Source: an uncultured Woeseia sp. (GTDB lineage: Bacteria; Pseudomonadota; Gammaproteobacteria; Steroidobacterales; UBA11654). From it: a stretch of DNA of 52,749 nucleotides. The notes under the pieces were generated by a model. It was not told the DNA's origin, searched no databases, and saw only the letters and a program-made list of their open reading frames with translations. Positions 1-52,749 of this stretch are shown here, one piece after another; positions within the stretch are counted from its first letter, which is position 1; each line of letters opens with the position of its first letter. The DNA lies in contig CAZVRH010000005.1 of the NCBI GenBank assembly GCA_964629335.1, forward strand, positions 1 through 52,749, written 5' to 3'. The position numbers were made by a program, and so were the translations under genes.

Positions 1-11
1 TTAAAACAGAC

Positions 12-85
12 TGGGTCGTATAGGAATCGAACCTATAACCAATGGATTAAGAGTCCACTGCTCTACCTAATTGAGCTAACGGCCC
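12..85 (-). tRNA. tRNA-Lys(CTT)
   Basis: Reverse complement folds as a cloverleaf: GGGCCGT-TA-GCTC/GAGC D arm, anticodon arm GTGGA-CTCTTAA-TCCAT, T arm ATAGG-TTCGATT-CCTAT, discriminator A. CCA not encoded; C4:A69 mismatch. Confidence 0.93.
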
Positions 86-94
86 TATGAAAGG

Positions 95-171
95 TGGGGT
101 GGACGATGGGGCTCGAACCCACGACCACCTGGACCACAACCAGGGGCTCTACCAACTGAGCTACGCCCACC
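95..171 (-). tRNA. tRNA-His(GTG)
   Basis: Cloverleaf with anticodon arm CCTGG-TTGTGGT-CCAGG, encoded G-1 opposite C73 (His identity element), T arm GTGGG-TTCGAGC-CCCAT, encoded CCA. Confidence 0.96.
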
Positions 172-194
172 ATTGTTTCTAGTTAGAGGAAACC

Positions 195-222
195 ATTTTG
201 CCTTAGCCACGGTACTAGTCAA
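195..222 (-). promoter_or_regulatory. Putative sigma70 promoter for tRNA-His/tRNA-Lys
   Basis: Minus strand TTGACT-N16-CAAAAT ending 23 nt upstream of the tRNA-His G-1. Confidence 0.5.
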
Positions 223-232
223 ATAAAGTTTT

Positions 233-658
233 CTAATCGTCCTGTTCTATGCTTACAGAGATGATCTTATCTCCCTGCTCAATCGCATTAACTACATCCA
301 TGTCTGTCGTATGCCCAAAGACAGTATGTATACCGTCCAAATGAGGCTGAGGACTGTGACAAATAAAAAACTGACTACCGCCAGTATTTCTTCCCGCATG
401 TGCCATAGATAGTGTGCCTGCTTGGTGTCTATTATTATTGATCTCACAATCAATATGATAACCAGGACCGCCTGTTCCAGTTCCCTGGGGACAACCGCCT
501 TGGATCACAAAGTTAGGAATGACTCTATGAAAATTCAACCCGTCATAGAACCCCTTTTCAATTAGGTCTGTAAAATTCTTTACTGTATTGGGCGCATCCT
601 CATCAAATAAGCTGATATGGATCTCACCTTTCTCCGTATTCATTGTAACTTTACTCAT
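233..658 (-). CDS. Cytoplasmic cyclophilin-type peptidyl-prolyl cis-trans isomerase
   Basis: [45 protein letters not shown] cyclophilin motifs; AAGGGG SD-like sequence upstream. Confidence 0.93.
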
Positions 659-766
659 AATTACCCCTTAAAAAATTAGCCATTATCCAGACTTTTAGGC
701 AAACTTTCTACTTTCCTTTTTAAATTATTTTTCCAACCTCAAAAAATTCTTCCAAATGCATTTCTT

Positions 767-1387
767 TTAGTTCAGAACTGCCGTACCCCAATAGTTATAG
801 CCCAAGACCTTAGGTGTACTGGGAAGATACATGGTCTCCAAGTCTACAATTGAGAAACCTGCAGATGAAATGATGTTGGGAATTTTCTTATTGATATTGC
901 AACCGCCTGATATTTTTGGCCAGAAGGTATTGATTCTATTCTGCCATTTGATCACATTCTCATCAGGAGCAAGGCCGTGCTCACAAAAGATCAACTTACC
1001 GTTTGGTTTAATCACCCGTGTGAGTTGTGAAAATGATTCGGGTAAACTGGATATTGTGCACATGGTGTAGGTCATAAGAACGGTGTCGAAGACATGATCA
1101 TCAAAATCAATCTCTTCTGCCTTTGCAACAATAAGCTCTATATTGGGAGTCTCGGGGTTAATTTGATTTTTAGCCATAGAAATTAATTCCTCTGAGGGAT
1201 CAATTCCCCATATCTTCTCGATACGATTGGGCTCATAAAAGGGAATATTTAATCCTGAACCAATGCCTATCTCTAAAACATTTCCTTTTGCAAGTGGGAC
1301 TACTTTTCTTCGTTGGTGGATAAAAGGGTTTTGATTACAGGTGCAATTCAAAAGATGGGGAAGAAGATATTTGTCATAAATGCTCAT
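767..1387 (-). CDS. Class I SAM-dependent methyltransferase (METTL7/thiol-methyltransferase-like)
   Basis: VLEIGIGSGLN motif I, GIDPS, FDTV, RVIKPNGKLIFCEHG, C-terminal GGC; substrate not certain. Confidence 0.85.
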   Translation of the reverse strand: MSIYDKYLLPHLLNCTCNQNPFIHQRRKVVPLAKGNVLEIGIGSGLNIPFYEPNRIEKIWGIDPSEELISMAKNQINPETPNIELIVAKAEEIDFDDHVFDTVLMTYTMCTISSLPESFSQLTRVIKPNGKLIFCEHGLAPDENVIKWQNRINTFWPKISGGCNINKKIPNIISSAGFSIVDLETMYLPSTPKVLGYNYWGTAVLN

Positions 1388-1427
1388 ATTATTAATCGTC
1401 TCTTAACTCAGGGAATAAGATTAGGGT

Positions 1428-2645
1428 TTATGATGCATCAGCAATGCTGGGATATCTATTCCTAAGATATCTATAGAGCAACCAGTAAATTAACATTGCC
1501 GCCATGGCAGCGCACCAACACATCACAAAAACACTTGAATACCCAAGATTTAGTGACAACAACGAGGCAGCAATGTTCGGTCCCACGATTTGACCAAGCC
1601 CTTGTGCTGCAGGTAAGTAGGCGGCATAGTTGCCTCCATGGTCAAAGCTCGCCAGAGAGCCCATCTGATAGACATCGGTAAAAATCCAAAGCAGATTAAA
1701 AGTGAAAACACTCATTAAAAACTTAGGTTCATTGATACCAAATGCCAACATACCAACGCCTGTTGCCATGGTGAATAGAGCAATAAGCAATGGACGCAAC
1801 AAACCAAAACGATTACTCAATAAAGTTGCAATCAGACAGCCAAGCAATGAACACAATGATGCCCAGACAAGCACCTCACCGACCAATTTTGGATTGGTAT
1901 TACCGTCTAAAGCGGCTAACTCAATATATGTCCAATAAGCACCAATGTTGATGTAAGTTAGAAAGATAGCAAAAAGACAAACCCATGCCAGAAGAGGTTT
2001 AGATGAGCTATCCTTACCCATAGAATCGTCTCCTGAAGAGTCTGATCGTGGTTTAGGGTAACTCCGGATCCATCTCAGAAAAATCAAGGTAATCAAAAAA
2101 CAGACAATAAAAACCCAATAAATCCCATTCATTGATAGTTGCGGCAAAACCCTCATCTCTAACGCTTGAGTAAAAGCAAAGCTGAAGAGCATCAAATTAT
2201 AGGCAAGTGCGGGTCGGATGGACATGCCAAAAACAGCCATTGCTACTGCAGTATAAATACCGCTGCCGAAACCGGCAAGAAATCGAAGCCAAAGAACTAC
2301 CTCGTAGTCAACATACTTAAGGCACAACCCATTTGCTAAGACAGCTATAAAAATTCCTAAGACAACCAATAATCTTCGATTCATTCGATTGATCATCCAT
2401 GCTGCTGCAACTGCTCCTGCAGATAAGCCGCCCAAATCCATGCCTGCAACCCTACCAACCTCGACTTCAGTAAAGCCTAATTTAGTAACCCAAGCAGTGC
2501 TGATGACCGGTATACCCACTAGCACACCATAGCCAACAAGAACCATGTACAGAGCAACCGCAAGACCTCGCCAGTCGTCGTTGATAAGTATACGCCAGTC
2601 GTCCAGTGCCAGGGCAACCCCAGTTTTATTGTGTTGTCCTATCAT
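1428..2645 (-). CDS. Major facilitator superfamily transporter
   Basis: 405 aa with about 12 hydrophobic segments and a polar central loop; MFS loop motifs INRMNRR and LSNRFG, plus RFLAGFGSG. Confidence 0.85.
   Translation of the reverse strand: MIGQHNKTGVALALDDWRILINDDWRGLAVALYMVLVGYGVLVGIPVISTAWVTKLGFTEVEVGRVAGMDLGGLSAGAVAAAWMINRMNRRLLVVLGIFIAVLANGLCLKYVDYEVVLWLRFLAGFGSGIYTAVAMAVFGMSIRPALAYNLMLFSFAFTQALEMRVLPQLSMNGIYWVFIVCFLITLIFLRWIRSYPKPRSDSSGDDSMGKDSSSKPLLAWVCLFAIFLTYINIGAYWTYIELAALDGNTNPKLVGEVLVWASLCSLLGCLIATLLSNRFGLLRPLLIALFTMATGVGMLAFGINEPKFLMSVFTFNLLWIFTDVYQMGSLASFDHGGNYAAYLPAAQGLGQIVGPNIAASLLSLNLGYSSVFVMCWCAAMAAMLIYWLLYRYLRNRYPSIADAS
2569..2603. repeat. 11-bp direct repeat (CGCCAGTCGTC x2, 24-bp period) in the MFS 5' end
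   Basis: Copies at 2569-2579 and 2593-2603 encode the duplicated DDWR in LDDWRILINDDWRG. Confidence 0.7.
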
Positions 2646-2648
2646 TAT

Positions 2649-2963
2649 TTAGTCGTTGACCCTTCTTTTTCTTGACTTCTCATGATGGAGGATGCACTGA
2701 AGGTATAAACCGTTATTTCTTCTTTTTCGAATAATGATTTCAGAATCGAATTCACAGTACTGTCCAATTGTCTGCTCAAGGCTCCATTCTTCAAGATCAT
2801 TGCCATTAATGACCGCCCACAATAGATCTCCTTCTTCGCAATCATTGCTAATCGCTACCTTAATATCATGAAAATTATCTCCCGAAACCCAACAGTATTT
2901 TTCTTGAGCAAAGATATTAGTAGAAAATATCAGTAAGATTATTGTAAGAACCAGTTTTATCAT
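2649..2963 (-). CDS. Hypothetical exported protein with 4 Cys
   Basis: Sec-type signal peptide MIKLVLTIILLIFSTNIFA; 3-bp gaps to both neighbours; no family recognised. Confidence 0.7.
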   Translation of the reverse strand: MIKLVLTIILLIFSTNIFAQEKYCWVSGDNFHDIKVAISNDCEEGDLLWAVINGNDLEEWSLEQTIGQYCEFDSEIIIRKRRNNGLYLQCILHHEKSRKRRVND

Positions 2964-2966
2964 ACC

Positions 2967-4352
2967 TTATGGGTCTGGGGTTCCAGGGTCATTTTCAATG
3001 GACTCTTCATGGTCTTCTAAAACTTGGTATAAAGGAAAATCCACCCAAGTGTCATTTAAATAATTTAACTCTGGGACTTCCTCTTTTGGATCAACTATTA
3101 AGTTGTAGACAGAAGGATAAGCCATATTCTTAATGCCATATCCATCTTCATCCATCTCTTTAAGGAGGATCTTCCAATTGCGCCATTTGGCTCCAAAGAG
3201 TTCATTACCAATATAGATAACCAATGATTCTCTGGCCGACTTTAGAGTCTTGCCCATGAGGAAATTAGATTGATCTACCCCATCTATGATTCGATCTTTA
3301 GGCATCTCGGCTCCAATAAAACTAGCCAAAGTTGGAAAAACATCCATCTGGTGGAAGACCTCATTTGATACTGTTCCCTTAGGAATTTTTCCTGGCCATT
3401 TAATCAGAAATGGGACGCGTAATGAGCCTTCGTAAGGAGAAAACATACCGCTTCTCCATGGACCGGTGAAACCAAAAGACCTTGGAACACCTTCTCGTCC
3501 ATTGTCTGATGTAAAAATAAAGATGGTGTTCTCTGTTAAACCTAGTTCGTCAATTGTTTCTAATAATTCACCAATATAGGCATCCGTTTGAGCAAGAACA
3601 TCGGCAAAGCTTCCGTTGCCAGTTGTTCCATAGAAGTCTGGATGAGGGTCCACAGGTTCATGAGTCTGCGTGTAAGGTAAATATGCAAAAAACGGTTGAT
3701 CAGACTTTGCTTTGCGTTTAATAAAATCAATCGCATGGTCTGTGATATCTCTATCGATAGTTGCTCTTTTAGCGCGGTCATAGACTTCTAATTCTTTGGG
3801 TTCTTGCCCCCGGAAAGAAGACATAACATGGGCAAATTCAAGATCGGGATGACTGTCTGCAGCATAACTATTGCTGTCTGGCCAAAAAGCCCGATCTGAT
3901 GATCTGGGTATTCCGTTCCATTCATCAAAGCCTTGATCCGTTGGATACCGACCTTTGGTATCCCCTAAATGCCATTTTCCAAAGATACCGGTGGTATATC
4001 CTTGTTCTGAAAGAATTTCTGCCAATGTAATTTCCCATTTGGTTATGCCATACCAGACCCCTCTAGTGGGACCATCTCTACGCTGTCTTGTACGGATACC
4101 GTATCGTCCAGTCATTAAAGCAGAACGCGAGGGTGTGCATTCAGCTTCAACATTATAATTTGTTAATTGAAAGCCTTCAGTTGCGATGCTGTCAATGTTT
4201 GGAGTTGGTGCACCACGTAAAACTCCCCCACCGTAAACTCCAATCTCGCCGTAGCCAAAATTATCCATTAATACCAGAACGATATTAGGTTGCTTTTCTG
4301 CCCAAAGATTTGAACAAAAAAGTAATAGTGTAATGAGAATGATTTTTTTCAT
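2967..4352 (-). CDS. Formylglycine-dependent (type I) arylsulfatase, exported
   Basis: PNIVLVLMDNFG, CTPSRSALMTGR (CxPxR motif), GKWHLG, GFDEW, SDNG; N-terminal signal peptide. Confidence 0.93.
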   Translation of the reverse strand: MKKIILITLLLFCSNLWAEKQPNIVLVLMDNFGYGEIGVYGGGVLRGAPTPNIDSIATEGFQLTNYNVEAECTPSRSALMTGRYGIRTRQRRDGPTRGVWYGITKWEITLAEILSEQGYTTGIFGKWHLGDTKGRYPTDQGFDEWNGIPRSSDRAFWPDSNSYAADSHPDLEFAHVMSSFRGQEPKELEVYDRAKRATIDRDITDHAIDFIKRKAKSDQPFFAYLPYTQTHEPVDPHPDFYGTTGNGSFADVLAQTDAYIGELLETIDELGLTENTIFIFTSDNGREGVPRSFGFTGPWRSGMFSPYEGSLRVPFLIKWPGKIPKGTVSNEVFHQMDVFPTLASFIGAEMPKDRIIDGVDQSNFLMGKTLKSARESLVIYIGNELFGAKWRNWKILLKEMDEDGYGIKNMAYPSVYNLIVDPKEEVPELNYLNDTWVDFPLYQVLEDHEESIENDPGTPDP

Positions 4353-4693
4353 TTTACTCCTGGTATTCCTCCAGCATAAGGACTTCCTCGACTGTTTAAA
4401 TCTCCTTGATTAATGTTTCTGAAATCATTTTTCTCTAAAAGCCTTCCATTTGAGCTAAAAGTTTTCCAAACACCAATGGGTCTTCCTTCATTGTATTTTT
4501 CTCTTGCTTGTAGTTGTCCTGTGTCATAGAAGAACTCCCATGTTCCGTGTTTTTTATTGTTTTTTACTTCTCCGGTCAGATAAGTGACTCCATTGTTATG
4601 TTTCATAAGAAACTTTCCATCAGGTGGTAACTCTTGAAGATTTGCATTTGTAGAACACAAAAGAAGAACTGATATGAGGATGAGTTTTTTCAT
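4349..4693 (-). CDS. Exported MORN-variant (YwqK-like) repeat protein
   Basis: Repeats G(T/V)WxxFxxxG(Q/R)L with G+basic turns (NNKKHGTWEFFYDTGQL; EGRPIGVWKTFSSNGRL); signal peptide; ATGA overlap with the sulfatase. Confidence 0.7.
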   Translation of the reverse strand: MKKLILISVLLLCSTNANLQELPPDGKFLMKHNNGVTYLTGEVKNNKKHGTWEFFYDTGQLQAREKYNEGRPIGVWKTFSSNGRLLEKNDFRNINQGDLNSRGSPYAGGIPGVK

Positions 4694-4714
4694 GTTTTAA
4701 GGTTATCAGATTTC

Positions 4715-4791
<77 letters not shown>

Positions 4792-4810
4792 TGTGGTAAT
4801 AATTACAGTG

Positions 4811-4850
4811 ATTATAAAGATTTTCTTATTTTATTTAATGATTATTATCA
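4811..4850 (-). promoter_or_regulatory. TATAAT -10 element for tRNA-Arg with an upstream Fur-like site (4836-4850)
   Basis: TATAAT on the minus strand at 4811-4816; plus-strand TAATGAT-T-ATTATCA at 4836-4850. AT-rich context lowers significance. Confidence 0.35.
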
Positions 4851-4871
4851 AATAATAAACGATCTATCTTT

Positions 4872-5921
4872 TTATGCCGATTGAGCCTCCCTCCAGTCAA
4901 CATCATCGTTGTCAAAATCCTCCCATTTGAGCACGCCAAGTTTCTCAAACTTTGGTCGAACTGATTCGGTCAACAACCCTACTCTTTTAAGGCTCGGTAT
5001 AACCCTTTGAAATAGAAACTCCTGGAAATCTCTTCTTATAGTAACAGACTCATCGTGTTTAATCGTTTCCTCTACATCCCAACCAAGCTCCTCGAAGACT
5101 TCAACAGCATGGAGCCTCTGTCTCATAATTACACAAGCCTCATATGCAAATTGGGCTCTTTCTTCGATTTCTTCTTCACTCAAACTTTTCACATGTTGCT
5201 CTAAATAATGAACACCAAATGTCACATGTCGCGATTCATCCTGAATGACTTTTTGAATCAGTTCTTTGAGAAGATTATCTGGAAAACTCAATTGAATTGC
5301 CTTAAAGGCCCCAAGCGCTAATCCTTCAATAACCAATTGCATGCCAATGAATTTCAAATCCCATCTCTCGTCAGTCAAAATCTTATCTAGAAGGGCTTTG
5401 AGATCAGGTGTGACCGGATACATAATTCCCTGCCTTGTTTGGAGATATTTATTGAATGCTTCAACATGCCTTGCTTCATCATAAGTTTGAGTGGCTGCGT
5501 ATAGTTTTGCATTGTAGGTCGGAGCGCAAGAACACAATTGGCTCGCAACCAATAGTGCGCCCTGCTCACCATGAAGAAACTGACTCAGTGTCCAAGCTGA
5601 GAACCTTTTCTGAGCATGTAACTTGACGTCATCGCTCATATCTAGGTAGGGCTGATAACCAAGATAAGATTGATGATTTACGGCAAAATCTTCTTCAAGT
5701 GTTGCTTTGTTAATATCCCATTTTTGAGACCAATCTAGATCAATCTCAACATCCCACTGTCTTTTTTTGGCCAGTTGATAAAGCCTATTAATTTTATTGT
5801 CTGCCGCTGTATAGTCCCAGTTGTAAGAACCCGTTAAGGGTGTCTGAAAAATCTCTTTTATTTCTTTGAAATCACTCTTCGTGAGATACATATCAGGCTT
5901 GAATTCATGTACTTTGCTCAT
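4872..5921 (-). CDS. Ferritin-like diiron enzyme (AurF/desaturase-like superfamily)
   Basis: Diiron ligand pattern: HGEQGAL, DEARH, IEGLA, DESRH; 349 aa. Confidence 0.8.
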   Translation of the reverse strand: MSKVHEFKPDMYLTKSDFKEIKEIFQTPLTGSYNWDYTAADNKINRLYQLAKKRQWDVEIDLDWSQKWDINKATLEEDFAVNHQSYLGYQPYLDMSDDVKLHAQKRFSAWTLSQFLHGEQGALLVASQLCSCAPTYNAKLYAATQTYDEARHVEAFNKYLQTRQGIMYPVTPDLKALLDKILTDERWDLKFIGMQLVIEGLALGAFKAIQLSFPDNLLKELIQKVIQDESRHVTFGVHYLEQHVKSLSEEEIEERAQFAYEACVIMRQRLHAVEVFEELGWDVEETIKHDESVTIRRDFQEFLFQRVIPSLKRVGLLTESVRPKFEKLGVLKWEDFDNDDVDWREAQSA

Positions 5922-5971
5922 AATCTATTTTAAACAAAGTTTTTGATTTTTTTCCAGTGTTGAAATCCTGA

Positions 5972-6048
5972 TGGTCGGGGCAGAGGGATTTGAACCCCCG
6001 ACCCTCTGCTCCCAAAGCAGATGCGCTACCAGACTGCGCTATGCCCCG
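5972..6048 (-). tRNA. tRNA-Pro(TGG)
   Basis: CGGGGCA acceptor stem, anticodon arm TCTGC-TTTGGGA-GCAGA, TTCAAAT T loop, encoded CCA; 77 nt. Confidence 0.96.
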
Positions 6049-6069
6049 AATCAAAATTGATGAGGTCGT

Positions 6070-6075
6070 ATTATA
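6070..6075 (-). promoter_or_regulatory. -10 element (TATAAT) for tRNA-Pro
   Basis: Perfect TATAAT 21 nt upstream of tRNA-Pro; no clear -35. Confidence 0.45.
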
Positions 6076-6142
6076 CTTCTCATTATTGTGAATCCGTTAA
6101 CATTTTAGAAAAAAGATTTCTGAGAGATCTCGAATCATTGTT

Positions 6143-6151
6143 TGGTATCAT
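6143..6151 (+). promoter_or_regulatory. Extended -10 promoter (TG-G-TATCAT) for folD
   Basis: TGn-TATCAT followed by GAGAGG SD and the folD ATG at 6175. Confidence 0.4.
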
Positions 6152-6174
6152 GACACCTCTGAGAGGTAAATATA

Positions 6175-7038
6175 ATGACGGCGAATATTATAGATGGAAA
6201 AAAGATAGCTGAGAAAATTATCTTTGAGATAAAAGATAAGATTAGCACTAATGAGACCGCAGGAATAACTCCTCCAGGACTAGCGGTCATTCAGGTGGGG
6301 GTAGATCCTGCCTCCAGTGTCTATGTGAGAAATAAACGAACGGCCTGTAATGAAGTTGGCATGAAGTCGTTTAATTATGATTTAGATGAATCAACTACTC
6401 AAAAAGAACTAATTAATTTGATAGAAGACCTTAATAATAATCAGGAAGTAAATGGGATTTTAGTGCAACTCCCTCTACCAGATCATATTAATGAGACTGT
6501 GGTGATCGAAACTATACACCCCACTAAAGACGTGGATGGCTTTCATCCATACACCATAGGACGACTGATGCAAAGAATACCTCTGCTAAGACCCTGTACC
6601 GCTATTGGAGTAATACACATGCTTGAACATATAAACATTGATCCAATCGGTATGCATGCCGTTATCGTGGGTGCCTCTAACCTTGTTGGTAGACCGCTAA
6701 ATCTAGAGCTACTTTTAAAAGGAGCCACCACCACAGTCTGTCATAAATTTACAAATAATTTAAAAGATCATGTTCTATCAGCCGATATATTGGCTGTAGC
6801 TATAGGTAAACCTAACTTCATACCAGGAAGCTGGGTTAAAGAGGGTGCCGTTGTTATTGATATCGGCATTAACCGTGACGAGGAGAGTGGAAAATTGATT
6901 GGAGATGTAGATTTTGATACGGCTAAAGAAAGTGCCTCTTGGATTTCCCCTGTGCCAGGCGGTGTTGGACCTATGACGGTTGCCATGTTAATAAAAAATA
7001 CTCTACTTGCCTCTGAATTAGTTTTAGAATCGGATTAA
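6175..7038 (+). CDS. folD: Bifunctional methylenetetrahydrofolate dehydrogenase/cyclohydrolase
   Basis: [62 protein letters not shown]. Confidence 0.98.
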
Positions 7039-7608
7039 ATGAAAACTCTGATTAAAAATATAATGGTCCTGATTCCTCTGGTTTTATTCTCCCCCTTTAT
7101 ACAGAGTTCTGAAAACTATCCACAAATTGAAGTGACCACAACTTCTGGGGTTTTTGTTATTGAATTGGATAGAAACAGAGCCCCCATAACTGTCGAGAAT
7201 TTTCTTAAATATTTAAATAATGGGTTTTATAAAAATACTGTTTTTCACCGAGTAATTCCTGGTTTTGTAATACAAGCCGGCGGTTATACGGTGGATCTTG
7301 AGGAAAAGGAAACACTACCTGATATTATTAATGAATCTGGCAATGGATTGACGAATCAAAGAATGTCTATCGGCATGGCTAGAACCAATGATCCTCACAG
7401 TGCGAGTTCACAGTTTTATATAAATCTAGCCGATAATTTTTCACTTGACCCCATGCCAACCCGATGGGGTTATACCGTTTTTGGTGATGTGATCCAAGGC
7501 TTCGAAGCAGTAAACGCAATTGCTGGAAATGCCACACAAACAATGAATGGAATGCAAGATGTTCCGGTCGCTCCTGTGATTATCTTAGATATCAAGAGAA
7601 TTGATTAA
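7039..7608 (+). CDS. ppiA: Periplasmic cyclophilin-type PPIase
   Basis: Signal peptide; APITVENFLKY, FHRVIPGFVIQAGG, MARTNDPHSASSQFYIN, GYTVFG. Confidence 0.88.
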   Translation: MKTLIKNIMVLIPLVLFSPFIQSSENYPQIEVTTTSGVFVIELDRNRAPITVENFLKYLNNGFYKNTVFHRVIPGFVIQAGGYTVDLEEKETLPDIINESGNGLTNQRMSIGMARTNDPHSASSQFYINLADNFSLDPMPTRWGYTVFGDVIQGFEAVNAIAGNATQTMNGMQDVPVAPVIILDIKRID

Positions 7609-7634
7609 CCAAGATTTACAAGTCATTTTTTAAA

Positions 7635-8366
7635 GTGAACAGATACTTTATTTCAGACCTTCATCTACATGAGTCTAGACCTCATATCACTAATTTGTTC
7701 AGCTCTTTTATCGAAAATTTAAAAAAAGATAACAAAAAGACAGAACTTTATATTCTTGGTGATCTGTTTGAATCCTGGATTGGTGATGATTATGTGAATG
7801 AACTCCATAGTGAAACTAAATTGGTACTGAAATCACTCACCAAAATTGGCATTCAAGTATTTTTCTTATATGGGAATCGTGATTTTTTAATTGGAGATCA
7901 GTTTTTATCTGAAACTGGTGTGGAATTACTTGCTGATCCATTTCTATTAAAAAACAACAATGAAAAAATATTACTTACGCACGGTGACCAAATGTGCATC
8001 GATGATAGGGAATACCAAACTTTTAGATCGATAGTCAGAAATCCTCATTGGCAAAAAGACTTTCTTGGTTTTCCTGTATCAAAACGTTTGAAAATAGCTG
8101 GTGAAACTAAAGATGCAAGTAAACGGTCGAAACGAGAAAAATCTATGGAAATCATGGACGTCAATGAAGATGAAGTAACCAAACTGTTTGCAAAATATCG
8201 GGTTAATACAATTATTCATGGGCACACTCACAGGCCGATGAAACATGAAACAGAACTAGACGGCAAGCTTTGCTCGCGTTATGTTTTAGGCGACTGGAAT
8301 AAAAAACACGCCGTTATTCTTTGTTGCACTAAAGAGAAATTAGAATTGATAGATTTAATTAAATGA
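7635..8366 (+). CDS. lpxH: UDP-2,3-diacylglucosamine hydrolase
   Basis: FISDLHL, GDLFESWIGDD, GNRDFL, HGD, HGHTHRP, VLGDW; follows a ppi gene as in other gammaproteobacteria; GTG start. Confidence 0.95.
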   Translation: MNRYFISDLHLHESRPHITNLFSSFIENLKKDNKKTELYILGDLFESWIGDDYVNELHSETKLVLKSLTKIGIQVFFLYGNRDFLIGDQFLSETGVELLADPFLLKNNNEKILLTHGDQMCIDDREYQTFRSIVRNPHWQKDFLGFPVSKRLKIAGETKDASKRSKREKSMEIMDVNEDEVTKLFAKYRVNTIIHGHTHRPMKHETELDGKLCSRYVLGDWNKKHAVILCCTKEKLELIDLIK

Positions 8367-9878
8367 ATTCTGGGTGGGGTCCTGAATTTCTAACTGTCTG
8401 CGTTCCTTTTCTTTCTTGATCATTGCAGCATCGTTTCTTCTTAATTCAATTCTTTTGAGATACTTTTCAGTGATGTCATTGGTAACGTACTCACCAGAAA
8501 AGCAGGATGTGTCGAATTCTTTAACTTCTGAATCCTCAAATCGAACTGCCTCAATCAAATCATCTAAAGACTGATAGATCAGCCAATCAGCACCTATAAA
8601 TGCTGACAATTCATCTTCAGATTTATTACTGGCTATTAATTCAGAGGACGCCGGCATATCAATTCCATAAACATTTGGGTACTTGACGGGAGGTGCTGCC
8701 GATGCAAAGAAAACTTTCTTTGCACCAGAGTTTCTAGCCATCTCTATGATCTGTTTTGAGGTCGTTCCTCTAACAATGGAGTCATCAATCAGCAAGACAT
8801 TTTTGTCTTTAATTTCGAGATCAATTGGATTGAGCTTATGTTTGACAGATTTTTTTCTCTTGTCTTGACCGGGCATGATAAACGTTCGCCCAATATAACG
8901 GTTCTTTATAAACCCTTCTCGATATTTTACTCCAAGATGATGAGCCACCTGAAGGGCGCTTGTTCTGCTTGTGTCTGGTATAGGAATCACAACATCTACA
9001 TCATGATGAAGTCCATTCTCTATGATTCTTTGTGCTAAATATTCACCCATTCTCAATCTGGATTTATACACGGACATTCCATCAATAATCGAATCAGGTC
9101 TAGCAAAATAAACAAATTCAAAAATACAAGGGGTATAGCTTTTTGGTTCAATACATTGGTGTGAATGCAATTCATTATTTTTATCAATGTAAATTGCTTC
9201 ACCTGGCATGACATCCCTCATTAATTCATATCCAGCGCTGTCAAGTGCTACGCTCTCAGAAGCAACCATGTAATCAGTACCCTCTTTTGTTTCTCTTGAC
9301 CCTATCACTAAAGGCCTAATACCATTAGGGTCCCTCATTGCAACCAGACCTTCGTTTAGAATCATTGCGACAACAGCATATCCTCCTGAGCATTTTCTAA
9401 ATAATGCAGTTGAAGCTTTAAAGATTAACTCGGGAGTAAGTGATTCTTGTGCTTGGATTTGGATCTCGTGAGCAAAAAGATTGAGTAATGCTTCAGTGTC
9501 AGATTCGGTATTAAGATGCCTTCTATCAACCTCTTTTAAGTGAACTCTAAGTTCAGTTGTATTGACTAGGTTTCCGTTGTGAGCTAAACATATCCCATAG
9601 GGGGAATTAACATAAAAAGGTTGTGCCTCTGAAGAACTTAGCGTTCCAGCTGTAGGGTACCTGACATGACCTATACCAATATTCCCTCTCAGTCTCGACA
9701 TGTGTTCTCCGGAGAAAACATCATTAACTAAGCCGTTACTTTTCCTTAAACAGAGCACACCGTTGTCATCGGTCATAATGCCAGCAGAATCTTGACCACG
9801 ATGTTGTAACACCGTCATGGCATCGTATATTTCCTGATTTACAGAACCAGTGCTAACTATGCCTACGATTCCGCACAC
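8355..9878 (-). CDS. purF: Amidophosphoribosyltransferase
   Basis: N-terminal MCGIVG (Ntn Cys), QHRGQD, GHVRYPTAG, HNGN, LLIDDSIVRGTT PRT motif, YGID. Confidence 0.98.
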   Translation of the reverse strand: MCGIVGIVSTGSVNQEIYDAMTVLQHRGQDSAGIMTDDNGVLCLRKSNGLVNDVFSGEHMSRLRGNIGIGHVRYPTAGTLSSSEAQPFYVNSPYGICLAHNGNLVNTTELRVHLKEVDRRHLNTESDTEALLNLFAHEIQIQAQESLTPELIFKASTALFRKCSGGYAVVAMILNEGLVAMRDPNGIRPLVIGSRETKEGTDYMVASESVALDSAGYELMRDVMPGEAIYIDKNNELHSHQCIEPKSYTPCIFEFVYFARPDSIIDGMSVYKSRLRMGEYLAQRIIENGLHHDVDVVIPIPDTSRTSALQVAHHLGVKYREGFIKNRYIGRTFIMPGQDKRKKSVKHKLNPIDLEIKDKNVLLIDDSIVRGTTSKQIIEMARNSGAKKVFFASAAPPVKYPNVYGIDMPASSELIASNKSEDELSAFIGADWLIYQSLDDLIEAVRFEDSEVKEFDTSCFSGEYVTNDITEKYLKRIELRRNDAAMIKKEKERRQLEIQDPTQNSFN

Positions 9879-9910
9879 TTAAATCATATCCCCTTATAAT
9901 TTAGATCGAG

Positions 9911-10450
9911 TCATTGATTATAATACTCGAGAAAAAAATTGTAGAAAAAATCAGCAATCTCTTCTGCTTGCTCTAAAAAAACTGCCTCCTGAATCATCGG
10001 TTCTGTATAAAAATCTGTGTCCTCTAAAAATAAAATAATCATAGCGATAAAGACCAAGCCTCTTAAAAATCCAAAACCAATACCAAACAACATGTTTCCA
10101 GAAAAACTCCAACCGATGGCCTTGATTGCTTTTTTTGTAGCAATCGCACCCAAAGATAAGGTGATGGCTAAGATAACTGCTCTCGCTAACCATAATTTAA
10201 AGGTTTCTGAAGCTATCACTGAACCAAAGACGACTGCCAAATTATCATCAAAACTAACGGCCGCCCAGACTGCTACAATCCAAGCGAGCAATGAGAATAA
10301 TTCTGACAAAAACCCTCTAAAGAAGCCGTATAGAGTAGAAATCCCTAAAGTTCCCATAAGAATAAAATCAAAAATAGATACCACTTCCTGTGACCCAAAA
10401 AAATTAATTGGAAATATCACTGGAAAAGGGAAAGGTATGTGGAAAATCAT
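9911..10450 (-). CDS. cvpA: CvpA family membrane protein
   Basis: D-x-ILxGxLxISTLYGFFRGFLSE, GFGFGFLRG; conserved position upstream of purF; start uncertain. Confidence 0.88.
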   Translation of the reverse strand: MIFHIPFPFPVIFPINFFGSQEVVSIFDFILMGTLGISTLYGFFRGFLSELFSLLAWIVAVWAAVSFDDNLAVVFGSVIASETFKLWLARAVILAITLSLGAIATKKAIKAIGWSFSGNMLFGIGFGFLRGLVFIAMIILFLEDTDFYTEPMIQEAVFLEQAEEIADFFYNFFLEYYNQ

Positions 10451-10842
10451 TGTTGTCCTGGAGGTACTATCTGATATGGATAATTATTTCTGTCTAAGCT
10501 CCTTTTTATTTTCTCAATAGATTCATCTGGATCCTTAGGTCTAATTCTGACTCTATATATTTCTATTCCAGCAATATCTTTTTTACTGACAAAGGCATTA
10601 AATCTTTTATTTTCTAGTTCCTTGGTTAAATCTTGAGCTTCCTGATAATCTTCAAATGCTTCGATCTGTATGACCCATTCAAAGATCGCACCTTTAGCAT
10701 CGTCTGAACTTTCAACAACGATTGAATGCTTGCGTTGATTGTATTCATTTATTCTTTCTAAACCTTGTCCTTGAAGCATAAGAATTAGAGCTATCGAGAG
10801 TAAGATAATAATTGTAATCGAACCTACTATTCTTTCTTTCAT
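10447..10842 (-). CDS. dedD: SPOR-domain cell division protein (compact DedD-like)
   Basis: KERIVGSITII membrane anchor; SPOR motifs WVIQIEAF and YRVRIRP; lies between folC and cvpA. Confidence 0.75.
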   Translation of the reverse strand: MKERIVGSITIIILLSIALILMLQGQGLERINEYNQRKHSIVVESSDDAKGAIFEWVIQIEAFEDYQEAQDLTKELENKRFNAFVSKKDIAGIEIYRVRIRPKDPDESIEKIKRSLDRNNYPYQIVPPGQQ

Positions 10843-12134
10843 GATATTTCTCTAGCGTTGTTTAAATATTCCTTTGCTGGACCAACAAGTTCAAATGAGC
10901 CTGAAACAATTATATTGTCGCTAATGGGTTCAAGATTCTCAACATATTTGAATGCTTCGTATGGAGTTTCCTTCACGGTAATATTTTTTATTCCTAAGTT
11001 TCCCAACCTGTTTTTTAACTCTCTCGATGACAACGATCGTTCTGTATCCATTCTGCAAACTATCCATTTAGAAACTATATCTTTAAAAACATCAATAAAT
11101 GCCTCTAAATTCTTATCTCTCATCATGCTGATTATCATTACATTATTATTATTCAATCCCATCCTATTAAGTCGATCTCTAAAATTGTTAGCCGCACCTG
11201 GGTTATGAGCCACATCTAGAATCCATTTAGATTTTTTCTCGATCTGTTCGAATCGACCAGGTATTGAAAAATTTTTTAAGGTACTGTTTAGTTCATTCAC
11301 AGAGGGAAGCAATGTTTCATCAGACATTTCGATGGCTGTTAAAGCGGTGGCTAAATTATTGACCTCTCCTTCTGCCCAGTGGGTTGGTACATTTATCCTT
11401 TCTATACAATTATTAAGGCCTGACCAACTGAAAAAACTGTTTTTACCTTTGATAGTGAATTCTCTATCTCTCGCGAATAATCTTGAGCCTTGAAGCTTGG
11501 CTTGTTCCTGAACCACAGATTGGGATTTATTATCACCGTATATCAATGGCTTGCTTGGCTTAGCAATTCCTGCTTTCTCATAAGCAATCTCATCGATAGA
11601 TTCACCAAGCCAATCTTGATGGTCCAAATCGATATTAGTAATTATCGAAACACTGGGATCTATAACATTTGTGGCATCTAATCGCCCTCCTAAGCCAACT
11701 TCGATCAAGATTGCATCACAATTGTGTTTAGATAAAATATGAAAAGCGGCCAGAGTTCCAAATTCAAAATAAGTCAGAGGAACATCTCCTCTTAAACTTT
11801 CAATATGTTCAAAAGAGCTTATTAATTCATCGTCTGAAACATTGGTATTATTAATCGAAATTCTTTCATTATAATTAATTAGATGCGGGGAAGTATAAGT
11901 GCCAGTTTTTAGCTTTCTCAAAACTAATAAACTCTCAATAAGTGCTAAAGTGGTGCCCTTGCCGTTGGTTCCGGCAATAAGGAATAGATTATTTTCTGGA
12001 AAGTTTAAATCAAGCTTCTCAAAAACTTGCTGGACTCTAGTTAGGGATAGATCAATGTCTTTATTATTCAGTCCTTGTTGATATTCTAGCCAATCAGAAA
12101 GACTTGATTTCATCATCACAAATCTCTTTTTCAA
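10839..12134 (-). CDS. folC: Folylpolyglutamate synthase/dihydrofolate synthase
   Basis: IAGTNGKGTT, YTSPHLINYNERI, LTYFEFGTLAA, EVGLGGRLDATN, LDVAHNP; true start may be the ATG a few codons in. Confidence 0.97.
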   Translation of the reverse strand: MKKRFVMMKSSLSDWLEYQQGLNNKDIDLSLTRVQQVFEKLDLNFPENNLFLIAGTNGKGTTLALIESLLVLRKLKTGTYTSPHLINYNERISINNTNVSDDELISSFEHIESLRGDVPLTYFEFGTLAAFHILSKHNCDAILIEVGLGGRLDATNVIDPSVSIITNIDLDHQDWLGESIDEIAYEKAGIAKPSKPLIYGDNKSQSVVQEQAKLQGSRLFARDREFTIKGKNSFFSWSGLNNCIERINVPTHWAEGEVNNLATALTAIEMSDETLLPSVNELNSTLKNFSIPGRFEQIEKKSKWILDVAHNPGAANNFRDRLNRMGLNNNNVMIISMMRDKNLEAFIDVFKDIVSKWIVCRMDTERSLSSRELKNRLGNLGIKNITVKETPYEAFKYVENLEPISDNIIVSGSFELVGPAKEYLNNAREIS

Positions 12135-12152
12135 TTATCACTGAATTGCTTG

Positions 12153-13004
12153 TTAACTGACTAAATTACTGATTAATGTTGCTATAGTTTGACGCATTTC
12201 TCTTCGATCCACGATCATATCTATGGCACCTTTTTCTAAAAGAAAATCACTTCTTTGGAAACCTTCTGGGAGGGTCTCTCCAACTGTTTGTTCGATCACC
12301 CTAGGGCCAGCAAAGCCAATTAATGCTCCTGGTTCAGCAAGATTAATATCCCCTAACATGGCTATACTTGCTGAAACACCTCCCGTGGTTGGATCAGTCA
12401 TAACAGATATATACGGTAATTTGACTGCGTCTAATTCAACGAGGGCCGAAGTAGTTTTAGCCAGCTGCATCAAAGAAAGGAAGGCTTCCTGCATTCTTGC
12501 ACCTCCGCTGGCACAAAAACAAACTAGAGGCATATTTTGTTCAATACTTAAATTGACTGCTCTAACAAACTTTTCACCAACGACTGATCCCATTGACCCC
12601 CCAAGAAAATTAAATTCAAATGCACAGGCAACCAAGCTAACTTCCTTCACCTCCCCTTGCATTACAATCAGAGCGTCGTGCTCACCTGTTTTTCTTTTTG
12701 ATTCAGTTAATCGGTCTTTGTATTTTTTCTTATCTTTAAACTTTAAAGGATCAGTTGAAATTAAGTTGTTAAAATACTCTTTCGATGTTCCTTCATCAAA
12801 AAACTGACTCAATCGGTATCGGGCAGAGATCCGCATATGATGGTCACATTTATTACATACATGAAGATTCCTTTCTAAGTCTGCACGATACAATTGTGCT
12901 TTGCATGACTCACAAGTAACCCACACACCTTCTGGTACGGATTTTACCCGTTGAGACTTTTTAGTCTTGATTCTGGATGGAACAATTTTCTTAAACCAAT
13001 TCAT
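12153..13004 (-). CDS. accD: Acetyl-CoA carboxylase carboxyltransferase beta subunit
   Basis: CxxC...CxxC zinc finger, [52 protein letters not shown]. Confidence 0.98.
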
Positions 13005-13026
13005 ATAATTTTAAATATTAATATCT

Positions 13027-13815
13027 TCATCTTATCTCAATGTCTTGGCTAGGCAATTGATATTTTTCTGGGTATTTTACACCGACTAAATATAATCCTT
13101 GAGCAGAAACTGTTCGTGAGGCTTCTCTTCTGTCTTTAGCATTTAGTATTTTTTCCATTTCATTTGCCTCCAATTTTTGAAGGCCTACATCAATCAACGT
13201 TCCTGTAATATTTCTTATCATATGGTGCAGAAACGCATTCGCAATAAATGCTATTCGCAGTCGGTCTTGGTCCTCTTTATAAAAATGGATTGATTTCATC
13301 TCACGGATTGGATTATTAGACTGACAACTCGAGGCCCTGAATGAAGAAAAATCATGTTTTCCAATCAAATAATTAGCCGCTTGTTTCATGGCATCTAGAT
13401 CAAGTTGATGCTTGATGAAAAGCACTCTGGAGCCCAAGAAAACATCTGGCTTTTTAGTTTTTATACAATAATCATAACGACGATACATAGCTGATTTTCT
13501 AGCATCAAATTCACTCGGAACCTCTTTAGTCCAATTAATGAATATATCTTGAGGTAAATACGCATTAATACCATCTTTCCACTGATTGGTTTCACGATTG
13601 GCATTGGATATAAAATGAAACACTTGTTCGTGTGCATGAACTCCGCTGTCAGTCCTTCCAGACCCATAGATTCTGATGTTTTCATTCGCCACATTACCTA
13701 CGGCTTTTTCGATATGATCCTGGATTGTATGTTGATCTTTCTGTGATTGCCAACCACAATACTGGGTACCTTTATATTGGACCCCACAAGCTATTTTAGT
13801 TGCTGGGGAAATCAT
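13027..13815 (-). CDS. truA: tRNA pseudouridine(38-40) synthase
   Basis: YKGTQYCGWQ, GSGRTDSGVHA, FDARKSA, HDFSSFRA, AFLHHMIR, GLYL. Confidence 0.97.
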   Translation of the reverse strand: MISPATKIACGVQYKGTQYCGWQSQKDQHTIQDHIEKAVGNVANENIRIYGSGRTDSGVHAHEQVFHFISNANRETNQWKDGINAYLPQDIFINWTKEVPSEFDARKSAMYRRYDYCIKTKKPDVFLGSRVLFIKHQLDLDAMKQAANYLIGKHDFSSFRASSCQSNNPIREMKSIHFYKEDQDRLRIAFIANAFLHHMIRNITGTLIDVGLQKLEANEMEKILNAKDRREASRTVSAQGLYLVGVKYPEKYQLPSQDIEIR

Positions 13816-13818
13816 GAT

Positions 13819-14820
13819 TTAATAGTTCGAATCTATAATCACTTCAGCAATTTGTATAGAATTGAGAGCAGCTCCCTTTCTGATGTTATCTGCAACAATC
13901 CAAAGGTTTATTGAATTTTCCGATGAAAGATCTTTTCGAATTCTACCTACATAGACTTTATCTGTTCCTTCTCCATGTAGGAGCGGTATTGGGTATTCAT
14001 CACCTGTCATAACCTTAATATGTGGACAGGTATCGAGTAAGTCACGAACTAGGGATACACTAATCTCTGATTCTGTTTCCAGAGTTACGACCTCAGAATG
14101 CCCTATTTTTACTGGTACCCGAACTGCGGTTGCATTAACTTGGATCTGGTTTGATTGCAAAATCTTCTGAGTCTCCCAAACCAACTTCATCTCCTCAAAG
14201 GTGTAACCATTATCTTGGATTTCGCCTATTTGAGGGATGACATTATGTGCAAATATTTCATTAAAATCGGTGGTGTTTATGTCATCGTTATCATTGAGTT
14301 GTTTTTCCAATAACTCCACAGAGCTTCGACCTGCTCCGGATACTGACTGATAGGTTGCTATGTTTATTTTCTTAATAGGCGTATGAACATGTATGGGTGC
14401 TAAAGCAATCACTAACTGGATTGTTGAACAATTCGGATTCGCTACAATATTACTGTTTCTAAATTCAGACAAGGCTGACGGGTTAACTTCTGGAACCACT
14501 AAAGGAATATCGTCCTGGTATCTAAACTCTGAGGTGTTATCAATAACCACAGCTCCTGCTTTTGCAGCTGTTGGGGCATACTCCCTTGAAACTGAGGCCC
14601 CGGCTGAAAAAAAAGCAAAATCGATTCCGTCAAACTTAAATGTATCTAAATCAATGACCTCGAGATCTTCAGAGCCAAAATTGATCATCTTACCCATGGA
14701 TCGCTTACTGGCTAGGGGAACAAGCTGCTCTATAGGAAATGCTCGCTCTTCAAGAATGGAGATCATTGACTCTCCCACCATTCCTGTGGCCCCAACAACA
14801 GCTACATTATATTTTTTCAT
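13819..14820 (-). CDS. asd: Aspartate-semialdehyde dehydrogenase
   Basis: VVGATGMVG, VIDNTSEFR, PLVVPEVN, ANPNCSTIQ, YQSVSGAG, DNIRKGAALN. Confidence 0.97.
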   Translation of the reverse strand: MKKYNVAVVGATGMVGESMISILEERAFPIEQLVPLASKRSMGKMINFGSEDLEVIDLDTFKFDGIDFAFFSAGASVSREYAPTAAKAGAVVIDNTSEFRYQDDIPLVVPEVNPSALSEFRNSNIVANPNCSTIQLVIALAPIHVHTPIKKINIATYQSVSGAGRSSVELLEKQLNDNDDINTTDFNEIFAHNVIPQIGEIQDNGYTFEEMKLVWETQKILQSNQIQVNATAVRVPVKIGHSEVVTLETESEISVSLVRDLLDTCPHIKVMTGDEYPIPLLHGEGTDKVYVGRIRKDLSSENSINLWIVADNIRKGAALNSIQIAEVIIDSNY

Positions 14821-14829
14821 GATTGTAAA

Positions 14830-15906
14830 TTATGAGGTAACTTCAACGTCAGAGTTCTGAGCACGATGACGAAGATAATGATCCATCAACGTAATCGCAA
14901 GCATTGCTTCAGCTATTGGGGTTGCCCTTAGCCCAACACAAGGATCGTGACGACCTTTGGTTACAATTTCAGTTTCTTCACCTAACTTATCAATAGTTTC
15001 TGCGGGTTTTACAATACTGGATGTTGGTTTTAATGCAATACTGGCAAGAATGTCTTGTCCAGAGGATATGCCCCCAAGTGTTCCCCCAGAATTATTTTGT
15101 TTAAAACCGGAAGAATCTATTTCATCTCTGTGCTCGCTACCACGTTGAGTGACTACTGAAAAACCAGCGCCTATCTCAACCCCTTTTACAGCATTGATAC
15201 TCATTAAGGCATGCGCAATATCGGCCTCAAGTTTATCAAAAACCGGTTCGCCTAAACCGATGGGTACTTGGGTTGCAAGAATATTTATTTTCGCTCCTAT
15301 TGAATCCCCATCTCTTCTTAATTGATCCATGAAGGATTCTAGTTCTTCTATTTTTCCAGGATCTCCTGCAAAAAAAGGATTGGTCATGATGAAATCTTTA
15401 TCTTTGAGGTCAACTGAAATTGAACCCAACTGACTTAAATAGCCGTAAATTTCCAACCCGAGTCTCTCTTTAAGATATTTTTTTGCAATGGCTCCTGCTG
15501 CTACTCTCATAACAGTTTCTCTAGCCGAAGATCTTCCTCCTCCTCGATAGTCTCGAATACCGTATTTATGGTAGTAAGAAAAATCAGCATGACCAGGACG
15601 AAACTTGTCTTTGATAGCAGAATAATCTTTGGATTTTTGATCAACATTCCCCACCACTAAATTAATGGGGGTGCCCGTGGTCTTACCTTCAAACACTCCC
15701 GACATAATTTTTACTTGATCGGGTTCTTTTCTTTGAGAAGTAAAACGAGATGTCCCAGGTCTTCTTTTCTCTAACTCTTGCTGAATGTCTTCTTCTGAAA
15801 GCTCCATTCCAGGGGGACAACCATCAACAATAGCAGCCATTCCAGGTCCATGACTTTCCCCAGAGGTGGTCACTGAAAATAGTTTTCCTATTGTATTTCC
15901 TGCCAT
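14830..15906 (-). CDS. aroC: Chorismate synthase
   Basis: [47 protein letters not shown]. Confidence 0.98.
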
Positions 15907-15941
15907 TTTATTCTCTTAAATAATCCTAATTGTATCCAATT

Positions 15942-16835
15942 CTATCTTAGATGTTGTGCTTCTATCACTGCCACTCCTTCTCCCCCATGTTCAAATGTCA
16001 CCCATTTGAATGGAAGATCGTATGATCTTTCAAGCTCCTTTGCAGCAACCCCTGCTTCTATAATCAATATTCCATCTTGATTTAGAAATGGAGGAGCATC
16101 TTGCAGTATTCTGGAGATAAAATCCAGTCCCTTATGACCAGCAACCAATGCTTCTTGAGGCTCAAATGAATATTCGATCGGTAAACTGTTCATAACATTC
16201 TCTGGTACATAAGGTGGATTACTGATAATTAAATCAAAACTTCCTGAAAGATTTTCAAATAGATCCGAATGAACCAATTCAACTCTCTTGTCTAAACTTT
16301 TTTCTGTCCTATTGATGCTTGCAACCTCTAATGCCTGTGTAGAAATATCTGAAGCCTGAATATCTATGTCTGGGAATTGCATAGCCAACGAGAGAGCAAT
16401 GCACCCGGACCCAGTGCCAATTTCTAAGACCGTCTTTACTTTCTTCATATCAATCCAAGGCTGCATTTCATTGTTGATCATTTCTGCTATTGGAGATCTT
16501 GGTATCAGTGCTCGGCCATCTATAAAGAACTCATGCCCACAAAAATAAGCCTTATTGGTTATATAGGGCATTGGTTTTCTAGTCTTAATTCTTACCGATA
16601 GATACTTATTGATCGTTGTAAATTCTTCCAAGGTGGGTGGGGAGTCTAATGTGTCTTTTTCAATAGGGTAAGTGATCTCCAGTGCAGAAAGAATAATAGC
16701 CAGTGCTTCGTCTTTTGCATTGCTAGTACCGTGACCATAAAATAAATTACTGCTGTCTAACAGCAACTCTAATTCCGCAAGGATACTTGCAATGGAAGAA
16801 TTGACTGTAGTGGTTTTTAAACTAATGTTTTTCAT
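15942..16835 (-). CDS. prmB: Ribosomal protein L3 N5-glutamine methyltransferase
   Basis: YGHGTSNAKDEA, ALIPRSPIAE, LEIGTGSGCIA, ISNPPYV; prmB-aroC synteny. Confidence 0.93.
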   Translation of the reverse strand: MKNISLKTTTVNSSIASILAELELLLDSSNLFYGHGTSNAKDEALAIILSALEITYPIEKDTLDSPPTLEEFTTINKYLSVRIKTRKPMPYITNKAYFCGHEFFIDGRALIPRSPIAEMINNEMQPWIDMKKVKTVLEIGTGSGCIALSLAMQFPDIDIQASDISTQALEVASINRTEKSLDKRVELVHSDLFENLSGSFDLIISNPPYVPENVMNSLPIEYSFEPQEALVAGHKGLDFISRILQDAPPFLNQDGILIIEAGVAAKELERSYDLPFKWVTFEHGGEGVAVIEAQHLR

Positions 16836-16904
16836 TATTTTTCGATGTTACATTAGAACAGATAGAAACTGGAGACTATCAATAATTTATTCTTTAACAA
16901 TCCA

Positions 16905-17675
16905 ATGAATTTATTGCTAAAACTATTACAGATGTTGGTTCTAAGAATTTCTAGAATCAAAGCACGGCCTATAAAAACCCTTCTGATCAAATATTTTAAA
17001 AGCCATTATCAAATCAATCTTGATGAATACGCCAGAAAGCATATTGATGAGTATTCAAGTTTTAATGATTTTTTTACCAGAGAATTTGCAAAGGGGGTCA
17101 GACCCATTGATCAGTCGAACGATGCTTTAGTCTCTCCCGTGGATGGCAAGATTATGGAGTCTGGAACAATTGAATCGGGGCAACTTTTTCAACTCAAAAA
17201 CATGAAATATAGCCTGGATAAACTATTAAACAAGGATATCGATCTTATAGAAATGTTTCAAAATGCTTACTATATAACCATATATTTAGCTCCGAATAAC
17301 TATCATCGCGTCCATCTTCCCTATCACGGAAAACTTGTTAATAATCAAATTGTTAAAGGAAAAAATTACAAAGTGAATGAGCATGCCTTAAGACAGGTAA
17401 GTGGGTTGTACACTAAAAATATAAGGCAAATCAGTCAATTTGAAGATTCCAATATTAGCTTTTGTATGATCATGGTGGGAGCTATGAATGTCTCATCAAT
17501 TTCCTTAACCGATAAAAATGGATGCGAGTACAAGAAAGGTGAAGAGTTTTCTCGTTTTAATCTTGGTTCCACCGTCCTGATTCTCTTTCCTCAATCTGCA
17601 AAGATAAAATGGTCGCACCTGATCACGTTTGGTCAAACAATAAAATTAGGTGAATGCATCGCAAAATTCAGATAA
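16905..17675 (+). CDS. psd: Phosphatidylserine decarboxylase proenzyme
   Basis: SFNDFFTR, SPVDG, YLAPNNYHRVHLP, MVGAMNVSSI, FNLGST self-cleavage motif. Confidence 0.93.
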   Translation: MNLLLKLLQMLVLRISRIKARPIKTLLIKYFKSHYQINLDEYARKHIDEYSSFNDFFTREFAKGVRPIDQSNDALVSPVDGKIMESGTIESGQLFQLKNMKYSLDKLLNKDIDLIEMFQNAYYITIYLAPNNYHRVHLPYHGKLVNNQIVKGKNYKVNEHALRQVSGLYTKNIRQISQFEDSNISFCMIMVGAMNVSSISLTDKNGCEYKKGEEFSRFNLGSTVLILFPQSAKIKWSHLITFGQTIKLGECIAKFR

Positions 17676-17699
17676 ATTAAGTCTATATGGGAGTTTTTT

Positions 17700-17816
17700 A
17701 TGGAAGCAACGATTATACTCCTGATCGTGGTTCTGATTTTTTTAGTTCGATCGTTTAAATATTTCAGCAAGCTCAGCTCGCCTTCAGAAGATCATGAGGA
17801 AAAAAGCAAAGAATAA
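17700..17816 (+). CDS. Small single-pass membrane protein (38 aa), not in the ORF track
   Basis: GGGAG SD 6 nt before ATG; MEATIILLIVVLIFLVRSFKYFSKLSSPSEDHEEKSKE (N-terminal TM helix, charged tail). Confidence 0.65.
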   Translation: MEATIILLIVVLIFLVRSFKYFSKLSSPSEDHEEKSKE

Positions 17817-17915
17817 TTAAAAAGGTGAGAAGATATTCTTTACGCCAAAGACAATTGAAACAATCATCAAAATAACTAGTAAATAGTATATAAATTTCTG
17901 GTTCATCGTTGTCAT
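17817..17915 (-). CDS. Small single-pass membrane protein (32 aa), not in the ORF track
   Basis: ATGA overlap with the efp stop; MTTMNQKFIYYLLVILMIVSIVFGVKNIFSPF. Confidence 0.55.
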   Translation of the reverse strand: MTTMNQKFIYYLLVILMIVSIVFGVKNIFSPF

Positions 17916-18478
17916 TTTACCCTGGATAAATATTCACCGGTTCGGGTATCGACCCTGATCAGTTCGCCTTCATCAATAAATAAAGGAACCTTTATTATTG
18001 CCCCGGAAGCTATTTCTGCAGGTTTGACTCCGCCTTGAGCCGTGTCTCCCTTTAAACCGGGTTCAGTTTTGGTCACCCTAACCTCTATATTATTAGGCGG
18101 CTCAACAGAAATAACTTGGCCATTCCAAAGTGTAACATTGCAATTGGCCTCTTCAATTAACCAGTCTTTCATCTCTTCAATGATCTCAATAGGCGCTGCT
18201 AATTGATCGTATGTTTCAACATCCATAAAATGCCAATTCTGTCCATCGTTATAGAGGTATTGCATTTCTCTGATATTGACATCCGCGGCCTCTAGACTCG
18301 CGCCAATCTTAACGGTTTTTTCTAAGACCCTTCCGTTTTTAAGATTCTTTAATTTTAATTTATTAAACGCCTGACCTTTTCCCGGTTTGTGAAATTCAGA
18401 TCCGACAATGCTGAAGGGTTCTCCGTCAATTAAGACTTTTAGACCGTTTTTAAAATCCCCACTACTGTATGCAACCAT
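17912..18478 (-). CDS. efp: Elongation factor P
   Basis: DFKNGLKV, KPGKGQAF loop, PGLKGDTA, VPLFIDEGE, VDTRTGEYLSR. Confidence 0.98.
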   Translation of the reverse strand: MVAYSSGDFKNGLKVLIDGEPFSIVGSEFHKPGKGQAFNKLKLKNLKNGRVLEKTVKIGASLEAADVNIREMQYLYNDGQNWHFMDVETYDQLAAPIEIIEEMKDWLIEEANCNVTLWNGQVISVEPPNNIEVRVTKTEPGLKGDTAQGGVKPAEIASGAIIKVPLFIDEGELIRVDTRTGEYLSRVK

Positions 18479-18492
18479 GTTTATTCTTTCTG

Positions 18493-22682
<4,190 letters not shown>

Positions 22683-22736
22683 TTATTCTTGAGAAAAGAT
22701 ACTGAATCAAGGTTATTGATGTATCTTTAAGCGGCC

Positions 22737-22745
22737 ATTCTACCA
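22737..22745 (-). promoter_or_regulatory. Extended -10 promoter (TG-G-TAGAAT) for parE-parC-efp
   Basis: TGn-TAGAAT 63 nt upstream of the parE ATG; a TATAAT also lies at 22767-22772. Confidence 0.4.
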
Positions 22746-22777
22746 TAGCTCCTAGGATTGAGTGGCATTATAACTAG

Positions 22778-22806
22778 AAAGGGGCCGCATTGCTGTCAGC
22801 CCCTTT
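22778..22806. terminator. Intrinsic terminator hairpin downstream of katG
   Basis: AAAGGGGC-N13-GCCCCTTT inverted repeat with a T-run on the plus side and TTT on the minus side, 21 nt after the katG stop. Confidence 0.7.
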
Positions 22807-22827
22807 AGTTTTTTTTAAGGTCTGATA

Positions 22828-25000
<2,173 letters not shown>

Positions 25001-25064
25001 TTTTATCTAAAATTCTTGCAATGAACAATATTAAAGCAGAGCTATTCCGTTATAATTAATAGAG

Positions 25065-25298
25065 ATGACATCAAGCAAGAAAAACAGCAAAAGTATAGAA
25101 ACAAGATTAAGCGAACTTGAAGCCCTTCTAGAAGAACTAGAGTCTGGTGATCTTGAGTTAGATCAGGCACTAAAAAAGTTTGAACAAGGTGTCAAATTAT
25201 CTAGAGAATGCCAAAAAACCTTGGAAGACGCAGAAATGAAAATAAAAATTCTAATGGACGGTGAATTAAAAGATACAGACCAAACTTTAGATCAATAA
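25065..25298 (+). CDS. xseB: Exodeoxyribonuclease VII small subunit
   Basis: LSELEALLEELESGDLELDQALKKFEQGVKLSRECQKTLEDAEMKI. Confidence 0.95.
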   Translation: MTSSKKNSKSIETRLSELEALLEELESGDLELDQALKKFEQGVKLSRECQKTLEDAEMKIKILMDGELKDTDQTLDQ

Positions 25299-25769
25299 AA
25301 ATCTCAGAATCAGAATCAAAACTATAGAATAAATTGCTGCTATCAGGTCATCAACTATGATTCCAAATGCATTGTTGTAACTCCTCTCAATGCGTCTGAT
25401 TGGAAAAGGCTTCACAATATCAAAGAATCTAAAAATTAAAAATGCTGCTATTGCCCATCTGGGATCTGGTGGAATAAAGTGAGCCACCAGCATCATCGCT
25501 AATATTTCATCCAAAACAATCTCATCATGATCTTGGTAACCCATTTCTTTGAGTGATCGATCGACGATAAAAAGACTGATAATCAGCAACGATATAAAAA
25601 CAACCAATACAATTAAATTAGGAATCGAGAAATGGGCAAATACGATGTACAAACCCAATCCTAGACCGCTGCCGAAAGTTCCCGGTGCGAATGGAATTAA
25701 ACCAACACCAAACCCAGTCGATACCAGTAAATATGGCTTGGTGAGCAATGTTTTAAAATTAATAATCAT
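25287..25769 (-). CDS. pgpA: Phosphatidylglycerophosphatase A
   Basis: GFGVGLIPFAPGTFGS, DHDEIVLDE, FRFFDIVKPFPI, GIIVDDLIAA; follows thiL. Confidence 0.95.
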   Translation of the reverse strand: MIINFKTLLTKPYLLVSTGFGVGLIPFAPGTFGSGLGLGLYIVFAHFSIPNLIVLVVFISLLIISLFIVDRSLKEMGYQDHDEIVLDEILAMMLVAHFIPPDPRWAIAAFLIFRFFDIVKPFPIRRIERSYNNAFGIIVDDLIAAIYSIVLILILRFLLI

Positions 25770-26719
25770 GAAGCAAAATGATCAAACAATTCTCGTGGGG
25801 GCTCGAACAATACATCGTCGGCAGTTAACACTTGATCTGATTCTGTAATTTCACCTACACAAGTGAAGTCTACATTGGATTGTGAAGATACCTCGTTACA
25901 AAATTGTTGCTCTAGTTCATTTGGGACGGTAAAGCACAATTCATAATCATCGCCGCCTGAGAGTGCGTATTTAATCGCCTTATTTGCAGTTAATTCTTTG
26001 ATTAAATTAGCATCTATAGGCAGTTGAGTGACATCAACTTTAAACCCTAAACCTGTTTGACTTGAGATTCTCTGCAGATCCACAAAAAAACCGTCTGATA
26101 TGTCAATCATAGCCGAGGCATATTTAGCAATTAACAAGCCTTCGTTGTTCCTTGGTTTAGGATAAAGAAATGCATCGATAAAATCATTTCTCTGACCCGC
26201 ATTGCCTTGCTGGATTAATTCCAATCCATAAGCGGCTGATCCAAGATGTCCAGACACATAAATTAAATCTCCAACTTTCGCATCAGTGCGGGTGATGTAT
26301 TGATTCTTCTCGATGTATCCTTGAAGGGAAACCGCAAAAAATTCAGGTCCTCGAATAGTGTCTCCACCAATTAATTTAACGTTGTTTTGATTAGCAAGTT
26401 CTGAGAATCCATCAATAAACCCTTTCACCCAATCTGGGTCAATAGTTGGCATACTAAAGACTAAACTTGCCCACCTTGGTTTCCCTCCCATAGCCGCCAT
26501 GTCACTTAGATTAACGGCTAAAGATCTGTAGCCAATGGCTTTTGCCTCTATTCCTGCCGGATAATGCACATCAACCGTTATGGCATCAGTGACGGTGATC
26601 ATTTGTTTTTGGTCCCCCAACTGAATTACGGAGCCGTCATCCCCAATAGGTAATAGAACATCAGGTGAAGATTGATCTGTTGCAAGTCTTAAAGCATCAA
26701 TAATATCTCTCTCGTTCAC
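25766..26719 (-). CDS. thiL: Thiamine-monophosphate kinase
   Basis: IGDDGS, LAVNLSDMAAMG, LIGGDT, MIDISDG, GGDDYELCFT. Confidence 0.96.
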   Translation of the reverse strand: MNERDIIDALRLATDQSSPDVLLPIGDDGSVIQLGDQKQMITVTDAITVDVHYPAGIEAKAIGYRSLAVNLSDMAAMGGKPRWASLVFSMPTIDPDWVKGFIDGFSELANQNNVKLIGGDTIRGPEFFAVSLQGYIEKNQYITRTDAKVGDLIYVSGHLGSAAYGLELIQQGNAGQRNDFIDAFLYPKPRNNEGLLIAKYASAMIDISDGFFVDLQRISSQTGLGFKVDVTQLPIDANLIKELTANKAIKYALSGGDDYELCFTVPNELEQQFCNEVSSQSNVDFTCVGEITESDQVLTADDVLFEPPRELFDHFAS

Positions 26720-26722
26720 CTA

Positions 26723-27169
26723 TCAACCTTTACGGGAATGAGTATTTTGAAAGGCATCAATCACGGCATTAACATACTGAAAGCTCCCTTCTGCTCCAAA
26801 GAGTTTGGCTAGTTCAACCGCCTCGTTAATAACCACAGGAACGGGGACATCGTTATGAAATAAAATCTCACAGGCTGCTATCCATATAATAATTTTCTCA
26901 ACGGGATTCACCTGTTCTATTGAACGATCTAAATGAGCGGAAGTTAGTTGCTCAATATTCTCCTGATTGTCGATCATTTCTTGCAATAAAATTTCAAAAT
27001 ATTCTTGATCTATTCGAGCATATTCTTTTCTGTCTTTGGATTGCTGAACAAGAACGTCAAGATGGTCGTTGTTGATTAGACGTTGATAGAAGACTTGTAA
27101 CAACAACTGCCTAGAACCAGTTCTGCCTGTTCCTGATAATTGTTCTTTTTTATCTATCTGTATATTCAT
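26723..27169 (-). CDS. nusB: Transcription antitermination factor NusB
   Basis: QVFYQ, VPVPVVINEAVELAKLFG, YVNAVID; nusB-thiL-pgpA synteny. Confidence 0.93.
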   Translation of the reverse strand: MNIQIDKKEQLSGTGRTGSRQLLLQVFYQRLINNDHLDVLVQQSKDRKEYARIDQEYFEILLQEMIDNQENIEQLTSAHLDRSIEQVNPVEKIIIWIAACEILFHNDVPVPVVINEAVELAKLFGAEGSFQYVNAVIDAFQNTHSRKG

Positions 27170-28105
27170 TTAATCCGGTCCGTTAAAATAGTTACGAGCT
27201 TGCTGAATATCATCGTTGATCTGATTTTTCAATTGATCAATATCCCTAAATTTCTTCTCATCCCTAAGATGCCTCAAAAACTCAACCCGTATATGTGTTT
27301 TGTAAAGATCTTGATCGAAATCAAGTATATGCACTTCCAAAGTCAGCGTTTCTCCATCAACCGTCGGTTTATAACCAATATTAGCAACTCCAAAATAGAG
27401 CTTATCATTATTTTCGATAGAAACATTTACACAAAAAACACCTCGCAAAGGATACTTTGTCTTTTTAAGATCAATATTTGCAGTGGGGAGCCCTAATGAC
27501 CCGCCAAGCCTTTGGCCATGGATAACACGGCCTGTTAATGAATAATTCCTTCCCAACATTTGACTTACGAGCTCAAGATTAGAATTACATAAAGAGTCTC
27601 TGATTAGGCTGCTCGAAATTCTAGTCCTGTGGTGACTGATACTATCGATCTGTTCGACTTCAAAATTATTTGACTCTCCTGAAACCACAAGATCTTTGAC
27701 AGAACCTTTCCTGTCTTTCGCAAATCTAAAATCATCCCCAATAATCAGGTACCGGGGACTGAACAAATCAATCAGATGTTTTTTTATAAATTGATTCGGA
27801 GATAAGTTCTCCATTGTTGAATCAAAAGGTGGGCAGTAGAGATAATCAATCTTATATTTATCAATCAATCTGTATTTATCTCTTAATGAGGTCAGTTTTT
27901 TATTTTGTTTTTTAAAAAAATAATCATTCGGCGTTGGTTCAAAACTAAACACTATGGATGGAAGTTCCATCTGCAATGATTTCTGCTTAAGTTTTTTAAT
28001 TAAAGCCTGGTGGCCCAAATGGACTCCATCAAAGATGCCAATAGTTATAACGGAACCGTTGTTGAACAATGGGTCATCCGTCTTAGGTCTTCTTATTAAC
28101 TTCAT
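27170..28105 (-). CDS. ribF: Bifunctional riboflavin kinase/FAD synthetase
   Basis: IGIFDGVHLGHQ, GDDFRF, RISSSLIR, GLPTAN, GYKPTV, LEVHILDF, LRDEKKF. Confidence 0.96.
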   Translation of the reverse strand: MKLIRRPKTDDPLFNNGSVITIGIFDGVHLGHQALIKKLKQKSLQMELPSIVFSFEPTPNDYFFKKQNKKLTSLRDKYRLIDKYKIDYLYCPPFDSTMENLSPNQFIKKHLIDLFSPRYLIIGDDFRFAKDRKGSVKDLVVSGESNNFEVEQIDSISHHRTRISSSLIRDSLCNSNLELVSQMLGRNYSLTGRVIHGQRLGGSLGLPTANIDLKKTKYPLRGVFCVNVSIENNDKLYFGVANIGYKPTVDGETLTLEVHILDFDQDLYKTHIRVEFLRHLRDEKKFRDIDQLKNQINDDIQQARNYFNGPD

Positions 28106-28145
28106 TCTTATACCTAAAACTCAAAACTGTCATTCGTCAATCTTT

Positions 28146-28808
28146 CTAGCTGGATGCTGAATTCTTAACGGGTTGCTCATTTACAATACGGTATTGAATT
28201 AAATCAGCTATGGTGCCAATGTTGATCTGATGTTTTCTCGAAAACTTCATCAATTCAGGTCTTCTTGCCATGGTGCCATCCTCGTTTAAGATTTCTGCAA
28301 TAACCGCTGCTGATGTGAGCCCAGCAAGTCTTGTCAAATCGCACCCTGCTTCCGTGTGTCCTGCTCTGTTCAATACCCCCCTTGGATCAGCCATCAATGG
28401 AAAAATATGTCCTGGTTGTGTTATGTCTTCAGGCTTTGCATTGGGGGCAGTTGCTGCCTTTACTGTCCTCGTTCTATCTTGAACTGAACTACCTGTTGTA
28501 ATACCTACTGATGCATCTATTGACACAGTAAACTTGGTGGACTCTAAACCCGCATTGTGGGTCACCATGAGAGGTAAACGCAGTTCATTGCACTTGCTTT
28601 GTGTCAAAGTGAGGCAAATTAAACCTCTGCAATTGTGAGTCATAAAATTGATATCCTCTGAGCTCACTTTGTCAGCAGCAATCATAAGATCGCCTTCATT
28701 TTCTCGATTCTCATCATCCAGAATAATGACCATTTTGCCTGAGCTTAGATCGTGAATAATCTGCTCGATCGGTGCAATATTAACGTTTTCTTGATCTGTT
28801 TTGTTCAT
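28146..28808 (-). CDS. ribB: 3,4-dihydroxy-2-butanone 4-phosphate synthase (stand-alone, no GTP cyclohydrolase II domain)
   Basis: LDDENRENEGDL, GLICL, FTVSID, PGHIFPL, RAGHTEA, AEILNEDGTMAR; ends where the RibA domain of RibBA would begin. Confidence 0.95.
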   Translation of the reverse strand: MNKTDQENVNIAPIEQIIHDLSSGKMVIILDDENRENEGDLMIAADKVSSEDINFMTHNCRGLICLTLTQSKCNELRLPLMVTHNAGLESTKFTVSIDASVGITTGSSVQDRTRTVKAATAPNAKPEDITQPGHIFPLMADPRGVLNRAGHTEAGCDLTRLAGLTSAAVIAEILNEDGTMARRPELMKFSRKHQINIGTIADLIQYRIVNEQPVKNSASS

Positions 28809-28853
28809 GCTTTTTCTATTCTTTTCTTTACGTTCCCTTCGGTATGTCTGGCT

Positions 28854-28881
28854 AACATAACAAATTCTATAAGGTCGTCAA
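28854..28881 (-). promoter_or_regulatory. Internal sigma70 promoter for ribB
   Basis: TTGACG-N16-TATGTT with TG in the extended -10 position, in the 98-bp ribD-ribB gap. Confidence 0.55.
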
Positions 28882-28906
28882 TAGCTATAATTCCAATAGA
28901 CCACTG

Positions 28907-29977
28907 CTAATTTCTCAACATCACTCTAAGATCCGGGCCAACTTGGTCAACGGATTCGAAATAAAAATTAAAAGCTTGTGATAATTGATCAAACATCGGT
29001 AACTCGAACATGCCTTTAGACGAGCTTCCCATTATGGAGGGAGCAAGATAAACAATAATTTCATCGATCAAGCCTTGTTCCAGCAAAGCTCCGTTAAGCC
29101 CCGGTCCTGCCTCAATTAAAACTTCATTATATTCTTTCTTGCCCAAGTCAATCACGACATCCTCCAAGTTCACATGCCCATTTTCTCCTTCAAGAAATAA
29201 TAGGTTGTCTACTGCTCTTTTTACTTCATTGTTGTTTAAAGTGTAAATAAAGTTGTCGCCCATTAACTCGAATATCCTTTCACTGCCTTGAGTTTTTAGC
29301 TGACTATCAATAATAAATCTGGCAGGTTGATCTTCATCAAAAAAATTGGGGAGCCTTACATTCATTGAAGGGTTATCTATTAATACCGTCGAAGCTGAAG
29401 TAAGAACAGCACAACTTCTCGCCCTCCATTGTTGGACATCCTGTCGGGACTCCTTGCTAGTAATCCATTGACTGTTTCCGTTGTTTAGAGCAATTTGCCC
29501 ATCAATACTGGCGCCAATTTTAGTTCTTAGATAAGGTCTACCAATCGACATACGCTGACAAAAACCAATATTAAGTTCCCTAGCTTCATGCTCTAACAAG
29601 CCTGATGAAGCTTTAACTCCTGCGTCTTCTAAGAGTTGAATACTTTGCCCTGAAACCTCAGGATTAGGATCAACCATCGCAAAGATAACCTCACTAACCT
29701 GAGCTTTTATCAAGGCATGAACACAAGGAGGTGTTTTGCCCTGGTGAGTGCATGGCTCTAAGGAGATATAAGCGGTTGCTCCTTTTGTATTATCTCCGGC
29801 ATCTTTGATGGCCTTCACTTCGGCATGATCTTCGCCTGTTTTTTGATGCCAACCTTGGCCAATAATTTTATTGTCCTTGGCTATAACGCAACCAACTCTT
29901 GGGTTCGGTTTACAACTAAACATCCCATTCTTTGCCAGATCGATCGCTGATTGCATCATTGTTTCATGGTTATTCAC
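28907..29977 (-). CDS. ribD: Bifunctional pyrimidine deaminase/reductase
   Basis: PNPRVGCV, HAE, LEPCTHQGKTPPC, SQWITSKESRQDVQQWRA, LIEAG. Confidence 0.97.
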   Translation of the reverse strand: MNNHETMMQSAIDLAKNGMFSCKPNPRVGCVIAKDNKIIGQGWHQKTGEDHAEVKAIKDAGDNTKGATAYISLEPCTHQGKTPPCVHALIKAQVSEVIFAMVDPNPEVSGQSIQLLEDAGVKASSGLLEHEARELNIGFCQRMSIGRPYLRTKIGASIDGQIALNNGNSQWITSKESRQDVQQWRARSCAVLTSASTVLIDNPSMNVRLPNFFDEDQPARFIIDSQLKTQGSERIFELMGDNFIYTLNNNEVKRAVDNLLFLEGENGHVNLEDVVIDLGKKEYNEVLIEAGPGLNGALLEQGLIDEIIVYLAPSIMGSSSKGMFELPMFDQLSQAFNFYFESVDQVGPDLRVMLRN

Positions 29978-30486
29978 TATTCTTCATCCTCATCAGCAAA
30001 GATGGAAATCTGAGATCGCACGTCTGATTCTGTGGGGGTGTCTCTGAGTGTTTCAATTTCTTTTTCAAATTCTTCGATATCTTGAAATCGTCTATAGACC
30101 GATGCATAACGAACAAAAGCTATTTCATCGATCTCTCTTAATTCCTTCATCACAATGTCGCCCAATGCTCGGGATTGGATTTCTCTTTCTCCCAATTTCT
30201 GGACTTGTCTGACCACTCTAGAGATAAGCTCTTCTATCGTCTCTATACTGATGGGTCTCTTTTCAGTGGCAGTCAGGATACCGTTTCTTAACTTTGTTTC
30301 GTTAAACGGTTCTCTTGATTTATCTCTTTTAATCAGTTTTGGTAATACCAGCTCTGCGGATTCAAAGGTGGTGAATCTTTCTGCACATTTTATGCACTCA
30401 CGTCTTCTTCTAATTTGATAACCATCACCAGCCAATCGTGAATCCACAACTTTGGTTTCTTGATTACCGCAAAAAGGGCAGAACAT
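29977..30486 (-). CDS. nrdR: Transcriptional repressor NrdR
   Basis: MFCPFC, VVDSR, IRRRREC, RFTTFE zinc ribbon, ATP-cone, AFVRYASVYRRF. Confidence 0.97.
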   Translation of the reverse strand: MFCPFCGNQETKVVDSRLAGDGYQIRRRRECIKCAERFTTFESAELVLPKLIKRDKSREPFNETKLRNGILTATEKRPISIETIEELISRVVRQVQKLGEREIQSRALGDIVMKELREIDEIAFVRYASVYRRFQDIEEFEKEIETLRDTPTESDVRSQISIFADEDEE

Positions 30487-30492
30487 AATTAA

Positions 30493-31761
30493 TCAGGATA
30501 TATAAACTGGAAATCTCTCACACAGCTTTTTAACATTAGCTTTCACTGAGGCAATCGATGATGGGTCGTCAATATTTCTCAGTATTGAATCAATCATTTC
30601 CACAAGTAATACAATTTCGTTTTTGCCAAAACCGCGTGTCGTGATTGCCGGTGTTCCTATTCTAAGGCCACTGGTAACCATGGGCGATCGTGTATCATTA
30701 GGCACAGAATTCTTATTCAGGGTGATATTGGCTTCCCCTAGGGCGGTTTCAGCATCGGACCCTTTGATATTCTGCTTGGTTAGATCAACCAAAAATAAAT
30801 GGCAATCAGTTCCTCCAGAAACGATATCGTAGCCTAAACCTTGGAGCGATTGAGCCATCAATTGTGCATTATCAATAACCTGCCTTTGATAGTCCTTGAA
30901 TTCTGGTTTCATTGCCTCAAGAAAAGTATGAGCCTTGGCAGCAATTACATGCATTAAAGGACCGCCTTGAGTTCCGGGGAAAACCTGTTTGTTAATAGCT
31001 GTTTGAATTTCCTGGTCTTCTCTGGCCAAGATTATTCCTCCTCTGGGACCTCTCAAAGTTTTGTGTGTTGTTGAGGTGGTAACATCGGCTATCGGAACGG
31101 GATTTGGGTAGCAATTTGCAGCAACTAATCCTGCTATATGAGCCATATCAACCATTAAGTATGCACCCACAGAGTCCGCTATTTCTCTAAATTTTTTCCA
31201 ATCAGCAATTCTAGAATAAGCTGAAAATCCAGCCACAATCATTTTTGGTGAATGCTGTTTTGCTAAGCTTGCAACCTGGTTGTAATCGATCTCGCCACTG
31301 TTAGGATCTAGACCGTACGCAATAACACGATAGAGTTTTCCTGAAAAATTAACCTTGGCACCATGGGTTAAATGCCCCCCATCGGACAGGCTCATACCAA
31401 GAATAGTATCCCCAGGTTCTAATAAAGACATATAGACCGCCATATTTGCCTGTGACCCAGAATGTGGCTGAACATTAGCATAATCTGCACTGAAGAGCTG
31501 TTTCGCTCTTTCAATAGCTAGGGTTTCAGCTTCATCGACATGTTCGCATCCACCGTAATAGCGTTTTCCAGGATAGCCTTCAGCATATTTATTGGTTAAT
31601 ACTGAACCTTGTAACTCCATCACTAATCGTGTGGTGTAATTCTCTGAAGCAATAAGCTCTATATGCTCTTCTTGTCTTTTTTGTTCCTGCGCTACTGCTT
31701 TGGCTAAATCAGGATCAAGATCATAAATTGTTTTCTCTATACTCATATTAATTATTTTCAA
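30493..31761 (-). CDS. glyA: Serine hydroxymethyltransferase
   Basis: [46 protein letters not shown] motif; the start is probably the ATG of MSIEK rather than the TTG. Confidence 0.98.
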
Positions 31762-31828
31762 GATTAAGTATGCAAATTCTACTTAGATAAATTGAATAGA
31801 TCGATTGTTTTTGCAAAATAGGGAAAAA

Positions 31829-34800
31829 TTACCCGACCCATTCTCTGGCATTATGAAAAATTTGTAGCCAAGGTCCGTCTTCAGCCCATTCCGGAGGACA
31901 CCATGAATGTTGCTGCTTTCTTATGACTCTTTCAGGATGTGGCATAATGATAGTGACTCGTCCGTCCTTTGAGCAAAACCCTGCTAGACCGTCTTCTGAA
32001 CCGTTCGGATTGAACGGATACGATTGAGCAGGGTGGCCATAATTATCCACGTATCTAAGTGAAATTTGACGATGCTGTTCTAACGCTTCTTTATCATCGC
32101 TTCCATGATACTGGGTTCGACCCTCACCGTGAGAAGTGGCTATTGGTAGAATTGATCCTTCCATATTCTCTAAGAACAATGAAGAGCTTTTGGTAATCTC
32201 TACGAGACTCAATCTGGCTTCAAATTGTTCCGAGAGATTTTTAACAAATTGTGGCCAATGATCTGCTCCTGGAATAATACCTTTTAATTGAGACAGCATT
32301 TGACAGCCGTTACACACTCCTAAAGTAAAGGTCTCCGTATGATTGAAGAAATCTTCAAAATGCTTTCGTGCTATAGGGTTATATAGAATAGACTTAGCCC
32401 AACCTCCCCCTGCACCTAAAACATCACCATAAGAAAACCCGCCGCAGGCTACCAAACCTTGGAAATCATCCAATCCGTTCTGACCGTCAATAATATCTGT
32501 CATGTGCACATCAATAGCTTCAAAACCTGCTTTATGGAAGGCCACAGCCATCTCAACGTGACTGTTTACTCCCTGTTCTCTTAGCACAGCTATTTTGGGT
32601 CTTTTGTCTTTGCGGCGAATCGATTGGTCAGGATTTCTCTGGGTAAAAGTAATTTTTGCCGTAATCCCTGGATCACTTACATCTAGCGTTGCTTCAAACG
32701 CTTCCTTAGCTGTTTCAGGGTTATCTCGAAGAGATTGCATTCTAAAAGATAGCTCTGACCAAGATTGTCTTAATTCTCTCAAGGTAAACGTCGAAGAAAA
32801 TCCATGATCTGTTTCCAAACTAATCTGCTTAGACTCCTGGGTTCTACCAATGATTGATGCTAACCCTTCGAGCGAGTATTCCTGTAAAACATTCATCACA
32901 GTCTCTAGATTATTTTCGTCAATTTCCAAAACTGCACCGATCTCTTCGGAAAAAAGCAATGACAGAGTTTCATCTATTGTGCCTGTCTTTAAATGAACAC
33001 TCACTCCAGTATTCCCAGCAAATGCCATTTCTGTAACAGTAGCAAACAACCCGCCGTCTGATCGATCATGATAAGCAAGTATAGTGTTTCTAGCTTTTAA
33101 GTCTGTGATGGCGTCAAAGAATGTCTTTAATAAACCTGGGTTATCAATGTCAGGTGACTCCCCGAGTGATCGATTATAAATTTGAGCGAGACAAGAAGCT
33201 CCCAATCTATTATTCCCTTTTCCTAAATCAATAAGTAACAACAAGCTGTCGCCTTGTCTTTTTAATTGAGGGGTAATTGTTTTATTGACATCATCAACTT
33301 GAGCAAATGCTGAAATAATAAGCGACAACGGAGCGGTCACTTGATTCTCTTGATCGTCTGCTGTCCATGTCGTCTGCATAGACAATGAATCCTTGCCAAC
33401 CGGTATGGTCAACCCTATTTGGCTACAAAAATCAATGGTCACTGCTCTGACTGTTTCAAATAAGGCTTGTTTTTGAGCATCCGTTTGAATGGATGACATC
33501 CAATTCGCTGAAAATTTAACATCTGAAATCTCTTTGATGGAAGCAGAGAGAATATTCGTTATTGCTTCGGCCACTGCCAACCGGCCTGATGCTGATGGAT
33601 TAATCGTCGCAACAGGGGTTCTCTCTCCCATGGACATAGCTTCCCCCATCGATGAATAATGGTCTCTCAAGGTTACCCCTACATCGCTCACCGGTACTTG
33701 CCAAGGACCAATAAACTGATCTTGAGAAACCAATCCACCTACTGTTCGATCCCCGATATGGATTAAAAATGTTTTGTCTGCAACCGTTGGAAATCGGAGA
33801 ATTTTTTTACAAGCATCCTCAATGTCAATCCCATCCAATGTCTGACAATCGACTTCTGAGGATTGCGTAGAAATTGCCAGTTCAGTTTTGGGTGGGTTGC
33901 CGAATAAGACTTCCATCGGCATGTCGATTGGAAAATTATTAAACTGATCATCTTTAAGTCTCAAATAGCCGTGAGTGTTCACGGTTCCAATCACACTATA
34001 AGGGCATCGCTCTCTTTGGCAAATTTGATCAAAAAGTTCTAGATTGTCTGGGTCGATAGATAACACATAACGCTCTTGTGCTTCATTGCACCAAATTTCA
34101 AGAGGAGACATCCCAGGTTCTGCATTGAGTATCTTTCTCAACTCTAAATCAGCCGACATTTTACTGTGATCAATGATTTCAGGGACAGCATTGGAGAGCC
34201 CTCCAGCACCAACGTCGTGAATTAAGATAATAGGGTTGTTGGACTCATGTGCTTCATCGAGTGTTAGAGAGAAACATCGGTTAATCACTTCTTGAACTCG
34301 TCGTTCTAACTCAGCATTGCCTCTTTGCACGGAAGCGAAATCAAGATCTTCATTGCTTGCGCCTGCATTTAGTGATGAAGCAGATCCGCCGCCTAAACCG
34401 ATAAGCATAGCAGGCCCACCCAGCACGATAATCAAAGACCCTTTTTTGGTGTCCCTTTTTTGGACAGAAGACTCAGAGATATTGCCCATACCGCCGACAA
34501 TCATAATGGGTTTATGGTACCCCCAAGACTTGGTTTGGCTCTGATCTTTAGGCGACTCAAAGGTTCTAAAATACCCGAAAATATTTGGTCTCCCAAACTC
34601 ATTATTAAATGATGCGCCGCCGATCGGCCCTTCCAGCATAATGTCCAACGCTGACGCTATCCGATCAGGTTTACCGATGGTTTTCTCCCAGGATTGTATA
34701 TCATTGGGAATTCTTAGATGTGAAACTGAAAAACCAGTTAAACCGGCCTTAGGACTTCCTCCTCTTCCCGTGGCGGCCTCATCTCTGATTTCACCACCGG

Positions 34801-35731
34801 AACCTGTGGCCGCCCCCGGGTAGGGCGAAATTGCTGTTGGGTGATTATGTGTTTCAACTTTCATCATCGTATGAATATTATCTTTGACATAGGAGTAACT
34901 TTGTCCCGTATTGGAGGGCATGAACCAACGCCCTTCTCCGCCTTGCATGACTGCCGCATTATCCTTATAAGCAGACAATACGCCGTTTGGATTTGACTTA
35001 TACGTGTCTTTAATCATATCGAACAGGCTCGATTCTTCTTTGTTTCCATCTATGGTCCATTCGGCATTAAAGACTTTATGTCTGCAATGTTCTGAATTAG
35101 CCTGTGCAAACATCATTAACTCTGCATCCGTCGGGTCCCTTCCTAAATTTTGAAATTGCTCTAACAGATAGTGAATTTCTTGATTATTTAAAGCTAAACC
35201 TAAATTCGTATTCGCTTTTTCTAACGCGGCTTGACCTTCGGATAAAATAGGAATCGCAGCATGTGCGACTGGTTTTTCTGTTTGGAAAATCAAGTCAGGC
35301 TGCTCACTTTCAGGCAACACCTGTTGAGTCATTCGATCGTAGAGTTTAGAGATACACTGATTTCTTGTTTCCTGATCTTTTGATAAAGACACTAAAGTGA
35401 ACATTAGACCTCGCTCTATTTGTTTAATGTTTCCTAATCCTGAACTGTGAGCAATGTCCGTCGATTTGCTTGACCACGGTGAAGTGGTACCTAATCTTGG
35501 AATGACAAGAACCTTATCGCCTTGATCTGGCCCTAGCTCCCAATCCGGTCCATAGGTTAGCAGTGAATTGAGAATCTGGATCTCTTGCTCATTGAGGGTT
35601 GTAATATTGTCAATAAAATGAATATACCTCGCCCCTAATGAAGTAATGCCGGGGTCTAGATTTTGTAATTCAATTAGAAGTTGATGGAGTCTGAACGGTG
35701 AGTGAGATGGAGGGCCTTCAATGGTGATCAT
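31829..35731 (-). CDS. purL: Phosphoribosylformylglycinamidine synthase (large fused type)
   Basis: MFAQANSEHCRHK, KVETHNHPTAISP, GAATGSGGEIRDE, HDVGAGG, GVCNGCQ and MPHPER glutaminase motifs; 1300 aa. Confidence 0.98.
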   Translation of the reverse strand: MITIEGPPSHSPFRLHQLLIELQNLDPGITSLGARYIHFIDNITTLNEQEIQILNSLLTYGPDWELGPDQGDKVLVIPRLGTTSPWSSKSTDIAHSSGLGNIKQIERGLMFTLVSLSKDQETRNQCISKLYDRMTQQVLPESEQPDLIFQTEKPVAHAAIPILSEGQAALEKANTNLGLALNNQEIHYLLEQFQNLGRDPTDAELMMFAQANSEHCRHKVFNAEWTIDGNKEESSLFDMIKDTYKSNPNGVLSAYKDNAAVMQGGEGRWFMPSNTGQSYSYVKDNIHTMMKVETHNHPTAISPYPGAATGSGGEIRDEAATGRGGSPKAGLTGFSVSHLRIPNDIQSWEKTIGKPDRIASALDIMLEGPIGGASFNNEFGRPNIFGYFRTFESPKDQSQTKSWGYHKPIMIVGGMGNISESSVQKRDTKKGSLIIVLGGPAMLIGLGGGSASSLNAGASNEDLDFASVQRGNAELERRVQEVINRCFSLTLDEAHESNNPIILIHDVGAGGLSNAVPEIIDHSKMSADLELRKILNAEPGMSPLEIWCNEAQERYVLSIDPDNLELFDQICQRERCPYSVIGTVNTHGYLRLKDDQFNNFPIDMPMEVLFGNPPKTELAISTQSSEVDCQTLDGIDIEDACKKILRFPTVADKTFLIHIGDRTVGGLVSQDQFIGPWQVPVSDVGVTLRDHYSSMGEAMSMGERTPVATINPSASGRLAVAEAITNILSASIKEISDVKFSANWMSSIQTDAQKQALFETVRAVTIDFCSQIGLTIPVGKDSLSMQTTWTADDQENQVTAPLSLIISAFAQVDDVNKTITPQLKRQGDSLLLLIDLGKGNNRLGASCLAQIYNRSLGESPDIDNPGLLKTFFDAITDLKARNTILAYHDRSDGGLFATVTEMAFAGNTGVSVHLKTGTIDETLSLLFSEEIGAVLEIDENNLETVMNVLQEYSLEGLASIIGRTQESKQISLETDHGFSSTFTLRELRQSWSELSFRMQSLRDNPETAKEAFEATLDVSDPGITAKITFTQRNPDQSIRRKDKRPKIAVLREQGVNSHVEMAVAFHKAGFEAIDVHMTDIIDGQNGLDDFQGLVACGGFSYGDVLGAGGGWAKSILYNPIARKHFEDFFNHTETFTLGVCNGCQMLSQLKGIIPGADHWPQFVKNLSEQFEARLSLVEITKSSSLFLENMEGSILPIATSHGEGRTQYHGSDDKEALEQHRQISLRYVDNYGHPAQSYPFNPNGSEDGLAGFCSKDGRVTIIMPHPERVIRKQQHSWCPPEWAEDGPWLQIFHNAREWVG

Positions 35732-35751
35732 CTTTCACTCCAGATAAAAAA

Positions 35752-36087
35752 CTAAGTCTTAGAGTTATCATCTGGAACAAAGACTGTATTTGGCAATTGT
35801 GTCACATTATCGCCTTCAGCTTTACTGACTTTGCTAACACCCTGCTTGTCGACTTCATCAATTCTTAAAACAGAATGCATCGGCAAATAGGTTCGATTCA
35901 CACCTTCGAATTCAGTTTTTATTTTTTCTTCCGAGGGATCCACTACCAGCGATGTCTTTTCTCCAAAAACAAGAGATTCTATTTCTATAAAACCAAGAAG
36001 ATTGCTGTTGGCTATACTTTTAGCATAAATCTCATACAGCTTACCCTGATTACTAAAAGTAACTTTATATAGTTTTTTTGATGCCAT
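35752..36087 (-). CDS. DUF1820 family protein
   Basis: YKVTFSNQGKLYEIYA, LVVDPSEEKIKTEFEGVNRTYLPMHSVLRIDEV resembles the DUF1820 consensus as I recall it. Confidence 0.8.
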   Translation of the reverse strand: MASKKLYKVTFSNQGKLYEIYAKSIANSNLLGFIEIESLVFGEKTSLVVDPSEEKIKTEFEGVNRTYLPMHSVLRIDEVDKQGVSKVSKAEGDNVTQLPNTVFVPDDNSKT

Positions 36088-36106
36088 TTAATTGATTAAT
36101 CTAACA

Positions 36107-36126
36107 ACGAATTATTGACGAATTAT
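36107..36126. repeat. 9-bp direct repeat ACGAATTAT x2 at 11-bp period
   Basis: Copies at 36107-36115 and 36118-36126, overlapping a minus-strand TATAAT (36122-36127) upstream of DUF1820-purL. Confidence 0.55.
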
Positions 36127-36189
36127 AACTCAGAATTTGAATCATATGGTTATTATTACAATTCGATATTTTAATGTGTAAGAAAACAA

Positions 36190-36217
36190 TTGAAATGATA
36201 ATGATTATCATTATTAT
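36190..36217 (+). promoter_or_regulatory. Fur box within a sigma70 promoter
   Basis: GATAATGATTATCATTATT (36197-36215) matches the Fur consensus GATAATGATAATCATTATC at 17/19; perfect TGATAAT-G-ATTATCA 7-1-7 at 36196-36210; nested in TTGAAA-N16-TATTAT. Confidence 0.85.
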
Positions 36218-36244
36218 GTAACTTTATAGTATGCTAGAGAACTC

Positions 36245-36385
36245 TTGAAATTCTTAAATAAAATAAAAACAAATAAAAAAAAGATTCTGGGCTACACGGT
36301 AAAAGGATCGATTTGGTTTTTTATTATTAAAGGAACTATCTCAACCATACTTATTTTATTGGGAATTTTTTACCTTACGAATTAA
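36245..36385 (+). CDS. Small membrane protein (46 aa), not in the ORF track
   Basis: TTG start after AGAGA; MKFLNKIKTNKKKILGYTVKGSIWFFIIKGTISTILILLGIFYLTN; basic N-terminus and hydrophobic C-terminus; fills the gap between the Fur promoter and the P19-like gene. Confidence 0.6.
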   Translation: MKFLNKIKTNKKKILGYTVKGSIWFFIIKGTISTILILLGIFYLTN

Positions 36386-36398
36386 AAGTCGAAAATAA

Positions 36399-36953
36399 TT
36401 GAAAATGAAAATATATCACTACCTGACTGCTGTTCTAATTATGTTTACGGTAACACAAGCCAACTCATTGCCTGAACTGATTATTGGTCAATCGTCAATA
36501 GAGCCAGGAATTGACTTAATATTTGAGGGAGGCATCAAAGATGATGTCACTCCAGCAAAATATTATTTAGGTGAATATGCGACGGACGTTCATATAGAAG
36601 TCCTAGCCAATTGGTCCTCAAATGCGCCGTCAGGATCTCCAATCGGAGGGCATGTCGCCTATCTCGAAGTTACTGCAGAAATCATTAACGAGAACTCAAA
36701 AGAATCATCTAATGTAGAACTCACCCCGCATTTAAACATGTCAGACAATTTTCACTACGCACAAAATATCAAATTACCTGGAAATGTTAATGAGTCCTAT
36801 ACTGTAATATTCAAGATTAGTCAGCCCGTATCAGGCAATATGGGATTGCACTATGACTGGAGGAATCAAGTTGCAAATTCATTAACTCCAGGGGGTAGAT
36901 TTGAGTTTAAAAATATCGACTTCGAACAGATTGCCTTATCCACTAGACGATAA
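36399..36953 (+). CDS. Periplasmic iron/metal-binding protein, P19/Tpd/FetP family (divergent)
   Basis: Signal peptide; DVHIEV, YLEVTAEI, SDNFHYAQNIKLPG, GLHYD motifs; downstream of a Fur box; start may be the ATG at 36405. Confidence 0.8.
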   Translation: MKMKIYHYLTAVLIMFTVTQANSLPELIIGQSSIEPGIDLIFEGGIKDDVTPAKYYLGEYATDVHIEVLANWSSNAPSGSPIGGHVAYLEVTAEIINENSKESSNVELTPHLNMSDNFHYAQNIKLPGNVNESYTVIFKISQPVSGNMGLHYDWRNQVANSLTPGGRFEFKNIDFEQIALSTRR

Positions 36954-37025
36954 GTTGTTTTCATAGCTTCAAGTATTAAGTTTTAAAGCCTTCAAAATAA
37001 GATTAAAATCGAAGGACTGGTAATT

Positions 37026-38741
37026 ATGTTAAAAACACACATCAAAAGACTAACTTGTTTTGTCCTGATTCTAACGATCATGTCCTGCGGAGAGGATTCC
37101 GACAAACAACTCTCAACACAAACCTCTTTATCAGTTGAAAAGCTCGTAGAACATAGTCAGGAATTTGAACCCAATATCTATTCTTATGGAAACGGTATCC
37201 ATATGGCTGTGGGTTACGGAATCGCAAATTCGATCATGGTTGAGGGAGATAATGCCAACATAATTATTGATGCTTCAGATAGCACTTTTGAAGCTGAGCT
37301 CGTTTACAAACAGTTTAAAAAAATAAACTCTAAGCCCATTAAGGCCATTATTTACACTCACAACCATGGTGACCATACTTTTGGGGCTGCTTATTATTAC
37401 AACTTATTTGAAGAGAAACCCGATGTCATTGCACATGAATCAACGGATTATTATGTTGAACGAATCATGGGGATCTTAAATCCGATTATTTCCAAAAGAA
37501 GCACCAGAATGTTCGGCACTGAGTTAGGAGATGAGGACGTTATCAACGTTGGTATTGGACCGTACCTTGGTGTCTCTCAAAGCCCGGTTGGATATATCAA
37601 GCCAAACATCACCTTTAAAGAAGAACTCAAACTAACCATTGCAGGCATAGACATTGAACTCTATCACGCACCTGGAGAAACCAACGATCAATTATTTGTT
37701 TGGTTGCCTCAGAAAAAAGCTTTAATGCCGGGTGACAATTTATATAGAACGTTCCCAAACCTATACACGATAAGAGGAACCACCCATCGTGATGTTAAAG
37801 GCTGGATTCAAAGCTTGGACCATATGCGTTCATTCAACCCTGAATATCTTTTTCCAAGTCATACTAGACCCTTATCGGGGCCGGAGGTTCTTCAAACTCT
37901 GACTCTTTATAGGGATGCTATTCAATACGTTCATGATCAAACTATTAGATTAATGAATAAAGGGTTATACCCAGATCAGATTATCGAATTAATTCAATTA
38001 CCAGACAATGTGGCTAATTCTCCATTTATTGCTGAATTCTATGGCACAGTACGATGGTCAGTAAAAAGCATATTTAATGGTTACTTAGGTTGGTTTAATG
38101 GCAATATCTCAGATTTAGATCCCTTGTCTAGAAAAGAAGAAGCAGAAAGATTAGCCAGGCTAGCCGGTGGACAAGATGCTTTATTTTCAGAACTTATAAA
38201 TGCTGTAAAAAACTATGATATGCAATGGGCATTGCAACTCAGTGATAGACTGATTGCTCTTAATTTTAGATCTGAAGAAACCCATAAACTCAGGGCACAA
38301 GCTGCTCAATATATAGGCGAACAATCTTCAAATCCCAATAAAAGAAATTATTTTCTAAGTGCTGCTTATGAATTAGATCCAAAGTACCAGCAAGGCTCAT
38401 TGCTTCCACAAACAGAATCTCTTTTAAAAGAAATTTCTATGGATATGTTCTTTGATATTTTAGCAGTGAGGTTAAACCCTGAAAAAATTCAGCCAGGAGA
38501 GTTTCGAGTGTGTTTTAGCTTCTCATCCGGTGTTCAAAAGTCAATAACGCTTCGAAACAGTATTGCTGAGATAGCCTCCCTAACAGCTGATTGTGATATT
38601 CAGGTAGAATCAGACGATCAAATCTTTAAAGAAATGCTTTCAGGTATTCGAAATCCCATCATTGCTATAACGACAGGTAAAATCAATACTAACGGTGAAG
38701 CAGCCTCCTTTTTAGCTTTTTTAAATAAGTTTAGTGACTGA
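37026..38741 (+). CDS. Alkyl sulfatase (SdsA1/BDS1-type MBL hydrolase with dimerisation and SCP2-like domains), probable lipoprotein
   Basis: YTHNHGDH, HAPGETNDQ, GDNLYRTFPNLYTIRGT, PSHTRP, YGTVRWS, YLGWFNGN; IMSC lipobox-like signal. Confidence 0.9.
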   Translation: MLKTHIKRLTCFVLILTIMSCGEDSDKQLSTQTSLSVEKLVEHSQEFEPNIYSYGNGIHMAVGYGIANSIMVEGDNANIIIDASDSTFEAELVYKQFKKINSKPIKAIIYTHNHGDHTFGAAYYYNLFEEKPDVIAHESTDYYVERIMGILNPIISKRSTRMFGTELGDEDVINVGIGPYLGVSQSPVGYIKPNITFKEELKLTIAGIDIELYHAPGETNDQLFVWLPQKKALMPGDNLYRTFPNLYTIRGTTHRDVKGWIQSLDHMRSFNPEYLFPSHTRPLSGPEVLQTLTLYRDAIQYVHDQTIRLMNKGLYPDQIIELIQLPDNVANSPFIAEFYGTVRWSVKSIFNGYLGWFNGNISDLDPLSRKEEAERLARLAGGQDALFSELINAVKNYDMQWALQLSDRLIALNFRSEETHKLRAQAAQYIGEQSSNPNKRNYFLSAAYELDPKYQQGSLLPQTESLLKEISMDMFFDILAVRLNPEKIQPGEFRVCFSFSSGVQKSITLRNSIAEIASLTADCDIQVESDDQIFKEMLSGIRNPIIAITTGKINTNGEAASFLAFLNKFSD

Positions 38742-38754
38742 CGACTGGATCGAT

Positions 38755-39213
38755 TTAACGCCGAGCTTGAAAAAAATCTTGGAGTAAAGTTAGGCACTTT
38801 ATTTCTAACAAACCTCCAGAAACCTCAAATCTATGGTTTAGGTGAGATGCGTCTGAAAAATCATAAATTGTTCCTGCCGCTCCGGCTCTTTTATCATAAG
38901 CTCCAAATATTAGATGTTCTATTCTTGCCTGTATCAAAGCTCCCATGCACATAATACAGGGTTCAAGAGTGACATAAATCGAACCCCCAAGACGATAATT
39001 ACCCTTGACTTGAGCAGCTTGTCTGAGAACTAATATTTCTGCATGAGCTGTTGGATCCTTCAAGCCAATGGTTTCATTGCCTGAAGTTGCTATAACCTGA
39101 TCGTCGCTAACAAAAACTGCCCCGACGGGTACCTCTCCAGCAATTTCTGCTCGTTGTGCTTGTTCAAGAGCAAGCTCCATAAAATATTCATGAGTTGGTT
39201 GCAATTTAATCAA
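38755..39213 (-). CDS. tadA: tRNA-specific adenosine-34 deaminase
   Basis: GEVPVGAV, DPTAHAE, YVTLEPCIMCMGA, LNHRFEV, LLQDFFQARR. Confidence 0.93.
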   Translation of the reverse strand: MIKLQPTHEYFMELALEQAQRAEIAGEVPVGAVFVSDDQVIATSGNETIGLKDPTAHAEILVLRQAAQVKGNYRLGGSIYVTLEPCIMCMGALIQARIEHLIFGAYDKRAGAAGTIYDFSDASHLNHRFEVSGGLLEIKCLTLLQDFFQARR

Positions 39214-40264
39214 TCTTTGAAAGAATGATGGCCTTGCTGCCTAATGGTAAACTGACCATGGTTCCATCTTCAGAGATCGTCCATTCTTCTCTTATTTTAT
39301 TCACGCCTCGAAGAAAAATCCTACTGGCCAAATTATTTATTGGGGCTGGAATGAGATGATAAAATATCAAGTGATCAACCTTAGCTAAATTAGCTATTCT
39401 GGCAGCTTCTTCAGGCGTGGTGTGATAGCTCAAAATATCTTTAAAGATCTTGGCTCTCAGGGGCATGCCCAACCTGTTTGAAATGTCTTCCATGATTTTT
39501 AAAATATGGTTTGCTTGAGCTTCATGAAATAAAACGTCGGCCTCATTTGCTGCTTGGATGAGATTTTCACTGTATTTAGTGTCCCCACTAATAACAATAG
39601 ATCTCCCCTTGTAATCAAAGCGAAATCCTAGTGCCGGCTTAACAGGATCATGAGCGACAGCAAATGCAGTAACTTTTAAATCATCTTCATCTATGATCAC
39701 AGGTTTCAATAAATCGATTGGATGAGGATCAAATCCTGCAACATCTAATGGCGCTACTTCATCCCCGTGATGTTCATTTCTAAATAGATAATCAGCTTGA
39801 TACGCCTCTTCAAAGCCTTTAGTTAAAAGATCGACACCTTCGGGTCCATAGACGTCTAATTTTTTTGCTCTCGATTGAGCGATCCAAGTGTGCTGATGCA
39901 AATCATTTAGATCAGCAATGTGGTCTGAATGAAGATGTGTAAGCAATACCTTTGGGTTGCTTAGAGGGATTCTCCAGTTCCTAAGATTGGCAACGCTTCC
40001 GTCACCGCTGTCGACGATAAAATGATGTTCACCTGCTTTTATCAAAATACATGCCTCTGCCCTGCCTGGAGATGGAATCGGAGAACGAGAACCACAAACA
40101 ACCGCTGTTAATGAATCCTCAGGAAGTACCATGGGAACAGCCAACAAACCCTCAACGGCATTTTCCATAAGTTTATCCTGAACCTCAGGGACTCTGATCA
40201 ATACGGCAATAGTTATCCCAAGAATTACAATTACACTAACTGTTATGTATTTTAATGATTTCAA
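39206..40264 (-). CDS. Membrane-anchored MBL-fold hydrolase, RNase Z/AtsA-like
   Basis: CGSRSP, VDSG, THLHSDH, VISGDT, LFHEA, SYHTTP, FYHLIP; N-terminal TM helix. Confidence 0.82.
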   Translation of the reverse strand: MKSLKYITVSVIVILGITIAVLIRVPEVQDKLMENAVEGLLAVPMVLPEDSLTAVVCGSRSPIPSPGRAEACILIKAGEHHFIVDSGDGSVANLRNWRIPLSNPKVLLTHLHSDHIADLNDLHQHTWIAQSRAKKLDVYGPEGVDLLTKGFEEAYQADYLFRNEHHGDEVAPLDVAGFDPHPIDLLKPVIIDEDDLKVTAFAVAHDPVKPALGFRFDYKGRSIVISGDTKYSENLIQAANEADVLFHEAQANHILKIMEDISNRLGMPLRAKIFKDILSYHTTPEEAARIANLAKVDHLIFYHLIPAPINNLASRIFLRGVNKIREEWTISEDGTMVSLPLGSKAIILSKID

Positions 40265-40671
40265 TGGTTTGGCTTAGTCTCTATATTTAGTTGACCTGCT
40301 AAGCCCGCACTTCGATGCTCTTCAATTTTTTGATACTCCTTATCCATAATCATGGATCGCATTGCTTTTCTGCTTGGATATTCCGCGATGGCAATCATAT
40401 CCCAAAGCTCTTCAACTTCTCCAAGCATTAATCGACTCACTTCTCCACTAAATATCATTTTTGCACCCACTTTCCGAAGATGCTCTTGCACTTCTTTTCC
40501 GTATATTTGGTAAGCCTCTTTTCCAGTTAAGTCAGTTTGCCGCCCATCTTTATACTCGGCCTTATCTTTAAACTTTAATAAATTAACCATGTGGATAGCT
40601 GTTTTTGTATCGCCCAGTAGAAATCCAGCCATTTGTTTAGCATTTGGTCTTAATTTGTTTTCCACTTTCAT
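40261..40671 (-). CDS. DUF1330-like protein
   Basis: MVNLLKF, AYQIYG, WDMIAIAEYPSR, HRSAGL pattern. Confidence 0.75.
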   Translation of the reverse strand: MKVENKLRPNAKQMAGFLLGDTKTAIHMVNLLKFKDKAEYKDGRQTDLTGKEAYQIYGKEVQEHLRKVGAKMIFSGEVSRLMLGEVEELWDMIAIAEYPSRKAMRSMIMDKEYQKIEEHRSAGLAGQLNIETKPNH

Positions 40672-41786
40672 AACTGCTCCTTAATAAAATCTATTAAAAT
40701 CTTAGATAATTGCTTGGGTCTAGTCCACTGATAAAAATGCCCACCTCCAATATGTGGAGCACTTTTTGCATTAGGTGCCATTTTTAATACATCCCTCTCA
40801 ATGCCATTCGTCACAGGATCATTCCCGGCAAATACTGATAAAAATGGTTTATTTGATGTTGCAAAAAACTCTCTCGCTTCTCTCTGTGCCTCCAGTGATG
40901 CATCAGGAATAATTGGGACCTGACTAGGCATTGCTCTTGGTCCCATTTTGTAGGAAGCATCCGGAAAGGGAGCCTCATATGCTTTCACCAAATCGGAAGT
41001 AAATGGCGATAAGCGGTCCAGACCCATTCTATGGAAAAAATATTCAGAGGATAAAGATATTTTTGATCGCTTCTCCATAGAAAAAGAGTTCACGAGACCG
41101 ATCGGTAAATTTTCTGTATCCCAACAAAACTTCTGCCAATACATGAACTTAAGGGCAGGATGAGTTTTCCAAGACCTCTCTTCCGAAAAGCTCTTACCAT
41201 CCATCTTTCTGATTTGTTTTATCATGCCCATCATGGTTAATTTTTCATCGCTTTCCCTAAAAGCTTTAATTTGATCGATGACTTCTTGCGGAACATCAGG
41301 ATTATAGGGTAGACCTGTATTTCCAACAGAGACCTTAATGAATCGATCTGGATCTTGGGCAACCATTCTAAGGCCAATGAGTCCTCCCCAGTCTTGGCCA
41401 AAAAAAGTAATTTCAGACAGGTCGTTCTCAGTCAACCATTGGCCCATCCAATCAACTTGTCTCTGATACGTATAGTCCTCTCTCGCAGCAGGTTTGTCAG
41501 ATTTTCCATAACCCGGTAAATCCGGAGCAATCACCCTGATCCCAGCAGAAGTTAAGAATGGGATCATTCTTGCATAAAGGTAGCTCCAAACTGGTTGGCC
41601 ATGCATTGCTAAAAGTATAGGCCCATTTCTTGGGCCTTCATCAATATGATGCACCCTAATCTCTGTTCCATCTTTGGTTTGAATGGATGTATAAACTGGC
41701 TCGAAAGGATAATCTTTAATGTTTTTAAAATATTTATTAGGCGTTCTTAATGCTTTCACTATTTCACTCCTTGAAAAGGTTCTCAC
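40668..41786 (-). CDS. Haloalkane dehalogenase (alpha/beta hydrolase, HLD-I-like)
   Basis: HIDEGP, HGQPVWSYLY, APDLPGYGKSDKP, GQDWGG nucleophile elbow, AYEAPFP, NDPVT acid, GGHF catalytic His. Confidence 0.85.
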   Translation of the reverse strand: MRTFSRSEIVKALRTPNKYFKNIKDYPFEPVYTSIQTKDGTEIRVHHIDEGPRNGPILLAMHGQPVWSYLYARMIPFLTSAGIRVIAPDLPGYGKSDKPAAREDYTYQRQVDWMGQWLTENDLSEITFFGQDWGGLIGLRMVAQDPDRFIKVSVGNTGLPYNPDVPQEVIDQIKAFRESDEKLTMMGMIKQIRKMDGKSFSEERSWKTHPALKFMYWQKFCWDTENLPIGLVNSFSMEKRSKISLSSEYFFHRMGLDRLSPFTSDLVKAYEAPFPDASYKMGPRAMPSQVPIIPDASLEAQREAREFFATSNKPFLSVFAGNDPVTNGIERDVLKMAPNAKSAPHIGGGHFYQWTRPKQLSKILIDFIKEQL

Positions 41787-42810
41787 AGCCTGTATTTTTT
41801 AATAAAGACACTGCAAGATCTTTATCTTCTTGATTTAACCGATTAAATTCTTCTCTGACCCAGTTGAGGCACTTGGCTTGATAAGGAAAGGTTTTCTGGC
41901 TCCAGTCTGATCCGCAAATTTGATTACTCCATGTGTCCTGATTTGCTGATATAGCTTCAGCATTTGCCAACATGGCAGGGACGTATGTTTTACCTATCTC
42001 GATCAATAAATCATTTAAAATTGGTTGCACACTCTCAGGTTTCATCCATTGTGTATTATCTGAGATACCACTAAGATCCTCCATGAGATCTACCCAGGCA
42101 ACTGTTCTCATTGATTGCTTCTCTGCAAGAGCTCGTGAGGTAGGATCAACATTGACTAATTGTGTCAGTTGTCCAAATATTCCAAAATCAGCAGATGATG
42201 GACGATCACCAAACAGAAAAGATTGTTTTGCTAATATTTTTTCTAGGATACCTAAGATTCTGAGAAAACTTGCTTCAATAATTGGGGCAGTGGTCTCATT
42301 GGATCCAACAACCCATAATCTACTAGTTTGTGCATTTACAATATAATCTCTGAAGGTTGAATAAGTTTCCTGATCAACATTAGTTCCATACAAAAAAGGC
42401 AGCCAATCACCAGCATTGTTTATATCTTTCTTGAAATGCCATCTGTAATGAAACATATATTTTGTTACCCATTCGTCTGCAAAATCTTCAATAAGATAGT
42501 TTAAAAAACTAAGTACCGGATTGCTCGGAATGACACTTCTTTCAGTAAAGTCATTTTCAAGATCTCTGATAATTGGGGTTGAGTCGCATTTTGCTATAAC
42601 ACCCTCATCCCCTTCAAATAAACAAACTGGCAACAAAACAGGCTTGGGTGGCTCAATGTTATTTTTCTTAAGAATATTGAGCGGTTGACCCCAAGTGACA
42701 AGATGGTTGATATGCCTAAACCTCAGTAAAGCTAACATTTTTCTAGTGTAAGGAGATCCTGGAACACCTATTAAATGAATTTTATGGTTATTAGTCATTA
42801 CTGTCTTCAA
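41764..42810 (-). CDS. Glutathione S-transferase family protein
   Basis: GVPGSPYTRKM N-terminal motif, CDSTPII, DFADEW, FLFGDRPSSADFGIFGQL. Confidence 0.85.
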   Translation of the reverse strand: MKTVMTNNHKIHLIGVPGSPYTRKMLALLRFRHINHLVTWGQPLNILKKNNIEPPKPVLLPVCLFEGDEGVIAKCDSTPIIRDLENDFTERSVIPSNPVLSFLNYLIEDFADEWVTKYMFHYRWHFKKDINNAGDWLPFLYGTNVDQETYSTFRDYIVNAQTSRLWVVGSNETTAPIIEASFLRILGILEKILAKQSFLFGDRPSSADFGIFGQLTQLVNVDPTSRALAEKQSMRTVAWVDLMEDLSGISDNTQWMKPESVQPILNDLLIEIGKTYVPAMLANAEAISANQDTWSNQICGSDWSQKTFPYQAKCLNWVREEFNRLNQEDKDLAVSLLKNTGCENLFKE

Positions 42811-44269
42811 AGTATTTTAACCAATTTTTATCAACTAACTTACTGGTCTCTGGGCTCATTTCTTCTAGCATGACTTTGGAAATATCTGGCCAAATAGATG
42901 GCCCGCCTTCGTCTTTTAGCTGTCGAGTTGCATCTATGATGATTTTACTGGTACTGAAACGCTCAGGAGCACTTGCATCTAAAGGCATGCCTCTCATTTT
43001 CTCAATAATCTCGGATGCTGGGTAAGGTTGCCAGCGCGTACCTAAGGCTTGGAATATTTCTCCTTTGTCATAGACATCAACATCTTCATCGACCACAATG
43101 ATCATTTTCGCAAAGAAATCTTTTTCAGCTAAGATTTTACCGGCCTCCAAACCTTGTCCTGCTCTATCCTTTTTGATACTAGCAGTGAGGATGCCTGTGC
43201 TTTCTGCAGGTCGATAAACATCGATCAAATTAGGAATCAAAGTCTTATAAGTTATAAAATTACCCACAGTTTGCAGAATGCTCGGAGATATCTTAGTGAC
43301 CCCTGCAAAAGAATTAACTATCCATGGGTCAGTTCTGTGAGTGATGGCTTTAATTTCCATATAAAAATTCTCATGTTTCTTTAAACCCATAAATCCATAC
43401 ATTTCTCCATACGGTCCTTCCTCCTCCATCTGGTCGAGAGGAATTTCTCCTTCTAAAACAACCTCAGAGTGGGCCGGAACCAAAATATTGTTGGTCTCAC
43501 ATTTGACCATTTCGACAGGCTTACCTCTTATGCCACCTGCATACTCCAATTCATCCTCGCCTAATTTGGCAATCTTTGATGCTCCGACTGTGAATGTAAT
43601 AGGGTCCACTCCATTCGCAATGGCTACAGCTGCAGTTGTTTGCCCTCTCTTCTTCATCTCGGTCAAAAAACTCCAAGCATCCTGTTTAATTTCAGCATTG
43701 AAACCAATTTTATTTTTGCCCTTAACCTGACAACGATAGGTTGCTACATTTCTTCCAAGTTTTTCATCTTCAATAAATATGGTGGCTGCATTAATGTATC
43801 TTCCAGCATCTGCAGGGTTTGTTTGCAACCAAGGAAACCCTAAAATATCAACCGCTTCACCCAATAGAATATTTTCTTTACACGGTGCCCCTCTTTCATC
43901 AATGGTTACCGGTGCCATCTTAGGCCAACCGTTATTATCTAGATTTAATTTCTTCAGCAGTTTGAATGTTCTTTTGCGAGAAATAAGTTGTGATTCGCCT
44001 ATTTGATCTAGTCCATAAATTAATGCTTCAGCATCCCAACCACCAAACAGATTTCCTATCACTGGACCATTCAACCATTGATTATTGATCTTGATTCTCT
44101 CAATTAGAAACGGCGGAGCGAGATCGTAGCCGTATTCTTTAACCAACCTGTAAGCAAAGCCAGTGGCCTCGAACTTATCTTGATCCATTGCTTTGATTCT
44201 GATGAGTCGACCGTTGGATTCTAGAGCATGGATATACTCTCTCAAAGAGTCAAACGGTCCGGTAATCAT
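42791..44269 (-). CDS. UbiD-family prFMN-dependent (de)carboxylase
   Basis: SLREYIHALE, DAGRYI, NVATYR, PAHSEVVLEG, EEGPYGE, IVVDEDVDV, SKIIIDAT; too divergent to call canonical ubiD. Confidence 0.88.
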   Translation of the reverse strand: MITGPFDSLREYIHALESNGRLIRIKAMDQDKFEATGFAYRLVKEYGYDLAPPFLIERIKINNQWLNGPVIGNLFGGWDAEALIYGLDQIGESQLISRKRTFKLLKKLNLDNNGWPKMAPVTIDERGAPCKENILLGEAVDILGFPWLQTNPADAGRYINAATIFIEDEKLGRNVATYRCQVKGKNKIGFNAEIKQDAWSFLTEMKKRGQTTAAVAIANGVDPITFTVGASKIAKLGEDELEYAGGIRGKPVEMVKCETNNILVPAHSEVVLEGEIPLDQMEEEGPYGEMYGFMGLKKHENFYMEIKAITHRTDPWIVNSFAGVTKISPSILQTVGNFITYKTLIPNLIDVYRPAESTGILTASIKKDRAGQGLEAGKILAEKDFFAKMIIVVDEDVDVYDKGEIFQALGTRWQPYPASEIIEKMRGMPLDASAPERFSTSKIIIDATRQLKDEGGPSIWPDISKVMLEEMSPETSKLVDKNWLKYFEDSND

Positions 44270-44278
44270 GGTTTGAGC

Positions 44279-45568
44279 CTATTTGTAGGTTTTTCCGTCT
44301 TTTATAACCAAGGCAATATTTTGAAGCACTGAAATATCCACCAGAGGATTGCCTTGGACTGCAATGATGTCAGCTACCTTACCGGGTTCTATGGATCCTA
44401 GCTTGTCATCAATTCTCAAAAGTTTTGCGGTTGTCATGGTGGCCGATTGAATGGCTTCCATTTCTGTCATCCCATTCTCAACCATCAAAACAAATTCTTC
44501 CCAATTTGTGCCATGCGGTTGGACACCGGCATCAGTCCCGAAAGCTATTTTAACCCCTTTTTTATAGGCTTTCGAAAAGGTGTCCGCAATTTGAGGGCCA
44601 ACACTGGCTGCCTTAGGTCTGACAATTTCTGGAAAATAATTATCGATTCTAGCTTTAGCCGCTACAAACTCGCCAGCAGAAATCGTTGGCACATAATAAG
44701 TCCCGTTTTTAATCATCAAGTCCATAGCTTCTTCATCCATGAAAGTACCGTGCTCTATAGAATCAACACCAGCTCGAATGGCACGCTTCATTCCTTCTGC
44801 CCCATGAGCATGCACTGCTACCCACATTCCATAATCTTTAGCAGCACTTACGACAGCGTTCACTTCCTCTTGAGTGAACTGTGGATTCTCACCAGATTTA
44901 GCCTCACTTAAAACGCCACCAGTGACTGTGATTTTTATACCATCAGCTCCGTCTTTATATCTTTGTCGAACAGCTGTATAGACTTCATAAGGGCCATTAA
45001 CCACGCCATCCTCTGGAGACGGGTAGATATAATCATCGACAGCCATCCCATTGGTGGGATCGGCATGACCGCCTGTGGTTGCTAAACTTTTTCCAGAGGT
45101 ATGTATTCGTGGACCAACAACTTTGCCTTGGTTAATAGCGTCTCTCAGACTAATAGCGACCATACCGCTATCGCCCACTTGCCGAACAGTTGTAAAACCA
45201 GACATAAAAGTAACATAAGCATGACGTGTTGCGAGAATGGCTTGCATCTCCTTTTCAACTTTAGACGGGCGCTCAGCTTTGGATTGATACTCACCTCCAA
45301 AATGCACATGCATATCCATTAGCCCTGGAAGTACAGTGTGCTCCCTTAGGTCGATGTATGTGTCATCCTCTTTAGGGTTTTTGTAACCCCTTATTACATC
45401 AGTAATAATATTCTCGTCTATAACGATGGTCACTTTTGACTGCACGGTATCTGATTCACCATTAATCAGTTTGCCGGCGTGAACAATCGTAGAGGCAGGC
45501 AAGCTATTAGAAATAAAAAACCCGAGACTAACGAGACTGATAAGAACGCTTCTCTTGAAATAAAACAT
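44279..45568 (-). CDS. Exported metal-dependent amidohydrolase (Xaa-Pro dipeptidase-like)
   Basis: [43 protein letters not shown]; signal peptide. Confidence 0.88.
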
Positions 45569-45577
45569 TTAGATCGC

Positions 45578-46171
45578 CTATTTAAGTGGCTCTGTGACCT
45601 CAAGCGGAACCATGACATGGACAAAATCATTTCCTTCCCACATAACATACGGTCCACCGGCATACGGATCTGTCGGTAAGTCATCCATCATGCTTGCAGG
45701 TAACAATAGCATCAAGTGAGGGCGTTCAGCCACCCAGATGCCTTTACTCTTATCCTGATTAAAGGGTTCATTATTGTCCACAGCAATGTCGCCAACGAGC
45801 ATGTAGGAAACGCCAAACGAAGCAGATTCTGAATCGTATTCATATGGATCCCCATTGACTGCTTTCATGTATTCCTGCAACCAGTTTTGCCACGCTGGGT
45901 CTACACACATAGGATTAACATTCTCATTGGGCGGGCTTCCCGGCATACATACCCATCCATTATTCCCCTCTTTTAAAATAGCTCCATCTGAACCCATAAT
46001 GGTGGCTTTCCCACTGACGTTTGCAGGGGCTGCAGACATCGCGATGTCTATGATTTCTTGAGTTGTATAATGCTTATGGTCTGAGTCATCGTGCGAATGC
46101 ATATGAGAGCTTGCATAAACGCTGGGACTCAGTAGAAAAGCTATTGTTAACAAACCGTATAATTTTTTCAT
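45578..46171 (-). CDS. Conserved hypothetical exported protein with His-rich N-terminus
   Basis: Signal peptide, then SSHMHSHDDSDHKH; AAPANVSGKAT, NGWVCMP, PMCVD, PHLMLL, PYVMW, HVMVP motifs; GGAG SD. Confidence 0.75.
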   Translation of the reverse strand: MKKLYGLLTIAFLLSPSVYASSHMHSHDDSDHKHYTTQEIIDIAMSAAPANVSGKATIMGSDGAILKEGNNGWVCMPGSPPNENVNPMCVDPAWQNWLQEYMKAVNGDPYEYDSESASFGVSYMLVGDIAVDNNEPFNQDKSKGIWVAERPHLMLLLPASMMDDLPTDPYAGGPYVMWEGNDFVHVMVPLEVTEPLK

Positions 46172-46217
46172 TTAATTCTTCTCCAAATATAATATTTTGT
46201 GTTGCTGAAAAACCTTA

Positions 46218-46934
46218 TTATTCAGCAGTGTAAATTTGCTGACATTCTTCATAGGTGTCTCTCACAACTTCATCGATGAGTGAGCTAGCCTTAAGGTATA
46301 GTTGCCCCCATGCCGCTCCTGCATAAAAATCATCTATCAGTCTACCGGTTTCACTAGCATTCGGTGATATACCTCTTAATAAGAAAGTTCCTGTTTCATG
46401 AACACCTCCGCCAAGAGGTTGAAAAATACCGAAATTGAAATCATGGCCTGCGCTTCTGATTGCAGCTTCGAGTTTGGTTGCTGCCGCAATATAAGCGGGG
46501 ACGTTTTCAGGTTTAATTTTTACACGCGTGACTCTTTCAAACCCTGGGCTTAAAACAAATGGCTTGAGTGGCTTCCATGCAAGACTGTACTTAGGGGTTC
46601 TGAGCTTTGCTAAGTTTTTTGGTGCTTGATCCGGATCATAAGCGGTGGTTATTTCCATGGCACCTGTTACATCAGAAAAAGCATTCCAAACAAACATTTC
46701 TCCAGGATAATCATGCCCTGTCTTCGTTACACAAACACCAGCAGCGGTAGCGTTGAATGCTCTAAATAGATCAGGATTATTGTTTAAATATTCAATGTAG
46801 GCTGAAACATCTGGGGCCTGAACCATCAATGTGGTAAAACTTCCTTCACCAGGTCCTGGGATTGCATGATTGTCAGCTTGGACTGTTAATGGAGATATCA
46901 TTAATACCATTAAAGATAGGATAAGTTTTTGCAT
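46218..46934 (-). CDS. Hypothetical exported protein (possible duplicated alpha/beta-barrel, NIPSNAP-like)
   Basis: Signal peptide ending VQA-DNH; two roughly 100-aa halves with alternating beta/alpha pattern; GGGAG SD; fold call is a guess. Confidence 0.7.
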   Translation of the reverse strand: MQKLILSLMVLMISPLTVQADNHAIPGPGEGSFTTLMVQAPDVSAYIEYLNNNPDLFRAFNATAAGVCVTKTGHDYPGEMFVWNAFSDVTGAMEITTAYDPDQAPKNLAKLRTPKYSLAWKPLKPFVLSPGFERVTRVKIKPENVPAYIAAATKLEAAIRSAGHDFNFGIFQPLGGGVHETGTFLLRGISPNASETGRLIDDFYAGAAWGQLYLKASSLIDEVVRDTYEECQQIYTAE

Positions 46935-47019
46935 AATTTACTCCCTTTGAATTAATTTACTCGAACAGTTGAAATTAAAGAGTAAAAAGCAAAAAATCAA
47001 ATGTATTTTAAATTTAGCT

Positions 47020-47805
47020 TCACAGATAAATTTCACCGCTTAAATAAATCAATGATTCTCCTCCAATCATGACCCGGTCTTCTTTATTTTCACAATACAA
47101 AACACCGCCTCTTTCTGAGAGTTGATGCGCTAACAAAATATCTTTAGACAAGACTTCACTCCAGTAAGGAATCATGGTGGTATGAGCAGAACCGGTCACA
47201 GGATCCTCATCCACTCCAGTTTGAGGGAAAAAGCACCGTGAAACAAAATCAACATTGTCTCCAGAGGCTGAAGCAATAAGTCCTCTTGAGTTGATTTTTG
47301 AGATCTCCATAAAATTAGGTTTTAATTCTCTGATATTTTTCTCGGTTTGAAAGATAGCTAAATAATCATCACGACCCTTAAACACTGCCTTAGGATGAGC
47401 TCCTAGCAAGTCAAAAATAAAACTTGTCTCTGCAATCTCCTCAAGGGAATCTGCTGGAAAGTCAAGATAGATCAGATCGTCTTTCTTAGTAGCTATCAAT
47501 TCCCCACTTTTTGATTCAAAGGTAATGTTGGTTACAGAATCATCTAAATGTTTTTCAAATAAAACTTTTGCTGACGCTAAGGTGGCGTGGCCACATAAAT
47601 CAACTTCGGTGGCAGGTGTAAACCAACGAATTGTGAATGGCTTTTTCGAAATGTTTACAAAAGCTGTTTCTGATAAATTATTCTCATTGGCTATCGATTG
47701 CATAACCTCTTCGGTTAAATCTTGTTCTACCGGGATAACTGCTGCTGGATTCCCAGCAAATAATTTACTTGTAAAAGCATCAACTTGATAAATAGGTAGT
47801 CTCAC
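47020..47805 (-). CDS. PhzF-family isomerase/epimerase
   Basis: QVDAFTSKLFAGNPAAV, ENNLSETAF, RWFTPATEVDLCGHATLAS, EDPVTGSAH. Confidence 0.93.
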   Translation of the reverse strand: MRLPIYQVDAFTSKLFAGNPAAVIPVEQDLTEEVMQSIANENNLSETAFVNISKKPFTIRWFTPATEVDLCGHATLASAKVLFEKHLDDSVTNITFESKSGELIATKKDDLIYLDFPADSLEEIAETSFIFDLLGAHPKAVFKGRDDYLAIFQTEKNIRELKPNFMEISKINSRGLIASASGDNVDFVSRCFFPQTGVDEDPVTGSAHTTMIPYWSEVLSKDILLAHQLSERGGVLYCENKEDRVMIGGESLIYLSGEIYL

Positions 47806-47823
47806 AACAAATAATTTTGTTTC

Positions 47824-48222
47824 TTATTCTAAAATACTTATTAACTGTTGTTGCTCTATATCATAGATAAAGCCTTTTACTAAGACATGGTCGGGAACTA
47901 AATTGTGAGATTTAATTGTATTTATATCTTCACGAACGCTTCCCTCGAGATCTGAAAAAAGATTATTTTTGATGGCCTCGGGTAATCCAGACACTTCATC
48001 TTCGGGCATATGACCCATGAGGCAATCAGTATGATGGATGACCCACCATTCCTTGGAACCAAAGAATTGTGCTGTGACTACCATGGACTCTATAGCTTCT
48101 GGAGTTGCTCTTCCACCTGCATTTCTAATTACAAATGCCTCAAATTCTTGAAAACCTGAAATCGCTATTGGGTCGATTCTGGCATCCATACAAGTTAATA
48201 AGGTGTATTTTTTATCGTTCAT
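47824..48222 (-). CDS. Small beta-class carbonic anhydrase (clade D-like)
   Basis: TCMDARI, IRNAGG, HHTDC zinc motifs; 132 aa. Confidence 0.88.
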   Translation of the reverse strand: MNDKKYTLLTCMDARIDPIAISGFQEFEAFVIRNAGGRATPEAIESMVVTAQFFGSKEWWVIHHTDCLMGHMPEDEVSGLPEAIKNNLFSDLEGSVREDINTIKSHNLVPDHVLVKGFIYDIEQQQLISILE

Positions 48223-48224
48223 GC

Positions 48225-49751
48225 TTAATCTCTTTTTATACTTAAAGACATAGTTATAGCTTTGTGAATTATAGATCTAGTATCTTCAGGGTCAATGACA
48301 GCGTCAATCTCTAGGTGTGTAGCCGCCTCAATTGCTTTACCTCTTTCATAAGCTTCAGCAACGAGCTGATTAAATAAATCTTCTCTTTTTTGATCATCAG
48401 CTTCAGACTCTAACTCCTTTTTGAACCCAAGTTTTACAGCACCTTCAAGACCCATTCCACCAAATTCTGCAGTTGGCCAAGCAACGGTGTATACAGGGTC
48501 ATGCAGACTTCCACCAACCATGGCTTGTGCGCCTAAACCATAGCCTTTTCTTAGAAATACAGCAACAAGAGGAACCTTTAACCTTGAACCTACCTTAAAT
48601 AAGCTGGCCATCCTTCTCACTGCTCCCTCTTCTTCGCTGTCAGGGCCCACCATGAATCCTGGGGTGTCTACTAAGGCTACTACAGGTATCAAATGATCAT
48701 TACATATGGTTAGAAAATCAGCTGTTTTTTCTGAGGCTTCTGAATCAACTGCACCTCCTAATTGTTGACAATCGCTAGCGAGAATTGCCATGGGCTGGCC
48801 TTCAATTCTTATAAACCCTGTGACTATGCTTCTCCCGTAATTCTTTTTCATCTCAAGAAACGTTTCGGTGTCAGCAATCAGATCTATGATTTCTCTGACC
48901 GGATAAGCCCACCGCCTGTCTTCCGGGATAATATCTTTAAGTCTAGATTGATCAGCAAAAGAAAATTCTTCACTTGGGCCTTGGAAATAGGACAATAATT
49001 TCTTCGCTATTGCTGTGGCTTCTTTCTCATCAGCTGCTAAATAATCAATCACTCCATTTTTTTCCTGGATCTCAGATGGTCCTATTTCTTTTGGGTCAAA
49101 CATTCCTAAACCTCCACCTTCTATCATGGCTGGTCCGGCCATTCCTATCCATGAATTCTGGGTTGCAATCCTAAAATCAGAACACCCAAATAAAGCCGCA
49201 TTTCCAGCAAAACAATACCCATTAGCAATCGCTACTCTAAGACATCGCCCTGATAATCGAGCCCAAGTAGAAAATGAAGGGATATTAAGACCTGCTATTT
49301 GCGTAGTCACATCAACATCACCAGGTCGACCTCCGCCGCCTTCGGTAAAAATTACAATGGGTAGTCTAAATTTCTCAGCCTGTTCAGTAATTCGATCCAA
49401 TTTTTGATGGTGAAAAAAACCTTGGGTTCCCGCTAAAACAGAATAATCGTAAACTATAGCTATCGCATGTGCTCTATCTTCTGCTAGATATTTTGAATTG
49501 ATTTTACACAACCCGGTAATTATTCCGTCTGCTGGCGTTTCTGTCTGCAATTCTTCGTAGTCCCTCCTGGTTCTCTGAGCTGCAACAGCGAATTCACCGA
49601 ACTCTAAAAAACTATTTTCATCAACTAAGTCATCAAGATTTTCCCTGGCTGTTCGATAACCTTGACTGTGTCTTTTCTTTGTCGCAGGAACTCTGCTATC
49701 GTCCTTTGATTTCTCAAGTCGACTTAAAAAGTTTTCAAATTCTTTATTCAT
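48225..49751 (-). CDS. Acyl-CoA carboxylase carboxyltransferase domain protein (no BC/BCCP)
   Basis: RTARENLDDLVD, TPADG, YSVLAGTQG, EGGGGRPGD, CFAGNA, GMAGPAMIEGGG, VDTPGFMVGP, MGLEGAV. Confidence 0.9.
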   Translation of the reverse strand: MNKEFENFLSRLEKSKDDSRVPATKKRHSQGYRTARENLDDLVDENSFLEFGEFAVAAQRTRRDYEELQTETPADGIITGLCKINSKYLAEDRAHAIAIVYDYSVLAGTQGFFHHQKLDRITEQAEKFRLPIVIFTEGGGGRPGDVDVTTQIAGLNIPSFSTWARLSGRCLRVAIANGYCFAGNAALFGCSDFRIATQNSWIGMAGPAMIEGGGLGMFDPKEIGPSEIQEKNGVIDYLAADEKEATAIAKKLLSYFQGPSEEFSFADQSRLKDIIPEDRRWAYPVREIIDLIADTETFLEMKKNYGRSIVTGFIRIEGQPMAILASDCQQLGGAVDSEASEKTADFLTICNDHLIPVVALVDTPGFMVGPDSEEEGAVRRMASLFKVGSRLKVPLVAVFLRKGYGLGAQAMVGGSLHDPVYTVAWPTAEFGGMGLEGAVKLGFKKELESEADDQKREDLFNQLVAEAYERGKAIEAATHLEIDAVIDPEDTRSIIHKAITMSLSIKRD

Positions 49752-49765
49752 CTAGAACCCGCTCT

Positions 49766-50368
49766 CTATAAGAAAAGTTGAATCGCAATAAGTATTAATA
49801 TTATTCCAATCACTTTCTCAAATATAGGAATAAAGTTCTCGTATTTTGTTGTCAATGTTTGATTGGAAAAAATATACGAGATTCCTGTAAACCAAATAAA
49901 AGTTGTAACCGACATATAGAGACCGTACAAACTAAGCAAAACAGTTGTGGTTGATTCATTGACCACTGCCGTAAACACGGTTACAAAAAACAGTATGGCT
50001 TTGGGATTAAGAATGTTGGTAATCAACCCAAGAGTATACGAACCTAAATAATTTTCGTTATCCCCCCTGTCCTTTTTATTCAATGCCTTTGGTTTGGAAA
50101 AGAACGACAAACAACCCAGATAAGCAATATACACAGCTGCACCGATCTTCAACCAATCAAACAGCTCGGGATTTGAAGACACAATTAGAGAAACCCCCGT
50201 GATCGCTATAATTGAATGGAAAATAATTCCTGTAGCTATTCCTGCACTCGACCATACGGCTACTGTCCTGCCAAATCTCAGAGATTGCCTGGTGACTAAT
50301 AAAAAATCGGGACCTGGGCTGGCTACTGCAAATAGATGAAGCAATGCAATTGTGAGAAATTCAAGCAC
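49766..50368 (-). CDS. LysE/RhtB-family amino acid exporter
   Basis: SPGPDF, GAAVYIAYLG, GLITNILNPKAILFF; GTG start. Confidence 0.9.
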   Translation of the reverse strand: MLEFLTIALLHLFAVASPGPDFLLVTRQSLRFGRTVAVWSSAGIATGIIFHSIIAITGVSLIVSSNPELFDWLKIGAAVYIAYLGCLSFFSKPKALNKKDRGDNENYLGSYTLGLITNILNPKAILFFVTVFTAVVNESTTTVLLSLYGLYMSVTTFIWFTGISYIFSNQTLTTKYENFIPIFEKVIGIILILIAIQLFL

Positions 50369-50389
50369 GTTCTTTTTGGGGGGTTACGC

Positions 50390-51487
50390 CTAATACTTAT
50401 TCAAATGATAATCGGCATTACCAAATAAGGCATCTACAGCAACCAACTTCTTAAGAAAGTGACCAATTAACATCTCATCGCTAACACCCATTGCGCCGTG
50501 GAGTTGGACGGCTTCTTGTGCAACCAGTTTTCCAGAGGTACCGATTCGGTATTTAAGAGCTGATACCGACTTAGTCTTGCTGTCTTCATTAGCATCGCAT
50601 TCAAGCATCGCTTTATATAACAGCGACTTACACATCTCAGTTTCTATAAACATATCCACCATTCTGTGCTGGAGCACTTGGAATTTACTGATGGGTTGAC
50701 CAAATTGCTTTCTGCTCTTGGTGTATTCAAGAGTTTTAAGATAGCAGGAAGTCATCGAACCAACGCTTTCTGCAGAGATGCAAAGCGTGGCAAGATTAAT
50801 GGCCTCATTAAGGAGTTCCTTGGCCTCATCGCCCTTTGCAATAATAGCTTCATGAGAAACATTAACATCCTTAAAGCTTATTTCTGCAGCCGTTTGGCCA
50901 TCAATGGTGAGGTATTCATTGGACGAGATTCCCTGTTGTTGCTTATCAATCAAGATTAAGGCTGCTTCATCCTCATAATCTGCTAATACAATTAAATCAT
51001 CGGCATTGCCACCATTGAGAACCAATGATTTCTTGCCGTTAATAATGATTTCATCGCCTTCAACAACAGCTCTGGTCTGGGGATGGGTATGATCAACGCT
51101 TAGGTTTGATTCGATGTAGGCCAGAGATACGTGTTTATTGCCGGAGATTATCGATTCAACTAGCTCAATGCGATGACCAAAAGAAGAATTATCAATGATG
51201 TAACCGGAGAGAATCACGGTACTCAGATAAGGCTCAACAACTAGAGCCTTGCCAAATTCTTCAAATAAAATGGAAAGCTCAATCGGACCGTAACCAAAGC
51301 CGCCTGTGTCTTCATTGAACGGGAGAGCTAACCAACCCAGCTCTGAAAATAATTGCCAAAATTCTTTACTAAAACCTTCACTCGACTTAATGATCTCTTC
51401 TCTTTTTTCAAAAGAATAATCGGATTCACAGAACTTCTGTATCTGTTCTCTGAGCATTTCTTGTTCGTCTGAAAAATTTAAATCCAT
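50390..51487 (-). CDS. Acyl-CoA dehydrogenase, PimD-like partner subunit
   Basis: FSDEQEMLR, ELGWLAL, EEFGKALVVEPY, YTKSRKQFGQPISKFQVLQHRMVDM, AVQLHGAMG. Confidence 0.88.
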   Translation of the reverse strand: MDLNFSDEQEMLREQIQKFCESDYSFEKREEIIKSSEGFSKEFWQLFSELGWLALPFNEDTGGFGYGPIELSILFEEFGKALVVEPYLSTVILSGYIIDNSSFGHRIELVESIISGNKHVSLAYIESNLSVDHTHPQTRAVVEGDEIIINGKKSLVLNGGNADDLIVLADYEDEAALILIDKQQQGISSNEYLTIDGQTAAEISFKDVNVSHEAIIAKGDEAKELLNEAINLATLCISAESVGSMTSCYLKTLEYTKSRKQFGQPISKFQVLQHRMVDMFIETEMCKSLLYKAMLECDANEDSKTKSVSALKYRIGTSGKLVAQEAVQLHGAMGVSDEMLIGHFLKKLVAVDALFGNADYHLNKY

Positions 51488-51489
51488 AA

Positions 51490-52659
51490 CTAGAGACCTA
51501 ATATCATCTTAGAGATTATATTTTTCTGAATTTCATTGCTGCCCCCGTAAATTGAGGTTTTACGATAATTAAGATATTTAGAAAGCGACTTGGCTGTATG
51601 GTTCGGTCCTGCTGGTAGAGTCTGCTCATTATGCCCTTGCGGGCCAGGATAAATAAGTGCGTATTCTCCTGAGGCCTCTACAAATAATTCAGTCAGTCGT
51701 TGTTGAATCTCGGTGCCTCGAATTTTCAAAATAGAGGATTCAGGACCCGGGTGACCTTTTGCTTCTATATCTGATAACATCCTTAAACCAAGAATCTCGA
51801 GAGCCGCAAGATCGATTTCCACGTCTTTAACTTTCCTTGATAAATCGGGGTTATCGAGTTCTGAAACGATCTGTTTTAGTTTGTTCAACTCTCGTATCTC
51901 AGCGCCAACAACGGCTATACCGAATCGTTCATGCGCTAATAGAAATTTAGCATACGTCCAACCCTTGCCTTCCTCACCAATTAGATTTTCAACTGGAACT
52001 TTGACATCGCTGAAAAAAACCGTGTTTATTTCATGCCGTCCATCGATGGTAATAATTGGCTCAACTTCAACGCCTGGGGTATTCATATCAATGAGAAGGA
52101 AGGAAATGCCTTCCTGTCTTTTTTCTGTGGTTTCAGTTCTAACAAGATTAAAAATCCAATCAGCATGTTGAGCAAGTGTGGTCCATGTTTTTGAGCCATT
52201 AACTACATAATGATCCCCTTCTCTAACAGCCTTAGTGCTTAATGAAGCTAAATCTGAACCCGATCCAGGTTCTGAATAACCTTGGCACCACCAAGTATTG
52301 AAATTTAATATATCCGGTAAGTATTTTTTCTTCTGGTCGTCATTGCCGAAAGTGTAAATAACAGGTCCGACCATAGACACACCAAAGGGTAATATGGATG
52401 GGCAACCTGCAAGGCCCATTTCTTTTTGAAAAATATATATTTGTGTAGAGGTCCAACCTGTTCCTCCATATTCTCTGGGCCAGTTATATCCCAACCAACC
52501 TTTGGCAGAGAGAGCCTTGTGAAATTCTGTCACTTCCTCTTTGGTTAATGATTCACCTTGCTCTTGTTTTTCTTTTATATGTTTCGGGTACTCATTTTCA
52601 ATCCAGGATCTTATTTCGTCTCTGAATTCGAGGTCTTTGTCTGTAAATCTTATTTCCAT
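51490..52659 (-). CDS. Acyl-CoA dehydrogenase, PimC-like subunit
   Basis: WPREYGGTGW, WWCQGYSEPGSGSDLASL, NGSKTWTT, AKFLLAHER, TSIYGGSNEIQKNII. Confidence 0.92.
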   Translation of the reverse strand: MEIRFTDKDLEFRDEIRSWIENEYPKHIKEKQEQGESLTKEEVTEFHKALSAKGWLGYNWPREYGGTGWTSTQIYIFQKEMGLAGCPSILPFGVSMVGPVIYTFGNDDQKKKYLPDILNFNTWWCQGYSEPGSGSDLASLSTKAVREGDHYVVNGSKTWTTLAQHADWIFNLVRTETTEKRQEGISFLLIDMNTPGVEVEPIITIDGRHEINTVFFSDVKVPVENLIGEEGKGWTYAKFLLAHERFGIAVVGAEIRELNKLKQIVSELDNPDLSRKVKDVEIDLAALEILGLRMLSDIEAKGHPGPESSILKIRGTEIQQRLTELFVEASGEYALIYPGPQGHNEQTLPAGPNHTAKSLSKYLNYRKTSIYGGSNEIQKNIISKMILGL

Positions 52660-52705
52660 CTTATTTCTGTAGATATTACCTGTATATTAAATTTCTCACT
52701 AGCTA

Positions 52706-52749
52706 TTATTCGCCAACGGACTCAATCCAGATTGGAGATGACCATGCCG
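52706..52749 (-). CDS. 3' end of a CDS entering from beyond the window (possibly DUF3604/PHP-like)
   Basis: Minus frame reads ...AWSSPIWIESVGE*; AWSSPIW resembles the C-terminal motif of DUF3604-type proteins; only 44 nt are visible. Confidence 0.4.
   Translation of the reverse strand, partial: AWSSPIWIESVGE

Follow-up and report, generated by a model that had tools for sequence, protein, structure and literature searches.

Organization of the locus

The locus described here lies in a 52,749-nt stretch of DNA, analysed as a whole and referred to below as the window. It belongs to a genome assembly of 1.48 Mb that is 94% complete, has a G+C content of 38% and consists of 106 contigs. On the plus strand, a gene for a 46-residue small membrane protein (36245-36385; TTG start, TAA stop) is followed by a gene for a P19/FetP/FtrA-family periplasmic iron-uptake protein (36399..36953; 184 aa, TTG start), hereafter P19. 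An intergenic region of 157 nt separates these plus-strand genes from a divergent gene on the minus strand, which encodes a DUF1820 protein (35752-36087; PF08850 at 137 bits), and beyond this gene lies purL (31829-35731), whose product contains FGAR amidotransferase domains. On the other side, 72 nt past P19 and on the same strand, begins a gene for an alkylsulfatase-like MBL-fold hydrolase (37026..38741; Pfam Lactamase_B, Alkyl_sulf_dimr and Alkyl_sulf_C).

A sigma-70-type promoter (36190..36217, plus strand) was recognized in the intergenic region, with the −35 hexamer TTGAAA (36190-36195), a spacer of 16 nt and the −10 hexamer TATTAT (36212-36217). Its score of 10 matches out of 12 is the best in the region, and the same elements are visible in relatives. 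The TTG of the small ORF opens about 28 nt past the −10 hexamer, and from this layout we infer a transcription start roughly 20 nt ahead of the ORF. A Fur box, GATAATGATTATCATTATT (36197..36215, listed without a strand), overlaps the spacer and the −10 hexamer. Compared with the consensus GATAATGATAATCATTATC, it has two mismatches when read on the plus strand and one on the minus strand, and it is the sole such site in the whole window, for which shuffled sequences predict 0.01. Because the box is positioned inside the promoter, bound Fur would cover the spacer and the −10 hexamer, and the operon of the small peptide and P19 is thus predicted to be under Fur control.

The box was found to be conserved together with the small ORF. 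Upstream sequence is available for 53 related loci, and each of these has a Fur-type box 28-40 nt 5' of the peptide start, with three mismatches or fewer in 51 of them. Whether the box could instead serve the divergent DUF1820 gene is decided by three species (G002, G006 and G014) in which a DMT-like gene is inserted between DUF1820 and the box. There, the box precedes the peptide by 32-34 nt and is separated from DUF1820 by about 1.1 kb, and no Fur box was found within 350 nt upstream of DUF1820. A role of the box for DUF1820 was therefore rejected, as the box tracks the peptide where the DMT-like gene intervenes.

Of 19 related loci, 12 have the hydrolase gene behind P19, and others (L006-L009, L019 and L020) lack it at that place. 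A terminator scan detected none between the peptide, P19 and hydrolase genes, and the hydrolase may be co-transcribed with P19, albeit as an inconstant member of the unit. A search of positions 35900-37100 against Rfam gave no match, indicating that neither a riboswitch nor a known sRNA accounts for the conservation.

A conserved peptide with a single predicted helix

The small ORF encodes the peptide MKFLNKIKTNKKKILGYTVKGSIWFFIIKGTISTILILLGIFYLTN. Residues 1-21 are Lys-rich and carry a net charge of +7, whereas residues ~23-44 form a predicted transmembrane helix with the motif FFIIKGTIST; the Kyte-Doolittle profile peaks at 2.14 over residues 23-41. AlphaFold2, supplied with the family alignment, predicted a single continuous helix from residue 2 to residue 44 (pLDDT 88). 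The positive-inside rule would place the N-terminus in the cytoplasm. Cysteine is absent from all members of the peptide family.

Selection on the ORF was observed to act at the protein level. Pairwise comparison of 38 distinct nucleotide versions gave a median dN/dS of 0.10, and 306 of the 703 pairs show saturation at synonymous sites. The low ratio holds over the full length of the peptide, including the N-terminus and the whole helix. A first alignment of 12 peptide sequences contains 21 invariant columns, including FFIIKGTI, and a wider alignment of 19 sequences contains 12, including FFIIKG. Three loci have FFIVKGT or FFVVKGT in place of FFIIKGT, each with P19 as the next gene. The stop codon is TAA at every locus, and its position is kept. 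No meaningful match to Pfam or NCBIfam was obtained for the peptide or for 12 orthologues, with Pfam hits considered up to an E-value of 10. By these comparative measures the small ORF is a true protein-coding gene.

The P19 protein

The product of the second gene matches PF10634 at 93.1 bits (cut-off 21) over profile positions 4-138 of 150. A profile of its subfamily matches the structures of FetP (3NRP), P19 (3LZL), Tp34 and FtrA, with E-values from 6e-9 to 4e-5. In two metagenome contigs that are 98% identical to the window (L056 and L057), ACG takes the place of the window's ATG at 36405, so that translation probably starts at TTG 36399 rather than at ATG 36405; with this start, 13 nt separate P19 from the stop codon of the peptide. 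The N-terminus of P19, MKMKIYHYLTAVLIMFTVTQANS (ending in TQANS), is followed by LPELIIG and is signal-peptide-like on inspection, and all orthologues combine a basic n-region and a hydrophobic core with a conserved mature start of the form (P/A)E(M/L)IIG. Judged by eye from this signal-peptide-like N-terminus, P19 would be exported to the periplasm.

The metal-site residues were compared by alignment and are numbered here from the P of PELIIG. The copper and iron site of such proteins is made up of His, Glu, Met, Asp, His and a further His contributed by the partner subunit. Five of these six positions, H41, E43, D92, H95 and H127, are invariant in 46 P19 sequences of the family and align with the ligands of FetP. 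The position of the copper-ligand Met, which follows a conserved Pro and is Met in FetP and in 8T7K, is occupied by an invariant His in all 46 P19 sequences, and the loop of this subfamily is one residue longer than that of FetP and 8T7K. This apparent His-for-Met replacement is a subfamily variant worth checking.

A split FTR1-P19 pair behind two Fur boxes

P19 depends on an FTR1-type permease, the gene for which is normally its neighbour. In the source genome, the only FTR1 gene lies on contig C4, and its product (302 aa) matches PF03239 at 141 bits. This permease contains two REXXE motifs (RESLE and REGFE) and seven hydrophobic segments that are predicted to be helices. A Fur box, GATAATGATTATCATTACC, is located 62 nt before the ATG of FTR1. 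When all 106 contigs were scanned for Fur sites with two mismatches or fewer, only two were detected, one before FTR1 and the other before the peptide and P19; the five weaker Fur-like sites that were inspected (3-4 mismatches) all lie inside coding regions. The genome contains two Fur-family genes, a Fur being encoded on contig C82, and feoB was not found in it.

This arrangement is shared by relatives. Of the 20 family genomes, FTR1 was detected in 16, and in none of these does it adjoin P19. The core AATGAT(T/A)ATCATT lies 62-96 nt ahead of FTR1 in 12 of these 16 genomes, and a 13th genome has a weaker box, with three mismatches, before the gene. The permease and P19 are unlinked and each stands behind its own Fur box, so that they form a split and presumably co-regulated pair, with an additional cistron placed ahead of P19.

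These results bear on an earlier note on this DNA, which had described a near-consensus Fur box between −35 and −10, a hidden ORF at 36245-36385 ending 13 nt before a P19-family gene, and no adjacent FTR1. The box is real (36197-36215, one mismatch), the ORF and its spacing are confirmed together with the identity of P19 (PF10634, 93 bits), and the neighbours are purL, DUF1820 and the alkylsulfatase-like MBL hydrolase. The note had further called the locus a minimal Fur-controlled iron module; that it is a self-sufficient minimal system is not supported, given the complete FTR1 on contig C4 behind the other consensus Fur box.

Distribution of the peptide

In a six-frame profile search of the 20 species genomes that represent the family, 13 genomes from both genera each gave a single copy of the peptide. 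When 185,579 species genomes were scanned with a pattern, 12 species were recovered, all of this family, along with one doubtful match from Bacteroidia, and a scan of marine metagenomes added 45 further loci. At every locus the peptide is the first ORF behind the box, and a gene for Fe(II) uptake begins 3-23 nt further on. For the 53 loci with upstream sequence, the next gene is P19 in 42 and feoA in ten, and one is cut off by the contig end; when the three loci with variant motifs are counted, P19 adjoins the peptide in 45 loci altogether. Within its family, the peptide is accompanied by an Fe(II)-uptake gene in every case.

The peptide has largely been missed by annotation. Gene callers have produced six peptide-like proteins among 5.8 billion, all of them hypothetical, whereas the P19 next to it has 236 called relatives (E ≤ 1e-5), so that "unannotated" is a fair description of the peptide. 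No publication on a peptide of this kind was found in searches of the literature. To judge from these searches, the peptide family is undescribed, and it is restricted to one gammaproteobacterial family.

Beyond this family, a profile search of 1.84 billion representative proteins returned the family's own members and a single outsider, P0127, a distant homologue of 47 aa that contains VFFVVKGTISTILIILG (E 3.7e-4 in 1.84 billion proteins). Its gene stands alone, with a terminator of its own, beside genes for alternative complex III, and its locus has neither a Fur box nor an adjoining iron-uptake gene. A search seeded with P0127 retrieved only three proteins. P0127 shows that a peptide of this kind can be an independent gene. 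The doubtful Bacteroidia match (L035, a metagenome-assembled genome) is a look-alike helix in an 85-aa ORF after sufCD; it contains the 8-residue pattern used for the search, and the match is therefore possibly due to chance.

The earlier note had presented the peptide as an unannotated membrane peptide and a possible new iron-starvation small protein, had suggested a look at its co-occurrence with P19 and Fur boxes, and had allowed that the ORF might not be conserved or that the box might control only the divergent DUF1820-purL side. The peptide is conserved and under protein-level selection (dN/dS 0.10), with the ORF present in 13 of 20 species and at 45 metagenome loci. Co-occurrence is borne out by a Fur box at 53 of 53 loci with upstream sequence, followed by P19 at 42 and feoA at ten, with one obscured by a contig end, and in three genomes the box accompanies the peptide about 1.1 kb away from DUF1820.

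Exchange of P19 for feoAB and loss of the peptide

A genome of the sister genus (G019) has, at the same DUF1820/purL locus, a divergent DUF1820 gene, a Fur box, the peptide, feoA and feoB. Its peptide has an ATG start and 46 aa, feoA lies 6 nt downstream, and both feo genes were confirmed with Pfam; the FeoB of this feoAB-linked lineage comprises 721 aa. Neither P19 nor FTR1 was found in this genome, an absence that is uncertain because the assembly is only 82% complete. Of the 20 family genomes, feoB is present in G019 only. The peptide-feoA layout was found at ten loci, nine on metagenome contigs and one on the species contig of G019. Within this group, pN/pS of the peptide is 0-0.27, indicative of purifying selection.

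The opposite situation is seen in six species of the window's own genus, in which the Fur box and P19 are kept, as is FTR1 where the assemblies allow it to be seen, and the peptide was not found anywhere in the genomes. Any role of the peptide in uptake is therefore not essential. In this subclade, the distance from the P19 start to the box equals the distance from the peptide start to the box elsewhere, P19 is 9-14 residues longer, and its Lys-rich openings MSIIIDLKLKNKLIG and MSKILDKKLKDQFIG resemble the N-terminus of the peptide, MSIIEKINKNKMKIL. These features are suggestive of a loss of the peptide by an in-frame deletion that would have fused its start region (codons 1-14) to P19; the DNA alignment for this event is AT-rich and ambiguous. 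If the fusion is true, ribosomes do initiate at the start position of the peptide.

The occurrence of the peptide with feoAB in place of P19, and of P19 without the peptide in the subclade, argues that the peptide is not a P19-specific anchor.

Start codons and probable coupling to the next gene

The peptide ORF begins with TTG in 24 cases, GTG in seven and ATG in nine; a canonical start is missing altogether in one feoAB-linked lineage, where AAG takes its place. Such weak starts would be compatible with a protein of low abundance, and equally with an ORF that acts mainly in cis. In many relatives, the TAA of the peptide abuts the Shine-Dalgarno sequence TAAAGGAAG of P19. In the window, the Shine-Dalgarno sequence of P19 is degenerate (AAGTCGAA) and is combined with a TTG start. 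feoA begins 5-6 nt past the peptide stop and is not preceded by a Shine-Dalgarno sequence. Many P19 genes have a good Shine-Dalgarno sequence of their own. From the geometry of stop codon and Shine-Dalgarno sequence, and from the lack of the latter before feoA, translation of the peptide should bring ribosomes to the next gene. A second role of the peptide ORF, in cis, is thus likely on the evidence of gene layout.

Proposed function and alternative explanations

The reading that we favour, with a probability of about 0.6, is that of a Fur-repressed operon in which a single-pass inner-membrane micro-protein of 44-47 aa is encoded first and periplasmic P19 second, and in which the peptide would be a generic accessory of Fe(II) import that also feeds ribosomes to the next cistron. 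According to this proposal, Fur would leave both promoters when iron is scarce, and FTR1, P19 and the peptide would be made together. Once inserted, the peptide would span the membrane with its C-terminal helix and keep its cationic N-terminus on the cytoplasmic side; there it may stabilise or modulate the Fe(II) importer of the cell, of either type, and ribosomes translating it would pass to the next cistron. It would be helpful yet dispensable, one subclade having lost it. We regard the peptide as a generic, non-essential accessory since it occurs with two importers that are unrelated to each other and since some species have dispensed with it. Against the proposal weigh the weak start codons, the six species that have P19 but no peptide, and the apparent completeness of FTR1 and FeoB on their own.

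A more specific version, which we put forward tentatively and regard as rather unlikely as it stands, is that this Fur-induced, tail-anchored 46-residue micro-protein is an accessory subunit common to FTR1/P19 and FeoAB, which might gate or stabilise the permease or pass Fe2+ on the cytoplasmic side by way of its Lys-rich amphipathic arm. Were this the case, the retention of the peptide when uptake systems were swapped at the same locus would be explained.

The same retention can be accounted for differently if the peptide ORF is mainly a cis-acting leader, translation of which, perhaps sensed through the nascent hydrophobic chain or co-translational membrane targeting, sets the output of P19 or FeoA/FeoB, the released peptide having no job. 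The peptide is always the first cistron and remains next to the promoter where the genes behind it have been exchanged; its TAA abuts the P19 Shine-Dalgarno sequence, or feoA follows 5-6 nt on without one; and weak start codons prevail. In addition, the helix ends 2-3 residues before the stop and would still be in the ribosome tunnel at termination, and the peptide was lost by an apparent fusion of its start region, with P19 retained. However, a dN/dS of 0.10 over the full length exceeds what a coupling ORF needs, many P19 genes have a good Shine-Dalgarno sequence of their own, and the distant homologue P0127 is monocistronic with its own terminator. To our knowledge, the peptide contains no recognised arrest motif. 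A leader with no further function is therefore considered doubtful, although a cis role in addition to that of the protein is part of the favoured reading.

It is quite improbable that the peptide is an iron-starvation effector outside transport that merely shares the Fur promoter, for example an iron-sparing modulator of a respiratory or Fe-S membrane complex, or a membrane-active peptide resembling type I toxins. A cationic N-terminus followed by one helix is common among small membrane effectors, P0127 lies alone beside the alternative-complex-III genes with no iron-uptake gene or Fur box, and the L035 helix follows sufCD. In its own family, however, the peptide is never apart from an Fe(II)-uptake gene, and the L035 match, which includes the 8 residues of the search pattern itself, may have arisen by chance; for the toxin variant, an Rfam search gave no sign of an antisense RNA or antitoxin.

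The earlier note had suggested that the peptide could anchor or partner P19, or that it may regulate a transporter encoded elsewhere. A dedicated P19 membrane anchor or partner that substitutes for the missing adjacent FTR1 would agree with the tight adjacency to P19 in 45 loci and with the predicted shared Fur regulation. The anchor proposal is now disfavoured, and we consider it very improbable. FTR1 is encoded elsewhere in the genome with a Fur box before it; the peptide precedes feoAB, under selection, where P19 was not found; and six species have P19, and FTR1 where assemblies allow, without the peptide. Moreover, P19 bears its own signal-peptide-like N-terminus, and the peptide would expose next to nothing to the periplasm, with only 2-3 residues past the helix. 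Finally, a chance frame or a decaying remnant, such as a former P19 signal sequence, might be suspected from the short length, the TTG start, the weak Shine-Dalgarno sequence here, the AT-rich DNA and the rarity of gene calls, but an intact frame in 13 species and at 45 metagenome loci, 21 invariant residues in the 12-sequence alignment, a kept TAA position and the dN/dS of 0.10 with saturated synonymous sites rule it out for practical purposes.

Relation to known systems

Fur control is known for FTR1-P19 systems, and the Campylobacter system is one that has been described as being under Fur control (PMC6083913). As in Campylobacter cFtr1-P19, E. coli FetMP and Bordetella/Brucella FtrABCD, the genome studied here encodes a P19 of PF10634 and an FTR1 with two REXXE motifs. 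It differs from these systems in that the permease and P19 are unlinked, each with its own Fur box, in that no FtrB, FtrD or Cj1660-65-type partner adjoins either gene, and in the invariant His where FetP and P19 have the copper-ligand Met. Literature searches found no description of a small membrane-protein gene ahead of P19 in FTR1-P19 systems.

Three groups of small proteins invite comparison with the peptide. KdpF (the product of the first gene of kdpFABC), MgtS, MntS and AcrZ are proteins of 30-50 aa with one helix that are induced together with a transporter or encoded next to one and are accessory rather than essential; KdpF, MgtS and AcrZ act on their transporters as small accessory proteins. 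The peptide, like KdpF, is encoded by a first cistron, but it has no sequence relationship to any of the four and accompanies two unrelated importers. The KdpF model TIGR02115 and the other NCBIfam and Pfam models did not match it. The peptide thus fits the known concept of small transporter-associated proteins while appearing, from sequence comparison, to be unrelated to all of them.

The second group consists of the regulatory leaders MifM, SecM and VemP, which monitor secretion or the insertion of proteins into membranes and have an N-terminal hydrophobic segment followed by a C-terminal arrest motif. They resemble the peptide ORF in being short, conserved, hydrophobic ORFs directly ahead of a regulated gene, as the peptide ORF precedes P19 or feoA. 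In contrast to these leaders, the helix of the peptide is at the extreme C-terminus, with no evident arrest motif.

The third is PF12669, the one family of Feo-linked small peptides described so far, a single-helix peptide of ~50 aa that is genetically tied to a ferrous-iron importer and whose role is unknown; it is encoded downstream of feoB or fused to the C-terminus of FeoB, is Cys-rich and is found chiefly in Firmicutes and Bacteroidetes (PMC8749426). The peptide described here is likewise predicted to be a single helix of similar size beside genes for ferrous-iron importers, whereas it is located upstream of feoA or P19, is free of Cys and is confined to one gammaproteobacterial family. 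Membership of PF12669 was rejected in view of the missing HMM match, the lack of Cys and the opposite gene position.

Biological significance

KdpF, MgtS and MntS exemplify the small membrane proteins by which metal transporters are tuned; such proteins have come from few model bacteria and are missed by routine annotation. The peptide provides a clear candidate, validated as a gene by comparison, from uncultured, genome-streamlined oceanic Gammaproteobacteria, whose detectable Fur regulon consists of two promoters, that of FTR1 and that of the peptide and P19. The impact of the finding is bounded by the confinement of the peptide family to one lineage. Within that lineage, the swap from P19 to FeoAB constitutes a natural experiment, which ties the peptide to iron starvation or to Fe(II) import generally rather than to a single protein. 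Should the peptide modulate uptake, it would add a new part to the systems with which bacteria acquire ferrous iron where this metal is limiting.

P19 and the hydrolase downstream

The family P19, the PF10634 periplasmic iron-uptake protein that follows the peptide gene (window 36399-36953), has a His directly after a conserved Pro (LTPHLNMSD), and this residue is present in all 46 distinct family P19 sequences aligned. In the alignment with FetP (3NRP) and 8T7K, the His occupies the position of the copper-ligand Met of a Pro-Met pair, and the loop at Pro-His is one residue longer than in either structure. On the basis of these sequence features, the Pro-His pair and the longer loop, family P19 proteins could have an altered metal site. 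P19 is followed by an alkylsulfatase-like MBL hydrolase gene (37026-38741), the product of which has an N-terminal lipoprotein-like signal (ILTIMSCGED). No terminator-like site was found between the two genes, and the hydrolase keeps its position after P19 in 12 of the 19 related loci examined.

Divergent and possible distant forms of the peptide

In one lineage in which the peptide precedes feoA-feoB (loci L093:560-725 and L094), AAG replaces the peptide's ATG, and no ATG, GTG or TTG is found in frame upstream of it. The frame is otherwise intact. Translation must begin at a rare codon, ATC for example, unless the gene has recently been inactivated.

The sole match beyond the peptide's own family in a search of 1.84 billion proteins was P0127 (METPAKTSRWKKMLTKYGIWGIVFFVVKGTISTILIILGLDSLSEIF; E 3.7e-4), a 47-aa ORF at L104:5001-5144. 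Its gene lies downstream of alternative-complex-III genes but stands alone and has its own strong hairpin terminator; the locus was found to have neither a Fur box nor a neighboring iron-uptake gene.

A close resemblance to the peptide's helix was also observed in a Bacteroidia MAG (JAIBAH010000018.1; L035:3860-4117), as FWFFIIKGTITTSMILYGIW within an ORF of 85 aa for which two helices are predicted. This likeness may be due to chance, because its 8-residue core was the search pattern itself. The ORF lies directly 3' of sufC-sufD, a curious Fe-S setting.

FTR1 and the extent of the Fur regulon

In three species (G006, G002 and G014; loci L010, L017, L018 and L101-L103), DUF1820 and the Fur box are separated by an inserted gene for a DMT/EamA-like membrane protein, and no recognizable Fur box was found in the 250 nt before FTR1 in these species. 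In the window's own genome, the FTR1 permease gene (contig C4 38670-39371; L036:5383-6400) is alone behind a Fur box, with an HSP20 small heat-shock gene next on the same strand. Only two sites in this 1.48 Mb genome lie within two mismatches of the Fur consensus, those of the FTR1 and peptide-P19 promoters, which suggests that the organism's Fur regulon is very small.
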